Source: an uncultured Gemmatimonadales bacterium
GTDB taxonomy: Bacteria; Gemmatimonadota; Gemmatimonadetes; Longimicrobiales; Longimicrobiaceae
NCBI GenBank assembly: GCA_963716255.1
Contig: OY970303.1
Span: 736,001 to 800,000, forward strand
Length of the DNA stretch: 64,000 nucleotides
Reading direction: 5' to 3'
In this document: piece by piece, positions 1 to 64,000 of the stretch
How the letters are laid out: each line of letters starts with the position of its first letter
How positions within the stretch are numbered: position 1 is the stretch's first letter
Notes under the pieces: generated by a model
The model's database searches: none
Told to the model about the DNA's origin: nothing
What the model saw: only the letters and a program-made list of their open reading frames with translations
Program-made: the position numbers and the translations under genes

Positions 1-439
1 GCGTGGCCCCCGCCGCGGCGGCGGCGCGGATCCCGGCGTCGGACAGGTCGTAGCCGTCCTCGATGCGGTGCGGCACGAAGGGCACCGCCCTGCCGCCCAT
101 GGCCCGCAGCGCCCGGGTGTAGAGCGCGGTGGAGCAGATGCCGTCCACGTCGTAGTCGCCGTGCACCAGCACCGTCTCGCCCGCGGCGATGGCGCGGCGC
201 AGGCGCGCCACGGCGTCCGCGACCCCGGCCAGCAGCTGCGGCGGGTGGATCAGCCCCGGGTGCGGCCGCAGGAACTCGCGCGCGGCGGCGGACTCGCCGT
301 AGCCGCGCTGCGCCAGCAGGCGGCAGAGCGGCGGGGGGAGGCGGAGGTCGCCGGCGAGCCGGTCCACGGCGGCCGCGTCGGGCGCGTCGGGGAAGATCCA
401 GCGGCGGGCGGGGAGGCGGGGCGGGGCGAGGGTCGGCAT
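1..439 (-). CDS. recJ: Single-stranded-DNA exonuclease RecJ, N-terminal part (runs off the window start)
   Basis: Manual minus-strand translation from ATG 439: MPTLAPPRLPARRW...LLAQRG...ETVLVHGDYDVDGICSTA...FVPHRIEDGYDLS, matching the DHH-family GDYDVDG and PxRxxxGY motifs of RecJ. Not in the ORF track because it is truncated. Confidence 0.93.
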   Translation of the reverse strand, partial: MPTLAPPRLPARRWIFPDAPDAAAVDRLAGDLRLPPPLCRLLAQRGYGESAAAREFLRPHPGLIHPPQLLAGVADAVARLRRAIAAGETVLVHGDYDVDGICSTALYTRALRAMGGRAVPFVPHRIEDGYDLSDAGIRAAAAAGAT

Positions 440-656
440 GGCTCAAAGGTATCCGGGCGGGGGACGGGGGGGCAAGCCGTGGACGCGGGGGAGATTAAAG
501 TTCAGTTAATGAAGGACACGGTGCCGTCCGCGCCGTGTACGACACCCTCGCCATCCCTTAAATTGTTTCCATACCCTCGCTTACGCTGCCGTCCCCGGGG
601 CTCCGCCCGGAGCCCGGGCACGAGGCCGCCGCGAACCGAACGCAGGAGCGCCCTTC

Positions 657-1937
657 ATGCACCAGACCCCGTTTCGGACCGCCGTCGCCGGCACGCTGCT
701 GGGCGTGAGCCTGCTGGCGGGTGTGGACCGGGTGCTCCAGGGTCCGGCCCCGGTCTCCGCCACCCCGTCGGCGCAGGCCGCGGCGCGGGCCCGCTACGCC
801 CCGGCCGCGGCGGCGCCGGCGAAGGCCGCGGCCCCGCGCTGGAAGGCGCCGGAGGACCCGCGCACGGTGGGGATGGACGCCGGGGCGCTGCACAGCGCGG
901 TGGAGAGCCTGGAGGCGCAGGTGGCGCGCGAGGGTTTCCCCGGCGCAGCGCTCGCCGTGGGCCGCGGCGCCGAGCTGGCGCTGGAGGCGGGCGTCGGCAG
1001 GATCCGCTGGGACGGCGACCGGGTGAGCCCGGACTCGTCGCTGTACGACATCGCCTCGCTGACCAAGGTGGTGGCGACGACCACGGCGGCCATGCTGCTG
1101 GTGGAGGACGGCAAGCTGGAGCTGGACGCGCCGGTGTCGCGCTACCTCCCCGAGTTCAGCGGCGGCCGCAGGGACGAGGTGACGATCCGCCACCTGCTGA
1201 CGCACACCTCCGGGCTGCCGGCGGGCGCCGGGACCTGGGGGACGCGGGAGGAGGCCCGGGCGCGGCTGGTCGCCACGCCGCTGAAGTGGGCGCCGGGCGA
1301 GCGCGTGGAGTACTCGGACGTGGGCTTCGTGGTGCTGTACGCGGCGCTGGAGCGCGCGGCGGGCCGGCCGCTTCCCGAGCTGCTGCGGGACCGCGTCTTC
1401 GTGCCGCTGGGGATGGAGTCCACGACCTTTCGCCCCGGGCTGGACTGCCGGGCGTGCGCCCCCACCGCGTGGACGGGCACGGCGGAGATCGTGGGCCGTG
1501 TCCACGACCCCATCGCCGCGAAGCTGGGCGGCGAGAACGCGGGCAACGCGGGGCTCTTCACCACCGCGCGCGACCTGGGCCGCTTCGCCGCGATGCTCGC
1601 CAGCGGCGGCGAGCTGGACGGCATTCCCGTGCTGAAGGAGGCCACGGTGAAGCAGTTCACGCAGCGGCAGCCGGGCGCCGGGACGCGTGCCCTGGGGTGG
1701 GACACGCGCGACGAGCGGGGGATCGGCGCGGCGGGGCTCGCCATGTCGGCGGGGGCGTTCGGGCACACGGGGTTCACCGGCACTTCGCTGTGGGTGGACC
1801 CGGAGCGGAAGACGTGGACGGTGCTGCTCACCAACCGCACCTACGCGCCGCGGACGTCGGTCGCGATCCAGAAGGTGCGGCGGACGGTGCACGAGGACGT
1901 GGTGCAGGCGGCGGACGCGGTCGTGCTGGCGGACTGA
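657..1937 (+). CDS. Serine hydrolase, beta-lactamase class C/AmpC-like family, probably exported
   Basis: SxxK (ASLTK), LLTHTSGL, YSD and FGHTGFTG motifs; hydrophobic N-terminus. Confidence 0.9.
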   Translation: MHQTPFRTAVAGTLLGVSLLAGVDRVLQGPAPVSATPSAQAAARARYAPAAAAPAKAAAPRWKAPEDPRTVGMDAGALHSAVESLEAQVAREGFPGAALAVGRGAELALEAGVGRIRWDGDRVSPDSSLYDIASLTKVVATTTAAMLLVEDGKLELDAPVSRYLPEFSGGRRDEVTIRHLLTHTSGLPAGAGTWGTREEARARLVATPLKWAPGERVEYSDVGFVVLYAALERAAGRPLPELLRDRVFVPLGMESTTFRPGLDCRACAPTAWTGTAEIVGRVHDPIAAKLGGENAGNAGLFTTARDLGRFAAMLASGGELDGIPVLKEATVKQFTQRQPGAGTRALGWDTRDERGIGAAGLAMSAGAFGHTGFTGTSLWVDPERKTWTVLLTNRTYAPRTSVAIQKVRRTVHEDVVQAADAVVLAD

Positions 1938-1982
1938 CGGCGATTGAGGAGTGATCCCAGAAGTGATTTGTACTGCGGGGTC

Positions 1983-2136
1983 GGGCGTGCCCCCGGCTGG
2001 CGCCGGGGTCGGGCTTCGGCTCCGTAAGCGAGCAAACTACGCTCGCTAACGGAGTCGAGCCCCGGCGGAAACAGCCCCGCCGGGTCTCGCCCCTTCGGGC
2101 CGGAATCCCTCACGCGGGGCTCGCGCTGGCGTCCGC
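1983..2136 (+). repeat. Family-1 structured intergenic element, copy A (full length)
   Basis: GGGCGTGCCCCCGGCTGGCGCCGGGGTCGGGCTTCGGCTCCGT...GTCTCGCCCCTTCGGGCCGGAATCCCTCACGCGGGGCTCGCGCTGGCGTCCGC; recurs at 12648, 13701, 18359, 45916, 52649 and 60340. Confidence 0.95.
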
Positions 2137-2215
2137 GAGGGTCCCCACCCCGGCGCTGCGCGCCACCCCTCCCCCGCGAGCGAGGGAGGGGAGAACGGCA
2201 CGGAATCCCGCAGTT

Positions 2216-2274
2216 GGCCCCCTCTCCCAGAATCGGGAGAGGGTGGCGAGCCTCAAGCGAGCCGGGTGAGGGCC
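2216..2274 (+). repeat. REP/CIR-like ~59-bp double-hairpin repeat
   Basis: GGCCCCCTCTCCC-N6-GGGAGAGGGTGGCGAGCCTCAAGCGAGCCGGGTGAGGGCC; near-identical copies at 13051-13109 (+) and 60550-60604 (-). Confidence 0.85.
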
Positions 2275-2292
2275 GTCGTCGCAGGCTGTTCC

Positions 2293-2511
2293 CTATTCCC
2301 TGTTCCCTGCCGTTTCCGGCGTGTAGCCGCGGCAGCGGAGCACGGGCAGGCGCGGGTACTTCGGGAAGGCCGGATCGACCCTGGACAGCTCGCACATGAA
2401 GAAGGTGCTCCCCTTGCCGCTGCGGACCACGCGCACGTTGGCGCAGGCGGCGCACAGGCCGGGGGAGGGCTCCGGGGGGGCGAGGTGGCGGCGCAGCGCG
2501 TCGTCGCTCAC
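2293..2511 (-). CDS. Small cysteine-containing hypothetical protein (CxxC...C...C), 72 aa
   Basis: GTG at 2511 overlaps the thioesterase stop (GTGA). Sequence GLCAACANVRVVRSGKGSTFFMC...FPKYPRLPVLRC. Confidence 0.7.
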   Translation of the reverse strand: MSDDALRRHLAPPEPSPGLCAACANVRVVRSGKGSTFFMCELSRVDPAFPKYPRLPVLRCRGYTPETAGNRE

Positions 2512-3059
2512 CGGGGCGCCTCCGCCTCCAGGGGGATCGTCTCGTGCTCGCGGAGCGCGCGCTCGGCTTCCTGCCAGGCGGCCACCGCCGGGGGCGCCGG
2601 CGGCGAGTCGACCCGGTGCGGGGAGGCGTCCACCACCTGCTGCGTGGGGACGCGGCCCTCCGGGCCCAGGAAGAGCCCCTTCACCAGCGCGGCGGCGACC
2701 ACGTCGCCTCCGCGCTCGAAGCGCTGGTCCAGGTAGAACCAGCGCTCGTCCCAGCACAGGAGCCGCGTGCGGATGCCGAACTCCTGGAAGGGGAGGAGCG
2801 AGCGCCGGTAGCGGACTTGGAGCGAGCCGATGACCGGGTTCCAGCGGCGCCGGCGCAGCGTCCCCAGCACCCCCAAGCGGACGATCAGGTCCAGGCGCCC
2901 GAGGTCCATCAGCGTCAGGTAGCGCCCGTTGTTCATGTGCAGGTTCACGTCCAGGTCGTTGGGCCACACCCGGAAGCGGATCACGGAATCCTCCAGCGGG
3001 TGCAGCCGCGGACGCCGGAACGCCCCCAGCCCCACCCGCAGGCTGCGGAGCACGGGCAT
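2508..3059 (-). CDS. Thioesterase family protein (4HBT/hotdog fold)
   Basis: RVWPNDLDVNLHMNNGRYLTLMDLGR motif; ATG at 3059 overlaps the upstream stop (TGATG). Confidence 0.9.
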   Translation of the reverse strand: MPVLRSLRVGLGAFRRPRLHPLEDSVIRFRVWPNDLDVNLHMNNGRYLTLMDLGRLDLIVRLGVLGTLRRRRWNPVIGSLQVRYRRSLLPFQEFGIRTRLLCWDERWFYLDQRFERGGDVVAAALVKGLFLGPEGRVPTQQVVDASPHRVDSPPAPPAVAAWQEAERALREHETIPLEAEAPR

Positions 3060-4198
3060 CAAGGCCGGGTGCCCCGGCCCGCGGGATCCGCCGCCGCGCC
3101 GAACGGCCGCCTCCCGCGCCCCGCCGGCTCCCACGCCGCCACCACCTCGTCCCCGCGCACGCCCCACAGGCCGTCGCTCAGGTTCACCGACACGCACACG
3201 TGGTTGGGAACCACCCGCACTCGATCGCCCACGCGCGGGCGCCAGTCGGTGCCGGACAGGTCCAGCAGCCCGTGCTCCTCGGACACCGCCTTCACGGCCA
3301 CCTCCGGCCGGTCCAGCAGCGCCCCGTAGCCGCCGCCCTCTGCGCGCAGCTCCTCCTTGGCGAGCGCCTTGGAGCCCGCGTCGACCACCGCCTGCCCGGG
3401 GACGGAGGTGCTGACCACCGTGGCGAGCACCGAGTAGGCGCACTCGTCCCAGGCGCAGGCGCCCACCATGGCCGTGGTGCGGTCGTTGAACACGTTGGTG
3501 CCGGGGCGCACCTCGGTGATCCCGGCGATCTCGTGCGAGCGCCAGAAGGTGGGGGTGGACCCGCCGCTCACCACGCCCGCCGGGACTCCTGCGGCCTCCA
3601 GCGCCTCCAGGTACGCCGCCAGCCGGTCGGAGATGGCGCGCAGCGCGGGCCCCTGCCCGCCGATGGGGCCGCGGACGTGGCCGGGGTAGAACATCACCCC
3701 CCGGAACTCCAGCCCCGCGCCCTGCGCCGCGCGCGCCAGCGCGACCGCGTCCTCCGGGGCCTGCACCCCCACCCGTCCCATCCCCGCGTCCACCTCCACC
3801 AGCACGCCCACGGAGCGTCCGGCCTCGCGGGCCGCGCGCGCCAGCCCTTCCGCGGCCTCCTTTGAGTCCAGGCCAACGGAAAGGCGGACGCGCTCCGGGA
3901 GCGCCATGAGCCGCGCCAGCTTGGAGGCGCCGAAGGGCGGGTACGCCAGCAGCACGTCGTCCGCCACGGCCGCCATGACCTCCGCCTCGCGCGGCGTGGC
4001 GACGGTGACGCCCACCGCGCCGGCGCGCAGCTGCTCGGCGGCCAGCTCCGGCGTCTTGTGCGTCTTCACGTGCGGGCGCCAGGCCAGCCCGTGCGCGCGG
4101 GTGTATTCGGCCGCGCGGCGCAGGTTGGCGCGCATGCGGTCCACGTCCACCAGCGCGGCGGGCGTTTCCAGCTCTTCCAGCGACTTGGGCTCGGTCAT
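3059..4198 (-). CDS. PLP-dependent D-threonine aldolase / D-serine dehydratase (DSD1)-like enzyme, alanine racemase fold
   Basis: LETPAALVD, RPHVKTHK (PLP lysine), SGGSTPT, SEEHG and PNHVC motifs. Confidence 0.9.
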   Translation of the reverse strand: MTEPKSLEELETPAALVDVDRMRANLRRAAEYTRAHGLAWRPHVKTHKTPELAAEQLRAGAVGVTVATPREAEVMAAVADDVLLAYPPFGASKLARLMALPERVRLSVGLDSKEAAEGLARAAREAGRSVGVLVEVDAGMGRVGVQAPEDAVALARAAQGAGLEFRGVMFYPGHVRGPIGGQGPALRAISDRLAAYLEALEAAGVPAGVVSGGSTPTFWRSHEIAGITEVRPGTNVFNDRTTAMVGACAWDECAYSVLATVVSTSVPGQAVVDAGSKALAKEELRAEGGGYGALLDRPEVAVKAVSEEHGLLDLSGTDWRPRVGDRVRVVPNHVCVSVNLSDGLWGVRGDEVVAAWEPAGRGRRPFGAAADPAGRGTRP

Positions 4199-4400
4199 GG
4201 TGCGGGCTCGGGGTACCCGGCGGACACGCCTCGGGAGCGACGGAAAATCGCACCCGGGGTCCGTGGCGGGCAAGCTCGGGGGCGGCCCGGCGGGGCGAAG
4301 GTACCGGCGCGCGGGACGCGCGAGAACACTTGTGACGCCGGAGCGGCACGCCTACGTTTCGGCCCACGCGACCCGCCCTTTCCCGCCAGCCGCCCCTCGC

Positions 4401-5354
4401 ATGTCCCTGATCTCCGCCTTCGGCGGACGCTACCTGGACCACTCCTTCACCACCCGCTTCGGCGCCCGGGTCCGCATCCTGGAGCGCCCCGGCCGCTGGA
4501 TGGACGCGGCCGCGCTCGCCGGCGTGGTGGAGGACCTGCGCGCCGTCGTCCGCAGCTCGCTCGCCAAGGAGGCGCTGGAGTACGGCGTGGTCACCGGCGA
4601 CCCCGACCGGCTGGACCGCGCCATCCTCACCCTCGTCTACGGCGAGGAGGACGGCCGCCCGGTGGCCTTCAACGCGCTCAGCATCATGGACTGCGAGCTG
4701 CGCGGCAGGCCCACCGAGGTGCTGCACCTGGGGCTGGTGATGGTGGACCCGGGGTACCGGTCGAGGGGACTGAGCGCCATCCTCTACGGGCTCACCAGCT
4801 TCCTGGTGTTCGCGCGGCGGCGCATGCGGCCCATGTGGATCAGCAACGTAACCCAGGTCCCCGCCATCGTGGGGATGGTGAGCGAATCGTTCGACCGCGT
4901 CTTCCCCGCCCCGGACCCCGCGAGCCGCCGCAGCTTCGACCACCTGTCGCTGGCGCGGCAGATCCTGGCCCGGCACCGCCACGTCTTCGGCGTGGGAGCG
5001 GACGCGGGGTTCGACGAGGAGCGCTTCGTCATCACCAACGCCTACACCGGCGGCTCCGACAACCTCAAGAAGACCTTCGCCGAGGCGCCCAAGCACCGCT
5101 CCCCGGCCCCCAACGAGATGTGCGAGCGGGAGCTGGACTACGCCCGCGGCGACGACTTCCTCCAGCTGGGGCAGTTCACGCTGGGGGCCGCCCGCGAGCA
5201 CTTCACCCGCTTCCGCTCCGTCCTCTCCCCCGTGGGGGTGGTGATGAACTTCGCCTTCCTCCTCCTGGACGCGCTGGTGGCGCCGCTGCTCCAGTGGTTC
5301 GATCCCTCGCGCCCGATGGGCGACCTCCGCCCCTGGAAGGAGACCCCCGCATGA
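4401..5354 (+). CDS. GNAT-fold protein (putative N-acyltransferase)
   Basis: LHLGLVMVDPGYRSRGLS resembles GNAT motif A; first gene of an overlapping five-gene operon; start chosen at ATG 4401. Confidence 0.65.
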   Translation: MSLISAFGGRYLDHSFTTRFGARVRILERPGRWMDAAALAGVVEDLRAVVRSSLAKEALEYGVVTGDPDRLDRAILTLVYGEEDGRPVAFNALSIMDCELRGRPTEVLHLGLVMVDPGYRSRGLSAILYGLTSFLVFARRRMRPMWISNVTQVPAIVGMVSESFDRVFPAPDPASRRSFDHLSLARQILARHRHVFGVGADAGFDEERFVITNAYTGGSDNLKKTFAEAPKHRSPAPNEMCERELDYARGDDFLQLGQFTLGAAREHFTRFRSVLSPVGVVMNFAFLLLDALVAPLLQWFDPSRPMGDLRPWKETPA

Positions 5355-6253
5355 GCACACCCGCCCCGCCGGATGCCCCGGCTTTCGACTACGCCGAGAT
5401 GACCACCCGCAACGCCGGCTTCGTGACCGACGCGGAGCAGGCCACGCTGCGCACCACCCCCGTCTTCGTCTGCGGGGTGGGCGGGATGGGCGGCGCCGCG
5501 GTGCAGGCGCTGGCGCGCGCCGGGATGGAGCGGCTGGCGATCGCGGACATGGACCGCTTCGAGGTGTCCAACCTCAACCGGCAGGTGTTCGCGGACATGG
5601 CCAACGTGGGCACCGGGAAGGTGGAGGCCACGGTGGCGAGGCTGGCCGCCATCAACCCCGGGCTGCGCCCGCGCACCTACGGCCGGGAGTGGACGGAGCG
5701 GCTGGACGAGATCCTGGCCGAGCACCGCATCGTGGTCAACGGCATGGACGACCTGGCGGCGGGGATCCACCTGTACCGCAGGGCGCGCGAGCACGGCGCC
5801 ACCGTCATCGACGCCTACACCTCGCCGCTCCCCTCCGTCACCGTGGTGCGCCCCGGCGACCCGCGGCCCGAGGAGCGGCTGGGCTTTCCCACCGTGGGCA
5901 AGCCCTGGGACGCGCTCACCCCCGCCGACGCGGACGGGTGCAAGCTGGCGGAGGCGACGTACGTGATGGTGCACTCGAGCTCGGCGGAGCACATCGACCT
6001 GGGCTTCGCCGGGGAGATGCTGGCCGGGAAGCGGAGCCGGCCCTCCTTCGCGCCGATGGTGATCCTCACCGGCAACCTGATGGCGTTCGAGGTGGTGAAG
6101 CTGGCGCTGGGCCGCCCCTCGGGGGTGGACTTCCGCGGCGCCTTCTTCAACCCGTGGACCTTCCGCACCGAGCACCCGCGCTCCGCCGCGGTGGCGTGGC
6201 TGCGCGAGCAGGTGGTGCGGCGCAAGATCCGGGAGCTGGTGAATGGAGGCTGA
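5351..6253 (+). CDS. ThiF/MoeB/E1-like adenylyltransferase
   Basis: GVGGMG nucleotide-binding loop, ADMDRFEVSNLNRQ and GKVEA; ATGA overlap with the previous gene. Confidence 0.92.
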   Translation: MSTPAPPDAPAFDYAEMTTRNAGFVTDAEQATLRTTPVFVCGVGGMGGAAVQALARAGMERLAIADMDRFEVSNLNRQVFADMANVGTGKVEATVARLAAINPGLRPRTYGREWTERLDEILAEHRIVVNGMDDLAAGIHLYRRAREHGATVIDAYTSPLPSVTVVRPGDPRPEERLGFPTVGKPWDALTPADADGCKLAEATYVMVHSSSAEHIDLGFAGEMLAGKRSRPSFAPMVILTGNLMAFEVVKLALGRPSGVDFRGAFFNPWTFRTEHPRSAAVAWLREQVVRRKIRELVNGG

Positions 6254-7472
6254 CGCCGTCGGCATCGACGTGCTGGTCACCTGGCTGGGCGCCACGGGCG
6301 CGCTCAGCTACCTGGTGCACATCGTCCGCGACCCCAGCCGCAGCCCGCTGGAGCGGCGCGCCGTGCTCCTGCTGGGGGTGCTCGCCGCGCTCCTGCTGGT
6401 GCGCGGCTTCGCCTGGCTGCGCATGGACGACGCCCTGCTGCGGCGCGCGACCTTCGCGGCGGCCACCCTGCTCCCGCTGGCGATGCTGCTGTTCGTGGAG
6501 GGGCTGCTGCGCCGGCACCTCCCGCTCCCCGCCAAGCTGCTGGCCGCGGGGAGCAGCATGCTCTTCTTCGCGCTCAACCTGACGCCGGAAGCGGTCCGCG
6601 CCCCGGCGATCTCCCGCGCCTTCCCGGTGGCGCTGGTGGGCGTGATGGCGATGCTCGGCGCCTTCCTCCTGGCGCGCCGCCGCGACACCCTGTCGCCCAC
6701 CGAGAACCGCCTGGTCGCCGGGTGCCTGCTGGCGGTGCTCGCGGGGCTCCCGCTCGCCGCGAGCGACTTCCGGCTGGAGCTGGGATTTCCCTCGCAGCGC
6801 TGGGGCGCCGTGGGCGTGCTGCTCTTCGTCTACACGCTCACGCGCATGGCCCGCGCGCCGGAGGGAGCCGGCGGCGCGGCGTCCGACTTCGGGTGGATCG
6901 CCGCGAAGGCGCTGCTGCTCGCCACGCTGGCGGCGCTGCTCTGGCCCGGCGGGGTCGCGGCCTGGGGACGCGCCCTGCCGCTGGCCGTGGCGCTGGTGCT
7001 GCTGTTCGCGGTGTGGGAGCGCCTGCGCGCCCTGGGCGCCGCCGAGGGCGAGGCGGGGCTGCTGCGCTGGCTGGCGCGCGCCCCCACCGACTCGCTGGAC
7101 GCCTTCGCCGCCTGGCTCCGCCGCTACCCGCTCACCGAGCAGCACCTGATCCTGGGTCCCGACGAGCTGCGCGCCTACCGCGCGGCGAGCCTGGCGCTCC
7201 TCTTCGGGGGCGGCTCCGCGCTCTGCTCGGCGGCGCGGCTGCGGCGGATGGGCCCCGGCGCGCCGCGCGAGGAGCTGGACGCGGCCGAGCAGATGGCGGA
7301 CGTGCTGGAGCGCTACGAGATGACGCACGCCTGCCTGCTGGGCGCCGAGCCGCTGCGGCTCCTGCTGGTGCACCTCCCGGAGATCACCGGGAACCGCGAC
7401 GCGGAGCTGGAGCTGGAGGTGATCGGCCACCAGGCGAGCCTGGCCCTGGCGCGGGAGACGGCGCGTGCTTGA
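6243..7472 (+). CDS. Multi-pass membrane protein with soluble C-terminal domain, function unknown
   Basis: Roughly 8-9 hydrophobic segments in the first ~260 aa, then a polar ~140-aa tail; overlaps both neighbours. Confidence 0.8.
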   Translation: MEADAVGIDVLVTWLGATGALSYLVHIVRDPSRSPLERRAVLLLGVLAALLLVRGFAWLRMDDALLRRATFAAATLLPLAMLLFVEGLLRRHLPLPAKLLAAGSSMLFFALNLTPEAVRAPAISRAFPVALVGVMAMLGAFLLARRRDTLSPTENRLVAGCLLAVLAGLPLAASDFRLELGFPSQRWGAVGVLLFVYTLTRMARAPEGAGGAASDFGWIAAKALLLATLAALLWPGGVAAWGRALPLAVALVLLFAVWERLRALGAAEGEAGLLRWLARAPTDSLDAFAAWLRRYPLTEQHLILGPDELRAYRAASLALLFGGGSALCSAARLRRMGPGAPREELDAAEQMADVLERYEMTHACLLGAEPLRLLLVHLPEITGNRDAELELEVIGHQASLALARETARA

Positions 7473-8574
7473 GCTCCGCGACGACGACTTCGAGGCGTTC
7501 TTCCAGGTCCCTTTCCTCGTCTACCCGCGCTCGTCGCCCTACGTGTCCCCCATGAAGGCGGACGTGGAGCGCTTCCTGCGCGTGGACGCGAACCCGCTGT
7601 GGAAGCACGAGGGGGCGCGCCGCGTGCTCACCGCGCACCGCGGCGGCGCGCCCGTGGGGCGCATCGTGGCGCACGTGCACCACGCCTCCAACCGGCGGCA
7701 CGGCTGGCGGCGCGGCTACTTCGGCTTCCTGGACTGCGCGGACGACACGGAGGTCGCGGCGCTCCTCCTGGGCGAGGCCGAGTCGTTCGCGCGCTCGCAC
7801 GGCTGCGACGAGCTGATGGGCAACTTCAACCTCACCGCCATGCAGCAGGTGGGGGTGGTCACCGGCGGCTTCGACGCGGCGCCCTACACCGACCAGCACT
7901 TCAACCCGCCGCACGTCCCCCGCCTGCTGGAAGCCTGCGGCTACGCCCCGGAGTTTCCCATGAGCACCTGGGAGGTGGACCTGCGCGGGTTCGACCCCGA
8001 CACGCTTCTGGGCGACGCGGCGCGCGAGCGCCTGGCGGACCCCTCGCTCCGCTGGGAAACGCTGCGCGCCCGCGACTTCGGCCGCGTCCTGGGCGACATC
8101 CGCGTGGTCCTCAACGACGGCTTCGACCGCAACCCCATGTTCGTCCCGCTCACGCCCCAGGAGATGGAGTTCCAGGCAAAGGACATGGCCACCATCCTGG
8201 ACCCGCGCATCGCCGCGCTCGTCCACGACGGCGAGGGCCCGGCGGGGACGGTGGTCTGCATCCCCGACCTCAACCCGCTCCTCCGGGCCATGAAGTCCCG
8301 CTACGGGCTGCTCGCCCCCTGGCACTTCCTGCGCTTCCGGCTGGCGCGCAGGCGCGCCGTCATCATCCTGTACTCGGTGGCGTCGCGGATGCAGGGGCGC
8401 GGCCTCAACGCGGCCATGCTCTTCCGCGTCACCACGGCGCTCAGGGCGGCGGGGTACACGCACCTGGGGATCACCTGGATCGCCGACGTGAACCAGGCCA
8501 GCCTGCGCCAGGTGCAGAAGATGGGCGCGCGGCGGCTGCACCGAGTGCACCTGTTCCGCAGGGCGCTCGCGTGA
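7465..8574 (+). CDS. Tandem-GNAT N-acyltransferase, YghO / bacterial ceramide synthase-like
   Basis: GRIVAH, GYFGFLD, FNPPHVPRLLEACGY, IPDLNP, MQGRGLN and TWIADVN are typical of this GNAT family. Confidence 0.75.
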   Translation: MLELRDDDFEAFFQVPFLVYPRSSPYVSPMKADVERFLRVDANPLWKHEGARRVLTAHRGGAPVGRIVAHVHHASNRRHGWRRGYFGFLDCADDTEVAALLLGEAESFARSHGCDELMGNFNLTAMQQVGVVTGGFDAAPYTDQHFNPPHVPRLLEACGYAPEFPMSTWEVDLRGFDPDTLLGDAARERLADPSLRWETLRARDFGRVLGDIRVVLNDGFDRNPMFVPLTPQEMEFQAKDMATILDPRIAALVHDGEGPAGTVVCIPDLNPLLRAMKSRYGLLAPWHFLRFRLARRRAVIILYSVASRMQGRGLNAAMLFRVTTALRAAGYTHLGITWIADVNQASLRQVQKMGARRLHRVHLFRRALA

Positions 8575-9575
8575 GCGCCGTGGAGCTCGCCCCCGAAGTG
8601 CAGCGGGCGCTCGCGGCGGAGGCGGCGCGCGCCCCCACCGTGCACAACGTGCAGCCGGCGCGCTGGCGCTTCGGGCCCGAGGGCGCGGTGACGCTCTTCC
8701 GCGCCGTGGGCCGCGAGCTCCCCGTCGCCGACCCCGCGGGGCACGACCTGCGGGTCAGCCTGGGTGCCGCGTGGGAGGGGATGGCGATCGCGCTCTCGCG
8801 CCGCGGGATGGGGCTCGCCGAGCCGGCGGGCGTGGAGGGCGCGCGCGAGGAGGGCGGGCTGCTCCCCGTGGCGGAGTCGGTGATCGTGGAGGGCACGGGG
8901 GAGGACCCGCTGGCGGCGCAGGTGGAGGCCCGGCGGAGCTTCCGTGGCAGGTTCGACCCGGTGCCCGCGGAGGTGCTGCGGCGGCTGGAGAGCGTGGGCG
9001 GGGAGGACGCGCGCTACGTGACCGACCCGGCCGCGATCCGCGCGGCGGCGGAGCTGTACGACGACGCGGCGTGGGGGTTCGTGGGCCAGGCGGGGTACCA
9101 CGCGGAATTGCATCGCTGGATGCGCCTGTCGCCGTCGCACCCGGACTGGGCGCGCGACGGCCTGAACGCCGACTGCATGGCGCTCTCCGGGGTGGAGCGC
9201 GCCGCAGCGTCGGTGCTCCTGCGGCCCCGGGTGTTCGGCGTGCTGAAGCGGCTGGGGATGGCGAAGCCCGTGATCTCCGAGGCGGCGCAGACGCGCAGCG
9301 CGTCCGCGCTGCTGCTCTTCACCCCGCCCGGCGACCTGGGCGACTTCGACGTGGGGCGGCGCTTCTACCGGCTGTGGCTGGAGGTGACGGCGCTGGGACT
9401 GGCGATGGTGCCCATGTCCGCGCTCTCGGACGCGCCGGAGGCGCGGGAGATGCTGTGCCGCGAGCACGGCGTGCCGAAGGATCGCCGGCTCGCGAACGTT
9501 CTTCGGGTGGGGCGGGTGCCGGCGGGCGGCGCGGCGAGGAGCCCGAGGCTCCCGACCGACGAGCTGCTGGTCTGA
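8571..9575 (+). CDS. Acg/Rv2032-type FMN-binding nitroreductase-fold protein
   Basis: ARAPTVHNVQPARW, RRSFRG and GRRFYRLWLEVTALGL; GTGA overlap with the previous gene. Confidence 0.85.
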   Translation: MSAVELAPEVQRALAAEAARAPTVHNVQPARWRFGPEGAVTLFRAVGRELPVADPAGHDLRVSLGAAWEGMAIALSRRGMGLAEPAGVEGAREEGGLLPVAESVIVEGTGEDPLAAQVEARRSFRGRFDPVPAEVLRRLESVGGEDARYVTDPAAIRAAAELYDDAAWGFVGQAGYHAELHRWMRLSPSHPDWARDGLNADCMALSGVERAAASVLLRPRVFGVLKRLGMAKPVISEAAQTRSASALLLFTPPGDLGDFDVGRRFYRLWLEVTALGLAMVPMSALSDAPEAREMLCREHGVPKDRRLANVLRVGRVPAGGAARSPRLPTDELLV

Positions 9576-9588
9576 GATGCAGGGGACG

Positions 9589-9630
9589 AAGCGAACGGGC
9601 GGCCGCAGGAACGGCCGCCCGTCGCTTTTT
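9589..9630 (+). terminator. Rho-independent terminator of the GNAT-ThiF-nitroreductase operon
   Basis: GCGAACGGGCGGCCG-CAGGAA-CGGCCGCCCGTCGC followed by TTTTT, just after the stop at 9575. Confidence 0.8.
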
Positions 9631-9654
9631 CCGGTGGGCTACACTCTGGTCCGG

Positions 9655-9822
9655 CTACGTCCCCGACCCGTTGCAGCGCGGGCAGGTCGTCTGTCCCTTT
9701 CCGTCACACATGAAGCAGGTCTTGTAGCCGCCGCCTCCCTCACCGTCCGGCAGCTGGCCGCTCCCGTCGCACTTGGGACACTTCACCTTGCCGGCACCGT
9801 CGCAAAGCGTACATACGGACAT
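9655..9822 (-). CDS. Stand-alone DnaJ-type zinc-finger microprotein, 55 aa, 4x CxxCxGxG
   Basis: Manual translation MSVCTLCDGAGKVKCPKCDGSGQLPDGEGGGGYKTCFMCDGKGQTTCPRCNGSGT*; strong RBS GAGGAGG 6 nt before the ATG. Below the ORF-track size cut-off. Confidence 0.88.
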   Translation of the reverse strand: MSVCTLCDGAGKVKCPKCDGSGQLPDGEGGGGYKTCFMCDGKGQTTCPRCNGSGT

Positions 9823-10108
9823 GCCGAACCTCCTCGTGTGGGTTTGATCCTGCGCGGATCGGTGCTCCTGCGAGCACCGGAGAGGGCGGGATCGCCCTCC
9901 CCCCGTTTGGGGACGGACGCGCCACCCGAACCTGGCGGGGCGGCCGGCAGCACGGCCCGACCGACGGCAGGGAGCGTACCCAAGCCTGTTTCCGCGCCGT
10001 TGCTGGGCTTTCGCGATCTGAACTGGAAAGCCTGGGGCACATGCGCCACAGAAAGCGGGACACAGATGTCCCGGTGTCCCACCGTGCCATCCGGGGCGGG
10101 GTGCGGAG

Positions 10109-11770
10109 TTACAGCCCCTTCAGGTACTCGATCAGCGCCCGCTTCTCCGCGTCCGAAAGCCCGGCGAACTCGCGCTCGTGTCCCGCGCCGCCCCGCCCCG
10201 GCACGCGCGTGTTGTACAGCGCCGGCTCCGACCAGGGAACGTACCCCGCCGGGTAGCGGTACACGCCCGCCGCGTCCGCCGCGCCCGCGATCCCCACCGC
10301 GGCGTAGTCCAGCCGGTGCCCGCCCACCGAAAAGCGTACCGGCCGCTCGGCGGGGGTCATGAGCTGCCACAGCGTCGGCACGGAGCCGTTGTGGAGGTAC
10401 GGCGCCGTCGCCCACAGGCCGGACAGGACGGGCGCCACGTAGCCGCCGGTGCGACCCGGGGCGACGTGGCGGGCGTACGCGGTCCCGGCCAGGCTCGCCA
10501 GCAGCCGGTCGTCGATTGCCTGCCAGCGGGCGGGGTCCGTTCCCATGGCGTCCTGCGGGACGAGCCGGTTGGGAAAGGCGGCCAGGCGGCGCGGGCGCGT
10601 GGCATCGTCGTAGACCCCGTGGCAGCCGGCGCAGCGGGCCGCGAAGAGGACACCCCCGGCGCGCGCCGCCACCTCGTCCACGGGGCCGGGGAAGCGCGGC
10701 GGCGCGTACGACGCGTCCAGCCACCCCATGACCTGGCGCACCTCGGGGATCGCCTGCTCCGCGTCGTCCGGGCTCATCCCCATGGTGGGGACGGTGAAGA
10801 AGGCGACGATGGCGGCGAGCGAATCCAGGTGCGCCGGCGTGGCGGCACCGCTCCGGGCGGCGAAGCGCGCGCCGGACGCGGGCGCGAACGTGCCGTCGTA
10901 GAGGAGCGAACTGCGCATCCCCCGACCGCCCAGCTCCGGGATGGAGGTGAACCCCGCCTCCGGGTGCATGGCGGCGCCGGACAGCAGCCCCATCTGCAAC
11001 TTGAGCGACGCCACCCCGTTGGTGAGCCCCGGCCCGCCGTTGGCGAACGGCGTCGGCGCGTCCACCCCCGCCGCGAGCGCCGCCATCCGCTTCCTCACCC
11101 GCGGCAGGATCACACGGCGCAGCGTGAAGCGCTCCCGCGCCCCCATCTCCGGAAACAGCTCCGCGGCCCGCCGCGCGAGCGCGTCCGTGTCGCCCGCGCC
11201 GCGCTTCATGCCGCGGTAGACGGCCCGGGTGTACGCCTCCACGTCCAGCGAGGTGTTGGGCAGGCCCAGCCACGCCTCGCCGGTGGGGAGCCCCCGCGCG
11301 TCGTACGTCGTCCCCGCGTGGCAGGCGGCGCACCCCAGCGTCGCCGCGTCGATGCGCACCATCGGCGTGGGGCCCTTCACCATCCCCGTCACCATCCCCA
11401 GCGGCCTCCCGAAGCGCGGCTGCGGCGGCCCCCTCCAGTTGCCGATGCGCTCCGGGTACAGGAACCCGAAGCGCCGGAAGAGCCGCGGCAGGTCGTCGCG
11501 CCCCAGCCGCGCCCCCGTCCGCGCCTCCTCGTCCGCCAGCAGCGCCGTGGCGACCACCTTGTAGGGGAGCGCGTTGCTTTCCAGCGTCGCGCCGCTCAGC
11601 CCGCCGAAGTCGTCGTGGACGAAGCGGGCCATCCCCATGCTCTCCGGCGGGACCGGCAACGTGTCCATGGCTTCCATGCCGGTGGAGCGCCCGCGCGATG
11701 AGCACGCGGCGACGAGCAGCGCGAGCGGAAGGAGCCGGCGCAGGGGGCGGCCCGTACGGGTTCGAGGCAT
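10109..11770 (-). CDS. Di-heme cytochrome c lipoprotein, RoxA/rubber-oxygenase / cytochrome c peroxidase-related
   Basis: Lipobox LVAAC; two heme motifs CAACH and CAGCH; MGTDP and LWATAPYLHNGSVPTL; C-terminal ALIEYLK. Confidence 0.8.
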   Translation of the reverse strand: MPRTRTGRPLRRLLPLALLVAACSSRGRSTGMEAMDTLPVPPESMGMARFVHDDFGGLSGATLESNALPYKVVATALLADEEARTGARLGRDDLPRLFRRFGFLYPERIGNWRGPPQPRFGRPLGMVTGMVKGPTPMVRIDAATLGCAACHAGTTYDARGLPTGEAWLGLPNTSLDVEAYTRAVYRGMKRGAGDTDALARRAAELFPEMGARERFTLRRVILPRVRKRMAALAAGVDAPTPFANGGPGLTNGVASLKLQMGLLSGAAMHPEAGFTSIPELGGRGMRSSLLYDGTFAPASGARFAARSGAATPAHLDSLAAIVAFFTVPTMGMSPDDAEQAIPEVRQVMGWLDASYAPPRFPGPVDEVAARAGGVLFAARCAGCHGVYDDATRPRRLAAFPNRLVPQDAMGTDPARWQAIDDRLLASLAGTAYARHVAPGRTGGYVAPVLSGLWATAPYLHNGSVPTLWQLMTPAERPVRFSVGGHRLDYAAVGIAGAADAAGVYRYPAGYVPWSEPALYNTRVPGRGGAGHEREFAGLSDAEKRALIEYLKGL

Positions 11771-11988
11771 CGCGGGACCGAGGGGGTGGGCGCGGCGGAA
11801 GCTGGACGTGGCGACGACGGACGAACGGTAACGATTCCCCGCGCTGGTGGCGAGTTCCCCATCCGGGGCGGAACGGGCGGGGCTTGATCGAATTGCCTGA
11901 TTGGTATATATTTCATCACTGAATTAAACACCAGTCAACCTGTTCGCTCGGTGACCGCCGGGCGAGCCACCAGAAAGGACGAGACACC

Positions 11989-12609
11989 ATGGCCGCCACC
12001 GTCACCGACCTCCTGAGCGTGCGCGAGGCCGCCGAGCAGCGCCGCTCCATCCGCGCCTACGTGCAGGAGCCCATCCCCCACGCGGACCTCGAAGAGATCC
12101 TGGAGACCGTGCGGCTGGCCCCCTCCGCGTTCAACGTGCAGCCGTGGCGCTTCGTGGTGGTGGAGACGCCCGCGATGAAGCAGCGGCTCGCCGCGGCCGC
12201 GTACAACCAGCGGCAGGTCACCTCCGCGCCCGTCGTGATCGTGCTCTACACCGACATGGCGGAGGTCCTGGCCACGGTGGACGAGGTGCTGCACCCCGGC
12301 ATGCCCGCGGCGCAGAAGGCCGGGGCGCGCGACACCCTGCTCAGGACCTTCGGGCCGCAGAGCGAGGCCGACCGCGAGGCGTGGGCCGCCGGGCAGGGCT
12401 TCATCGCGCTGGGCTACCTGCTGCTCGCCGCCGAGGCGCACGGCTACCAGACGTCGCCCATGGCCGGCTTCGACGCCGGGGCCGTCAAGGAGCTCCTGGG
12501 GCTCCCGGAGAACGTCCGCGTGCCGGCGCTGGTGGCCATCGGCCGGGGCGCCGAGGAAGGGTTCCCGCACCACCGGCACGAGCTGGAGCGCATCGTCCGT
12601 TACGCGTGA
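11989..12609 (+). CDS. Nitroreductase family protein
   Basis: RRSIRAY, APSAFNVQPWRF and TSPMAGFD motifs. Confidence 0.92.
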   Translation: MAATVTDLLSVREAAEQRRSIRAYVQEPIPHADLEEILETVRLAPSAFNVQPWRFVVVETPAMKQRLAAAAYNQRQVTSAPVVIVLYTDMAEVLATVDEVLHPGMPAAQKAGARDTLLRTFGPQSEADREAWAAGQGFIALGYLLLAAEAHGYQTSPMAGFDAGAVKELLGLPENVRVPALVAIGRGAEEGFPHHRHELERIVRYA

Positions 12610-12647
12610 TCGGGGGTTTGTTCGGAAAGGCTTTTGACGGCGGATCT

Positions 12648-12797
12648 GGGCGTGCCCCCGGCTGGCGCCGGGGTCGGGCTTCGGCTCCGTAACGCAGCAA
12701 ACAACGCTGCGTAACGGAGTCGAGCCCGCGCAAACAGCCGCGCGGTCTCGCCCCTTCGGGCCGGAATCCCTCACGCGGGGCTCGCGCTGGCGTCCGC
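12648..12797 (+). repeat. Family-1 structured element, copy B
   Basis: Same conserved framework as copy A with different but still paired stems. Confidence 0.95.
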
Positions 12798-13050
12798 TGG
12801 GGCCCCTTCCCCCCGGCCCCCTCCCCCAATTCTGGGGGAGGGGGAGCACGACGACGACAGGCTGTTGCAGTTCCCGGGATCTGCGCAGGGAGGCCGGGGG
12901 TGGGCGGTGCGTTTGTTCGAAGCCAGCGTGATCTCGCCCTCGCTCCAGCGGCGGGCGAGTGCTCTGCGAGTCCCTTCGGGTGTCGCACCGCTGGAGGAGC
13001 CTCCCCCGGCCGACCACAAGCACCGGAGCCCGCCGGAACACACCGCTGTT

Positions 13051-13109
13051 GGCCCCCTCTCCCGGAATTGGGAGAGGGTGGCGAGCCTCAAGCGAGCCGG
13101 GTGAGGGCC
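13051..13109 (+). repeat. REP/CIR-like ~59-bp double-hairpin repeat
   Basis: Near-identical to 2216-2274. Confidence 0.85.
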
Positions 13110-13173
13110 AAACGGCGGGGAGGGGCGGCCGACGTGCTCGGCCGCCCCTCCCGTTTTCGTGCTCCGCGGCCGG

Positions 13174-13566
13174 CTACCGCGGCTTTGGCGCCGGCCTGAT
13201 CCTGACCGTGACGTACCGGGACGGCTGCTGCAACTGGAAGCGCGCGTCCACCGGGCACGCGTTCGGCATGGGAGCGACCCAGCCTCCCGGCACATGGAGA
13301 ATCGCGAGCGAGTCCGCCCGCGGCCCCGGATCGAAGGCCATGGGGTCGTTGGGATCGCAGTCACCCCGTGTCGAGGGAATCTCCCTGCCGCTCACGTGGC
13401 CGGCAGAGGAGCCCTGATTCACGATGGAAACGAGCTCGGCCACGGTCAACTGCCCGGCCCGGCTCCCGGTGGGTGGCGCGCTCGCGGGCGGCGGCGCGCC
13501 GGCGCAGCCGGCGAGGAGCGAGGCCGCGAGCGTACCGGCGGAAAGCAACCGACGAGATAGGGGCAT
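13174..13566 (-). CDS. Hypothetical lipoprotein
   Basis: MPLSRRLL...LLAGC lipobox; GGAGG upstream. Confidence 0.6.
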   Translation of the reverse strand: MPLSRRLLSAGTLAASLLAGCAGAPPPASAPPTGSRAGQLTVAELVSIVNQGSSAGHVSGREIPSTRGDCDPNDPMAFDPGPRADSLAILHVPGGWVAPMPNACPVDARFQLQQPSRYVTVRIRPAPKPR

Positions 13567-13700
13567 GGGTCCACCTCCGTCCGGGGTGAGCGGCGGCGGC
13601 GGATGCGGCCGCCTCCCGAACGGTACGCACGCAAACGACGAAGGAAAAGGCTTTTGAAGGGAAGGCCCAGCGGCAGGAAATCACGGCGCGGCAGCGACCT

Positions 13701-13829
13701 GCGTGAGGGATTCCGGCCCGAAGGGGCGAGACCCGCGGGCAGTTTCGCGGGGCTCGACTCCGTTGCAGACGGTCGTTTCGTCTGCTACGGAGCCGAAGCC
13801 CGACCCCGGCGCCCGCCGGGGGCACGCCC
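13701..13829 (-). repeat. Family-1 structured element, copy D (lacks the distal tail)
   Basis: Reverse complement of the family-1 consensus, beginning about 20 bp after the dnaG stop. Confidence 0.95.
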
Positions 13830-13848
13830 CACGCGCAGCGGCCGCAGT

Positions 13849-15714
13849 TCAACGCCGTTGCCCCTGGGCGTTCTGCGCCGTCCGCAGGATCCCCGACTTG
13901 CGCAGCAGACCCCGCTGCCGCATCAGCGCCGTCACCTGCATCATCTCCTCCAGCAGCACCCGCCTCTGCTCCGCGGTGCCGATCTCCATCTCCCGCCCGA
14001 TCTCCGTGAGCCGCTCCTCGTACGGGCGCGCCAGCAGGTCGCGGATGTTGGCCTGGAAGAAGTCCTCCGCGTCCGGGATCTCCAGGGCCTCCGGGTCGCC
14101 GCGCAGCTCCTCCAGCTCGGCCGCGACCTCGGCGGGGAAGCCCGCCACCCACTCCCCCTCCGCGTCGCGGCTCCCTTCCAGCTCGATCAGCTTCTCGAAG
14201 ATCGTCCGGTAGACCGGGGAGCGGAACTCCTCGGCGGCCACCACGTTGACGGTGCGCTCCACCCACGCCTCGTCGCGCAGCATCAGGAGCAGCAGGTTGC
14301 GCTCCGGCCCCAGGCTGGTGACCACGCGGGGCGCCGGCCGCGCGCCGAAGTCGTCCGCCCGGCGCCCCTCCCCCCGCTCGCGGCGCTCGGGGAGGCCCCG
14401 GGAGCGGTTGTCGCGCGCGGGGGCGTCCGCCACTTCCTTGTGGAGCGTGTCCTGCGGCACGCCGGTCTTTTCGGAGAGGCGGCGCAGGTACACGCCGCGC
14501 AGCACCTCGTCGCTGGCGGCGCGGATGGTGGGCATCAGCGCGTCGATGGCCCGCCGCGTCCCCGCGATGCTGGTGAAGAAGCCCTTGCGCTCCAGGATCT
14601 GCATCTTGCGCTCGAGCACGTCCACCGCGTCGTCCAGGTACCTGCGGAGCGCCGCCTCGCCCTTCGCGCGCACCAGCGAGTCCGGGTCCTCGCCCTCCGG
14701 GAGCGTCGCCACCAGCACCTCCACCCCCGCGCGAAGCAGCTCGTCCCCCGAGCGGAAGGTGGCCTTGAGCCCCGCCTTGTCGCTGTCGTACAGGAGGATG
14801 GCGCGCGGCGCGTAGCGGCCGATCAGCTCGGCCTGCGCCTCGGTCATGGCGGTGCCCAGCGGCGCCACGGCGTTCTCCACCCCGTGCGCGGCCAGCGACA
14901 CGTAGTCCATGTACCCCTCCACCACCAGGACCGCTTCCGCCTTGCGGATGGCGCCGCGGCTCCACCCCAGCCCGTAGAGCAGGTCGCCCTTGTGGTAGAC
15001 CGGGGTCTCGGGGGAGTTGAGGTACTTGGGGATGTGCTCCTCGGCCCTGCCCAGGATGCGCCCCCCGAAGGCCACCACGCGCCCGCCCAGGTCCTCGATG
15101 GGAAAGATGATGCGCCCGCGGAAGGCGTCGTACGGCTCGCGGTTCCCCTTCTGCGACTCCTTCACCAGCCCCAGCGACAGCAGCAGCTCGTTGGCAATCC
15201 CCTGCTTGCGGGCCGCGTCGCCGAAGGCGCTCCACTCCTCCGGCGCCCACCCCAGCCCGAAGCGCTCCGCCGCCTTCCGGCCGATCCCCCGCCCTTCCAG
15301 GTACTCGCGCGCCTTGCGGCCCTCCGCGTCGTCCCACAGGCGGCGGCGGAACCACTCCGCGGCGAAGTCGTTGACCTCGTACAGCCTGCGGTTGGGGTCG
15401 TCCTCGGGGCGGCGTTCCTGCCGCTCGGGGATCTCCACCCCCGCGCGCGCCGCCACGAACCTCACCGCGTCCAGGAAGTCCATCCCCAGGTGCTTCATGG
15501 GGAAGGAGAAGATGTCCCCCGCCTCGCCGCAGGTGAAGCACTTGAAGACGTTCTTGGACGGGTCCACCGAGAAGTTGGGCCCGCTGCCGCCATGCAGCGG
15601 GCACGGCCCGCGGAAGGTCCTCCCCGAGCGCTTGAGGCGCGTGTACTCGGAGACGATCTCCACCAGGTCGCCGCGGTGGCGCACCTCGTCGATGACGGCG
15701 TCGGGGATGGACAT
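13849..15714 (-). CDS. dnaG: DNA primase
   Basis: CHC2 zinc finger (CPLH...FKCFTC), KYLNSPET, EGYMD and Toprim DSDKAG. Confidence 0.97.
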   Translation of the reverse strand: MSIPDAVIDEVRHRGDLVEIVSEYTRLKRSGRTFRGPCPLHGGSGPNFSVDPSKNVFKCFTCGEAGDIFSFPMKHLGMDFLDAVRFVAARAGVEIPERQERRPEDDPNRRLYEVNDFAAEWFRRRLWDDAEGRKAREYLEGRGIGRKAAERFGLGWAPEEWSAFGDAARKQGIANELLLSLGLVKESQKGNREPYDAFRGRIIFPIEDLGGRVVAFGGRILGRAEEHIPKYLNSPETPVYHKGDLLYGLGWSRGAIRKAEAVLVVEGYMDYVSLAAHGVENAVAPLGTAMTEAQAELIGRYAPRAILLYDSDKAGLKATFRSGDELLRAGVEVLVATLPEGEDPDSLVRAKGEAALRRYLDDAVDVLERKMQILERKGFFTSIAGTRRAIDALMPTIRAASDEVLRGVYLRRLSEKTGVPQDTLHKEVADAPARDNRSRGLPERRERGEGRRADDFGARPAPRVVTSLGPERNLLLLMLRDEAWVERTVNVVAAEEFRSPVYRTIFEKLIELEGSRDAEGEWVAGFPAEVAAELEELRGDPEALEIPDAEDFFQANIRDLLARPYEERLTEIGREMEIGTAEQRRVLLEEMMQVTALMRQRGLLRKSGILRTAQNAQGQRR

Positions 15715-15842
15715 GCTACGAATCGCGCCTGCGGCGGGTCACGCGCGGGTCAATTAAAACCCGAACAAAAACCGAATACAACCCGAAGATAACGAGTTTC
15801 ACGTTTCTGCGCGAGAGGGGAGCGGGTCGGTCCACACAGGAC

Positions 15843-18242
15843 TCACGCGAACTCCACCACCGTCACGCCCGTCCCGCCCTCGAAGTGCTCGCCGGGGCGG
15901 GCGACGGTGATGCGCCGGTCTTGCTTGAGCAGCTCCTGCACGCGCTCCCGCAGCGCCCCGGTCCCCTTGCCGTGGATGATGCGGAACGAAGGGAGCCCGG
16001 CCAGGATCGCGTCGTCCAGCGCCTTGCCCAGGCGCATCTCCAGCTCGTCCACGCGCAGGCCGCGCAGGTCCACCTCGGGGTGCGCTTCGCCCGCGCCGGA
16101 GGCGTAGCCGCCGCCCCAGCCGGTGCTCTGCCTGCGGGGCTCCTGGTCGCCCGCGGGGAGCACCGACAGGTCGTCGCGCGGCAGCAGCATGCGCAGCGAC
16201 CCGGCCTCCACCATGGCCTTGCCGTCGCGCACCTCCACCACCGTGCCCGTGCGCCCCAGCGACTCGATGCGTACCCGCGTCCCCGCCTCCAGCACCAGCT
16301 CGCGCCGGGGCCCGCCTCCCCCGCCGCCGCCCGTCCGCGCGCCGCGCCTGGGCTCGCGCGGGATGCGCTCCTTCTGGCGCGTGGCCTCCTCCTCCACGCG
16401 CCGCCGGGCCGCCCGCGCGGCGTCGTCCAGGCGGTCGGCGTCCGCGGCCTCGCGCAGCTCGCGGATCGCCGCCTCCACCTCCGCGCGCGACTGGAGCAGC
16501 AGGTCGCGCGCCTGCTGCCGGGCGCGCCGCTCCGCGTCCTTTTCGCGGCGCGCCAGCTCCCGCACCCGCTCCTCCAGCTCCGCCTTCAGCGCCTCCGTCT
16601 CCCGCAGCCGCGCCTCCGCGCGCAGCGTCTCCGAGGCCAGCCGCTGCTCCTTCGCCTCCAGGTCCAGGAGCAGCTTCGCCACGTCGCGCTCGCCCTGCGG
16701 CAGCGCCGCCTCCGCGCGCTCCAGCACCGCCTCCGGGAGCCCCAGCCGCCGCGCGATCGCCAGGCCGTACGAGCGGCCCGGGAGCCCCTTCACCAGGCGG
16801 TAGGTGGGCTGTAGGCGCTCCGCGTCGAACTGGAGCGAGGCGTTGACGATGCCGCGCTCGTCCGTCGCCAGCAGCTTGAGCGACCCCAGGTGCGTGGTCG
16901 CCACGGTGAACGCCGAGCGGCGCGTGAGCTCCACCAGGATGGACGCCGCCAGCGCGCCGCCCTCCACGGGGTCCGTGCCGCTGCCGATCTCGTCCGTGAG
17001 CACCAGCGACTCCCAGCCCGCGCGGTCCAGGATCTCGCGCAGGTTCTTGAGGTGCGCCGAAAAGGTGGAGAGCGACGCCTCGATGGACTGCTCGTCGCCG
17101 ATGTCCGCGAACACGTCGCGGAACACCGGCAGGCGCGACCCCTCCGCCACCGGCGGCACCACCCCGCTCTGCGCCAGCAGCGAGATCAGCCCCATCGCCT
17201 TGAGCAGCACCGTCTTGCCGCCGGTGTTGGGGCCGGAGATGAGCAGCGTGCGCTCCCCCGGGTCCATGCGCAGGTCGAAGGGGACCACCCGCTCGCCCCG
17301 GGCCAGCAGGATGGGGTGGAAGCCGCGCACCACCACGTACTCCTCCGTCCCCGCGGTGAGCACCGCGGGGATCGCCGCGTCCGCCTTGCGGGCGTAGCGC
17401 GCCCGCGCGAACACCGCGTCCAGCCGCACCAGCGCGTCCAGCGTCGCCAGCAGCTCGGGCTGCTGAGGCCGCAGGCGCACGGTGGCTTCGCGGAGGATGC
17501 GCAGCACCTCGCGGCTCTCGTTCGCCTCCAGCTCGCGCAGGCGGTTCATCATCTCCACCGCCACCGGCGGCTCCACGAACAGCGTCGCCCCCGTCCCCGA
17601 CTCGTCGTGCACGATGCCGCCCACCTCGCCGCGCCCCTCGCGGCGGATGGGGATCACGTAGCGCCCCTCGCGCACCGTCACCGAGGCGTCCTGCACCTGG
17701 TGCTGCGGCGGCAGCGAGGCCGCGAAGGCGGCCAGCCGCTCCACGATGCGCGAGCGCATTCCCTTGATCTCGCGCCGGAAGCGGTACAGCTCCGGCGACG
17801 CCCCGTCGCGCACCTCGCCGTGCTCGTCCAGGATGCGCTCGATCTCCGCCTCCTCCTTTTCCAGCTGGAGCAGCGTGCCGGCCAGGAAGCCCAGCGTGGG
17901 GAACGCCGCCGCCGCGGGCAGCACCGAGCGCCGCACCACGCGCGACGACGCCAGCAGCGTCCCCACGTCGCGGAGCGCCCGCCCGTCCAGCACGCTCCCC
18001 TCGATGCGCAGCTTCTTCAGCGGCTCGCGCACCTCCGGGATGGGCGGCACCGCCCACCCCTCGTCGCGCAGCAGGAAGCGCATCATCTCCCCCACCGTCG
18101 CCAGCTCGCCCGTGATCCACCCCGCGTCGTGCGAGGGGCGCAGGGCGCGCACCGCCTCCGCTCCCAGCGCGGAGGTGGCGTGGCGTGCGACGATGTCCAG
18201 GGCTTCCCCGTATTCGAGGACGTTCAGGGCGTGCGAGTTCAT
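15843..18242 (-). CDS. mutS2: Endonuclease MutS2
   Basis: GPNTGGKT Walker A, DIGDEQSIEASLSTFS and DEIGSGTDP; C-terminal Smr domain (DLRG...IHGKGTG). Confidence 0.96.
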   Translation of the reverse strand: MNSHALNVLEYGEALDIVARHATSALGAEAVRALRPSHDAGWITGELATVGEMMRFLLRDEGWAVPPIPEVREPLKKLRIEGSVLDGRALRDVGTLLASSRVVRRSVLPAAAAFPTLGFLAGTLLQLEKEEAEIERILDEHGEVRDGASPELYRFRREIKGMRSRIVERLAAFAASLPPQHQVQDASVTVREGRYVIPIRREGRGEVGGIVHDESGTGATLFVEPPVAVEMMNRLRELEANESREVLRILREATVRLRPQQPELLATLDALVRLDAVFARARYARKADAAIPAVLTAGTEEYVVVRGFHPILLARGERVVPFDLRMDPGERTLLISGPNTGGKTVLLKAMGLISLLAQSGVVPPVAEGSRLPVFRDVFADIGDEQSIEASLSTFSAHLKNLREILDRAGWESLVLTDEIGSGTDPVEGGALAASILVELTRRSAFTVATTHLGSLKLLATDERGIVNASLQFDAERLQPTYRLVKGLPGRSYGLAIARRLGLPEAVLERAEAALPQGERDVAKLLLDLEAKEQRLASETLRAEARLRETEALKAELEERVRELARREKDAERRARQQARDLLLQSRAEVEAAIRELREAADADRLDDAARAARRRVEEEATRQKERIPREPRRGARTGGGGGGGPRRELVLEAGTRVRIESLGRTGTVVEVRDGKAMVEAGSLRMLLPRDDLSVLPAGDQEPRRQSTGWGGGYASGAGEAHPEVDLRGLRVDELEMRLGKALDDAILAGLPSFRIIHGKGTGALRERVQELLKQDRRITVARPGEHFEGGTGVTVVEFA

Positions 18243-18358
18243 CCGGCGGACCGCGGGTGTCGTGGCGAGTTCTGCGAGCTTGGCGTGCGGGTCCTGTACC
18301 CGGAAGGGGGGGCGTGGTTCGGGGGGTTTTTACGGCAACGGCTTTGGAGTGCGGGTTC

Positions 18359-18506
18359 GGGCGTGCCCCCGCTGGCGCGGGGTCGGGCTTCGGCTCCGTA
18401 GGCGAGCAAACAACGCTCGCCAACGGAGTCGAGCCCCGGCAAACTGCCGCCGGGTCTCGCCCCTTCGGGCCGAAATCCCTCACGCGGGGCTCGCGCTGGC
18501 GTCCGC
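18359..18506 (+). repeat. Family-1 structured element, copy C
   Basis: Consensus match; the first hairpin has one base pair deleted from both strands. Confidence 0.95.
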
Positions 18507-18689
18507 TGGGGCCCCCTCTCCCGGCCCCCTCCCCCGCAAGCGGGAGAGGGGGGGAACGGCCTCGACACGGCCGTTGCCGTTGCGTTCTGCGCCGGGAGGT
18601 CGGGGGCGGCTGCGCAGGACCACAAAAAACCAGCCCCCGCGGGAATCTCCCGGCGAGGGCACGGCTCCGACCGGCGCGCGACAAAAGGA

Positions 18690-21065
18690 TCAGCCCGAAG
18701 TCACGATCGCCTGCGACGCGCCGCGGTCCGGCAGCACCAGGCGGAAGGTGCTCCCCTCCCCCACGACGGATTCCACCTCCACCCGGCCGCCCAGCAGCTC
18801 CGCCAGCCGCCGCGCGATGGTCAGGCCCAGGCCGGTGCCGGGCTGCGAGCCGTCGCCCAGGCGCACGAACTCCTCGAAGATGCGCTCCCGCTCCTCCGCG
18901 GGGATCCCGGGGCCGTGGTCCGCGACCTCGAAGGCCACGCCGCCCCCGGAGGCCGGGAGGCAGGCCGCCCGCACGGGCCGGCCGCGGCCGTACTTGAGGG
19001 CGTTGGAAAGCAGGTTGAGCAGGATCTGGCGGACGCGGCGGGGGTCGGTGGCCAGCACGGGGGGGGCGGCCGCCGCGTCCAGCGACAGCTCGCACCCGTG
19101 CTCCGCCGCCAGGGGGCGCACGGCGGTTATCGCCTCGCGCAGCAGCTCCGCGGCGGCGACCTCCTCCGTGCGTGCCTCCATCTTTCCCGCCTCCAGGCGC
19201 GACAGGTCCAGCACCTCGTTGACCAGCTCCAGCAGCCCCCCGGCGGACCCCTGCGAGCGCTGCACGCCCTCCGTCTGCGACTCCGTGAGCGGCCCGTACG
19301 CCCCTGTGAGGAGCAGGTCGTTGTACAGCATCACCGCGCTGATGGGAGTGCGCAGCTCGTGGCTGACCATGGCGTAGAAGCGGTTCCGCGCCGCGACCGC
19401 GGCGGCGCGCTCCTCCTCGGCGCGGCGGCGGGCGGTGACGTCGGTGAGGATGGAGTACAGCAGCGGGCGCCCGCGCAGCTCCACCGGCGCCGTGTGCACC
19501 TCCATGTAGCGGATCTCGCCCGAGGCCAGCCGGTGCGGGAAGACCAGCGTCCCCTGCCCGCCCTGGAGGGCGTGCTCCATCGCCTCCTGCACCTCCTCCG
19601 GGGGGAGTGCGTTGAGGTCCGTCACCCGCATGGCGCGCAGGCGCTCCGCCGGGTAGCCGTAGAACGCCGCGGCGGCCGGGTTGGCGTCCACCACGGCGCC
19701 GGTGGCCGGGTCGATGAGCAGCTTGATCGCCCGGTTCCCCTCGAACATCTGGCGGTAGCGCGCCTCGCTCTCCCGCAGCGCCTCCTCCACCCGCTTGCGG
19801 TCCGTCACGTCCTCCGCGATCCCGGCGTCGCGGTACACGTGCCCCGCCTCGTCGCGGATGGGGATGGCGCGCTCGCGGATCCAGCGGACCTCGCCGTCCG
19901 GACGGACGATGCGGTACTCGACCTCGTACTCGCGCCCCGCGCCGTCCCCCAGCGCGGTCCACACGCTCTCCAGGTCCTCGGGGTGCACGGACTGCATCCA
20001 GGAGCCGGGCACCCGGTACAGCTCCTCGAGCGGACGTCCCCAGACCTGCTCGTAGGCGGGGCTCACGTACAGCACCTCGCTCCGGTCCGCGGTGTTCAGG
20101 TAGAACACGTCGCGCAGGTTCTCGGCGAGCTGGCGGAAGCGCTCCTCGCTGGCCCGCAGCTCCCGCAGCGCGCGGCGGTGCTCGGTGACGTCGCGGTACA
20201 CCAGGTAGATGGCCACCGGGCTCCCGTCCAGGCGCACCGGCTTCCCCAGCACCGACACGTCGATGCGCGAGCCGTCCTTGCGGCGGCGCGTGGTGTCCAG
20301 GCTCACCGGCCGCCCCGCCGTCACCGACCGGGTGACGCGCTCCGCCTCGTCCAGCCGGTCGGGCGGGACGATCAGCTCGTTGATGGGACGCCCGACGATC
20401 TCCTCCGCGCGGTACCCGAAGGTGCGCAGGAACTCGCAGTTGCCGCGGACCACCCGCTCCTCCACGTCCAGCAGGACGATGGCCTCCGGCGAGCTCTCGA
20501 ACAGCTCCTCCAGGTGGGCGCGCTGCAGCCGCAGTTCGCGCTCCGTCTGGCGCATCCCCGCCGCGCGGCAGCGCCACTCCACCTCCGCCGCCGCGGCCGC
20601 CGCCAGCTCCGCGAGGGTGCGGACGTCCTCCAGCTCCCAGGCGCGCGGGTGGGCGTCCATGACGCACAGCGCCCCGAAGGGCGGCCCCCCGGCCGCGGCG
20701 AGCGGCACCCCGGCGAAGGCCGTCATCCCCAGCTCGCGCACGGCGGCGGTCTCCGGGAAGAACGGGTGCTCGCGCACGTCGCGAAGCAGCACCGGGCGCG
20801 CGGCGGCCGCCACCTGGCTGCACAGCGTCCCCGCCTCGGGGTGCGAGCGGGGGGCCAGGTGCCCCTCCGGGAACCCCACGGCGCTCTTGAACACCAGCCG
20901 CCCGCCCTCCACCAGCGACAGCGTGGCGACGGGGACGCGAAGGATGCGCGCGGCGAGCCGGGTGAAGCGGTCGAAGGCTTCCTCGGGGGGGGAGTCGAGG
21001 AGACCGGTCCCGTCCAGCGGACCGGGCCGCACGGCGCCCTGCGGGAGGAGGAGGTCGCGGAGCAT
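18690..21065 (-). CDS. GAF-PAS-PAS-PAS sensor histidine kinase
   Basis: GAF (PPEEAFDRFTRLAA, GALCVMD), three PAS/PAC repeats, SHELRTP H-box, NLLSNALKY and GTGLGL; start placed at MLRDLLL and uncertain. Confidence 0.9.
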   Translation of the reverse strand: MLRDLLLPQGAVRPGPLDGTGLLDSPPEEAFDRFTRLAARILRVPVATLSLVEGGRLVFKSAVGFPEGHLAPRSHPEAGTLCSQVAAAARPVLLRDVREHPFFPETAAVRELGMTAFAGVPLAAAGGPPFGALCVMDAHPRAWELEDVRTLAELAAAAAAEVEWRCRAAGMRQTERELRLQRAHLEELFESSPEAIVLLDVEERVVRGNCEFLRTFGYRAEEIVGRPINELIVPPDRLDEAERVTRSVTAGRPVSLDTTRRRKDGSRIDVSVLGKPVRLDGSPVAIYLVYRDVTEHRRALRELRASEERFRQLAENLRDVFYLNTADRSEVLYVSPAYEQVWGRPLEELYRVPGSWMQSVHPEDLESVWTALGDGAGREYEVEYRIVRPDGEVRWIRERAIPIRDEAGHVYRDAGIAEDVTDRKRVEEALRESEARYRQMFEGNRAIKLLIDPATGAVVDANPAAAAFYGYPAERLRAMRVTDLNALPPEEVQEAMEHALQGGQGTLVFPHRLASGEIRYMEVHTAPVELRGRPLLYSILTDVTARRRAEEERAAAVAARNRFYAMVSHELRTPISAVMLYNDLLLTGAYGPLTESQTEGVQRSQGSAGGLLELVNEVLDLSRLEAGKMEARTEEVAAAELLREAITAVRPLAAEHGCELSLDAAAAPPVLATDPRRVRQILLNLLSNALKYGRGRPVRAACLPASGGGVAFEVADHGPGIPAEERERIFEEFVRLGDGSQPGTGLGLTIARRLAELLGGRVEVESVVGEGSTFRLVLPDRGASQAIVTSG

Positions 21066-21231
21066 GCGCTTGCGAGGCGGCGGAGTGCCGGGGAGGTGAG
21101 GGGCTCCGGCGGCTCGGAGGGAGGGCCGACGGCGGCGGGAGGGCTCGGGGGGGAAAGCCCGTAAATCTCCCAAGAACATGCGCCGCAAGCGCGTGTCCCG
21201 CAAGAGACGGGAGCGCGACATGCCCCTCGCC

Positions 21232-21259
21232 TTGACACGCCCCGGCGCGCGGCTAGTGT
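21232..21259 (+). promoter_or_regulatory. Sigma70-like promoter of the mntR-like gene
   Basis: TTGACA-N16-TAGTGT, 35 bp upstream of ATG 21295. Confidence 0.55.
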
Positions 21260-21294
21260 TGTAGCCGTTCCCATGCACCCGGACCCCGGCGCCG

Positions 21295-21984
21295 ATGCTC
21301 TCTCCGGTCGTAGAAGACTACCTCAAGTCGATCTGGGCGCTCCAGCAGGCGGAGACCCCGGTGGCCACCTCGCGCATCGCCGACCGGCTGGGGCTTTCCG
21401 CCGCCGCGGTGACGGCCATGGTCAAGCGCCTGGCCGAGCAGAACCTGCTGCGCCACGAGCCCTACTACGGCGTGCGGCTGACCGCCGTGGGGGAGCTTGC
21501 GGCGCTGCGCATCGTGCGGCGGCACCGGGTGCTGGAGCTGTTCCTGGTGGAGGTGCTCGGCTACGAGTGGGACCGGGTGCACGACGAGGCGGAGCGGCTG
21601 GAGCACGCCGCCAGCGACGAGCTGATCGAGCGCCTGGCGCGCCTCCTGGGCGAGCCGGAGCGCGACCCGCACGGCGCGGCCATCCCCTCCGCCGAGGGGG
21701 AGATGGACAACGCGCGCTACCCTGCCCTTTCCGACATGCAGCCGGGGGAAAGCAACCGGGTGCTGGAGGTGGAGGTGGAGGAGCCCGAGCAGCTGCGCTA
21801 CCTGGGCTCCATGGACCTGTATCCCGGCGCCGAGGTGGAGGTGTGCAGCAAGCAGCCCTTCGAGGGCCCCATCTCCCTCACGGTGAACGGCGCGCCGCAG
21901 GTGATCGCGCACTCACTGGCGCGCCGCATCCGCGTGCGCTCCGACGCGGACGGCCCCGGGCGGCGCGAGGGCGCCGCGGGCTGA
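21295..21984 (+). CDS. DtxR/MntR-family metal-dependent transcriptional regulator with FeoA domain
   Basis: EDYLKSI, RRHRVLELFL, HDEAERLEH and RDPHG. Confidence 0.95.
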   Translation: MLSPVVEDYLKSIWALQQAETPVATSRIADRLGLSAAAVTAMVKRLAEQNLLRHEPYYGVRLTAVGELAALRIVRRHRVLELFLVEVLGYEWDRVHDEAERLEHAASDELIERLARLLGEPERDPHGAAIPSAEGEMDNARYPALSDMQPGESNRVLEVEVEEPEQLRYLGSMDLYPGAEVEVCSKQPFEGPISLTVNGAPQVIAHSLARRIRVRSDADGPGRREGAAG

Positions 21985-22054
21985 CCCGCCGCCGCGCGAG
22001 GGAGCTGGCAGGCGACTTGCTGCCACGTGGGCGGACCCTTCAACCGGAACGGAC

Positions 22055-22363
22055 ATGAACCTGCTCAGGCTCCTCCTCGGCGGCGCGGCGGTCGCCACCA
22101 TCCTGGTCGCCTTCCGCGACTTCGAGAACGACAGCTGGCTCCCCCCCGGCGGCGCGGGCGGCGGCCGCGACGCGGCGCTCCCCGCGGGCTTCGAGGACGA
22201 GGAGCCGGTCCTGGGCTACGACGGCATGGACCGCGACACGCTGATCCAGTGGATCCGCGACGCCCGCCTGGACGAGGACACGCTGATCCGCATCCACGAG
22301 TACGAAGCCGCCAACCAGGGCCGCGAGCGGGTGCTCCAGGCCGTGTCGGAGCTGCTGGGATGA
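22055..22363 (+). CDS. Hypothetical protein with N-terminal membrane anchor
   Basis: Hydrophobic N-terminus; C-terminal YEAANQGRERVL; host-like codon bias. Confidence 0.7.
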   Translation: MNLLRLLLGGAAVATILVAFRDFENDSWLPPGGAGGGRDAALPAGFEDEEPVLGYDGMDRDTLIQWIRDARLDEDTLIRIHEYEAANQGRERVLQAVSELLG

Positions 22364-22400
22364 CGGCAGGGATCTAGGGAACAGGGAACAGCCTGCAAAA

Positions 22401-22445
22401 GCAAAGGCGCCCCCGCCGGGAGATCCCGGGGGAGGCGCCTTTTGC
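22401..22445. terminator. Probable bidirectional rho-independent terminator
   Basis: GCAAAGGCGCC...GGCGCCTTTTGC hairpin between convergent genes. Confidence 0.65.
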
Positions 22446-22522
22446 AGTTCCGCAGTACCCACATCCGTCGGTTCGGAGGGAGACAGCCGGGCCGTTTCGG
22501 CTGGCTCACTCCGGCGCGGCCC
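22442..22522 (-). repeat. Family-2 element, single-module copy
   Basis: Minus strand GAGCC-AGCCG-AAACGGCC-CGGCT-GTCTCCCTCCG plus the GGGTACTGCGGAACTGCAA tail shared with other family-2 copies. Confidence 0.8.
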
Positions 22523-22549
22523 GCCCAGCCTACACGGACGAAATCAGGA

Positions 22550-22990
22550 TCAGCCCAGCTCCTCGCGCACGATACGGTTCAGCTCCTTGCCGTCGAACTG
22601 CCCCTTCACCCGCGGCATGACGGCCTTCATCACCCCGCCCAGGTCCTTTGCTCCGCCGGAGATGGCCTCGCGCACGAAGCCGCGGACCGCGTCCTCGTCC
22701 AGCTGCGGCGGCAGGTAGACGGCCAGGATCTTCGCCTCCTCGTCCTCCTTGGCGGCCAGCTCCTCGCGCCCTCCGCCGCGCATCTGCTCGGCGGCCTCGC
22801 GGCGGCGCTTGATGCCGGTGCCCACCACGGGAAGAACCTCCTCGTCGGTCAGCTCGTGCCCCACTTCGATCTCGCGGTTGCGGAGGTCGGACAGCAGGGT
22901 CGTGAGCACGGTGGTGCGCAGCTTGTCGCGCTCGCGGCGGGCGGTGTTCAGGTCGCCGCGGATCTGCTCCTTGAGGGCGGAACCGGCCAT
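22550..22990 (-). CDS. GatB/YqeY domain protein
   Basis: LKEQIRGDL, KRRREAAEQM, YLPPQL and DLGGVMKAVMP. Confidence 0.93.
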   Translation of the reverse strand: MAGSALKEQIRGDLNTARRERDKLRTTVLTTLLSDLRNREIEVGHELTDEEVLPVVGTGIKRRREAAEQMRGGGREELAAKEDEEAKILAVYLPPQLDEDAVRGFVREAISGGAKDLGGVMKAVMPRVKGQFDGKELNRIVREELG

Positions 22991-23162
22991 GGGGTCTCGG
23001 GATGGAAGATGGCGTGGACGGACGGGCGGCCCCGGGCCGCGCGCAGGGGCGAATCTAGCCGCTCGCGCCCCGCGGCTCAACCGGACGGGCCCGAACGCGG
23101 CGGCGGCGCGGCGGGAGGACCCCGCCGCGCCGCCGCGGAGCGCCGCGCGTGGCGCGGCGAGG

Positions 23163-24191
23163 TCAGGCGTTCTCGCCGCCCTCGCCTCCGGCGCGCGGGC
23201 TCTCGCCGTGCGGCTTCACCGGCAGGTCGGCGGCCTCCAGGCGCAGCTCGGTGCCCGGCTTGGGGCCCTCGCCCACGCGCGACTGCGTGTTCAGGCCGGA
23301 CCCGGTCGGCGCGCGGGAGGCCGCGTGGGCGTGCGGCCCGGTCGGGTCCTGGTTGTCCAGCTCGTCCTCGCGGAACCTGGACGGCTTGCCGGCCTGCGCC
23401 TCGGAGCGCTCGGCGCCCAGCGGGCGCGAGTGCCCCGTCTCCAGCTCGAACTCGCCGCGGTCGGTGTGCTCCAGGGACACCTCCTGGATGTGTCGTGAGT
23501 CGTCGGAGCGGTCGGGGTCGGTCTGCCGCCCCTGGCGGCGGCGGCCCATCCCGCTGTTCAGCCCGGTCCACTCGGTCTCCCGGCGGGCGGCGTCCTCGTC
23601 GCGCAGGGGGATGCGGCCGCGCCGGTGCCCGTCGTCCTCCACGTCCAGGCGGTTGACCACCGTGTCCACCCCGGCCACGCGCTGCGCCAGCCGCACGGCG
23701 CGGTCGGCCTCGTCCTCGGTGTAGACGGAGCCGGACAGCTCGATGATGCCGCGGCTGATGGCGCCCACGTCGATTCCCCGCTCCCCCAGCACCTCGTCCG
23801 CCAGGAAGGCGTCGAGCACCGCGTCCTCCAGCCCCGTAAGCTCGTCTTGGTCGCGGGTCGCCCGGCGCATTCGCCCCGGCCGGAACGCCGCCGCCACGCC
23901 GGCCGCGCGCGCGCGGATCGTCTCGGCGCGGGTGCGGAACTCGCCGGCCCGGCCCCGGAGGCCTTCCGCGCGGCCGCGGAGCTCGTCCGCCCGGCCGCGA
24001 AGCTGCTCCTCGGCGCGGCCGCGCAGCTCGCCTACCTTCTGCCCCGCCCGTTCCCGCGCGCGGCTGGCGGCGGGCTTCAACCGCCCCGAGAGGAGCAGCC
24101 CCAGCGCGAACCCTCCCGCGGCGCCCAGCACGAACGTCAGCGCGTCCTGCCTGAGGTCGCCTTCGTCTTGGCGCTCACGAATCTCCCACAT
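23163..24191 (-). CDS. BON-domain protein with N-terminal TM segment and heptad repeats
   Basis: FVLGAAGGFALGLLL TM segment; (E)LRGRA repeats; BON motif IELSGSV...VAGVDTVVNRL. Confidence 0.82.
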   Translation of the reverse strand: MWEIRERQDEGDLRQDALTFVLGAAGGFALGLLLSGRLKPAASRARERAGQKVGELRGRAEEQLRGRADELRGRAEGLRGRAGEFRTRAETIRARAAGVAAAFRPGRMRRATRDQDELTGLEDAVLDAFLADEVLGERGIDVGAISRGIIELSGSVYTEDEADRAVRLAQRVAGVDTVVNRLDVEDDGHRRGRIPLRDEDAARRETEWTGLNSGMGRRRQGRQTDPDRSDDSRHIQEVSLEHTDRGEFELETGHSRPLGAERSEAQAGKPSRFREDELDNQDPTGPHAHAASRAPTGSGLNTQSRVGEGPKPGTELRLEAADLPVKPHGESPRAGGEGGENA

Positions 24192-24340
24192 AACCCCCCC
24201 TGAACCAGGATGTTCGATCGGTCGTCAACCGCACGACAGGCCCGGCCGGGGGGTGCAATTCGCGTTCCAGGCAGGGCCCGAAAACGAGCGCCCGCACCGG
24301 GCTTTCCGGTGCGGGCGCGGGGGACGGATGGGACGCGCGG

Positions 24341-25291
24341 TCAGCTCTCGCCGCGGATCAGCCGGCGCTCGGCGTCCTTTCGCTCGCGGGTGGCGCGCAC
24401 CCGCGCCTGGAAGGAGTTGCTCCGCTCGCGGTCGGCCACCTGGCGGTCGATCTCGGCGCGCTGGCCGGACTCGCGCCGCGCCTCGGCGGACGCGTCCGGG
24501 CTGGACGCGAAGCCGAACGGGGCCGGGAGGGTGATCCTGCCCAGGTGGATCTTGCCGGGGGAGGCGCCCCAGCGGTTGCCGTCCTTGTCCTTGAGCGTCC
24601 AGTCCAGCGCGTTGCGCGCCCGCGCCTGCTCGGCGGCCATGCTGTCGTTGTACTCTCCCAGCCTGGCCCCCAGCCGGCCCATGTACTCCTCGTGCGGGGT
24701 CTGCTCGGGCCGGGCGGGGACCGGCCGCTGGGTGGGGAAGAGCCGCGGGTCGCGGATCCCCGGGCGCAGCGGGCTCCCGCCGGTCCCGGTGCCGCCCGTC
24801 TGTCCCGCCCCCCCCGTCCCCGTGCCCTGCGACGCGGGGGCGCCCCCCGCCTGCGGCAGACCCGTGGGCGCCCCGGACGGGAAGACCAGCTCCTCGCCCG
24901 GCGCACCCGTCCGCTCGGTGCGCTCCGGCTGCGCCCCCACCGGGGGCGGCGCCGGGGGCTCCTGCGGGAACGGCACCGCCTCCGCGGGACCGCCCGCCGC
25001 CACCTGCGGCCCGGCGTCGGCCTGGGGGAACGCCAGGTCGAAGTACTCCACCGTCTCCTCCGGCGCCTCGCCGCGGTCCAGCAGCTTGGGCCCGATGCGC
25101 ACGAACGCCACCGCCAGCGCCACCAGCGCCAGGTGCACCGCCACGGAGCCCGCCAGCGACGCGGCAGACGGGCGCCCGGACGGGTCGCGGCGGCCGAAGC
25201 GGCGCAGCGGCGCGTGCACGCGGAGGACGGGGGTCGGCTGCTCGGGCGGGGCCTCCGGGGGAGGCGGCGGAGCGATGGCGGGAGGCGTCAT
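24341..25291 (-). CDS. Hypothetical membrane-anchored Pro/Gly-rich protein with a TonB-like N-terminus
   Basis: SVAVHLAL TM helix (SxxxH motif), low-complexity linker, folded-looking C-terminus. Confidence 0.65.
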   Translation of the reverse strand: MTPPAIAPPPPPEAPPEQPTPVLRVHAPLRRFGRRDPSGRPSAASLAGSVAVHLALVALAVAFVRIGPKLLDRGEAPEETVEYFDLAFPQADAGPQVAAGGPAEAVPFPQEPPAPPPVGAQPERTERTGAPGEELVFPSGAPTGLPQAGGAPASQGTGTGGAGQTGGTGTGGSPLRPGIRDPRLFPTQRPVPARPEQTPHEEYMGRLGARLGEYNDSMAAEQARARNALDWTLKDKDGNRWGASPGKIHLGRITLPAPFGFASSPDASAEARRESGQRAEIDRQVADRERSNSFQARVRATRERKDAERRLIRGES

Positions 25292-25423
25292 ACGGACCTT
25301 CTACTCCCTTCCCGCTACGTCGGTTCCGTCCCGTCGGCGAACGGGGCCCGCTCCCTCCGGGGAGCGGGCCCCGCCCCGCGTCCTGCCCTTCCACTCCCGC
25401 ACTCCCGGCGAAGCCGGGCCGCC

Positions 25424-26584
25424 CTACAGCACCGCCCCGATCCGCCGCGCCGCCTCGCGCAGCCGGTCCTCGCCCGTGGTGAGCGCGATGCGGAAGAACC
25501 CCTCGCCCCCCGCGCCCAGCGACGCGCCCGGCGTCACCGCAACGCCCTGCTCCAGCAGGAGCCGCCGCGCCCAGGCCTCCGATCCGGTCCCCTCCGGGAG
25601 CGGCACCCACAGGTACATGGTCGCCCGCGGCGCCTCCACCCGCAGCCCCGCCGCGCGCAGCCCCTCCACCGCCGCGTCCCGCCGCCGGCGAAAAATCTCC
25701 AGGTTGCCGGGGAGCCACTGCCCGTGCGAGCGGAGCGCCGCCGCCGCCGCGTGCTGCACGAACAGCGGGAGCCCCGTGTCCGCGAAGGTCTTCACGCGCT
25801 GCAGGGCGGCCACCAGCTCCGGGCGTCCCGCCGCCCACCCCACGCGCCACCCGGTCATGTTGTACGTCTTGGAGAGCGAGTGGAACTCGATGGCCACGTC
25901 GCGCGCGCCGGGGATCTCCAGGATGGAGGGCGGCACGTAGCCGTCGAAGGCCACCTCCGAGTACGCGTTGTCGTACGCCAGCACCACGTCGTGCTCGCGG
26001 CAGAACGCCACCGCGTCCGCCAGGTACTCGCGCGGCGCGATCGCGGCGGTGGGGTTGTTGGGGTAGTTGAGGTACAGGATGCGGGCCCGCCGCGCCACCT
26101 CCGCGGGGATGTCCTCCAGCGGCACCAGGAAGCGGTTTTCCGGCCGCAGCGGCACCACGTACGGCTCCCCGCCCGCCAGCACGGTCCCGCCCAGGTACGC
26201 CTGGTAGCCGGGGTCGGGGACGATGGTCACGTCGCCCGGGTCCAGGAAGGCGAAGGGGAGGTGGAAGATCCCCTCCTTGGAGCCCAGCAGGGGCAGCACC
26301 TCGCGGCTGCCGTCCACCATCACGCCGAAGCGCCGGTCCATGAAGCGGACGATCTCCTCGCGGAGGTCGGCCAGCCCGATCTGGAAGCCGTAGCGCGAGT
26401 TGACCGGGTCCAGCGCCGCCGCGCGGAGCGCCTCCACCGCGTCCGGCGGCGGGGCCAGGTCGGCGTCGCCGGCCCCCAGGTCGATCACGTCCACGCCCTT
26501 TGCCTTGAGGTCGCGCTTGATCTGGGGGACGTCCTGGAGCGGGTACGGCGGCAGGGTGTTCAGCCGTTTGCAGGTATCGGGCAT
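25424..26584 (-). CDS. Class I/II aminotransferase, LL-diaminopimelate aminotransferase-like
   Basis: LLGSKEG, LNYPNNPT, DNAYSE and HSLSKTYNMTGWRVG. Confidence 0.9.
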   Translation of the reverse strand: MPDTCKRLNTLPPYPLQDVPQIKRDLKAKGVDVIDLGAGDADLAPPPDAVEALRAAALDPVNSRYGFQIGLADLREEIVRFMDRRFGVMVDGSREVLPLLGSKEGIFHLPFAFLDPGDVTIVPDPGYQAYLGGTVLAGGEPYVVPLRPENRFLVPLEDIPAEVARRARILYLNYPNNPTAAIAPREYLADAVAFCREHDVVLAYDNAYSEVAFDGYVPPSILEIPGARDVAIEFHSLSKTYNMTGWRVGWAAGRPELVAALQRVKTFADTGLPLFVQHAAAAALRSHGQWLPGNLEIFRRRRDAAVEGLRAAGLRVEAPRATMYLWVPLPEGTGSEAWARRLLLEQGVAVTPGASLGAGGEGFFRIALTTGEDRLREAARRIGAVL

Positions 26585-26634
26585 GTATGGGGTCTGCGGC
26601 GGGGTTTTCGTTGATGGATTCGGGTCTTGAGCGT

Positions 26635-26768
26635 GGGGCCGCTCCGGAACCAGGCCAAACTGCCGGCCTGTTTCCTACGCGGGTCGCGAAGCCAGCCGAA
26701 ACTGCCCGGCTGTCTCCGCTCCGGCTGCGGGAGCCCCCCGGAAACTGCCCCGGGGGTCTCCCTCCGCA
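26635..26768 (+). repeat. Family-2 element, three hairpin modules
   Basis: GGGGCCGCTCCG followed by three GARCC-stem-AAACTGCC-stem'-GTYTCC modules. Confidence 0.92.
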
Positions 26769-26926
26769 CAAGGGGTGGGGAACGGCGGGGACGGCAAACT
26801 GCACGGCCGTCCACCCCCGCTGTCACCTTTCACGCCGCCGGCGACCCGGGCCACCGGAACGACGAAGCCCTCCCCCGGTGGCGGAGGAGGGCCGTATTTG
26901 CAGGCTGTTCCCTGTTCCCTGCCGTT

Positions 26927-27427
26927 TCAGGCCGGCGTGGGCTCCGGTGGGCCCTGGCGCGGCTCGCCCGCGAGGCCCAGGCGCAGGGCGAGCAGGATCC
27001 CGCCCACGGTGATGGCGACGTCGGCGACGTTGAAGACGAAGGGGAAGAAGCGCACCAGGATGAAGTCCGTGACCGCGCCGTTGAGGAGGCGGTCGCCCAG
27101 GTTGCCCAGGGCCCCGGCGACCACCAGCGCGGCGGCGAAGTGCAGCAGCCGGTCGTGGGTGGTGCGGATCAGGTGCACGCACACCACGATCCCCACGATG
27201 CCGGCGAGGGTGAGCGCCAGCATGCGCAGCCAGCTCTCGCCGCCGCCGGCGAACATGCTGAAGGCCACGCCCGTGTTGCGGCGGTGGGTGAAGACCACCC
27301 AGCCGTCCACCACCGTGTGCCAGCCGTCCACCGGGAGGCGGTTCTGCACCCAGGCCTTGCTGACCCAGTCGGCGGCGGTGACGGCGGCCACCAGGGTGGC
27401 CAGGGCGCGGTTGCGGGTCACGGTCAT
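26927..27427 (-). CDS. lspA: Lipoprotein signal peptidase II
   Basis: DWVSK, NTGVAFS, GALGNLGDR, VTDFI and FNVAD. Confidence 0.95.
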   Translation of the reverse strand: MTVTRNRALATLVAAVTAADWVSKAWVQNRLPVDGWHTVVDGWVVFTHRRNTGVAFSMFAGGGESWLRMLALTLAGIVGIVVCVHLIRTTHDRLLHFAAALVVAGALGNLGDRLLNGAVTDFILVRFFPFVFNVADVAITVGGILLALRLGLAGEPRQGPPEPTPA

Positions 27428-28044
27428 GCGGCCTCCACGGGGTTGCGGACGGTTCCGACGCCCGGCACCTCCACCTCCACCACGTCGCCGGGGTGCAGCC
27501 GCGACACGCCCGCCGGGGTGCCGGTGGCGATCACGTCGCCCGGCTCCAGCGTCATGATCCCCGACACGTACGCCACCAGCGTGGGGATGTCGAAGGCCAT
27601 GTCGCGCGCGTGGCCGTGCTGCCGCACCTCGCCGTTGACACGGCAGATCACCTCCAGCGTCTCCCAGTCCACGCTCTCCGCCGGGACCACCGTGCCCATG
27701 GGGCAGAAGGTGTCGAACCCCTTTGCGCGCGCCCACTGCCCATCCATCTTCTGCAGGTCGCGCGCGGTGACGTCGTTGAGCGCCGCGAAGCCCCCCACGT
27801 AGCGCATGGCCCGCTCCCGGTCCACGTGCCGCGCCCGCGCGCCCATCACCACCGCGATCTCCCCCTCGTGCTCCACGCGCTCCGACTCCGGCGGGAGCAC
27901 GATCGCGTCGCCCTCCTCCACCAGCGCCGAGGGCGGCTTGAAGAACAGCAGCGGCCGCTCGGGCACCTCGTTCCCCAGCTCGCGGGCGTGCTCCAGGTAG
28001 TTGCGGCCGACACAGACGATCTTGGACGGTCGGGGAGTGGGCAT
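27424..28044 (-). CDS. Fumarylacetoacetate hydrolase family protein
   Basis: KIVCVGRNY, EGEIAVV, NDVTARD, KGFDTF and GDVIATGTPAGV. Confidence 0.95.
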   Translation of the reverse strand: MPTPRPSKIVCVGRNYLEHARELGNEVPERPLLFFKPPSALVEEGDAIVLPPESERVEHEGEIAVVMGARARHVDRERAMRYVGGFAALNDVTARDLQKMDGQWARAKGFDTFCPMGTVVPAESVDWETLEVICRVNGEVRQHGHARDMAFDIPTLVAYVSGIMTLEPGDVIATGTPAGVSRLHPGDVVEVEVPGVGTVRNPVEAA

Positions 28045-28220
28045 TGCAGACGAAGTGCGTGAGTACGAAAGTTCGGTTCATCCGCTGCACGCGCAGCGTG
28101 CCGCGTCACGACGAGTACGAAGTACGCAGTACGGAACCGTGGAGTTCCGTGTCGTGCTCCCCCTCTCCCGCTTGCGGGGGAGGGGGCCGTTGCAGTTCCC
28201 GCCGTACCCCCCGAATCCGC

Positions 28221-28351
28221 TGCGGAGGGAGACCCGCCGGCTGTTTGGCGGGGCTCCCGCAGCCGGAGCGGAGACAGCGGGGCCGTTTCCGCTGGCTCCG
28301 CGACCCGCGCAGGAGACGGACGGCAGTATCGTCCGGCTCCGGAGCGGCCCC
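28221..28351 (-). repeat. Family-2 element, three hairpin modules
   Basis: Minus-strand loops ATACTGC, AAACGGCC and AAACAGCC; starts about 20 bp after the DinG stop. Confidence 0.92.
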
Positions 28352-28372
28352 AGAGCAAGATCTATCGAAAGC

Positions 28373-30928
28373 TCACCCCGCTCGAAGCGCTTCCTGGCGA
28401 CCCCGGTAAAAACGCACCATCTCCTCGCGCACTTCCTTCCACGGGGCCATGCGCACCGGCACCTCCGGGAGCGACTCCAGAAAATAGCGGCCGTAGCTCT
28501 TCCTGGCGATGCGTCCGTCCAGCACCATCACCACCCCGTGGTCCTCGCGCGAGCGGATCAGCCGCCCGAACCCCTGCTTCATGCGGATGGCGGCGTTGGG
28601 CAGCATGTAGCTCATGAACGAGTTCCCCCCCGCCTGCTCGATGGCCTCGATGCGCGCCGCCGTCACCGGCTCCGTGGGCACCTTGAAGGGCAGCTTGGGG
28701 ATGACCAGCCCCCGCAGCGGGTGCCCGGGGACGTCCACCCCCTCCCAGAACGAGGTGGTCCCCAGCAGGATCCCCCGCCCGGACGCGGCGAAGCGCTCCA
28801 CCAGCTGCCCACGCGCCGCCTCGCCGTGCACGAACAGCGGCCACTCCAGGTCCATCTTTCGCTTCCGCAGCTCCCCGGCCACGTGGCGCAGCGCGCGGTA
28901 CGAGGTGAAGAGCACGAAAAGCCCGCCGTCCGAGATGCGGGCGTGCTCGATGACGGCGCGCACGGTGGCCTCGTCGTGCCGCGGGTCGGAGTCGCCGGCG
29001 GGGACGGGCAGGTCGGTGGGCACCACGAACAGCGCCTGCTCCCGGTAGTCGAAGGGCGACGGGTACACCGCCTCCTCCACCCGCAGCTCGCCCTCCGCCT
29101 CGCCCTCGCGCGGCGCCCACAGCCCCAGCCGGTTGCGCACGAAGCGGAAGTTGCCCTGCGTGGCCAGCGTGGCCGAGGTGAGCACCACGCTGGGGACCTT
29201 CTCGAACAGGCTCTCGCGCAGCACGCTGGACAGGTCCAGCGGCGCGGCGGACAGCGTCAGGTTGCCCTCGCGGCCGTCGCGCTCGGGCTGGCGCTCCATC
29301 CAGCGCACCATCCTGAGCCCGTCGTCGGGCGGGCGGAGCGCGGCCCGCAGGGCGTCGGCGGCGGCCTCCACCCGGTTGGCGGCGCCGCGCAGCTCCATGA
29401 GCTGCGGCTCCAGCATCTCGCGCAGCGCCTCGTCCAATCCCACCCGCTCGCGCAGCAGCTCCATGCCCCGCAGCAGCGAGTCCATGTTCTCCAGCAGGCC
29501 CACGAGCGCGTCCTCCAGCCCGAGCACCCACACCGGGTGCCGGGGGAAGTCGTCGTGCAGGCGCACCATCATGGCGCCCGCCTCCTTGAACACGTCCTCC
29601 AGGAAGGAGAACACCGTCGCCGCGCGCTCGCGGGCGCCGTCCAGCGCGGGGAGCAGCCGCTCGCCGATGTGGTCCAGGGCGCCGCGCGCCAGCAGGTCGT
29701 CCGGGCGCAGCCGCAGCGCCTCCGCGAAGGCGGGGAGGAGTCCCTTCTTGCGGTTCTCCAGGCGCGCCAGGGTGCGGAAAAGGCCGCGCCGCGAGACGGT
29801 CGCGCCCAGGTGGCTGGTGGCGGACTCCTCCAGGTTGTGGGCCTCGTCCAGCACCAGCCGCTTGTACTGGGGGAGCACCGCGGGGGCGGTCCAGTTCCCC
29901 TGCATGCGCCGCACGGCCAGGTCCGAGAAGAGCAGGTGGTGGTTGACCACCACCACGTCGGCGGAGGAAGCGTCGCGGCGGGCGCGCTGGTAGAAGCACT
30001 CCTCGAAGTGGGGGCACTTGGCCCGCAGGCACACGTCCGATTCGGACGACACCTCGTCCCACACCTCGCCCGAGGGGCGGAAGGACAGGTCGGAGAGCGA
30101 GCCGTCCTGCGTCTTCTTGAGCCACTCCACGATGGACGACAGCTCGGCCTGCTTCTGCGCGTCGAAGAGCGCGGGCGCGGTTTCCCGGGCCAGCAGCGCG
30201 CGGCGGATGGAAACGTAGTTGCGGCGGCCCTTGACCAGCGCGAAGCGGAAGGGCTCCCCCAGCGCGCGGCGCAGGAAGGGGAGGTCCTTCTCGACCAGCT
30301 GCTCCTGGAGGTTGATGGTGTTGGTGGAGACCACCGTGCGCTCGCGGTTCTGGAGCGCCCAGCGGATGGCCGGGAGGAGGTATGCCACCGACTTGCCGGT
30401 CCCCGTCCCCGCCTCCGCGATCCCCACCCCGCCCTCGTTGTAGACGCCGGCGATCATCCGCGACAGGTCGCGCTGCTGCGGGCGGTCCTCGTAGCGCGGG
30501 TGCCGCCCGGCGATGGGGCCGCCCGGCCCCAGGTCGGCGTCGATGCGGTCCAGGTCCAGCGGCTCCGCGCGGTCCTCGTCCGGCGGCTCCACCACCACGT
30601 ACAGCTCGGAGGCCGCGTTGTCGGTGATGGCGAAGCCCAGCCCCTGCTCCCAGAGCTGGGCCGCCACGGCCAGGTCCGCCTCCGAGGGCTCCAGGCGGCC
30701 GGAGGGGTGGTTGTGGATGAGCAGCCCACCCGGCTCCGGGCTGCGCACCGCGGCCAGAACCGCCGAGGCATGGCCGCGCGCCACCACCCGCGGCTCGGAC
30801 ACCTCGCCGTCCTCGCCCACGCGCGCGAGGAAGCACACCTCGTTGCCGCGCGCCCGCAAGATCTCGCGGCGCAGCAGCTCCGAGGCTTCCAGGGTGAGGT
30901 ACAGGTCCTGGCGGGTGGACGGTGGCAT
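28373..30928 (-). CDS. DinG-family helicase with N-terminal JAB/MPN (RadC-like) domain
   Basis: N-terminal GNEV...HNHPSG...PSEAD; EAGTGTGKS, DEAH, TSATL, LFTSY, SFWEGVDV and QGFGRLIR. Confidence 0.92.
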   Translation of the reverse strand: MPPSTRQDLYLTLEASELLRREILRARGNEVCFLARVGEDGEVSEPRVVARGHASAVLAAVRSPEPGGLLIHNHPSGRLEPSEADLAVAAQLWEQGLGFAITDNAASELYVVVEPPDEDRAEPLDLDRIDADLGPGGPIAGRHPRYEDRPQQRDLSRMIAGVYNEGGVGIAEAGTGTGKSVAYLLPAIRWALQNRERTVVSTNTINLQEQLVEKDLPFLRRALGEPFRFALVKGRRNYVSIRRALLARETAPALFDAQKQAELSSIVEWLKKTQDGSLSDLSFRPSGEVWDEVSSESDVCLRAKCPHFEECFYQRARRDASSADVVVVNHHLLFSDLAVRRMQGNWTAPAVLPQYKRLVLDEAHNLEESATSHLGATVSRRGLFRTLARLENRKKGLLPAFAEALRLRPDDLLARGALDHIGERLLPALDGARERAATVFSFLEDVFKEAGAMMVRLHDDFPRHPVWVLGLEDALVGLLENMDSLLRGMELLRERVGLDEALREMLEPQLMELRGAANRVEAAADALRAALRPPDDGLRMVRWMERQPERDGREGNLTLSAAPLDLSSVLRESLFEKVPSVVLTSATLATQGNFRFVRNRLGLWAPREGEAEGELRVEEAVYPSPFDYREQALFVVPTDLPVPAGDSDPRHDEATVRAVIEHARISDGGLFVLFTSYRALRHVAGELRKRKMDLEWPLFVHGEAARGQLVERFAASGRGILLGTTSFWEGVDVPGHPLRGLVIPKLPFKVPTEPVTAARIEAIEQAGGNSFMSYMLPNAAIRMKQGFGRLIRSREDHGVVMVLDGRIARKSYGRYFLESLPEVPVRMAPWKEVREEMVRFYRGRQEALRAG

Positions 30929-31436
30929 GCCCTCGGTACCGCGTGGCGGCGCGGCGGTTCCCCGCCCCGCCGGGCCGCCGCGGGCGGGAAAGTTCACGCC
31001 CGGGTGAGGCACGGAAGGGACACTCCTGGTGCACGCGTGCGGCACCCGGGTGGGGCACGCCAGGATCACCGCACCCCGCACGGGTCCCCGCAAGCACAAA
31101 CGTTTGTTGAATTTGGTGGTCGTGCGCGGGCGCGGCGCCGAGCCCCCTCCGGCGCGGCATGGGGCCTGCCTGGGAGGCTCAGCGAGTCCACGAACCGGCG
31201 TCCACTCCCGCCCGAAGGGAACTCTGGACGCTGCCGACCCCTACACATATATTCGGACAGGTAACGTAAAATGCCATGACGCGAGCCCCGGTTTCCGTCC
31301 GCAGCGCCGCCCGTATGAGCGGCCCGGCGGCCCGCCGGCACCGGCCGGGAAATAGACGATCCGCACCATCCACGAAGCGCACGGCCGACGCACCGCGGCA
31401 CGCGCACCGTCAGAACACCACGGAAACAACCGTACG

Positions 31437-32579
31437 ATGAACGTCAGCAAGGAAAACGCCCTGCGGGCGGTGCTCAGGGCGGCGCTGGAGGGCCGCGAGG
31501 ACGAGGCGCGCTTCCTCCTGGGGGGCGTGGTCGCCGACCGCCCCGAGGCCGGATCCGACCCCGAGGGGCTCCAGGACTACATCTTCGCGTCGGCGCTGTC
31601 GCGGCGGCTGGACCCCGCCCGCTCCGCCGAGATCAACCTGTACCTGCAGCAGTTCGAGCTCCAGCAGATCTCGCTCTTCAACCTGCTCGCCGAGCACCTC
31701 CCCAGCGTCCGCCTGTCGGTGGAGGTCGCCAACGAGATCCTGGCCGGCTTCCTGGCCGGGTGGGACGAGGTGGCGCTGCTGGACCTGGGGATCGGCACCG
31801 GGCGGCAGGAGGCGGCCGTGCTCCGCGACCTGGCCGCGCGCGGCCAGCTCCCCCGCCGGCTCACCGTGTTCGCGGTGGAGCCGGACGCCGCCAGCCTGCG
31901 CACGGCGGAGGCGGCGCTGCGCGGCGTCGCGGACGAGCTGGGCGTGGAGCTGGAGTTCCACGGGCTGAACCTGATCGCCGAGGAGCTGCGGGACGAGCAC
32001 TGGGCGCTCTTCGGCTCGGCGCGCGGGCCGCTGGTGATGCACGCCGCCTTCGCCGCGCACCACATCCTGGACCGCGGCAACGGCTACTGCGCCCGCACCG
32101 AATTTTTCCGGAGGCTGCGGCAGCTGGGTCCCCTGGCGGTGGTGCTCTGCGAGCCCAGCTCGGACCACCACACCCACCTGCTGGGCGAGCGCTTCGAGAA
32201 CTGCTGGCGCCACTTCGGCCTCACCTTCGACCTTGTGGACCGCGCGGGGCTCCCGCCGCGCGAGGCGGCAGCCATCAAGATGTTCTTCGCCCGCGAGATC
32301 CAGGACATCCTGGGGAACGCCGAGGAAACGCGCTGCGAAAGGCACGAGAGCGCGTCCGCGTGGGTGGACCGGCTGCGGCGCGCCGGCTTCGTCCCGTACG
32401 GCGACTTCGTCCTTTCCGACCGCATCCGCCACGACGTGGTGGCGGTGAAGCCGCGCGAGGGGTACGTGGGACTGGACTACTCCGGCGAGACGCTGGTGGC
32501 GGTGATCTGCGCCACCTCCGGCGACGCGGCCGCCCAGGCCCGCCTGCACCACCCCACCCGGGTGCTCCAGGTGGCCTGA
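31437..32579 (+). CDS. Bacterial GRAS-domain protein
   Basis: Collinear matches to plant GRAS motifs: VALLDLGIGTGRQ (VHIID), LGVELEF, RLRQLGPLAVVLCE, RFENCWRHF (PFYRE), REIQDILG and RCERHE...W..RLRRAGF (SAW region). Confidence 0.85.
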   Translation: MNVSKENALRAVLRAALEGREDEARFLLGGVVADRPEAGSDPEGLQDYIFASALSRRLDPARSAEINLYLQQFELQQISLFNLLAEHLPSVRLSVEVANEILAGFLAGWDEVALLDLGIGTGRQEAAVLRDLAARGQLPRRLTVFAVEPDAASLRTAEAALRGVADELGVELEFHGLNLIAEELRDEHWALFGSARGPLVMHAAFAAHHILDRGNGYCARTEFFRRLRQLGPLAVVLCEPSSDHHTHLLGERFENCWRHFGLTFDLVDRAGLPPREAAAIKMFFAREIQDILGNAEETRCERHESASAWVDRLRRAGFVPYGDFVLSDRIRHDVVAVKPREGYVGLDYSGETLVAVICATSGDAAAQARLHHPTRVLQVA

Positions 32580-32689
32580 CGCCCGCCCGGGGGCGCACGC
32601 GGAGCGGGGGCGGGGGATCCGGACCGGATCTCCCGCCCCCGCTTCGCTTTCCGGCCGTTTTCCACACCGCGGCCCCTCCGCCGCGAGGC

Positions 32690-32718
32690 TTGCACGCACC
32701 CCGGACGGCGCGTAGACT
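32690..32718 (+). promoter_or_regulatory. Sigma70-like promoter
   Basis: TTGCAC-N17-TAGACT upstream of ATG 32843. Confidence 0.45.
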
Positions 32719-32842
32719 ATACGCTCCTTGCCGGCCGATGCCGCGCCCGGCGGCGCGGCCGCTCATCCCCGCCGCGCCCGGTGCCGACACTTCCCCGTTG
32801 CAGCGCCCTCTCCGCGTTCAACCCATCTTCCTCCGAGAGCCC

Positions 32843-33373
32843 ATGAACGCCCGTCCCTATCCGCCCAGCTTCCAGGTGAGCGGCGGCAACATCCTTTCCA
32901 TGCTCAGCGCCATGGGCCCGTTCCGCAAGCGCGGCGAGCAGCTCCTGTCCGAGCAGGGGATCGAGAACGTGTCGGCGGAGGCGTGGTACCCGCTGGAGGG
33001 GTACGTCCGGGCGCTGGAAACCATCGGCGAGAAGATGGGGCCCAACACTCTCTTCCAGATCGGCAAGCAGATCCCCGACCACATCATGCTCCCGCCGGGG
33101 CTGGACACGTTCGAGAAGATCGCGGCGTCCTTCGGCATGGCGTTCGACATGAACCACCGCGGGCACCCGGGAAAGATCACCTACCAGATGACGGACGACC
33201 ACTCGGTCACCATCGTAACGGGGACGCCCTACCCCACCGACTTCGACCGCGGGGTGACGCAGGGGTTCTTCCACAAGCTGATCTCGGCGCGGGTGAACGT
33301 GGTGGAGGCGACGTCGCAGCCGAGCAAGCGCGACGGTGCGGAGACGTCCACGTTCCTGGTGTCGATGCTTTAG
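32843..33373 (+). CDS. Hypothetical protein, probable V4R/HNOB-like small-ligand-binding fold, 176 aa
   Basis: ATG 32843; WYP...IG...PYPTDFDRG pattern; good codon bias. Fold assignment is inference. Confidence 0.7.
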   Translation: MNARPYPPSFQVSGGNILSMLSAMGPFRKRGEQLLSEQGIENVSAEAWYPLEGYVRALETIGEKMGPNTLFQIGKQIPDHIMLPPGLDTFEKIAASFGMAFDMNHRGHPGKITYQMTDDHSVTIVTGTPYPTDFDRGVTQGFFHKLISARVNVVEATSQPSKRDGAETSTFLVSML

Positions 33374-33383
33374 ATCTGTCTGG

Positions 33384-33513
33384 GGGGCCGCTCCGGAGCC
33401 GGACGATACTGCCGTCCGTCTCCTGCGCGGGCTGCGGGAGCCAGCCGAAACTGCCCGGCTGTCTCCCTTCGCACGGAGGGAACCCCGCCAAACAACCGGC
33501 GGGTTTCCCTCCG
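33384..33513 (+). repeat. Family-2 element, three hairpin modules
   Basis: Loops ATACTGC, AAACTGCC and AAACAACC; starts about 10 bp after the stop at 33373. Confidence 0.92.
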
Positions 33514-33647
33514 TTCACGTATTTGGGTTCGGCTCCGTGTCGGCCGCTGGATCCCGCTACCGGATCGGGCGCTGGAGCAGCCTATGATTCTACGACACGG
33601 GGCGGGGCCGGCGAGGCCGGCCCTGCCCGCGGTCCTGCTCCGCAACT

Positions 33648-35450
33648 CTACCCGCAGACGCGGTTCCGGCCTGCATGCTTGGCCTCGTACAGCCTGGCGT
33701 CCGCCCCGCGGACCAGGGCCTCGGCGCTTCCACCGGAGCCGCAGACGCCCATGCTGAGCGTGACCCGCAGCTCCGGGTGGAGCGTGGCCCAGTCGCTGGC
33801 CTCCACGGCGGCGCGGATGCGCTCGCACAGGCCCCGGGCCTGCTCCGGCGGCGTCCGCGGGAGCAGAAGCAGGAACTCCTCCCCGCCATACCGTCCCACG
33901 ACGTCGATCGTCCGGCACGACGCGCGAAGGATCCGGGCGACCCGGCGCAGCACGTCGTCCCCCGAGGCGTGGGAGAACCGGTCGTTGATGCTCTTGAAGT
34001 GGTCGATGTCCGCGATGACCACGGTGAGGTCCTCCCCGAAGCGGCTCGCGCGCTCCCACTCCACCGCCAGGCACTCGTCGGTCCAGCGGCGGTTCGCCAG
34101 GCCGGTAAGCCCGTCCTCGCGGCTCTGGCGCTCCAGCTCCGCGGCCTGCAGCCGCAGCTGTTCCAGCAGCGAGGCCTTTTCCCTGTCCGCCGCGCGCAGG
34201 GCGTCGTTGGCGGCGGTCAGCTCGTCGTTCATGGTGCGGAGCAGCTCGGCCTCGCGCTGCGAACGCTCCACCTCCGCCTGGACCAGCAGTGTCTGGATTC
34301 GCCGCTCGGTCTCGGCGTTGCGCGTCTCCTCCCGGACCTCGTAGTGGCTCTTGAGGTGGTGGAGCGCCCTGGCGGCGTCCCCACACACCTCGTGCGCCCG
34401 GGAAAGGACCACGTGCGCTTCGCACACCACCCCGCGCGCCCTGATCTCTTCCCCGATGGCCAGCGCTTCCCCGAGCGCCTCCCGCGCCCTTTCCGGCTCC
34501 GCCAGCAGAAGGAACAGCTCCCCCATGGTCGTCCGGGTGACCGCTTCGAGATACCGGGAACCGGTCGCCAGCGTCGCCTCGATGGCGGCGCTGCACGACT
34601 CCAGCGCCGCGTCCCGCTCTCCACGGCGCCCGTGCAGCAGCCCCAGTTCGCCGAACGCCCGTGCTTCGGCATGGCGGTCGCCGACGTCCTGGGCGACCGC
34701 CAACGCCTCGTGGAACCGCCGCAGGGCGTGTTCATGCTCGCCCAGTCTGCTGTGCGACACGCCCATGTTGAGCAGGGATACCGCTTCGTTGTTCAGGTCC
34801 CCGACCTCGCGCGCAAGGGCGAGCGCCCGCCCGTGGAACTCCAGCGCGCGCCGGAAGTCGGCGAGCTCGCCGTGGATGTTGCCGATGTTGACGACCGATT
34901 GGGCGACCCGCACGCGGTCCCCCGTTTCCTCGGCGAGGCGCAGGGCCGCCTGGTAGGCTTCCAGCGCCCGGGCGAACTCGCCGATGGCGAAGTGTACGTT
35001 GCCGATGCCGATCATGGTCGCGGCCTCTCCGGTGCGGTCGCCGGCCGACCGCTGCAGCCCGAGCGCCGCGAAGTGCGAAGCCAGCGACGCCGGAAAGTCG
35101 CTGCGGCGATGATGGACGTTTCCGGTCCAGTTCAGCGCGCTGGCCGACCCGGCGGGCTCCCCGATCTCGCCGAAGATCTCCATGGCACGCCCCAGGTCCG
35201 CCAGCGCCAGTTCGAAGTCCAGGAGAAGGCAGCGGCACGCCCCGGAGTTGCGCAGCGCGTACGCGGCGCCCACGCGGTAGCCTGCTCGATTCGCAAGCTC
35301 CAGCGCCTGGCGGGCGAACCACAGCGCGGAGGTCGGGTCCGTATGCCGCGTCTCCCACGCGCGCTCGTTCAGCGCATCGATGCGCGCCTTTCCGTCCGGC
35401 TCGCCACCTGCGCCGGGAAAACGAGGGGTGGCCGAGGTCGTATCGGTCAA
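33648..35450 (-). CDS. TPR-repeat diguanylate cyclase
   Basis: Multiple TPR repeats; DGLTGLANRR, DIDHFKSIND, RxxD I-site (RTID) and GGEEF. Confidence 0.93.
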   Translation of the reverse strand: MTDTTSATPRFPGAGGEPDGKARIDALNERAWETRHTDPTSALWFARQALELANRAGYRVGAAYALRNSGACRCLLLDFELALADLGRAMEIFGEIGEPAGSASALNWTGNVHHRRSDFPASLASHFAALGLQRSAGDRTGEAATMIGIGNVHFAIGEFARALEAYQAALRLAEETGDRVRVAQSVVNIGNIHGELADFRRALEFHGRALALAREVGDLNNEAVSLLNMGVSHSRLGEHEHALRRFHEALAVAQDVGDRHAEARAFGELGLLHGRRGERDAALESCSAAIEATLATGSRYLEAVTRTTMGELFLLLAEPERAREALGEALAIGEEIRARGVVCEAHVVLSRAHEVCGDAARALHHLKSHYEVREETRNAETERRIQTLLVQAEVERSQREAELLRTMNDELTAANDALRAADREKASLLEQLRLQAAELERQSREDGLTGLANRRWTDECLAVEWERASRFGEDLTVVIADIDHFKSINDRFSHASGDDVLRRVARILRASCRTIDVVGRYGGEEFLLLLPRTPPEQARGLCERIRAAVEASDWATLHPELRVTLSMGVCGSGGSAEALVRGADARLYEAKHAGRNRVCG

Positions 35451-35549
35451 CGGAAGCTCCCTGAAAGGATTTAGGCGGAGAAGGAGCGGCGGGGTGCCGG
35501 CTAGGAGCCGGCGGGCGCACAGGACCCGGCACCGGCTGACGCCCGCGCC

Positions 35550-35789
35550 TCAGCCGATCTCTTTCGCCGGGTCGGACTCGGCGAGGGCCTGGCGGAGGGC
35601 GGGCTCGTCGTCGGTCGCCACGGCGTCGGCGAACAGGAAGCCCACACGCACCGGCTCGTCCGGGTCCTCGGGGCAGCGGAAGCGCGCGGCGAAGATCCCC
35701 AGCTCGGTGGGGGCGGGGTGCCCGTACTGGATCTCCACCAGCCAGCCCCGGCCGCGCTCGTCCTGGAAGATCGCCCTGTCCTTTTGCAT
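35550..35789 (-). CDS. Small hypothetical protein, 79 aa
   Basis: MQKDRAIFQDERGRGWLVEIQYG...; high-GC3 codon usage. Confidence 0.6.
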   Translation of the reverse strand: MQKDRAIFQDERGRGWLVEIQYGHPAPTELGIFAARFRCPEDPDEPVRVGFLFADAVATDDEPALRQALAESDPAKEIG

Positions 35790-35940
35790 CGCTCGCCCGT
35801 AGCATCGGTGTGTGCGCCGCTCCCCGGCGGGCGGCCGGCGGGATGATAACACCCCGCGGCGGCGCGCGGTACACCCGCGGCACGCTCCTCGCCACGCGGC
35901 GGGCGGGCGGTGCGTGGCGACGATCACCCGGGCGGAGAAC

Positions 35941-36348
35941 ATGAGCGAGAACGCGGGAACGCGCGAGCGGCTGGAAGCCGCGGCGGAGGGGCTTCTCTTC
36001 ATCAGCGAGACGGAGTCGCCCTTCGAGTACGAGGAGCTTCCCGGCGATGCGCCGGAGGAGCTGACCGCCGACGCGGTGCGGGCGGCGCTCGGAGAGCCGG
36101 AGGAGACCCCCGCCGCGGAGCTGTCGCTGGACCGCTTCCTGTCGGGCCACATCGAGGAGGCCGACCCCGCCGACCCGGTCGCGCAGGAGAGCGTCGGGCG
36201 CTTCCGGGCGCTCAAGCAGGCGCTCGCGGAATCGCTTGCCGACGTGAAGGTCTTTCGCGTGGGCGACGTGCAGGTGTGCTACCACGCACTCGGCCGCACG
36301 CCCGACGGCAGGGTCGCGGGGCTGTCCGCCTCCGCGCTGGAGACCTGA
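35941..36348 (+). CDS. nuiA: Nuclease A inhibitor (NuiA-like)
   Basis: GLLFISETESPF, VKVFRVG and C-terminal GL...ET match the NuiA pattern; lies directly upstream of a NucA-type nuclease. Confidence 0.8.
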   Translation: MSENAGTRERLEAAAEGLLFISETESPFEYEELPGDAPEELTADAVRAALGEPEETPAAELSLDRFLSGHIEEADPADPVAQESVGRFRALKQALAESLADVKVFRVGDVQVCYHALGRTPDGRVAGLSASALET

Positions 36349-36384
36349 GCCCACATGGCCCCCGAACCGCAACCCGTCGCGCGA

Positions 36385-37776
36385 ATGAGATCCCGTTTGA
36401 TTCCAGCGCTCGCCCTCGCCGCCGCGCTGGCGGCCGCCTCCGGCGGGAACGTCCCCCGGCTTCGCGCGGCCACCGTGGAGCCCGGCATCGACGCACCCGG
36501 CGCGGCGCAGGGACGGGCGCGCATCGTCATCAGCGAGGTGCTGGCGGACCCGGGCGCCGTCGCGGACGAGCAGGGCGAGTGGATCGAGCTGTACAACGCA
36601 GGCGACGCCCCGGCGGAGCTGCGCGGCTGGCGGCTGGCCTCGCGCGGCGACGCGGGGCATACCATCGGACACTCGCTGGTGGTGCAGCCGGGGGCGGCGG
36701 TGGTGCTGGCGCGCTCCACCGCCCAGACCCGCAACGGCGGCGTCGGCGCGGACCACTCCTACGGAACGGACCTGTCGCTCGCCAACTCCGCCGACTGGCT
36801 GGTGCTGCGCGACACCCGGGGTGCGACGGTGGACTCGGTGGCGTGGAGCTCGCCTCCGCGCCGGGGCGCCTCGTGGGCGCTGCGGACGCTGGACGGGGCG
36901 CACGCGGAGGCCGGCGGTCCGGCGTGGACCGTGTCGGAGGCCAGCTTCGGGCGGGGGGACCGGGGGACGCCCGGGCGGGTGGAGGGGCTGGAGGGCCCGG
37001 CACTCGCGCCGGACACCGTCACTGCGGGCCCGGTCTACCGGAGCCACGTGGAGTTCGGCACGCCGCGCGACCAAAATCCGGCGGACGACTACCTGCTGGA
37101 GAAGCGGCAGTACGTGCTCTCGTACAACCCGCGGCTGAACGTGGCCAACTGGGTGTCGTGGAACCTGAACCGCACGCACTTCGGCGACGAGCCGCGGGCC
37201 CCGGCGTTCATGGCGGACTCGGCGCTCCCGGCGCGCTTCACGCGCGTGGTCGCCTCGGACTACACGGGGAGCGGCTACTCGCGCGGGCACATGGTGCGCA
37301 GCGAGGAGCGCACGGCCACGCCGGAGGACAACGCTTCCACCTTCCTGCTCACCAACGTCCTCCCGCAGACGCAGGACCTGAACGCGGGGCCGTGGCTGGG
37401 GCTGGAGCGCTACCTCCAGGAGCAGGCGCAGCGTGAGGGGCGGGAGATCTTCGTCGTGGCGGGCGGGGTCTTCCCGGCGCAGCCGCAGACGCTCAGGGGG
37501 CGCGGCAAGGTAGCGATCCCCACGAGCACCTGGAAGATCGCGGTGCTGCTTCCATACGGGCGGGGGCTCGCGGACGTGAAGTCCGCCCGCGACCTGCGCA
37601 TCATCGCGGTGAACATGCCCAACGTGAACGGCATCGCGACCCGGCCGTGGCGCGAGTACCTGACCACCGTGGATGCGCTGGAGCAGGCGACGGGGTACGA
37701 CTTCCTCGACCAGCTGCCGGACGAGATCGAGGCGGAGGTGGAGCGGGCGCCAGCGCGGACACCTGGACGACCTTGA
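36385..37776 (+). CDS. Secreted DNA/RNA non-specific endonuclease (NucA-like) with lamin-tail domain
   Basis: Signal peptide; LTD (ISEVLADP...EWIELYN); ANWVSW, YSRGHM active site, TNVLPQ, NAGPW and TGYDF. Confidence 0.92.
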   Translation: MRSRLIPALALAAALAAASGGNVPRLRAATVEPGIDAPGAAQGRARIVISEVLADPGAVADEQGEWIELYNAGDAPAELRGWRLASRGDAGHTIGHSLVVQPGAAVVLARSTAQTRNGGVGADHSYGTDLSLANSADWLVLRDTRGATVDSVAWSSPPRRGASWALRTLDGAHAEAGGPAWTVSEASFGRGDRGTPGRVEGLEGPALAPDTVTAGPVYRSHVEFGTPRDQNPADDYLLEKRQYVLSYNPRLNVANWVSWNLNRTHFGDEPRAPAFMADSALPARFTRVVASDYTGSGYSRGHMVRSEERTATPEDNASTFLLTNVLPQTQDLNAGPWLGLERYLQEQAQREGREIFVVAGGVFPAQPQTLRGRGKVAIPTSTWKIAVLLPYGRGLADVKSARDLRIIAVNMPNVNGIATRPWREYLTTVDALEQATGYDFLDQLPDEIEAEVERAPARTPGRP

Positions 37777-37812
37777 CTCGGACACGCGCGATGCGCATCA
37801 GGAGAACCGGCC

Positions 37813-38058
37813 ATGGCGAGGATTACCAAGAACCTGTCGCTCGGCCCGAAAGCCGTTGAACGCGGGGAGCACTACAGCGCACTCCACTCCACGAGCCTTT
37901 CACGGCCCGTGAGCGACTTCCTCTCCCGGCTTCCGTTGGACGAAGAGGAGCAGGAGCAGCTGTTGACTCCGACGGTCCGTCGGCTCATGGGCGCGGCGAA
38001 GGGTGGCCCGGACGAAGACGACTACCATGAGTACCGCTTCCAAAAGTACGGCCAGTGA
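37813..38058 (+). CDS. DUF6364-like ribbon-helix-helix antitoxin
   Basis: TKNLSL...TSLSRPVSDFL...DYHEYRFQKY pattern; GGAG RBS; overlaps a PIN-like start. Confidence 0.7.
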   Translation: MARITKNLSLGPKAVERGEHYSALHSTSLSRPVSDFLSRLPLDEEEQEQLLTPTVRRLMGAAKGGPDEDDYHEYRFQKYGQ

Positions 38059-38195
38059 GGCAACTGGGCGACATCAACTTCGCTCACGACGTGCGGCTGG
38101 AACGGATACCGTGGGCGGGAGAATAGCGGATACCGTGGCCAGGAGAATGAGGCGCTGCTCCTGGCATTGTTTGAATACTGGTGAGTTGGGAATGC
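38055..38195 (+). pseudogene. Decayed PIN-domain toxin remnant
   Basis: GTGA overlap; VRQLGDINFAHDVRLERIPWA resembles PIN N-termini, then a stop codon, a 24-bp tandem duplication and frameshifted ALLLAL...TGEL. Confidence 0.55.
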
Positions 38196-38287
38196 CTACC
38201 GAAGCAAGGCTGCTCGATCATTTTTAGTGGCAATGTAGAATGGCGCGCCCCCCAGCATCGGCCTAGACTCCCACGGAATGCTGCACC

Positions 38288-38863
38288 ATGACCCAGCGCG
38301 ACGACAGTTCGAACATCGTGGATGGAGTATTGATCGGAGCTACGGTATTGGCTCTATTAACTCTGAGTTCCGCATTTCTTCCGCTGGGATTTACTCGTTG
38401 GTCCATGACCGCTTTAATCATGGTCTGGTCTTTTCTACAGTTCAGGACGCGCGAAGGCACGAGCACGGCATTGGGGATCGCGATCTTCGGCGGAATTTCT
38501 ACCGCTGCGCTCGTGGCCGTTTTGGACCCGATGCAGGCTTCAGCGACTCCTGGTGAGATCATCATTGGCTTTGCGGCATTCGGATCATCTTTAGGCCTTG
38601 GAACGGGCCTGATGCGCGACAATCCGCCGGTCCCTACTCTGGATCAGTACAAGAGGTGGTTGGAGGTAGCCGTACTCATTGGATTGGGATTCGGGTTTGT
38701 TGCAATTCCATTCACTCCCTTCACCAATGCCGCAGATGTCTCGAGCCGTGCGACCTTTGGTGCTGCCATCTTCGGCGCTGCACTCATCGGCCCTGCGCGG
38801 ATCGGTTTGTCGCTCGGAATTTTTTTTCGGCGTGTTTTCCGTCCCCTGCGCCCCAGAGCATGA
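38288..38863 (+). CDS. Hypothetical multi-pass membrane protein in a low-GC islet
   Basis: About 6 hydrophobic segments; visibly lower GC and atypical codon usage. Confidence 0.6.
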   Translation: MTQRDDSSNIVDGVLIGATVLALLTLSSAFLPLGFTRWSMTALIMVWSFLQFRTREGTSTALGIAIFGGISTAALVAVLDPMQASATPGEIIIGFAAFGSSLGLGTGLMRDNPPVPTLDQYKRWLEVAVLIGLGFGFVAIPFTPFTNAADVSSRATFGAAIFGAALIGPARIGLSLGIFFRRVFRPLRPRA

Positions 38864-39035
38864 CACTCCGGATCGCGGTCGCCGCACACGACTCGACATC
38901 CTGGACACCATGACAGAGCACTTCCACACGGATCACTGGATGCCACCATGAAGTTGGTGGCGAAGCCGTTGCGGAAACCCTGAACGGTGTCGCGCCTACA
39001 CGGCATGCGGGATAGCTGCGATTCCCTATACGACT

Positions 39036-39884
39036 CTACTCTGTCGATCCCGCAGCTTCCTGCGCCAGCTCGTACGCCGCGTTCCGCGCGATCCCCAGCC
39101 GCCGCCTCAGCTCCTTCGCCACCGCGCTGGGCGACATCCCCTGCGCCATGAGCGCCTGCGCGATGGACCGAGCCGCCAGCGCGTCCGTCTCCGCCTCGGC
39201 CTCCGCGTCCTCCGGCCTCCCCTCCACCACCACCACGATCTCCCCCTTCACCTCGCGCTCCTCGAAGCGGGAAGCTGCGTCCTCGGCCGTCCCGCGGAAG
39301 AACTCCTCGTGCATCTTGGTGAGCTCGCGCCCCACGGCCACGCGGCGCTCCGCCCCCGCCGCCGCAGCCAGGTCGCGCAGCAGCTCCGCCGTGCGGTTGG
39401 GCGACTCGTACAGCACGGCCGCGTAGGGAAGCCCGGCGATCTCCTCCAGCAGCTCCGTGCGGCGCCCGCCCTTGCGCGGGATGAAGCCGTAGAAGGCGAA
39501 GCGCTCGGCGGAGATCCCGGAGGCCACCAGCGCCGCCAGCAGCGCCGAGGCGCCGGGAATGGGCACCACGTCGAACCCCGCCTCCACCACCTCGCGCACG
39601 ATGCGCGCGCCGGGGTCCGACAGGAGCGGCGTCCCCGCGTCGGTGATGAGGGCCACGTCGCGTCCCTCGCGCAGCATCTCCACCACCGTGCCGGCGCGCG
39701 ACCTCTCGTTGTGCTCGTGCGCCGAGACCAGCCGCCCGCCGATGCCGTAGTGGCGCAGCAGCACCCCCGAGCGGCGCGTGTCCTCCGCCAGGATCACGTC
39801 CGCGGCCCTGAGCACCTCCACCGCGCGGTAGGTGATGTCGCCCAGGTTGCCGATGGGCGTGCTGACGATGAAGAGCGACGCCAT
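39036..39884 (-). CDS. rsmI: 16S rRNA C1402 2'-O-methyltransferase
   Basis: TPIGNLGDIT, AEDTR, DAGTPLLSDPG, YESPNR and RELTKMHEE. Confidence 0.96.
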   Translation of the reverse strand: MASLFIVSTPIGNLGDITYRAVEVLRAADVILAEDTRRSGVLLRHYGIGGRLVSAHEHNERSRAGTVVEMLREGRDVALITDAGTPLLSDPGARIVREVVEAGFDVVPIPGASALLAALVASGISAERFAFYGFIPRKGGRRTELLEEIAGLPYAAVLYESPNRTAELLRDLAAAAGAERRVAVGRELTKMHEEFFRGTAEDAASRFEEREVKGEIVVVVEGRPEDAEAEAETDALAARSIAQALMAQGMSPSAVAKELRRRLGIARNAAYELAQEAAGSTE

Positions 39885-39886
39885 CC

Positions 39887-40864
39887 TCAGAGACCCACCG
39901 CCCAGGGGAGCCGCGCGAAGAACCCCTGCTCCGCCAGCACGAAGCGCGAGTCGTGCGCCACCCGCGCCACCACCTCCGCCGGGTCCACCGCGAAGCGCTC
40001 CGCCGCCACGATCAGCGCCTCCGTCACCCACTCCGCCACCCCGTCGGTGAGCGTGCGCGGCGTGGCCACCGGGTCCCCGCGGACGCGCCCCTCGTCCGTG
40101 AGGACGAAGGCCTCCACCTCCGGCCGGCGGACCCTCACCTGCGCCTGCGTGCGCCGCATCAGCTCCAGCCCCGCCTCCCTTCCCACCGGCGCCGACACCT
40201 CGCGCAGCACCCCGCCCACGATGCGGCGGTACAGGTCCACCAGCCCCGGTCCGGCCTGCACCGGCAGCTCCGCGAGCCCCGCGTACAATCCCACGCTGAG
40301 CGCGTCGCCCGCCTCGGCGAAGACCGCGCGCAGGTGGTCGCCCACGGGCACCCCGGGGTCGCGCCGGCAGAAGTAGCCGGTGCGGAAGCCGCCGTTCTCG
40401 AACACCAGGTACTGGTGCGCCCGCCCGTCGCTCAGCTCCACCACCCCGCTGAAGGCGCGGCCGCGGAGCGCGGGAAACAGGCAGTCCGGCCGCCGCGCGT
40501 CCTCCTCGCTCGTCCAGGGGAGCGGCGGCTGCACAAGCGTGGCGAGCATGGCCTGGAGCTGGACCTCCGGCGCGCCCAGGTAGGCGATCTGCCCGCCCTC
40601 GCCGCGCTCGCTCTCCGTGCCCACCACGCGCAGCACCTCCGCGAGCGCCACCTGCTCCCGGCGGCCGGGCTCGATGCGGGCGGCGTGGAAGGGCTCCCCG
40701 TCCCGCAGGAAGATGAGGTAGCAGCGGTCGCCCAGCTGCACCGCGACGAAGCCGGGGACGCGGGCCGTGCGGTCGCGCTTCCCGTCGCTGAGCAGCCCGG
40801 GGAGGTTGACGTAGCTGAGCTTGGTCCGGGGGAGGTAGGCGACTTCGTGGGGGAAGCGGTACAT
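39887..40864 (-). CDS. Hypothetical protein
   Basis: Open frame from ATG 40864 with host-like codon usage, ending 2 bp before rsmI. Confidence 0.75.
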   Translation of the reverse strand: MYRFPHEVAYLPRTKLSYVNLPGLLSDGKRDRTARVPGFVAVQLGDRCYLIFLRDGEPFHAARIEPGRREQVALAEVLRVVGTESERGEGGQIAYLGAPEVQLQAMLATLVQPPLPWTSEEDARRPDCLFPALRGRAFSGVVELSDGRAHQYLVFENGGFRTGYFCRRDPGVPVGDHLRAVFAEAGDALSVGLYAGLAELPVQAGPGLVDLYRRIVGGVLREVSAPVGREAGLELMRRTQAQVRVRRPEVEAFVLTDEGRVRGDPVATPRTLTDGVAEWVTEALIVAAERFAVDPAEVVARVAHDSRFVLAEQGFFARLPWAVGL

Positions 40865-40998
40865 GGCGCGTGACGAGTCGGGTCGGGGAAAGCGGACCCT
40901 GTGGGGATTACGGGACGCGGGCCGGCGTGAAAGGCGCGCGGGGGAAACGAAGCGCGGCGGACGCGGGGCCGAGATGGCCCCGCGCCCGCCGCACTTTG

Positions 40999-41346
40999 CT
41001 ACATGGCCTGCTGGCTCTTCTGCAGGTGCTGCTGGATCTTCTGCTCCAGCGCCGGCCGGGGCACCGCGCCGACCACCGTGTCCACCAGCTGCCCATCCTT
41101 GAAGAACAGGATGGTGGGGATGGAGCGCACGTTGAACTGCGCCGCCGCGCGCGGGTTGGAGTCCACGTCCAGCTTGGCCACCTTGACCTGGCCCTGGTAC
41201 TCGCCGGCGAGCTGCTCCACGATGGGAGCGATCATCCGGCAGGGACCGCACCACTCGGCCCAGAAATCCACCATGGAGAGACCCTGTGCGATCTCCGCCT
41301 GGAAGTTGTCGTCGGTCACCGTGACGGTGTTTCCGTTCTCCGCCAT
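40999..41346 (-). CDS. trxA: Thioredoxin
   Basis: VDFWAEWCGPC and RSIPT. Confidence 0.97.
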   Translation of the reverse strand: MAENGNTVTVTDDNFQAEIAQGLSMVDFWAEWCGPCRMIAPIVEQLAGEYQGQVKVAKLDVDSNPRAAAQFNVRSIPTILFFKDGQLVDTVVGAVPRPALEQKIQQHLQKSQQAM

Positions 41347-41448
41347 TTGCGTCCTTCCGTTTGTGAGGATCGGTAGCCAGGCCCGCCCCCGCGGGCTATT
41401 CTTCCCCGCGTCCGAATCCACGCAAGAAACCAACCGTTGCGAGGCACG

Positions 41449-41853
41449 ATGAGCGAGCGGGCTCTGGATCACGTGGGGATCGCCGTCCACTCCCTGGACG
41501 AGTCGCTCCCGCTCTTTGAATCTATCACAGGGGGGAAGGGGTACGGCCGCGAGGCGGTGGAGTCGCAGGGGGTGGAGATCGCCTTCGTGGGCTCCGGCGC
41601 CGGGCGCGTGGAGCTGCTGGCCCCCACCCGCGACGACTCCCCGGTGGGAAAGTTCCTGGCGAAGCGGGGCCCGGGGATGCACCACGTCTGCTACCGGGTG
41701 CCGGACGTGGCCGCGGCGCTGGCGGGGTTCGAGCGCGAGGGCTACTCGCTGATCGACCGGGAGCCGCGCACCGGCGGGCACGGCCACCGCGTCGCCTTCC
41801 TCCACCCGCGCTCCACCGGCGGGGTGCTGGTGGAGCTGGTGGAAGGCGAGTAG
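41449..41853 (+). CDS. mce: Methylmalonyl-CoA epimerase
   Basis: DHVGIAV, VELLAP, GPGMHHVC and AFLHPRSTGGVLVELVE. Confidence 0.93.
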   Translation: MSERALDHVGIAVHSLDESLPLFESITGGKGYGREAVESQGVEIAFVGSGAGRVELLAPTRDDSPVGKFLAKRGPGMHHVCYRVPDVAAALAGFEREGYSLIDREPRTGGHGHRVAFLHPRSTGGVLVELVEGE

Positions 41854-41860
41854 CGACCGG

Positions 41861-42337
41861 CTAGCGCGGGCCGCGCGGCGGCTGGGGCGTGGAGGTGATC
41901 GCCTCCACCCCCACCTGCTCCACGAACCAGCGGGCCTCCGGCCCGCGCACCGCCACGAAGGGCACCTCCGGCCGGCGGTTGCCCTGCTGGAGCTGCACGT
42001 TGACGCGCACCGCCGCGCCGATGCGCCCTGGGATGGGCTCTTCGCCGCGGATGGTGTAGCCCTGGTTGGTGAGCACGGAGGCGAGCGCGTACATGCGCTT
42101 TTCCACGTCGGAGGCGGGATCGCGCCGCATCACCGGCCCCTCGGCCGTGCCGAACAGCCACCCCATCTGCACGTAGTCCTTGTCCTGGGAGAGGCGCAGG
42201 AAGCGCTCGACTGCGGCCGACGGCGCGGGAGCGCCGGGGGTGCCCTGGGCCGCGGGCGGTGGCGCGGACGCGCAGGCGGCGGCGAGGAGCAGCACGGCGA
42301 GCGGGAGCAGCCGCGGAAGTCGGAGAAGGGCGGACAA
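41861..42337 (-). CDS. Hypothetical lipoprotein
   Basis: Lipobox LAAAC; GGAGG RBS before the TTG start. Confidence 0.75.
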   Translation of the reverse strand: MSALLRLPRLLPLAVLLLAAACASAPPPAAQGTPGAPAPSAAVERFLRLSQDKDYVQMGWLFGTAEGPVMRRDPASDVEKRMYALASVLTNQGYTIRGEEPIPGRIGAAVRVNVQLQQGNRRPEVPFVAVRGPEARWFVEQVGVEAITSTPQPPRGPR

Positions 42338-42390
42338 GAGGCCTCCAGGGGAGAATAGCGACGGGGCCGCTCCGGAAGGAGCGGCCCCGA

Positions 42391-42419
42391 ATGCTAGGAA
42401 CGGTCAGGAAGGGTGTCAA
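42391..42419 (-). promoter_or_regulatory. Sigma70-like promoter of the lipoprotein gene
   Basis: Minus strand TTGACA-N17-TAGCAT, followed by a perfect GC hairpin (42362-42389). Confidence 0.55.
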
Positions 42420-42423
42420 GCAA

Positions 42424-42471
42424 GCGAGGACGCCCACGCAAGCCCCGCGTGAGGGATTCCGGCCCGAAGGG
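42424..42471 (-). repeat. Family-1 element, 3' fragment (copy H)
   Basis: GCCCCGCGTGAGGGATTCCGGCCCGAAGGG plus a degenerate tail, abutting the IS5 remnant. Confidence 0.8.
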
Positions 42472-42634
42472 CTTCAAGGTTCTGCCCCGGCGCTGGGTAG
42501 TCGAACGCACCTTTGCGTGGCCGATGAAGTACCGGCGCCTGCGTGCCGACTACGAGAACACGGTGAGTTCCTCACGCGCATGGATCCTGCTCGCCATGAC
42601 CAGCCTCATGGCTCGTCGCCTCCGGCCCGCGTGA
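42470..42634 (+). mobile_element. IS5-family transposase C-terminal remnant
   Basis: [17 protein letters not shown]...YRRLRADYE...AWILLAM is the typical IS5 C-terminal signature; no N-terminal part present. Confidence 0.85.
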
Positions 42635-42645
42635 GACTTACCTGA

Positions 42646-45324
42646 TCACTCCTGTCGAAGCGCCTCCATCGGGCGAACCCGGAGCGCCTGGCGCGCAGGG
42701 CCGGCCGTAGCGAGCAGCCCGGCGGCGATCACGAGTGCCGCGACCATAGGCACGAGCACGTGCTGCTGGCCGCGCATGAGTTCACCGCCGGAGAGTCGCT
42801 CGAGCAACGTGGCGAGGGCGACCCCCACGGCCAGCCCGAGCGCGAGTTGAAGCGCGGAGCGCGAGAAGATCGTCTGCAGCACCTGGCGCCGCGATGCACC
42901 GAGCGCGAGCCGGATCCCGATCTCCCGATACCGGCGTGTGACGGCGAACGACATCATCGCCGAGATCCCTGCCGCGGAGAGAAGGAGCACGCTCAGCGTC
43001 ACAAGGCTTACCAGGATGACGGAGAATCGGACCGCCGCGCCACTGGTGCCGCCGCGAAGCTCGTCCGGGCCTGCGACGGTCATCGGGCGCCCCGGTGCTA
43101 CCTCGCCGGCGATGTCCCGCAGCCGCGGGACGAGGACGTCGGGGTCGATCCCCCGCGTGCGGATGGCGACGCTCACCGGCGCCGCCCCCAGCGCCGTCGG
43201 GAGAAAGATGGCCGGCCTCTGAAGCTCCGGCTCGCCGCTCTCGTCGTAGAGATCGTCCACCACCCCGACGATCTCGAGCCAGGGGCCTGGCTGGACGGAG
43301 TCGCCCGCGGCGATCGCCGTGCTGCGCACCCGGCGGCCGAGGGCGACTCCGCCCCCGAGGAAGCGACGGACGAAGGAGCGGCTGACGACAGCGGCCGCGC
43401 CATCGGGCGCGTCGCCGGACCCGAACGGCCGCCCCGCCAGCACCTGAGCGCCAAACACATCGAAATAGTTGGGTGCGACACCGGAGGAGAGCGCGACGAC
43501 ACGCGCCGCGTCCGCCGTCGTCACCCCGCCCTCGACCTCGATGCGCACGCGCTGGCCGGAGCGCGGGGGCGCCGAGGCATACGTCACGCCGAGCACGCCC
43601 GGCTCCGCGGCGATCCGGCGGATCAGCTCGGCTTGGGTTTCGGCGAAGGACTCGCCCGCCTGCTCCACGGACGGAGCGGCCAGCGCCTCCCGGGCCGGAG
43701 CTACATCCCGCTCGAGCCGGAGCACGAGCATCTCCTCGACCGGGAAGGTGGGCTCGGCGCGCGGCTGCCAATACGCGTTCCAGGCGATCGCGATCACGGG
43801 CGGGAGCACAGCCACCGCGACCCCGACCTGCACCACGATGAGCGCCGACCAGGTTCTCCCCAGCTGCAACCCGGTGGCGCCGCCCATCTGGCGGAGCGTG
43901 GACTGCAGCCGCTGCCCAGTGGCCGCCAGCGCAGGGACGATACCGACGATGAAGGCTGCGAGCACGGCGAGACCCATGGCGTACGCGACCGTGGACGCCG
44001 GGAGGCCGGGCTCGATCCAGTACGGAAGGCTCCCCGGACCGGTGATGGCGACGATTTGCCGGAACCCGACGTTCGCGATCAGTAGCCCGGTCACCGCCGC
44101 AAGCGACGAGAGCGCGAGCGCCTCCAAGAAGAGTTGCGTGATGATGCGCCGGCGGCTCGCGCCCAGCGCCGTGCGGACCGCGATCTCGGCCTGGCGAGAT
44201 GCCGTCCGGGCGTAGACCAGTGCCGCCACGGTGACCGCGACCGCGGCCAGAACCAGAGCCGCGAAGAGCTGCATCGTCCAGACGATCCAGGCCGGGTACT
44301 GGTGCACGTCGAGCACGACACGGACGTACGGTCTGACGATCGGGCGGAAGGTGGTGTATGCCGCGGGGAACTCGCGCGCGAGCCGCGCGCTCACGCTTCT
44401 CAACTCGGCTTCGGCCGCCGCCCTGGGAACCCCTGAGGCGAGCCGGCCGAAGATCGTCACGTGGGGGCCCTCGCCAGGGCCGTGGAGCGCAGGGTCGCTC
44501 CGGAGCGCGGTCCAGTAGCCGTGGTGGTACGGGAAGCGGAAGCCCTCGGGCATCACACCGACGACCGTGTACGGGGTGCCGTCGAGGCGCACCTCGCGTC
44601 CCACGATGCCACGGTCCGCGCCGAAGTCCCGCCGCCACTCATCGTACCCCATCACCAGCACGGCCGGAGCTCCTTCGGCCTCATCCGCCTCGAGGAGCGG
44701 ACGGCCGAGGAGCGGCGGCACCCGCGCCACGTCGAATCCCGACGCGGTCATCTCCGCCACTCGTACTCCACCCGTCGTGCCGCCCGGAACGTGCAGGTAG
44801 CGTTGGGAGTCGCGGAAGGCGGACAGCTGCCGGACGGACCGCTGGCTCCCCTTCCAGGTGTCCAGGTCAAAGAGGGTCGTGCGGGAGTTGTCCTCGTTCC
44901 TCATATCGAGGTAGTCGAGCGCGACGATCCGGTCACCCTCGTCGAGCGGCGGGGCCGAGTAGTAGAACACCATGAAGCTGAAGAAGCCCGTTGCGATGGC
45001 AACGCAGACGGCCATCCCGAGCGCGCCGATCACGGAGAGCGCCGGGTGCTTCGCCAGCATGCGCAGGGCGAGCTTTACGTCTGGCGTCAGCCCGATCACC
45101 GGTGCAAACCAGCGCGCGTCGCGCACCTCTTCCCGGAACCGCTCGCGTCCGCCAAAGGTCAGCACCGCCTGCCGCCTCGCGGCTTCCGGGGTCATTCCGG
45201 CGCGGAGGTTGTTCCGCGTCTCCATCTCGAGATGGAAGGCGAACTCCTCCTCCAGCTCGCGCTCCACCTCTTCCCGGCGGAGGAGCACACGCAGCCGCTT
45301 CCGCCATCGCGTGATCCACTCCAT
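42646..45324 (-). CDS. ABC transporter permease, duplicated MacB/FtsX (ADOP-type)
   Basis: EEFAFHLE...ARRQAVLTFG N-terminal domain, VVGVMPEGF, EIAVRTALGAS and EIGIRLALGA. Confidence 0.92.
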   Translation of the reverse strand: MEWITRWRKRLRVLLRREEVERELEEEFAFHLEMETRNNLRAGMTPEAARRQAVLTFGGRERFREEVRDARWFAPVIGLTPDVKLALRMLAKHPALSVIGALGMAVCVAIATGFFSFMVFYYSAPPLDEGDRIVALDYLDMRNEDNSRTTLFDLDTWKGSQRSVRQLSAFRDSQRYLHVPGGTTGGVRVAEMTASGFDVARVPPLLGRPLLEADEAEGAPAVLVMGYDEWRRDFGADRGIVGREVRLDGTPYTVVGVMPEGFRFPYHHGYWTALRSDPALHGPGEGPHVTIFGRLASGVPRAAAEAELRSVSARLAREFPAAYTTFRPIVRPYVRVVLDVHQYPAWIVWTMQLFAALVLAAVAVTVAALVYARTASRQAEIAVRTALGASRRRIITQLFLEALALSSLAAVTGLLIANVGFRQIVAITGPGSLPYWIEPGLPASTVAYAMGLAVLAAFIVGIVPALAATGQRLQSTLRQMGGATGLQLGRTWSALIVVQVGVAVAVLPPVIAIAWNAYWQPRAEPTFPVEEMLVLRLERDVAPAREALAAPSVEQAGESFAETQAELIRRIAAEPGVLGVTYASAPPRSGQRVRIEVEGGVTTADAARVVALSSGVAPNYFDVFGAQVLAGRPFGSGDAPDGAAAVVSRSFVRRFLGGGVALGRRVRSTAIAAGDSVQPGPWLEIVGVVDDLYDESGEPELQRPAIFLPTALGAAPVSVAIRTRGIDPDVLVPRLRDIAGEVAPGRPMTVAGPDELRGGTSGAAVRFSVILVSLVTLSVLLLSAAGISAMMSFAVTRRYREIGIRLALGASRRQVLQTIFSRSALQLALGLAVGVALATLLERLSGGELMRGQQHVLVPMVAALVIAAGLLATAGPARQALRVRPMEALRQE

Positions 45325-45339
45325 GCGGCCCTCTCCCGA

Positions 45340-45675
45340 TCAGGTGGTTCGCAGGATGGTGTCCATCATCCGCACGTACTCCTGCCAGCTCCGCGACTCC
45401 TCCCCGAGTGCGCTGCGGCCAGCCGCAGTCAGCTCGTAGTACTTGGCCCGGCGGTTCTCCTCGGTGACGCCCCATTCACTCACCAGCAGCCCACGCTCTT
45501 CCAGGCGCTGGAGCGCGGGGTAGAGTGATCCCGCTCCCACGCGTAGCGCGTCGCCAGAGAGCTGCTCCAGCCGCTGTGCGATCGACCACCCGTGCATGGG
45601 CTCCAGCGAAAGCGCCTTCAGGACCAGGAGGTCGAGCGTACCTCGAAGGATGTCGCTGGATGCGTGAGGTGGCAT
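45340..45675 (-). CDS. PadR-family transcriptional regulator
   Basis: GTLDLLVLKAL, GSLYPALQRLE and NRRAKYY. Confidence 0.95.
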   Translation of the reverse strand: MPPHASSDILRGTLDLLVLKALSLEPMHGWSIAQRLEQLSGDALRVGAGSLYPALQRLEERGLLVSEWGVTEENRRAKYYELTAAGRSALGEESRSWQEYVRMMDTILRTT

Positions 45676-45915
45676 TTGGTTTTCGGAGAGTAGTATCGAG
45701 TTCCGATAAGAATGCGCTTCGTTGTATCGAAAGTCAATACCAGCGTAAACCGGGGCGTGCGTGCTGGGGAATTAGCGGCCGGTGGGCCCGCGACTCAGGC
45801 CCAGGGCTTCGATGCTCTGCTGCCCCACTTTATACCCACGCTCATAGAGCCGCCCCCCTCTCCCAATTCTGGAGAGGGGGCCAACTGCGGGTACTTTCAG
45901 AACGGGCAGGCGGTT

Positions 45916-46046
45916 GCGTGAGGGATTTCGGCCCGAAGGGGCGAGACCCCGCGGGCAGTTTCGCGGGGGCTCGACTCCGTTGCAGACGGTAGTATCGTTT
46001 GCTACGGAGCCGAAGCCCGACCCCGGCGCCAGCCGGGGACACGCCC
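45916..46046 (-). repeat. Family-1 structured element, copy E (lacks the distal tail)
   Basis: Reverse complement of the consensus, beginning about 24 bp after the clpB stop. Confidence 0.95.
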
Positions 46047-46069
46047 AGACCCGCAGTTCAACCGGCTTC

Positions 46070-48706
46070 TCACACCCCCGCCGGCGCCTCCGCGGAAACC
46101 CCCGCCGCCCGGAACGACAGCTGGTGCGAGCCGTCCTCCCGGTCCACCACCACGGTGTCGCCCTCCTCGAACTCGCCCTCCAGCACGCGGATGGCGAGCG
46201 GGTTCTGGAGCAGCCGCTGGATGGAGCGCTTCAGCGGGCGCGCCCCGTAGGCCGGGTCGTAGCCCTCGTCCGCGATCAGCTCCTTTGCCGCGTCGGTGAT
46301 CCGCAGGGCCAGCTTGCGGTCGGCGAGGAGCCGCTCCAGCTGACGCAGCTGGATCTCCACGATGTGCTTGAGGTCGTCCACCCCCAGCGGGCGGAAGACG
46401 ATGATGTCGTCCACGCGGTTCAGGAACTCGGGGCGGAAGGCCCGCCGCAGCTCGGCGAGCACGGAGGCCTCCACCCCCACGCGCGTGGCCGGGTCGCGGA
46501 GCGCCGCCGACTGCTCCAGGATCAGGTGGCTCCCGAGGTTGGAGGTCATGATGACGACCGTGTTCTTGAAGCTCACCACGCGTCCCTGCGAGTCGGTGAG
46601 CCGCCCGTCGTCCAGGATCTGCAGGAGGACGTTGAACACGTCCGGGTGCGCCTTCTCGATCTCGTCGAAGAGCACCACCGAGTACGGCCGGCGCCGCACC
46701 GCCTCGGTGAGCTGGCCGCCCTCCTCGTAGCCCACGTACCCCGGCGGGGCGCCGATCAGCCGCGCCACGGCGTGCTTCTCCATGTACTCGGACATGTCGA
46801 TGCGGACCATGGCCTCCTGGTTGTCGAACAGGAACTCGGCCAGGGCGCGCGCGGTCTCCGTCTTCCCCACGCCGGTGGGCCCCAGGAAGATGAAGCTGCC
46901 GATGGGGCGGTTGGGGTCCTGCATTCCCGCCCGCGAGCGCCGCACGGCGTCGGCCACGGCGCGCGTGGCTTCCGGCTGACCGATCACCCGCTGGTTGAGG
47001 TGCTCGTCGAGGTGCGCCAGCCGCTCGCGCTCGCTCTGGAGCATGCGGGTGATGGGGATCCCGGTCCAGCGGGCCACCACCTCGGCGATGTCGTCGGCGT
47101 CGACCTCTTCCCGGAGGAAGCGGGACTTCTGCTGCACCTCCAGCAGGCGCGCCTCGGCGTCCTGCACGTCCTTCTGGAGCGCGGGGAGCTCGCCGTACTG
47201 CACCTCGGCGGCGCGCGTCAGGTCGCCCACGCGGGTGGCGCGGTCCACCTCCACGCGCAGCTCTTCCAGGCGCTCCTTCATCTCGCGCAGGTCGGCGATC
47301 ACCTGCTTCTCGCCCTGCCACTGCGCCTTCATCCCCGACGACTTCTCGCGCAGCTCGGCGAGCTCCTGCTCCAGCCGCCCGGAGCGCTCGCGCGACTCGG
47401 GGTCGGTCTCGCGGGCGAGCGCCTGCCGCTCGATCTCCAGCTGCACGATGCGGCGCTCCACCTCGTCGATCTCCTGCGGCAGCGAGTCGATCTCGATGCG
47501 CAGCTTGGACGCGGCCTCGTCGATCAGGTCGATGGCCTTGTCCGGCAGGAACCGGTCGCCGATGTAGCGGTTGGAGAGCGTCGCCGCGGCCACGATGGCG
47601 GGGTCGGTGATGCGCACGCCGTGGTGCACCTCGTAGCGCTCCTTGAGCCCGCGCAGGATGGCGATGGTGTCCTCCACGCCGGGCTCGCCCACGAACACCG
47701 GCTGGAAGCGCCGCTCCAGCGCGGCGTCCTTTTCGATGTACTGGCGGTACTCGTCCAGGGTGGTGGCGCCCACCATGCGCAGCTCGCCGCGGGCGAGCGC
47801 GGGCTTGAGCATGTTGCCGGCGTCGGGCGAGCCCTCGGTCTTCCCCGCCCCCACGATGGTGTGCAGCTCGTCGATGAAGACGATGAACTTGCCGTCGGCC
47901 TCGGTGATCTCCTTGAGCACGGCCTTGAGGCGCTCCTCGAACTCGCCGCGGTACTTGGCGCCCGCGAGCATGGAGCCCATGTCCAGCGAGATCAGTGTCT
48001 TGTCGCGAAGCCCCTCGGGGACGTCGCCGTTGACGATGCGCTGCGCCAGCCCTTCCACGATGGCCGTCTTCCCCACGCCGGGCTCGCCGATGAGGACGGG
48101 GTTGTTCTTGGTGCGGCGCGAGAGCACCTGCACCACCCGGCGGATCTCCTCGTCGCGGCCGATCACGGGGTCCAGCTTGCCGCGGCGGGCGCGCTCGGTG
48201 AGGTCCACCGAGAAGCGCTGGAGCGACTGGTACTTTTCCTCGGGGTTCTGGTCGGTGACGCGGTGCGCGCCGCGGACCTGCTGCAGCGCCTGGACGACGG
48301 CCTCGCGCCCGGCCCCCTGAGCCGACAGCAGCTCGCGCGTGGTGGAGCCCTTCTTTTCGGCGAGGGCCAGGAGCACGTGCTCGGTGGACACGTACTCGTC
48401 CTTGAGGTCGCGCGCCTCCTTTTCCGCCCGGTCCAGGATCTCGTTCAGCTCGCGGGAGATGGTGGGCTGCGCGCCGCCGGACTGCCTGGGCAGGCGGCCG
48501 AGCGCCGTTTCCAGCTCGCTCCCCAGCCGGGCGACGTTGACGCCCACCTTCTGGAGGATGGGGACGACGATCCCCTCCTCCTGCGCCAGCAGCGCGGCGA
48601 GCAGGTGGACGTCCTCGATGGCCGGGTTTCCGTTCTTGCGCGCGGCGTTGGCGGCTTCCTGGATGGCTTCTGCCGTTTTGACCGTAAGTCGATCGAAGTT
48701 GATCAT
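46070..48706 (-). CDS. clpB: ATP-dependent chaperone ClpB
   Basis: Two AAA modules ([16 protein letters not shown]), long coiled-coil M domain, [11 protein letters not shown] and GARPL. Confidence 0.97.
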
Positions 48707-49064
48707 CCGTGCTCCTTTAACCGGTTGGGGCGGCCTGACCGGGGAATCCCGCATCTGCGAGGATTTTGTCTACGCCTGCTGCCGGGGCCGCCTCTCGTCT
48801 GGTGTCGCTGCCGGGGAACCAAGGAAGATCCGTGCCCGCGAATGCCTGCCAAAATGTCTAAATTCCGTCGTGGATTGAGCATGCGTGACCGGGGCCGGTA
48901 CGGGCTGCGCCCGGGGCAGGAAGCAGACCGACGCTGCTCGGCGCAAAATTTGCGGCGTAAAATACGCGCGATTTGTGATTGATGTCATCGGCCCGCCCCG
49001 TCCGTAGCCAAGCTCGACAGCCGGCTGCGGAAGCCCGCACCCCACGTTTCTCCCGGGAGGAACC

Positions 49065-49286
49065 ATGAAGCGCATCCACACCATCGTGTTCGGCGCGGGC
49101 ATCTTCGCGGCGCTGGGCTTCGGCTCGGCGTCGGCCTTCGCGAAGCCCACGACGGAGCGGACCTGGACGTACTGCCCGTACCAGCCGGTGAACGAAGCGG
49201 GGTGCGTGACCTGCTGCGAGAACTTCGAAATGTATGATTACCAGTACGACTGGTTCACCCACACGTGCCGCTGCTGGTCCGAGTAG
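49065..49286 (+). CDS. Small secreted cysteine-rich peptide
   Basis: GGAGG RBS; signal peptide ending ASAFA; six Cys in a ~46-aa mature region; own terminator. Confidence 0.82.
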   Translation: MKRIHTIVFGAGIFAALGFGSASAFAKPTTERTWTYCPYQPVNEAGCVTCCENFEMYDYQYDWFTHTCRCWSE

Positions 49287-49307
49287 CTCACCCGGCCTCC
49301 GGGAGAA

Positions 49308-49352
49308 GGACGGCGCCCCCGTCGCGACGGTCGCGGCGGGGGCGCCTTTTTA
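49308..49352. terminator. Rho-independent terminator
   Basis: GGCGCCCCCGTCGCGAC-GGTCGCGGCGGGGGCGCC followed by TTTTT. Confidence 0.8.
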
Positions 49353-49372
49353 CACCTGGAGCGGCCACGCCG

Positions 49373-51904
49373 TCAGGGCACCGAGTCGTACAGCAGCGCG
49401 TTGACGAACAGGGGCTGGCTGGCGCGCCAGAAGAGGCGGAAGAGCGGGTCGTCGGCGAAGAGCACCACGTTGCCCTCGCCCACGGACTTGGTGACCAGCC
49501 AGGAGCCCTCCTGGAGCCGCTTGAGGTTGGCGGGGGAGATCACGCCGGAGATGCGCGCCAGGTCGCCGGGGAAGTACGCCACGCTCTCCACGCCCTCGGC
49601 GGGCTCGAAGACCAGGCCGCCCTCGTGCAGGGCGAAGGCCCGGTCGGGGCGGCCGTCGACCCCGGCGCCCCAGGCCAGCGGGTGGGCGGGGTCCAGGCGC
49701 AGCGGCAGGATGGTGCCCGGCACCTGCTTGCGCCAGTCCTCGCGCTCGCGCTCCTCGCGCCCGGCGAGCGCCCGAGCGCCCGCGGCGGAGTCGGAGGGCT
49801 CGGAGCGGGTCTTGACCTCGGCGATGGAGGCGAGGGCCTGCGCGGCGCCGGCCACGGCCACCAGTCGCCCGCCGCGCTCCACCCAGGCCTTGAGCGCGTC
49901 CTGCACCGGCTTGCCCGTGGCGGCGCCGAAGGCGTCCGGGACGACGACCACGTCGTACTGGGACAGGTCGATGCGCGCGAGGTCGCCGGCCAGCACCGCG
50001 TCGAACGGCATCCCCAGGTCCCGCTCCAGGAAGTACCAGAACGCGCCGTAGGAGGTGGCGCTCACCCCCTCGCCGCCCACCAGGGCGACGCGCGGCATCT
50101 TCACCGCGACTACGTTCTCGCTCCCCAGGTCGATGCCGCCCTGGCTGAGCCCGCTCGCCACGGGGACCACCGTGCCGCCCAGCCCGGCCGCCGCGACGCG
50201 CGCCGCCAGCGAGTCGTTGCCGCCCGCGGGGAGGAACCACGTCCCCGCCGCGAAGCGCTGCCCGCCGAAGGTGGAGGGCTTGTTGAGGACGCGCGCCCGG
50301 CCGCCCCCGGCGAGGAAGCGGACCAGCCGCGGCGCGTTGCCGGCGCCCGCGGGGACCAGGTAGCCGTAGCCGGGCGCGGGGGCCGCGGCACGCGCGGCCT
50401 CCCCGGCCGGGGCGGGCACGGGGGTCCAGCCGGCCGCGGGGGCGGATCCCACGCGGTACGCGGCCACGCCGTAGGCGTACGGGAGCGACCAGGCGCTCAC
50501 GTCGTACGAGTACTCGGCCTTGAGCTCGGTCTCGGGCTGGAGCAGGGTGATGGCGAGCCGGCCGCGGGGCTGGCGGGCGCGCACCCGGTACGTCCCCGCG
50601 GGGAAGCGGCTGCGCTCCTCGAAGCCGGGGTGGACCCGGGCCCCGGCGCCGAACGCCTCGCCGGCGCGCTCCACCTCGATCCCCTGCTGCCGCAGGTGCG
50701 CGACCAGCGCCTCCACGCGGCTGGGATCGGAGCCGGGGACCAGCAGGAAGTCCGAGGCGCCGTCGGCGACGGTGCGCGCGCCGGCGGCGTAGTCCAGCAG
50801 CAGCCGGGTCTTGCCCGCGGCGGCGGTGCGCAGCGTGGCGTTGCCGGCCGTGCGGTGGTGCTCGGCGCGATCGCGGAGCGTGAGGGTGTCGCCGTCGTCC
50901 CGGCGGATGGCGAGTCCCGCGGCGCCGTGCCCGGCCTGCTCGTACGTCATCCCGATGGCCCCGGTGAGCGAGGGCCACGAGTCGCCGTAGCCGGGGTAGA
51001 ACAGGTCGAACGCCTCCGCCGTGTAGTACTCCCACCCGCGCGCGTCGAAGGCGCGGGCGTTCCCCTCGCCGAAGCGCTTCCCCCACTGGAGGACGTAGTC
51101 CGGGTAGATGGGGTTGATGGGCGCGCTCGCCGGGAAGAAGAAGTACGACGAGTTGTAGAACATCTCGTGGAAGTCCACGTGCACCTGGGGGTTCCACCGG
51201 GTCCAGGTGGCCAGGCGCGCGCGGGTTTCCGGCTGGGTGGCCCAGCTCCAGTCGCGGTTCAGGTCGAACAGGTAGTGGTTGAAGCGCCCACCCGGCCAGG
51301 GCTCGCGGTGCTCGCGCGCCTGCGGGTCGGGGTCGGCGGTCTGCCCCACCACGGAGTTGAACCACTGCACGTAGCGGTCGCGCCCGTCCGGGTTGGTCAC
51401 GGGGTCGATGACGACCACCAGCGAGTCCAGCGCGCCGGCCACCTCGGGCGCGCCGCGGGCCAGGTCCCAGGCGGTCCACATGGCGGCCTCGCTGGACGAG
51501 CTCTCGTTGCCGTGCACGCCATACGAGAAGTACACCACCGCGGGATTCCCCGCGGCCACCTGCCGGGCGCGCTCGGCGGAGGTTTCCGGGCGGGTCAGCT
51601 CGGCGTTGGCGGCCAGGACGGCGTCCAGCCGGCGCAGGTTCTCCGCGGAGCCGATGACCAGCTGGAAGAGCTCGCGCCGCTCGGGGGTGGTGCCGTAGGG
51701 GCGGTACTCCACCAGCGGCGAGGCGTCGGCGAGGGCGCGGGCGTAGTCGCGGACCCCGGCGTACGGGGTGAAGTGCTCGCCCATGGCGTAGCCGTGGAAC
51801 TGCTCGGGCGAGGGCGGCGCCTGCTGGGCGTACGCCGTGCCGATGGGGAGCGCGAGGAGCGCCAGGGCCGGCAGCGTACGCCGCCGCGGTGTGCGCAGGT
51901 GCAT
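49373..51904 (-). CDS. Secreted M14 zinc carboxypeptidase with C-terminal GATase-like domain
   Basis: Signal peptide; HGNE, NPDGR, DLNRDW and DFHEM. Confidence 0.92.
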   Translation of the reverse strand: MHLRTPRRRTLPALALLALPIGTAYAQQAPPSPEQFHGYAMGEHFTPYAGVRDYARALADASPLVEYRPYGTTPERRELFQLVIGSAENLRRLDAVLAANAELTRPETSAERARQVAAGNPAVVYFSYGVHGNESSSSEAAMWTAWDLARGAPEVAGALDSLVVVIDPVTNPDGRDRYVQWFNSVVGQTADPDPQAREHREPWPGGRFNHYLFDLNRDWSWATQPETRARLATWTRWNPQVHVDFHEMFYNSSYFFFPASAPINPIYPDYVLQWGKRFGEGNARAFDARGWEYYTAEAFDLFYPGYGDSWPSLTGAIGMTYEQAGHGAAGLAIRRDDGDTLTLRDRAEHHRTAGNATLRTAAAGKTRLLLDYAAGARTVADGASDFLLVPGSDPSRVEALVAHLRQQGIEVERAGEAFGAGARVHPGFEERSRFPAGTYRVRARQPRGRLAITLLQPETELKAEYSYDVSAWSLPYAYGVAAYRVGSAPAAGWTPVPAPAGEAARAAAPAPGYGYLVPAGAGNAPRLVRFLAGGGRARVLNKPSTFGGQRFAAGTWFLPAGGNDSLAARVAAAGLGGTVVPVASGLSQGGIDLGSENVVAVKMPRVALVGGEGVSATSYGAFWYFLERDLGMPFDAVLAGDLARIDLSQYDVVVVPDAFGAATGKPVQDALKAWVERGGRLVAVAGAAQALASIAEVKTRSEPSDSAAGARALAGREEREREDWRKQVPGTILPLRLDPAHPLAWGAGVDGRPDRAFALHEGGLVFEPAEGVESVAYFPGDLARISGVISPANLKRLQEGSWLVTKSVGEGNVVLFADDPLFRLFWRASQPLFVNALLYDSVP

Positions 51905-52002
51905 GCGGACCGTTCGTTTTGTGGGGGACCGGGTCGGACGGGCGGCCGTTCGAAAACCGCGGCAACCTAACGCGAGCGCTTCGGCCCACGCAACCATGCG
52001 GC

Positions 52003-52031
52003 TTGACACCGCACGGGCGCCGCGGTAGCCT
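52003..52031 (+). promoter_or_regulatory. Sigma70-like promoter
   Basis: TTGACA-N17-TAGCCT upstream of 52076. Confidence 0.55.
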
Positions 52032-52075
52032 CCGGGCCGCCGCGTCGTCCACCCTCTTTCCCGCGCCGTCCACCG

Positions 52076-52579
52076 TTGAAGCACGCCCTGCTCCCCCTCC
52101 TCGTCGCCCTCGCGCTGCCGGCCGCCCTGGGCGGCTGCCGCGACGAGTACGCGGGCACCCTGTCGCGCGAGCGCTTCGTGGCGGTGAACGTGGCGCTGCG
52201 CCGGCTGGACGCCGCGGGCCGGGACTCGCTGCGCACCGCCGCCGACTCGGCGCGCGCGCGCGCCGCCGTGCTGAAGAAGCAGGGGGTCACGGAAAAGGAG
52301 CTGCGGGCGTTCGTGGACGCCAGGCGCGACGACACGGAGGAGCTGTCGGAGACCTGGCGCGAGATCGCGTCGCGCCTGGCGCGCGCCGACTCCGTCGTCC
52401 GCGCGGACTCGGTGCGCAGGGACTCCCTGTCGCGCGCGAAGAAGGACACCGCCGCCGGCCGCCGGGACACGGCGCGCACCACGCCCCCCGCTCCGCGGGG
52501 CGGCCCGGCCCCGCCGCCGGGAACCCGGAGCAGGGAGCGCCCCCGCCCCACTCCGCCCCCGCCGACGCCGCGGAGCTGA
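52076..52579 (+). CDS. Hypothetical lipoprotein
   Basis: Lipobox LGGC; helical domain then a Pro-rich tail. Confidence 0.7.
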   Translation: MKHALLPLLVALALPAALGGCRDEYAGTLSRERFVAVNVALRRLDAAGRDSLRTAADSARARAAVLKKQGVTEKELRAFVDARRDDTEELSETWREIASRLARADSVVRADSVRRDSLSRAKKDTAAGRRDTARTTPPAPRGGPAPPPGTRSRERPRPTPPPPTPRS

Positions 52580-52648
52580 GCGCGCAGAACCCCTTTCCCG
52601 GACGCGGGAAAGGGGTTCCGCCGTTTCCGGAGCCGCCGCGGGGAACCC

Positions 52649-52802
52649 GCGGACCCCAGCGAGACCCCCGCGTGAGGGATTTCGGCCCGAAGGGGCGAGA
52701 CCCGGCGGGGCCGTTTCCGCCGGGGCTCGACTCCGTTAGCGAGCGTTGTTTGCTCGCTTACGGAGCCGAAGCCCGACCCCGGCGCCAGCCGGGGGCACGC
52801 CC
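52649..52802 (-). repeat. Family-1 structured element, copy F
   Basis: Reverse complement of the consensus; overlaps the 3' end of the 52758-53969 CDS. Confidence 0.95.
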
Positions 52803-53969
52803 GAACCCGTCTCCCCCCGCACTTTCCACACGCAGCCGCACGGCAACCGCAAGCGGCGCCAGCAGAAGCGGAAGGTACGTGGCCCAGCAGAGCGGCGCGA
52901 AGAGCACGGCGGCGGCCGCCACGATCCCGCAGCGCAGCGCCGTGTCCCGCGTCCGCCGGGTCAGCCAGGCGGCCGCCAGCGGCGCTGCGATGCCGGCGGC
53001 CGTGAGGTAGAGCCGGGCCCACGCCGGGAGCGGCCCCGGCCGGTACTCCCACCCCAGCTCCCGGACGATGCGCAGCACCGCGAACGAGATGGACACGTTG
53101 GTGCCGCCGTACTTGGGGTCGTACGCCCAGGTCCCCTGCCCCACCACGGGAAGCATGTAGCGCGCCCAGTCCAGCAGCGAGCGCACGAACACGCCCGGGC
53201 CCAGCACGGCCATGCAGAGCACGCTGCCGATCACGAGCGCGAGGGCCGCCCCCCGGACCACCCTCCACCCCTCGCGCTGGGCGGCCGCCAGCAGCGGCCA
53301 GGCGCAGTACAGCTTGACCATGGCGGACGCCGCGAAGCAGAAGCCCCGCGCCGCCGGCCAGGCGAGCGCCGCGCCGAAGAGCGCCCACAGCACCGGCTCC
53401 ACGTTGGCGACCATGACGGCGAGCTGCGCCCCCGGCACCGCGGCCACCACCGCCGCGGCGACGACCGCCCCGGCCGGGGTGACGCGGCCGGTGGCGAGCT
53501 TCGCCAGCGAGGCGGCGTACACCGCGAACGCCGCGTACAGCACCACGTACCATGCCCGCGCGAAGGTGAGCAGAGGCAGGTGGGCGAAGGGCACCAGCAC
53601 GCCCATCAGGAAGGGCGGATACGGGTAGCGGGCGTGCGGGTACGTGTGGCCGGGCGTGCCGATGTGGGGTCCGTAGTCCGGCCATGGCCAGTACAGCGCC
53701 TGACCCCGCAGGGCACGGCCGGCGATGACGTAGTAGCGCACCATGTCGTCGCGCCGCGCGGCCCGGGTCCACAGCGCGGGGACCAGCTCCCACCCCAGGT
53801 ACGCCAGGTACAGCACGCTCGCGGCGGCCAGCGCGGCCAGGGCGGCGCGCTCCCGGCCGGAGCGGCGCCGCCCGGGCTCGCCGCGGGCGTGGACGGCGCC
53901 CGCCACCCCCAGCGCGACCGCGGCGATGCCCAGCAGGTAGCGCGCCCACTCGGGCATGGACTCATGCAT
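52758..53969 (-). CDS. GT87/DUF2029-like polyprenol-dependent glycosyltransferase membrane protein
   Basis: DD..YY, LY, YPYPP and VKLY motifs plus many TM segments. Confidence 0.72.
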   Translation of the reverse strand: MHESMPEWARYLLGIAAVALGVAGAVHARGEPGRRRSGRERAALAALAAASVLYLAYLGWELVPALWTRAARRDDMVRYYVIAGRALRGQALYWPWPDYGPHIGTPGHTYPHARYPYPPFLMGVLVPFAHLPLLTFARAWYVVLYAAFAVYAASLAKLATGRVTPAGAVVAAAVVAAVPGAQLAVMVANVEPVLWALFGAALAWPAARGFCFAASAMVKLYCAWPLLAAAQREGWRVVRGAALALVIGSVLCMAVLGPGVFVRSLLDWARYMLPVVGQGTWAYDPKYGGTNVSISFAVLRIVRELGWEYRPGPLPAWARLYLTAAGIAAPLAAAWLTRRTRDTALRCGIVAAAAVLFAPLCWATYLPLLLAPLAVAVRLRVESAGGDGFGRAPGWRRGRASAP

Positions 53970-54209
53970 GGCGGGTGCTCATCCCCGGAGGGGTCTCCCG
54001 GCGTGGTCGTGGGGCGCCGGCCCGCCGGCGGACACGGGCGGGAACGGGCGGCGGAAAGGGCGCAAAGTATCGGAGGCGGAGCGGGCCGCCAAGGGGCGCC
54101 GGGCCGCCCGGGAACCTCCGGGGCGCGCCCTGGTACCGGTTGTCCGGCGCGGCCCCTCGCGCGGCCGAGGCCGCGCGCCGCAGCTCCCACCCGGACCCCG
54201 ATCCTGCCC

Positions 54210-56414
54210 ATGCGTCACACCCTGACCCCCCGCACGGTCGTACTGGCGCTGGCGACGGCCGCCGCCGGCTGCGCCCCCGCGAGCGCCGTGAGCCCGGAGA
54301 CCGCGCCCGCCCCGGCCCCGCAGGCCGCCGCGTCCGCCCCGGCCGCGGCGACCAACCCGCTCCTCGCCGGGTGGACCGGCCCCTACGGCGGCGTGCCGCC
54401 CTTCGACCGCGTGCGCGTGGCGGACTTCGTCCCCGCGCTGGAAGCGGCCATGGCGGAGAACCTGGCCGAGGTCGAGCGCATCGCCGCCGACCCCGCAGCG
54501 CCGACCTTCGAGAACACGGTGCTGGCGTTCGAGCGCGCCGGGAGGACGATGCAGCGGGTGATCACCTTCTACGGCGTGTGGAGCTCCAGCATGAGCACGC
54601 CGGAGTTCCAGGCCGTGCAGCGCGAGATGGCGCCCCGGCTGGCCGCCTTCAACGACCGCATCACGCAGAACGAGGCGCTCTTCCGCCGCCTGGAGGCGGT
54701 CGACGCCTCGCCGGAGAAGGCGCGGCTCAACCCGGAGCAGCAGCGGCTTCTCTGGGTGCACCACAACAACTTCGTGCGCGCCGGCGCGCGGCTGGACGCG
54801 GCGAAGAAGGCGCGCCTGTCGCAGGTCAACCAGCAGCTCGCCGGGCTCTTCACGGCCTTCAACCAGGACGTGCTGGCCGACGAGAGCGACCAGTTCCTGG
54901 TGATCCGCAGCGAGGCCGAGCTGGCCGGCGTGCCGCAGTCGGTGCGCGACGCCGCCTCCGCCGCCGCGGCCGCCCGCAAGCTGCCCGGCGCCTGGGTGAT
55001 CGACAACACGCGCTCGGCGGTGGATCCGTTCCTCACCTACGCCGACCGGCGCGACCTGCGCGAGAAGGTGTGGCGCACCTTCGTGAACCGCGGCGACATG
55101 GGCGGCGAAACGGACACCAACGCCACCATCGCGCAGATCCTCAAGCTCCGCGCCGAGCGGGCGCAGCTCCTGGGCTACCCCACGCACGCCCACTGGCGGC
55201 TGGACAACGCCATGGCGAAGACCCCCGAGCGCGCCATGGAGCTGATGGAGGCGGTGTGGACGCCCGCCGTGGCCCGGGTGCGCCAGGAGGTCGCCGACAT
55301 GCAGCAGGTGGCCCGCGCGGAGGGCGGCAGCGTCACCATCGAGCCGTGGGACTACCGCTACTACATGGAGAAGGTGCGCAAGCAGCGGTACGACCTGGAC
55401 CAGAACGAGGTCAAGCAGTACCTCCAGCTGGAGCGGCTGCGCGAGGGAATGTTCTGGGTGGCGGGCGAGCTGTTCGGCTTCCAGTTCACGCCCATCACCA
55501 GCGTCCCCGTCTTCCACCCCGACGTGCGGGTGTGGGAGGTCACGGACCGCGCCACCGGCCGCCACGTGGGCGTGTGGTACTTCGACCCGTACGCCCGTCC
55601 CGGCAAGCGCTCCGGCGCCTGGATGAACGCGTACCGGTCCCAGCAGCGCATGAACGGCGAGATCACCACCATCGTCTCCAACAACGCCAACTTCGTGAAG
55701 GGAAGGCCGGGCGAGCCGGTGCTCATCTCCTGGGACGACGCGGAAACTCTCTTCCACGAGTTCGGGCACGCCCTGCACGGCCTGTCCTCCAGCGTCACGT
55801 ATCCCACGCTCTCGGGGACGGCGGTGGCGCGCGACTACGTGGAGTTCCCCTCGCAGCTCCTGGAGCACTGGCTGGGCACGCCCGAGGTGCTGCAGCGCTT
55901 CGCCGTGCACCACCAGACGGGCCAGCCCATCCCGGCGGCGCTGGTGGACCGGATCAAGCGGGCCTCCACCTTCAACCAGGGCTTCGCCACCGTGGAGTAC
56001 CTGGGCAGCGCGCTGGTGGACATGAAGCTCCACCTGGCAGGGACCCGCGACATCGACCCGGACGCCTTCGAGCGGGAAACGCTGGCGCAGCTGGGGATGC
56101 CGCGCGAGATCGTGATGCGGCACCGCACGCCGCAGTTCACGCACGTGTTCGGCAGCGACAGCTACTCGGCGGGCTACTACAGCTACCTGTGGTCCGACGT
56201 GCTGACGGCGGACGCGGCGGAAGCCTTCAAGGAGGGCAAGGGGCTGTACGATCCGGCCGTGGCCGAGCGGCTGCGCCGCTACATCTTCGCCGTGGGGAAC
56301 ACCGTCGACCAGGCGGAGGCGTACCGCGCCTTCCGCGGGCGCGACGCGCGCATCGACGCGCTGATGCGCGACCGGGGCTTCCCGGTCCCCGGCCCGGCGA
56401 CGAGCCGTCCGTAG
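54210..56414 (+). CDS. dcp: M3-family metallopeptidase (peptidyl-dipeptidase Dcp-like), lipoprotein
   Basis: NPLL, KRSGAWM, FHEFGHALH, DYVEFPSQ and YSAGYYSY; lipobox AAGC. Confidence 0.9.
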   Translation: MRHTLTPRTVVLALATAAAGCAPASAVSPETAPAPAPQAAASAPAAATNPLLAGWTGPYGGVPPFDRVRVADFVPALEAAMAENLAEVERIAADPAAPTFENTVLAFERAGRTMQRVITFYGVWSSSMSTPEFQAVQREMAPRLAAFNDRITQNEALFRRLEAVDASPEKARLNPEQQRLLWVHHNNFVRAGARLDAAKKARLSQVNQQLAGLFTAFNQDVLADESDQFLVIRSEAELAGVPQSVRDAASAAAAARKLPGAWVIDNTRSAVDPFLTYADRRDLREKVWRTFVNRGDMGGETDTNATIAQILKLRAERAQLLGYPTHAHWRLDNAMAKTPERAMELMEAVWTPAVARVRQEVADMQQVARAEGGSVTIEPWDYRYYMEKVRKQRYDLDQNEVKQYLQLERLREGMFWVAGELFGFQFTPITSVPVFHPDVRVWEVTDRATGRHVGVWYFDPYARPGKRSGAWMNAYRSQQRMNGEITTIVSNNANFVKGRPGEPVLISWDDAETLFHEFGHALHGLSSSVTYPTLSGTAVARDYVEFPSQLLEHWLGTPEVLQRFAVHHQTGQPIPAALVDRIKRASTFNQGFATVEYLGSALVDMKLHLAGTRDIDPDAFERETLAQLGMPREIVMRHRTPQFTHVFGSDSYSAGYYSYLWSDVLTADAAEAFKEGKGLYDPAVAERLRRYIFAVGNTVDQAEAYRAFRGRDARIDALMRDRGFPVPGPATSRP

Positions 56415-56448
56415 GCGGGACCGCCGCGCCGCCCGGCAGCGTGACAGG

Positions 56449-56484
56449 AGCCCCCGGCGGTCCGCACCGCCGGGGGCTTTTTTC
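56449..56484 (+). terminator. Rho-independent terminator
   Basis: AGCCCCCGGCGGT-CCGC-ACCGCCGGGGGCT followed by a T run. Confidence 0.85.
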
Positions 56485-56582
56485 GCGTCCGGGCGAGACG
56501 CCTTGCGAAAGCAAGATACGCAACGTATTTTGTTGCACGAAGAGGCTTGCCGGGAAGGTTTTCCGCGGATCCAGGAGAAACC

Positions 56583-56963
56583 ATGACGCGATCGGGCTCG
56601 GCGAAAAAGGTCAGGGAGCTGAACACCGACCAGAGCTTCTACGCGCTCCGCCTGGAGTCGGCGCGGCGCGCATTCCCCTCCGACGCGCAGGTGGCCGAAG
56701 CGCTGGGGGTGGACCGGGCGCAGGTGAAGCGCTGGTACGAGGGCACCACCGTCCCCGGACCGGAGAACGTGGACCGGATCGTGGGGCTGGACGCCGTCGT
56801 CGAGCTGCTTTCCGGGTACCTGGAGCCGTCGTCCGTCCCCAAGTGGCTGGGCGGGTTCAACGCCCACCTGGGAGACCGTCGCCCCATCGACGTGCTCCGG
56901 CAGGGCAGCCTTTCCGAGGTGATCGCCGCCATCGAGGCGCTGAAGAGCGGCTCCTACGCGTGA
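56583..56963 (+). CDS. Xre/MbcA/ParS-type antitoxin
   Basis: HTH (QVAEALGVDRAQVKRW) and C-terminal WL...NAHLGDRRPIDVL. Confidence 0.88.
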   Translation: MTRSGSAKKVRELNTDQSFYALRLESARRAFPSDAQVAEALGVDRAQVKRWYEGTTVPGPENVDRIVGLDAVVELLSGYLEPSSVPKWLGGFNAHLGDRRPIDVLRQGSLSEVIAAIEALKSGSYA

Positions 56964-57568
56964 GCGCGGCGCCGGCCCGCGCCTGGCGGGTGTTCCCGTG
57001 GGACCCGGGGGCCGCGGCGGGCGAGCGCTTCTCCCCCTCGTACGTGCCGCCGGCCCAGGGCAAGGGACGCTTCGACCTCCCCGGGGTTCCCGGCGGCGTG
57101 CTGTACCTGGCCGAAACGCCGGAGCACGCGGTGGCCGAGCTGGTGCAGCAGTACCGGGGGCAGTCGCTGGACGACGCGGAGCTGGTCGCCGGCGGCCGGC
57201 GCCTGGCGCTGGTGGCCGCCGCCCTGCCGGACCCGCTGCGCGGGAGCGTGCTCGACCTGTGCGACGCCGCGGAGCTCGTCCGGCTGGGCGTGCGGCCGGA
57301 CGAGACCGCTTCCCGCGACCGGGGCGCCACGCAGCGGATCGGCGCCGGGGTCCACGCCGCCGGGCACGCCGGGCTGCGCTGGTGGTCGGCGTTTTCCGGC
57401 GACTGGCACACCCTGCTTCTCTTCCGCGACCGCATGGGCGAGCCGCTGGCGTTCGGCACGCCGGAGGCCCTGACGCTCGACCACCCCGCCCTGCGGGAGG
57501 CCGCGCGGGAGCTGGGGATCGGCATCACGGCGGTGCGCCGCGCACGCGCCCGCGCCCCGGCGCGCTGA
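56960..57568 (+). CDS. RES-domain toxin
   Basis: GTGA overlap with the antitoxin; conserved R (AWRV), GRFD, LYLAE...AVAE (E) and GLRWWS (S). Confidence 0.88.
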   Translation: MSAAPARAWRVFPWDPGAAAGERFSPSYVPPAQGKGRFDLPGVPGGVLYLAETPEHAVAELVQQYRGQSLDDAELVAGGRRLALVAAALPDPLRGSVLDLCDAAELVRLGVRPDETASRDRGATQRIGAGVHAAGHAGLRWWSAFSGDWHTLLLFRDRMGEPLAFGTPEALTLDHPALREAARELGIGITAVRRARARAPAR

Positions 57569-57704
57569 CGCGGGACGGCGGCGTCACCCCGAGGGGAGCC
57601 CCCGGAGGCACGCGCTTCCGGGGGCTCCCCGCGTCCGGCCGCGCCCGCGCAGTACGAATGTTGCAGCCCCCGCCTCCCCTTTTCGTGTCCCCGAGGAGCG
57701 ACGC

Positions 57705-60299
<2,595 letters not shown>

Positions 60300-60339
60300 A
60301 CGGGGTTTTGACGACGGGGACGACAGGGACGACGGGTGC

Positions 60340-60547
60340 GGGCGTGCCCCCGGCTGGCGCCGGGGTCGGGCTTCGGCTCCGTAAGGCAGCAAACAACGCT
60401 GCCTAACGGAGGTGAGGTTTGGCGGAAACAGCCCCGCCGGGTCTCGCCCCTTCGGGCCGAAATCCCTCACGCGACAGGCCCCCTCCCCCGCAAGCGGGAG
60501 AGGGGGAGAACTTCATCGGGGACAACGTGTTTCGCGCTGGCGTCCGC
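60340..60547 (+). repeat. Family-1 element copy G, interrupted by a REP hairpin
   Basis: Consensus 60340-60473, then ~58 bp containing CCCTCCCCCGCAAGCGGGAGAGGG, then the displaced tail TCGCGCTGGCGTCCGC at 60532-60547. Confidence 0.9.
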
Positions 60548-60549
60548 GG

Positions 60550-60604
60550 GGCCCCACCCGGCTCGCTTGAGGCTCGCCACCCTCCCCCAATTCTGGGGGA
60601 GGGC
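60550..60604 (-). repeat. REP/CIR-like double-hairpin repeat
   Basis: Reverse complement of the 2216-2274 type. Confidence 0.8.
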
Positions 60605-60686
60605 TTCCTGACCCTCGCTTCCGACGTGTCGTTCTCCTCCTCTCCCCTCGTGGGAGAGGGGCCGGGGGGTGAGGGGGCCCAGACTC

Positions 60687-60730
60687 GCGGACGCCAGCAC
60701 CCGACCCCGGCGCCAGCCGGGGGCACGCCC
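60687..60730 (-). repeat. Family-1 element, internally deleted copy (head fused to tail)
   Basis: Minus strand GGGCGTGCCCCCGGCTGGCGCCGGGGTCGGG-T-GCTGGCGTCCGC. Confidence 0.85.
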
Positions 60731-60762
60731 AGGCCCGCCGTCCAGAGCTGTTCAAGCCGGTA

Positions 60763-61410
60763 TCAGTAGGCGACGCCGAACCGCCGCCCCACGTGCTGCG
60801 GCTTCTCCAGCTCGTCGACCAGCGCAACCGCGTAGTCCTCGAAGGAGATGGCGCTGTTCCCGTGCTCGTCCGTGAGGAGCTGGTCGAGGGTGGTCCGGTA
60901 CTTCCCGGTGCGCTCCCCCGGCTGGATCACGATCGCCGGGCTCAAAAAGGTCCAGTCCAGCCCCTCCCCCTCCGCACGGTACACGGCGAGCGAGTCGCGC
61001 CCCTCGGTCGCCTCGGCGCGGTACTCGTCCGGGAAGCCGGGAGCGTCCATCAGCGCCACCCCGGGCGCCACCTCCAGGCTCCCCGCCCCGCCCACCACCA
61101 CCAGCCGCTTCACCCCCGCCTCGCGCAGGCCGGCGATCAGGCCGCGCGCCGCCGCGACCAGCGACGGGGCGCTCCCCGTGCTCCCCGGGCGCGGGGACAC
61201 GGCGCTGACCACCGCGTCCGCCCCGCGGACGGCCCGGGCGACGCTCGCCGCGTCGGTGGCGTCGCCCTGCACCAGCCGGACGCGCGGGTCCGGCGCCTGC
61301 GGCTTCGCCGGGTCGCGCACCACGCCCACCACCTCGTGGCCGCGCTCCAGCGCCTCCCGGACGATCCGCTGGCCCACGTGCCCCGTGGCGCCGAAGAGTA
61401 CGATCTTCAT
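60763..61410 (-). CDS. NAD(P)H-binding oxidoreductase (YwnB / flavin reductase-like)
   Basis: GATGHVG, VVGGAGSL, LDWTFLSP and ISFEDYAVALVDELE. Confidence 0.92.
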   Translation of the reverse strand: MKIVLFGATGHVGQRIVREALERGHEVVGVVRDPAKPQAPDPRVRLVQGDATDAASVARAVRGADAVVSAVSPRPGSTGSAPSLVAAARGLIAGLREAGVKRLVVVGGAGSLEVAPGVALMDAPGFPDEYRAEATEGRDSLAVYRAEGEGLDWTFLSPAIVIQPGERTGKYRTTLDQLLTDEHGNSAISFEDYAVALVDELEKPQHVGRRFGVAY

Positions 61411-61523
61411 GATGGCTCCCTTTCCGGTTGCGGGCGGCTCGGGCCGCCCGGGTACGATGCCGGAGCGGACGTCGCCCCGGCATGTGTGTATCCACCGTTG
61501 TCACATACCACACCAAAAAAATT

Positions 61524-61970
61524 TCAGCGGGCTTCCCGCGTCCCCTCCGCCTCCGCGCCGGCGAGGTCCCGCCCCAGCTCGGCGATGGTGGTGCGGTCCA
61601 GCTCCGCCTCCAGCACCCGCTCCGCCGCGTCCAGGCGGCGCTCCAGCACGGCCTGGATGTTCCGTCCCACCGGGCAGGCGGGGTTGGGCCGCTCCCGGTG
61701 CATGGCGAACAATTCCCCACCGCCCTCGCCCACCGCGCGGTACACGTCGCCCAGGGTGATGCGGGACGCGGGGCGCGCCAGGAGCGCGCCGCCGCCCGTG
61801 CCCATCTGCGAGGTGGTGAGCCCCGCCTTCGCCAGCACGCCCAGGAGCCGCCGGACCAGCGAGGGGTTGGTGTTCACGCTCCCCGCGATGAAATCGGACG
61901 TGACCGGCTCCCCCCCGCTCTGCTCGAGCAGGGTGAGGATGTGCGTGGCGACGGCGAAGCGGCTGTTCAT
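61524..61970 (-). CDS. Rrf2-family transcriptional regulator (YwnA-like)
   Basis: MNSRFAVATHIL, TSDFIAGSVNTNP, ITLGDVYRAV and PNPACPVG; in frame with the upstream dehydrogenase with no intervening stop. Confidence 0.9.
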   Translation of the reverse strand: MNSRFAVATHILTLLEQSGGEPVTSDFIAGSVNTNPSLVRRLLGVLAKAGLTTSQMGTGGGALLARPASRITLGDVYRAVGEGGGELFAMHRERPNPACPVGRNIQAVLERRLDAAERVLEAELDRTTIAELGRDLAGAEAEGTREAR

Positions 61971-63381
61971 CCGGCGCAGCGCCGCGCGGGCGGCGTAGTA
62001 GCCGCACATGCCGTGGACGGCGCCGCCCGGCGGGGTGGACGCGGAGCACAGGTACAGCCCTTCCACCGGCGTGGTGTACGGGTTGGCACGGAGCGCGGGG
62101 CGGAAGAAGACCTGCCGCAGCGTCATGGCGCCGGCGCTGATGTCGCCGCCCACCAGGTTGGGGTTGTGGCGCTCCAGCTCCGAGGGGGGCATGACGCTGC
62201 GCGCCAGCACCAGGTCGCGGAAGCCGGGGGCGAAGCGCTCCACCTGGTCCTCGATGGCGCGCGTCATGTCCACTTCGCAGCCGAAGGGGACATGGCAGTA
62301 GGCCCAGGCGATGTGCTTCCCCGAGGGCGCACGCGACGGGTCGTGCAGGGTGGGCTGCACCAGGAGGACGAACGGCCTGTCCGGCACCCTGCCGTTCGAG
62401 CGGCGCCTGCTCCGAGGCGGCGATCTCGTCGAGCGTGCCGCCCAGGTGCACGGTGTGGGCGCGCCGGCACTCCGGGGAGCGCCAGGGGACGGGGCCGCCG
62501 AGCGCCCAGTCCACCTTGAACGACCCGGCCCCGTAGCGGAAGCGCTCCAGCGCGCGGCGGTAGCGCGCGGGGAGGCGGTGCCCGGCCACGCGCAGCACCT
62601 GGCGCGGCGTCAGGTCCAGCAGGATCGTCCGCACGCCGCGCAGCTCGTCCACGCTCTCCACCGGCGCCCCGACCACGATCTCGCCGCCCAGCGAGCGCAG
62701 GTACGAGGCGAGCGCGTCCGCGATCGCCTGCGAGCCGCCCCGCGCCACCGGCCACCCCACCGCGTGTCCCGCCGCCGCCAGCGTCAGCCCGAACGCGGCC
62801 GTGGGCGAGGCGGTGAGCGGCACCATGGAGTGCGCCGCGTTGCCGGCGAAGAGCGCCCGCGCCTCCTCCCCGCGGAAGCTTCCCCTCGCCACCGCGCAGG
62901 CGGAGCGGACGGCGGTCAGCCCGAAGCGCGCCAGCAGCAGCGGGTGGTCGGGGAACGCCAGCGGGCCCAGGATGTCCTCGGCCAGGGCGGGCCAGCGGTC
63001 CACCCAGCGGCCCAGCAGCCGCTCCCAGGCGAGCGCGTCCGGCCCCAGCGTCGCGCCCGTCGCCGCCATGGACCGCTCCAGCATCGCCACGCGCCCGTCG
63101 TCGAAGGGGTGAGCCAGGCACGCGGGCGAGTGCACCCACTCCAGCCCGTGCTCCTCCAGCGGCAGCGTGCGGAAGAACGGCGAGGAGAGCGCCAGCGGGT
63201 GCACCGTGGAGCAGACGTCGTGGCGGAAGCCCGGAAGCGTCAGCGCCTCCGTCCGCATCCCTCCCCCGATCGTGTCGGCCTGCTCCCGCACGACCACGGA
63301 GCGCCCCGCCCGCGCCAGCACGATCGCCGCGGACAGCCCGTTGGGCCCCGAGCCCACCACCACCGCGTCCGGCAGCGCCAT
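61971..63381 (-). pseudogene. Phytoene dehydrogenase-like FAD-dependent oxidoreductase, frameshifted near 62397
   Basis: N-terminal part (VVVGSGPNGL, HDVCS, GGSQAI) in one frame; C-terminal part (RPFVLLVQP, WAYCHVP, CSASTPPGGAVHGMCG) in another; one extra base at CTC-G-AAC-GGC-AGG-GTG. May be a sequencing error. Confidence 0.8.
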
Positions 63382-63600
63382 CCCCCGTCCCCGTCCGGAG
63401 TGTTCGTCCCGCCGCAGCCGGCGCCCTGCCCGTCCGCCGCCGTCGGCGCCCCACCGGCCGCGGGCGGCCTGCACGATGCGCTCCACCGCCCGGCGGAGCG
63501 GGGCCGCGACCCTGGTGTGATTCTCGCACGACACGCGCCGGGCCCGCGCCGCGCCGCGAGCCCCCGGACCGACGGCTCCGTCCCAGCCAGGGAGGTACGA

Positions 63601-64000
63601 ATGCACCCGAAGGGCTTTCACCCGTGGACGTGCGTGCTGCTCCTCGCGCTCCCGGCGTGCAGGATCGTCGACCGCGTGCGCGACGGCGGCGCGCCCGCGG
63701 ACACCGCGGCGGCCCCCGCCTCCACGGAGTCGCTGGTGCTGCGGCTGGAATCGCCCGGCGTGCTCCACCCGGGCGAGGAGGGCACGGTGCGCGTCTCCAT
63801 CGCCAACCACGGCGACTCGGTCCCGCGCGGCGTGGTGCTGGAGCTGTTCGTCCCCGGCTGGCTGGAACCGTCCCCGCCCGCGCCGGGCGGGAGGGAGGTG
63901 ACGGTGGGGGTGACGGAGGAGGAGGGAGTCAGGCTCGCGTACCGGCTGGACGAGCCCCCGCTGCGGCCCGGGAAGACGGAGATCGTGGAACAGCGGCTCC
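63601..64000 (+). CDS. Hypothetical lipoprotein, partial (runs off the window end)
   Basis: GGAGG RBS and ATG at 63601; MHPKGFHPWTCVLLLALPAC lipobox; frame open to the window end. Confidence 0.65.
   Translation, partial: MHPKGFHPWTCVLLLALPACRIVDRVRDGGAPADTAAAPASTESLVLRLESPGVLHPGEEGTVRVSIANHGDSVPRGVVLELFVPGWLEPSPPAPGGREVTVGVTEEEGVRLAYRLDEPPLRPGKTEIVEQRL

Follow-up and report, generated by a model that had tools for sequence, protein, structure and literature searches.

The repeated element found at position 1983 of the window, a stretch of 64,000 nucleotides from a Longimicrobiaceae chromosome, is on balance likely to be a chromosomal version, further elaborated, of a small structure with seven helices that conjugative plasmids and phages carry, and to fold as single-stranded DNA (ssDNA) on the minus strand of the element. 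The same fold, with the same invariant positions, is found in both search directions, from the chromosomal copies to plasmids and back. Its presence on the plasmid or phage strand that is delivered single-stranded suggests that the chromosomal repeat arose from a signal of plasmids or phages, the direction from plasmid to chromosome being favoured by the breadth of the distribution rather than by a rooted tree. The origin and spread of bacterial intergenic repeats have so far been accounted for chiefly where a repeat has a nuclease partner (REP-RAYT, SRM-Ssn); in this case the repeat appears traceable to a structure of mobile single-stranded DNA, whose plasmid form occurs in thousands of plasmid records, including F, beside well-studied ssDNA promoters. 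The element is real and probably undescribed; its small counterpart, on the strand delivered single-stranded by conjugative plasmids and some phages, is apparently undescribed too.

All seven near-complete copies claimed by an earlier note on this DNA were found in the 64-kb window, with inner stems exactly as it had listed them, and its two fragments are present as a 3' tail (42447-42471-) and a 5' hairpin (approximately 60700-60730-) (Table 1). The strand signs of the cores in the orientation of that note (1983+, 12648+, 13701-, 18359+, 45916-, 52670-, 60340+) are opposite to the inferred folded strand. A transposase C-terminal remnant (window 42472-42600, minus strand), which, judged by a motif, may be IS5-like, abuts the element tail. 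Genome-wide, the ragged flank corresponding to 1938-1982 is rich in short words of the RACNGC type.

Table 1. Features of the element and its surroundings in the window; the strand of full copies is the inferred folded strand.
Feature	Position	Strand	Remarks
Element core, seven helices	1983..2115	-	alignment, covariation; earlier note wrote +
Full copy, same orientation as the 1983 copy	12648..12776	-	behind nitroreductase gene
Full copy, opposite orientation	13701..13829	+	behind dnaG
Full copy, short P1 allele	18359..18485	-	between histidine kinase gene and mutS2
Full copy, one stem mismatch	45916..46046	+	behind ClpB-family gene
Full copy	52670..52802	+	end of GT87 gene
Copy with damaged P4 (base of the fourth hairpin broken)	60340..60472	-	behind molybdopterin oxidoreductase gene
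Fragment: first hairpin only, joined to linker	60700..60730	.	faces the 60340 copy
Fragment: tail from P5 to the end	42447..42471	.	truncated by transposase remnant
Ragged flank	1938..1982	+	from stop codon of beta-lactamase-family gene (657-1937) to core
Conserved linker	2116..2137	+	behind 407/768 copies genome-wide
Two inverted family-2 units	2140..2274	.	BoxC/TM-like hairpins as around the genome's DUF559 gene

The structure was written from an alignment of 51 copies, picked for diversity among 119. A 5-bp helix (P0) closes the ends, P1 is a hairpin, and P2, which carries a 1x1 mismatch, closes the junction of P3, P4 and P5. P3 comprises an outer stem, an A.A mismatch, a 7-bp inner stem and a 7-nt loop; P4 combines a 1x1 mismatch with a variable stem, and P5 has 3 bp and a 3-nt loop. 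In the alignment, 98.8% of cells pair and 17 of 42 pairs change on both sides, a value reached by 0 of 500 shuffles and overstated by related rows; none of the slid registers comes close to the covariation fold. A strict grammar parsed 654 of the 768 two-ended copies, on which the following counts rest. The inner stem varies while staying paired, with 4515 of 4578 cells Watson-Crick and 18 distinct perfect stems, the 7-nt loop AWACNAC is kept in 609 copies and the A-A mismatch in 618, which is the pattern that had been read from the window. A closing helix of GCGTG and CACGC had also been proposed: the multibranch fold is supported, and the helix itself, almost constant in the 51-copy alignment, shows covariation at 4 of 5 pairs in the plasmid form. 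With seven covarying helices in the larger alignment, it is structure rather than sequence that is conserved, in agreement with the earlier note, which had also recognised no known Rfam family; no match at the gathering score was obtained in the window, nor for the plasmid form. Copies from Longimicrobium span 116-184 nt and keep the scaffold, with the letters of outer P3 and of P2 changed in pairs and P4 stretched.

Within the genome, covariation does not proceed stepwise but as about 18 whole hairpin alleles that are reassorted independently. Across 707 copies, the alleles of P1, P3 and P4 are mutually independent (mutual information 0.09-0.12, against 0.07-0.09 when shuffled), the two arms of one stem are linked (2.78), and scaffold positions are linked too. 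The same hairpin alleles recur in two other genomes (G001 and G008), and at one orthologous site the alleles of two species differ. Taken together, the independence, the alleles common to these genomes and the differing site indicate that whole hairpins are exchanged among copies, presumably by recombination or conversion.

The source is a soil bacterium whose genome forms one contig of 8.42 Mb with 73% G+C. It holds 791 anchored copies, 768 of them with both ends, which make up 1.2% of the genome length with a core of 133 nt. The element is present in all eight other genomes of the genus and, by covariance model, in 42 of 70 others from the family, including 28 of 37 from the sister genus, taken to be Longimicrobium; a strict sequence pattern run over 401 genomes of the phylum matched only the source genome and was too strict. 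By the gene calls made in this analysis, 790 of 791 copies lie outside genes, as befits a high-copy intergenic palindromic repeat. Of the copies, 287 lie in convergent gaps, 241 and 219 in co-directional gaps in sense and antisense orientation, and 43 in divergent gaps, against a background of 450 convergent, 1406 co-directional and 556 divergent gaps (2412 in total), so that divergent gaps hold few copies (43/790, compared with 556/2412 of gaps). There is no replichore bias (p=0.10). Close pairs of copies number 27, inverted doublets not being the rule.

Several related forms were observed alongside. Copies of the genus's own type, sometimes few, occur in genomes of other genera (G040, G058, G051, G036), through either horizontal transfer or binning error. 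A rare variant, with six copies in the source genome, has the same architecture with other P0, P2 and P3 letters and stands nearer the F-type plasmid form; low-copy forms like it occur in two other genera (G009, G015). A second repeat of about 180 copies, seen in the window at 26627-26775, 28223-28364 and 33382-33513, consists of three tandem P4-type modules, the module closely resembling P4 of the F-plasmid form.

The starting clue to a link with mobile DNA was a weak blastn match to 20 Pseudomonas plasmids, then leading-region gene sets, and a compact form of the same fold, 82-97 nt long, was found in plasmid leading regions (F, R388, IncN, Pseudomonas). Two covariance models were used, R1, built from Longimicrobiaceae copies only, and R2, built from 16 plasmid hits only. 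On the Pseudomonas plasmid loci, R1 gave full-length matches of 88-93 nt at 35-45 bits, against at most 12.6 bits at unrelated places, and over seven plasmid loci it gave 16 full-length hits, 14 with E<=2e-4. In an alignment fitted to the model, these hits keep all helices and the P2 and P4 mismatches, P3 being a 3-bp hairpin or missing, and P0 covaries. In the opposite direction, R2 returned seven of seven window copies at their exact ends (E 4e-11 to 4e-7; next match 0.09), a reciprocal test that is not fully independent, since R2 was trained on hits aligned to R1. R2 also finds two copies in F (58091-58172 and 63479-63560) and two in R388, neither plasmid being in its training set. Over 46 genomes of the class it gave no match, even in one with R1 hits (G074), and because that genome was also missed, the blank shows little. 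By blastn, the Pseudomonas form occurs in 1585 plasmid records, 1411 of them conjugative, and the F form in 4064, of which 3098 are conjugative.

Genes of the leading region are coded by the strand that is transferred, with the relaxase gene entering last (PMC11541004). Judged by this rule and by gene order, from which the side of oriT was taken, all 12 copies on five plasmids (F 2, R388 2, pQNR2078 3, p58983CZ_VIM 4, p4_BGR15S 1) have their minus strand on the strand that is transferred; for R388, pQNR2078, p58983CZ_VIM and p4_BGR15S the stretch analysed showed no oriT. A conserved short motif stands behind many plasmid copies and may match the linker behind the chromosomal element. The TrwC relaxase was found in 2 of 31 family genomes, the source genome not among them.

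Among known systems, the closest in setting are Frpo/ssiD (ssp1), ssp2, ssp3 and ssi of F and IncI1, which are likewise folded ssDNA of the leading region, located on the transferred strand, repeated, and placed ahead of operons (PMC9849209, PMC12672017, PMC11541004). In F, the plasmid motif belongs to the duplicated blocks, shared with Frpo/ssiD, that lie upstream of both ssb and the gene at 64032; it falls beyond the ssiD/Frpo sequence as published, about 100 nt past the 3' end. The motif is a compact multibranch fold, whereas Frpo is a long stem that rebuilds -35 and -10 boxes; by inspection, no such boxes occur in the element consensus or the plasmid hits. When six probe motifs were compared with the part of the Frpo/ssi table available, one match was obtained, at the tail of a predicted candidate, and none in the five known entries; half of the F motif ends this predicted Frpo-like candidate, written on the same strand. 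The CUP repeats of IncN resemble the plasmid form in standing at the heads of leading-region operons, and are described as a dsDNA promoter with an ArdK site (PMC5371602). Two IncN hits start long repeats upstream of ccgD and ccgAI; unlike CUPs, however, the IncN hits fall outside the block of about 230 bp that abuts ardB, ccgD, ardA and ccgAI, and one lies beside stbC with no block. No description of the plasmid motif was found in the literature searched, to which the original ssi, Frpo and CUP papers, which may cover it, do not belong.

Viral occurrences extend the range of the compact form. Two IMG/VR scans returned 35 and 27 contigs in overlapping sets, several contigs being near-duplicates, and neighbouring ORFs of the matches were scanned (51/71 and 43/52). 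A small terminase was present in nine loci, read on the element's minus strand in eight, and a large terminase in three (one of three on that strand), the compact form adjoining small-terminase genes in many environmental phage contigs. A copy lies in an intergenic region of one microvirus, whose Rep and capsid genes are read on the minus strand of the element; this microvirus is the single ssDNA phage among the matches, most of which are tailed-phage or plasmid-like contigs. R2 gave no match at E<=2 in G4, phiX174 and ColE1, the classic carriers of priming sites, the viral form gave none among annotated phages, and Longimicrobiaceae-type patterns were found in 0 viral contigs.

The structure could plausibly be a site at which a host factor initiates or controls synthesis of the complementary strand. 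A priming site would be the most likely function of so widespread a folded-ssDNA signal, and priming best suits a structure that occurs on T-strands, in a microvirus and, near terminase genes, in phage DNA. The main rival, which owes its standing to the stem-loop roadblock reported for ssp2 of F (10.64898/2026.01.09.698686), accepts the homology and the strand but holds that the structure acts on ssDNA between leading-region operons as a roadblock, terminator or protein dock and that the chromosomal copies are functionless passengers spread by recombination. The plasmid copies do have the end of an operon before them and the next ssDNA promoter region after them, as this would require. However, the mapped ssp2 roadblock is upstream of yfgB/ardB, where R2 has no match, and both the microvirus intergenic copy and the copies beside terminase genes suit a replication signal better than an operon insulator; we consider this rival unlikely. 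With some 800 natural variants and two covariance models defining the invariant positions, a role in the conversion of ssDNA to dsDNA after conjugation can be tested directly in F.

If the element is a priming signal, it may spread without a transposase of its own, a proposal that we advance with considerable doubt. A host protein would read the folded structure on ssDNA; a nick, made for example by DUF559 at the adjoining hairpin, would displace the minus strand, on which the family-2 hairpin is placed 5' of the element, as a nick site would be; the folded signal would then allow the displaced strand to be copied, and the new copy would be rejoined by recombination and microhomology at short words. 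Such copying and rejoining would leave ragged ends, no target duplication and shuffled hairpins. Extended to its full scope, namely a phylum-spanning seven-helix ssDNA priming signal (F, IncN, IncW and Pseudomonas plasmids, tailed phages, a microvirus) turned into a selfish chromosomal repeat that copies itself via host replication proteins without a transposase, the scenario is speculative and rather unlikely; if true, Longimicrobiaceae may have about 800 restart or gap-priming sites per chromosome.

The presence or absence of the element varies at orthologous sites. Among 142 orthologous gap pairs, 2 were filled in both genomes and 11 were scored as filled in one, one of the latter being a false pattern match in a gene; those filled in one have ragged ends, and in two cases a family-2 unit was kept with no element. 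No clean empty site was found among the orthologous gaps, and the paralogous empty sites listed gave no clean boundary; at the few empty sites between orthologues, whose divergence kept them from being clean, no target duplication appeared. The possibility of a MITE of a DDE insertion sequence was rejected, as the element has only a 5-bp closing helix, ragged flanks and, at those few sites, no target duplication.

The element is itself a target of insertion sequences. In four of four copies, an IS4 element sits in the P4 loop and duplicates it, and an IS4 relative in G006 inserts likewise at 2 of 3 visible ends. At the foot of P4, an IS481-like element (below its cut-off) was found at one position in four of four copies, and its 301-nt derivative at that same position in four of four. 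As side observations, an IS4-family element lies at 4228519 of the source genome; the IS481-like element and its non-autonomous derivative (639707-641037; 443471) share the same base in all eight copies, as a strictly site-specific IS481 would; and one IS5-like element lies in a P3 loop.

The candidate nicking enzyme is associated with the element through the family-2 hairpin, which was seen within 130 nt downstream for 316 of 768 copies and upstream for 0, against a background of 21 in 1819 gaps. Family-2 hairpins bracket the single stand-alone DUF559 gene of the source genome and its relatives in 7 of the 8 other genomes of the genus; counted by locus, DUF559 lies between them in 10 of 10 cases in the genus. 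The protein has a match to 3HRL and a weak one to the mobile-intron protein 3R3P. The gene itself (C1:125188-125565), single-copy and lying between inverted BoxC/TM-like hairpins, occupies mostly one syntenic site in the genus, and family-2 doublets with no DUF559 gene are scattered through the genome, for example at window 2140-2274. These hairpins resemble TM among the BoxC/PIT/TM repeats (PMC4666352), a likeness that belongs to the neighbour and not to the element; compared with the TMECO consensus, they match at 4 places under strict and 229 under relaxed conditions. DUF559 does not track the element in the family, where 13 genomes have DUF559 and no element and 7 the reverse; the element adjoins none of 34 DUF559 genes examined, and family 2 follows 0 of 14 Longimicrobium-type copies. 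The evidence on an enzymatic link between DUF559 and the element weighs as much against it as in its favour.

Another explanation is that of a non-autonomous element of the REP/REPIN type moved by an HUH (Y1) enzyme since lost from the genus. Like REP/BIME/REPIN with TnpA-REP (10.1101/279083), the element forms hundreds of intergenic palindromes with mosaics, few copies in divergent gaps, conserved mismatches and a role as an IS target. It differs in its seven-helix, 133-nt fold and in lacking a tnpA-REP gene, none flanked by the element having been found in the source genome. A GT[AG]G guide seems to be missing from the foot of the element, although the inner P3 stem has GTAG or GTAA in front of it, at a place where these letters take part in pairing. 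The element would work like folded leading-region ssDNA and looks like REP/BIME, yet belongs to neither by the features that define them. Y1 genes of the subclass-1.2 type are common in Longimicrobium (PF01797 in 34 of 37 genomes), and some of their inverted ends have the same AWACNRC loops. Against this, searches of the source genome with PF01797, with NF047646, with a profile built from 22 Y1 proteins of Longimicrobium and with a motif scan detected no HUH/Y1 gene; PF01797 occurs in one of the eight other genomes of the genus, as a plain IS200; the element is at none of 36 Y1 loci; and 8 of 9 element-negative Longimicrobium genomes have PF01797. The loop was rejected as a Y1 link, since it also caps DUF559-type hairpins and is therefore lineage-wide rather than specific to Y1. 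We regard this explanation as quite improbable, and of the earlier suggestion of a folded ssDNA substrate for an HUH/Y1 transposase, the folded ssDNA fits while the enzyme was not found in the source genome. The search of related genomes for copies beside RAYT, TnpA or DUF559, which the earlier note had proposed, found none at the 36 Y1 and 34 DUF559 loci. AWACNRC loops were seen to cap hairpins of unrelated repeat families across Longimicrobiaceae, and the Longimicrobium Y1 genes of subclass-1.2 type to have inverted two-hairpin ends; Y1 subclass 1.2 (Y---Q--HH) is described as generally free of terminal structures (10.1101/279083).

Other partners were also rejected. The single reverse transcriptase (RT) lies beside a small membrane-protein ORF, with the element not adjacent; this 520-aa RT (genome approximately 1015200-1017800) looks, by eye, like part of a defence module. 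Ssn-SRM is likewise a high-copy hairpin repeat read as ssDNA (PMC11893778); the source genome differs in having GIY-YIG in two long frames only, with no stand-alone small gene. No nuclease gene of any type was found bracketed by the element when protein starts were inspected by eye, and the genes bracketed by inverted copies are all ordinary. An integron attC site is a single bulged hairpin with RYYYAAC/GTTRRRY ends, accompanied by an integron integrase. The element, with its multibranch fold, was not retained as attC; the source genome has four PF00589 matches.

The element is probably not an RNA, because its orientation is unbiased and because, on the minus strand, the small loops, the wobbles and the mismatches are of DNA type. 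On the minus strand, the P5 loop reads GNA in 647 of 654 parsed copies and in 45 of 45 plasmid or viral matches, and the P1 loop has G first and A last in about 669 of 737 copies, with GNRA in only 4 of 577 tetraloops. GNA and GNNA are stable mini-hairpin loops of DNA (PMC13037366, PMC3201870). The A..C of the P3 loop on the plus strand becomes a G.T closure on the minus strand in 649 of 654 copies, and P4 behaves likewise in 591; the fixed mismatches read T.T and G.A on the minus strand. For one haplotype, the commonest, DNA energy parameters yield the covariation fold and RNA parameters do not. Against the DNA reading, stray inner-stem mismatches have no strand bias (AC 26, GT 20). A structured RNA, be it a small RNA or, on the plus strand, one that binds protein or acts as a 3'-UTR stabiliser, could account for the 528 of 791 copies that stand behind a co-directional stop codon, most of them 10-45 nt away, and for the common P5 allele, which reads c(UNCG)g on the plus strand; it is nevertheless quite improbable, given that the orientation between co-directional genes is even (sense to antisense 241:219, p=0.33), that P5 covaries as a triloop and its G-C variant (12 of 51) breaks the UNCG register, that the P1 tetraloops are not GNRA and that Rfam has no match for either form. 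The 3'-UTR RNA or ribozyme of the earlier note is not supported, in view of this lack of sense bias and of loops that are DNA-type on the opposite strand.

In four of 24 read runs, all consisting of contigs, element bins stood at about 100 times the gene bins in three DNA runs and at about 25 times in one RNA run; as contigs carry no level, strand or ends, these ratios do not count as evidence. The word AACTGC is among the most over-represented in the source genome's intergenic DNA (2.4-fold). Finally, in contigs of close strains from two sequencing runs, 222 extra letters occur at window 15819-15843, in the gap between mutS2 and dnaG.

Follow-up and report, generated by a model that had tools for sequence, protein, structure and literature searches.

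Dispersed hairpin repeats of a Longimicrobiaceae chromosome and their apparent relatives in phages and plasmids

The repeats in the window and in the genome

The element at positions 26635-26768 (plus strand) of the window, the stretch of 64,000 nucleotides that was analysed, lies between an aminotransferase class I/II gene (25424-26584, minus strand; PF00155) and the signal peptidase II gene (26927-27427, minus strand; PF01252), both of which are ordinary host genes. It is a DNA element comprised of a GGGGCCGCTCCG head and three modules (26647-26674, 26689-26716 and 26731-26760), of which the second opens with AAGCC and is a one-letter variant. The predicted folding strand is the minus strand. 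A degenerate 3' tail of AACNGC units follows (26769-26812, plus strand), with a locus-specific part that is common to relatives. The site is occupied also in three related genomes (G001, G008 and G005), where the number or the content of the modules differs. The first-pass annotation had assigned four elements to this family, family 2. Two others of the four have the head and three modules, one at 33384-33515 (plus strand) and one at 28221-28352 (minus strand), just 3' of the stop codon of a DinG-like helicase gene, where all three modules differ in G001 and G008. The fourth (22442-22520, minus strand), after the yqeY gene, is a one-module remnant without the head.

Family 1 has seven full copies in the window. 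Those at 1983-2115 and 18359-18485 (both plus strand) score 26.1 and 30.4 bits with a model of viral elements described below, and those at 12648-12776 (plus), 13701-13829 (minus), 45916-46046 (minus), 52670-52802 (minus) and 60340-60472 (plus; arm C degenerate) are recognised by both pattern and model. The third hairpin of family 1, called arm C (2057-2088 in the first copy), is the same module as in family 2, as had been noticed. Fifteen strict modules were found in the window, to which the 26689 variant and a degenerate module near 60419 are added, in agreement with the earlier estimate of about 17 in 64 kb, and all seven of the related hairpins with an AWACNAC loop are present. Heptamer tandem repeats (CTGTTCC type and GCACTTTC type) and AACNGC units crowd gene ends in the window (26900-26926, 22380-22400) and genome-wide, and their copy number differs among relatives. 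At 42428-42471 the 3' end of a family-1 element is joined to a truncated IS-like fragment.

The source genome (G000; 8.42 Mb, 73% GC) contains 1,271 strict modules, against none in an equally long order-5 Markov sequence, and a genome-wide pattern search found perfect stems in 1,054 of them. The proposed covariation of the base is evident, with G..C in 1,189 modules, A..T in 79 and only 3 discordant. When the mismatch was left free, the C.T that had been described as fixed was kept in 1,305 of 1,408 hairpins (per strand, genome-wide), 1,170 of which carry the AWACNRC(C) loop. The stem arms pair as had been claimed; the stems are not free, being drawn from about ten alleles per position. In some modules a nested hairpin replaces the usual loop (e.g. 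G000:C1:4228516 and 639707).

Placed against our own gene calls for G000, a soil bacterium, 1,056 of the 1,060 elements (817 of family 1, 215 of family 2 and 28 unclassified; about one copy per 8 kb of chromosome) are intergenic and four overlap called genes. The head sits a median of 25-26 nt downstream of a co-oriented stop codon. Where the two flanking genes are co-directional, family 1 is sense in 255 cases and antisense in 225, and family 2 in 84 and 49, respectively. No clear replichore bias of family 1 was seen in G000. The repeat is real and, being of high copy number, intergenic and found after stop codons, REP/BIME-like in placement.

Among 41 related genomes the module pattern occurs in 13: G000, all eight genus-mates, genomes of three further genera in the family and, with an unpaired match due to chance, one more. 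Across the phylum the head pattern of family 1 has more than two matches in only 2 of 151 genomes, a survey that G096 enters as denominator only. The titled matches listed with family 1 are mostly from Longimicrobium, Longimicrobiaceae and other Gemmatimonadota assemblies, with a few from Pseudomonas, Rhizobacter and Burkholderia. In contigs from sequencing data the relatives retain the element ends, and one carries a one-module form.

Fold and strand

On the strand opposite to that read in the first-pass annotation, referred to as the GNA strand, the C.T mismatch becomes A.G, the TNC loops become GNA triloops and the linkers of family 2 become GNA/GNA internal loops. Triloops of the type C(GNA)G have an unusual stability as DNA. 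The triloop register exceeds the UNCG tetraloop register by 793:1 in family 1 and by 145:4 in the copies of mobile elements; random DNA favours the triloop by 84:15, because the motif itself builds in one pair. The DNA fold is more stable on the GNA strand in 79/80 and 80/80 copies. RNA parameters prefer the same strand too (79/80 and 62/80 copies), which counts against a reading restricted to single-stranded DNA; it is the triloop register and the strand orientation in mobile elements that favour ssDNA over RNA.

The mismatch helix is ancient, and the A-rich loop is mostly lineage-specific. The GYNGTWT loop is matched by 6 of 110 mobile-element copies, and in two of them clearly as a hairpin loop. 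The proposal of one recognition unit with a fixed loop and a fixed mismatch holds for the mismatch helix, which phage and plasmid copies keep, but not for the loop, since these copies mostly bear others.

Homologues in phages and plasmids

Core patterns of the element gave 55 and 68 viral loci, including microviruses and dsDNA phages in which genes for terminase, integrase or ArdA are close by. Covariation is seen in an alignment of 40 viral multi-arm elements (98.3% paired, eight pairs changed on both sides, 0/500 shuffles); the set was gathered by patterns derived from family 1 and its invariant columns are partly circular, whereas columns 14-72, 29-59, 30-58 and 36-52 are not fixed by the search patterns. 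A model built from these elements puts all seven full family-1 copies of the window first, at 22-30 bits with the next match at 11.5, and matches them on the GNA strand. The same model has no match in family 2, for which only two chance matches were obtained in viral contigs and none in plasmids. The module-with-loop pattern matched viral contigs 56 times, none of the matches being paired.

A distant search of plasmids with family 1 returned 137 records, 124 of them conjugative, and a phage-type query returned 339, of which 291 are conjugative, both figures being uncorrected for the proportion of conjugative plasmids in the collection. The matches are unannotated repeats, two to four per plasmid, which stand between leading-region operons and are collinear with family 1 including the base of the module; their loops are mostly other ones. 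A phage or a conjugative plasmid carries one to four copies. These comparisons show that family 1 is, as judged from sequence, homologous to the covarying multi-arm element of phages and plasmid leading regions. The module is likely to be one arm of a Flavo-1-like multi-arm element and family 2 is read as a lineage-specific tandem array derived from that arm. The two scaffolds, held to be unrelated in the first-pass annotation, are probably related.

Flavo-1 was first described as an RNA of Bacteroidetes (PMC2864571, accessible part) and is listed by Rfam as an sRNA (RF01705). Its termini GCGTKAGGGAT...AGCCCGACC (PMC2864571, same part) match those of family 1, with which it has also in common a 3-bp helix with an A.G mismatch, GNA/GNA loops, a high copy number in some chromosomes and the lack of a known function. 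It differs in having one inner arm with two GNA/GNA loops, whereas family 1 has three inner arms; each arm of family 2 carries one such loop, and family 2 has no Flavo-1 termini. The RF01705 gathering score is passed by 4 of 20 viral loci found with family-1-derived patterns. G000 has no RF01705 match (150 of 200 candidates scored), and for this reason family 1 is regarded as Flavo-1-like and not as a member, in spite of the matching termini. The window has no RF01705 match at or above the gathering threshold, and Rfam gave no relevant match in the window, the plasmid loci or locus L068. What is new here is that family 1, read on the opposite strand, matches at the level of nucleotide sequence the multi-arm element of phages and plasmids and shares the Flavo-1 termini. 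The openly accessible literature, which does not extend to the original CUP paper, yielded no description of these families or of a link of Flavo-1 to phages or plasmids.

In the Bacteroidota-type prophage contigs L269, L284, L302, L313, L316, L318, L321, L324, L328 and L329 a Flavo-1-type element comes right after a divergent terminase large-subunit gene; the conserved gene in front of the element in Bacteroidota prophages, considered as a mobiliser, is thus a terminase gene. The multi-arm form precedes the terminase small subunit in L200, L201 and L203.

The CUP repeats of IncN2 plasmids (PMC5371602, accessible part) offer a further parallel, in that four copies of the element, all in one orientation, lie between ssb and stbABC of an IncN-type plasmid. 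CUPs are described as ArdK-controlled promoters in that part of the paper; the element may correspond to no more than one end of a CUP, the coordinates of which could not be matched to those of the element.

Orientation in plasmids and microviruses

Genes of the leading region are transcribed from the transferred strand (10.1101/2023.02.15.528439, accessible part). In five of the six plasmids in which the orientation of the relaxase is readable, the GNA strand is antisense to the relaxase gene, as expected for the transferred strand (L065, L333, L432, L434 and L435); L433 disagrees, the GNA strand being sense there, and both L433 and L435 are short partial matches. The orientation is unreadable in L007, L008, L334 and L431. 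In most of these plasmids the GNA strand is the template strand of the neighbouring genes.

In one-arm microviruses (25 IMG/VR loci, which hold 17 distinct elements that are related and non-independent) the element is sense to the genes in 10 loci and antisense in 15. The GNA strand is nevertheless the T-rich strand at fourfold sites in 25/25 of these loci and in 4/4 GenBank records. The T-rich strand is the packaged strand in phiX174, and T-richness may mark the packaged strand in these phages too. The multi-arm microviruses, whose element is the type closest to family 1, are represented by 13 rows, some from one contig, and in these the folding strand is always coding. Their skews are +0.89 in one row, about +0.1 in four, -0.09 to -0.25 in six and -0.56 and -0.83 in two; only one of the 13 is strongly T-rich and two are strongly A-rich, which counts against priming on single-stranded DNA. 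The many viral copies in dsDNA phages beside terminase or integrase genes count against it as well. The element is absent by pattern search from the isolated phage phiHBP1, and its core is absent by eye from the PAS (F-G) region of phiX174, where GNA mini-hairpins are present. In the Bacteroidota-type microviruses L266, L286, L304 and L450-L452 the coding strand is A-rich and the element runs antisense to the genes. These phages may package the antisense strand.

The element resembles the ssi, PAS and Frpo signals (PMC5778457, PMC9865509 and 10.1101/2023.02.15.528439, accessible parts) in being intergenic in microviruses, after the capsid gene in KT264808. Likewise, it is found in plasmid leading regions on the predicted transferred strand and has GNA mini-hairpins. 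It differs from these signals in its amplification to about 1,000 chromosomal copies and in that the F-G region of phiX174 has no counterpart of its core. The role of hairpins in non-coliphage microviruses cannot be certified, according to the accessible part of PMC9865509; second-strand priming in these phages is the question on which the element bears.

Exchange of modules at orthologous sites

G000 was compared with 40 regions of G001, where gene ends are 95.3% identical. Family 2 occupies the matching site in 31 of 32 cases; the remaining case, the 26635 locus, has a one-module form there, so that the site is occupied in 32/32, a figure biased towards presence by the choice of 39 of the regions for their family-2 matches. 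The strings of modules differ in 29 of the 31 pairs, part of these differences arising from failed parsing. Three modules were parsed in 20 pairs, and of their 60 positions 27 are identical, four are one letter apart and 29 differ by two or more; stems are perfect in both genomes for 19 of 33 changed module pairs. Identity falls to 68% in the 15 nt that precede the head (41% when shuffled), and local divergence therefore exceeds 5%. Within G000, 163 three-module copies form 101 triples from about ten stems per position. Positions 1 and 3 are near independence (48/500), whereas positions 2 and 3 are still linked (0/500).

Exchange of whole arms between copies is the simplest reading of these swaps. 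Such exchange of entire modules accounts for most of the stem covariation, and covarying repeat copies should therefore not automatically be taken as a sign of selection at each locus. Family 1 is present in G000 and missing in G001 at 5 of 17 sites, at two of them by internal deletion. No empty site with a target duplication was seen in the comparison of the two genomes.

Mutational footprint

At fourfold sites over the final 100 bp of upstream genes with the same orientation, C amounts to 0.36 and 0.34 against 0.45, and T to 0.058 and 0.056 against 0.029. With the skew corrected for codon box and leading/lagging position, the GNA strand has a G deficit within 200 bp on the 3' side (-0.08 and -0.11 in the first 100 bp). 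At 0.8-2.5 kb to either side of the element this strand has an excess of G, amounting to +0.03 to +0.08 and gone by 7 kb. The excess is seen whichever the family, the replichore orientation or the gene strand; with orientation made random it is under 0.01. Around 258 isolated elements it is +0.037 to +0.064 at 0.8-2.5 kb, whereas 476 element-free gene ends have +0.004 to +0.010 at that distance and +0.02 to +0.07 within 800 bp on one side. Each family lies in the middle of a strand-specific footprint that extends about 4 kb to either side and is absent from element-free controls. At about one copy per 8 kb the footprint reaches a large part of the chromosome, and synonymous sites over kilobases would thus bear the oriented mark of a dispersed repeat. 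Far from the element, the skew looks like T depletion on the strand of the first-pass annotation rather than extra C-to-T change on the GNA strand. The footprint fits one-strand exposure and strand-biased repair alike and could in principle predate insertion.

Insertion sequences and candidate partner proteins

An IS481-like element (215 bits against a cut-off of 224) sits at the GTCT of a module in 8/8 copies; its relatives are at the module in G006 and G004 and not in G018 and G030. An IS4 element lies over the module loop with a 10-11-bp duplication in 4/4 copies. This targeting shows that proteins read the module, yet both elements parasitise it. Loci L438, L439, L442 and L443 hold these specialised elements, and the IS481-like element has also short forms of about 300 bp.

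The REP-type HUH nuclease suggested earlier as partner was not found. PF01797 (RAYT) is absent from G000 and present in one of nine genus genomes, although the module is in nine of nine, and modules are near only 1 of 25 PF01797 loci. That locus is L337 in G005, where about 250 bp separate an IS200-type tnpA from a family-2 element, a vicinity read as chance. No RAYT gene flanked by the repeats was found among these. Families of the RAYT, GIY-YIG, DUF559 and four-helix-bundle types were rejected as partners, being absent or not flanked by the module; k-mer clustering for partner families found IS families only, and no transposase was recognised by eye among the oppositely flanked genes listed. 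A likeness to domain V of group II introns was dropped as superficial.

Interpretation

The homology of family 1, the shared mismatch helix, the exchange of modules, the IS targeting and the oriented footprint, all demonstrated above, have to be accommodated by any account of the repeats. The account preferred here, to which an even chance is given, is that the element is a signal in single-stranded DNA of the Flavo-1 kind, at which a host protein starts local synthesis of the complementary strand. The strand opposite to that first read would fold when single-stranded, with GNA triloops, GNA/GNA loops and A.G pairs. In phages and plasmids the folded element would serve as a priming signal of the ssi/sso type, and a host protein (a PriA-type restart protein, a primase and RNA polymerase are candidates) would bind it and begin complementary synthesis. 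Gap formation and resynthesis would recur around the chromosomal copies and leave the footprint, with other copies acting as repair templates, which would swap the modules. The earlier interpretation survives in part: the idea that the recognition unit is folded ssDNA is supported by the triloop register, the strand orientation in phages and plasmids, the two module-specific transposases and the strand-specific footprint, while CsrB-style titration is not supported, a REP-type HUH partner was not found and the scaffolds are probably related.

The main rival, which we consider rather unlikely, is a selfish non-autonomous ssDNA element of the REP/REPIN/BIME kind, nicked and copied by an as yet undiscovered nuclease, the footprint and the swaps being by-products of nicking and repair and the phage and plasmid copies passengers or co-opted. 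With REP/BIME and REPIN-RAYT systems (PMC3733652, accessible part) the element shares its nature as an imperfect hairpin of high copy number between genes and past stop codons, its targeting by specialised IS and its occurrence in mosaics, which here involve other hairpin repeats, and the placement of the elements here, with 1,056 of 1,060 intergenic and the head 25-26 nt past a co-oriented stop, together with the 5 of 17 family-1 sites vacant in G001 and the neighbouring repeat family that flanks a DUF559 gene, agrees with such an origin. Against it stand the distribution of PF01797, the scarcity of modules at its loci and the want of a recognisable transposase among the oppositely flanked genes listed. 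There is also no clean empty site or duplication, two of the five losses are internal deletions, family 2 keeps its site in 32/32, and phages of 4-7 kb have single conserved copies. From REPIN-RAYT, as portrayed in the accessible part of that source, the element differs further in its multi-branched 130-nt fold and in its single-copy homologues in phages and plasmids. At the module flanks no unpaired GTAG or CGTC foot tag was seen, and GTAG occurs in the paired arm-B stem of some copies.

An RNA-level element of the 3' UTR that binds or titrates an RNA-binding protein in the manner of CsrB, which is how Flavo-1 was first proposed, appears improbable. Its sense orientation close to stop codons, the sense bias of family 2 (84 vs 49) and the Rfam entry as sRNA would suit such a role; family 1, in contrast, faces either way (255 vs 225), the homologues have opposite orientations to genes in plasmids and microviruses, and the triloop register and a DNA footprint independent of gene strand speak for DNA. 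Flavo-1 matches themselves are indistinctly sense or antisense to transcripts (PMC9723704, accessible part). Nor was the CsrB-type GGA in the hairpin loops of one transcribed sRNA found; the loops are AWACNRC(C), in about 1,000 dispersed copies in both orientations.

That the modules or flanking genes are shuffled by a tyrosine recombinase at attC-like sites is very improbable: module exchange, the repeated copies between plasmid leading-region operons and the recombination between CUP repeats reported in IncN2 (PMC5371602, accessible part) point that way, but the flanking chromosomal genes are ordinary housekeeping genes, syntenic in relatives, without cassette-like arrays of single ORFs, and the mismatch is symmetric instead of an extrahelical base.

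If complementary-strand synthesis at a folded single-strand signal is taken further, Flavo-1 would be no RNA; it would stand as the prototype of a single-strand origin that microviruses, conjugative plasmids and prophages use across phyla. Some Bacteroidota microviruses would package the antisense strand, marked by the element, and in the Longimicrobiaceae it would have been made into about 1,000 strand-specific resynthesis sites on the chromosome, rebuilt from interchangeable arms, that bias mutation over much of the genome. This extension is tentative and, as a whole, possible rather than probable. The work links an orphan Rfam motif to the phases in which phage and plasmid DNA is single-stranded, and makes that motif open to a direct assay.

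A neighbouring hairpin repeat

Another abundant hairpin repeat (2208-2274, 13043-13109 and 60549-60603 in the window) flanks, as inverted copies, a DUF559 gene at G000:C1:125100-125650; the gene and the repeat are likely a cognate nuclease pair. An IS5-family element (L440; G000:C1:835800-837500) was rejected as a module-targeting IS: it is near elements in 9/9 cases, but its target is the DUF559-type repeat, into which it is inserted in eight of nine full-length copies. The skew around 26 isolated copies of this repeat is different and antisymmetric.
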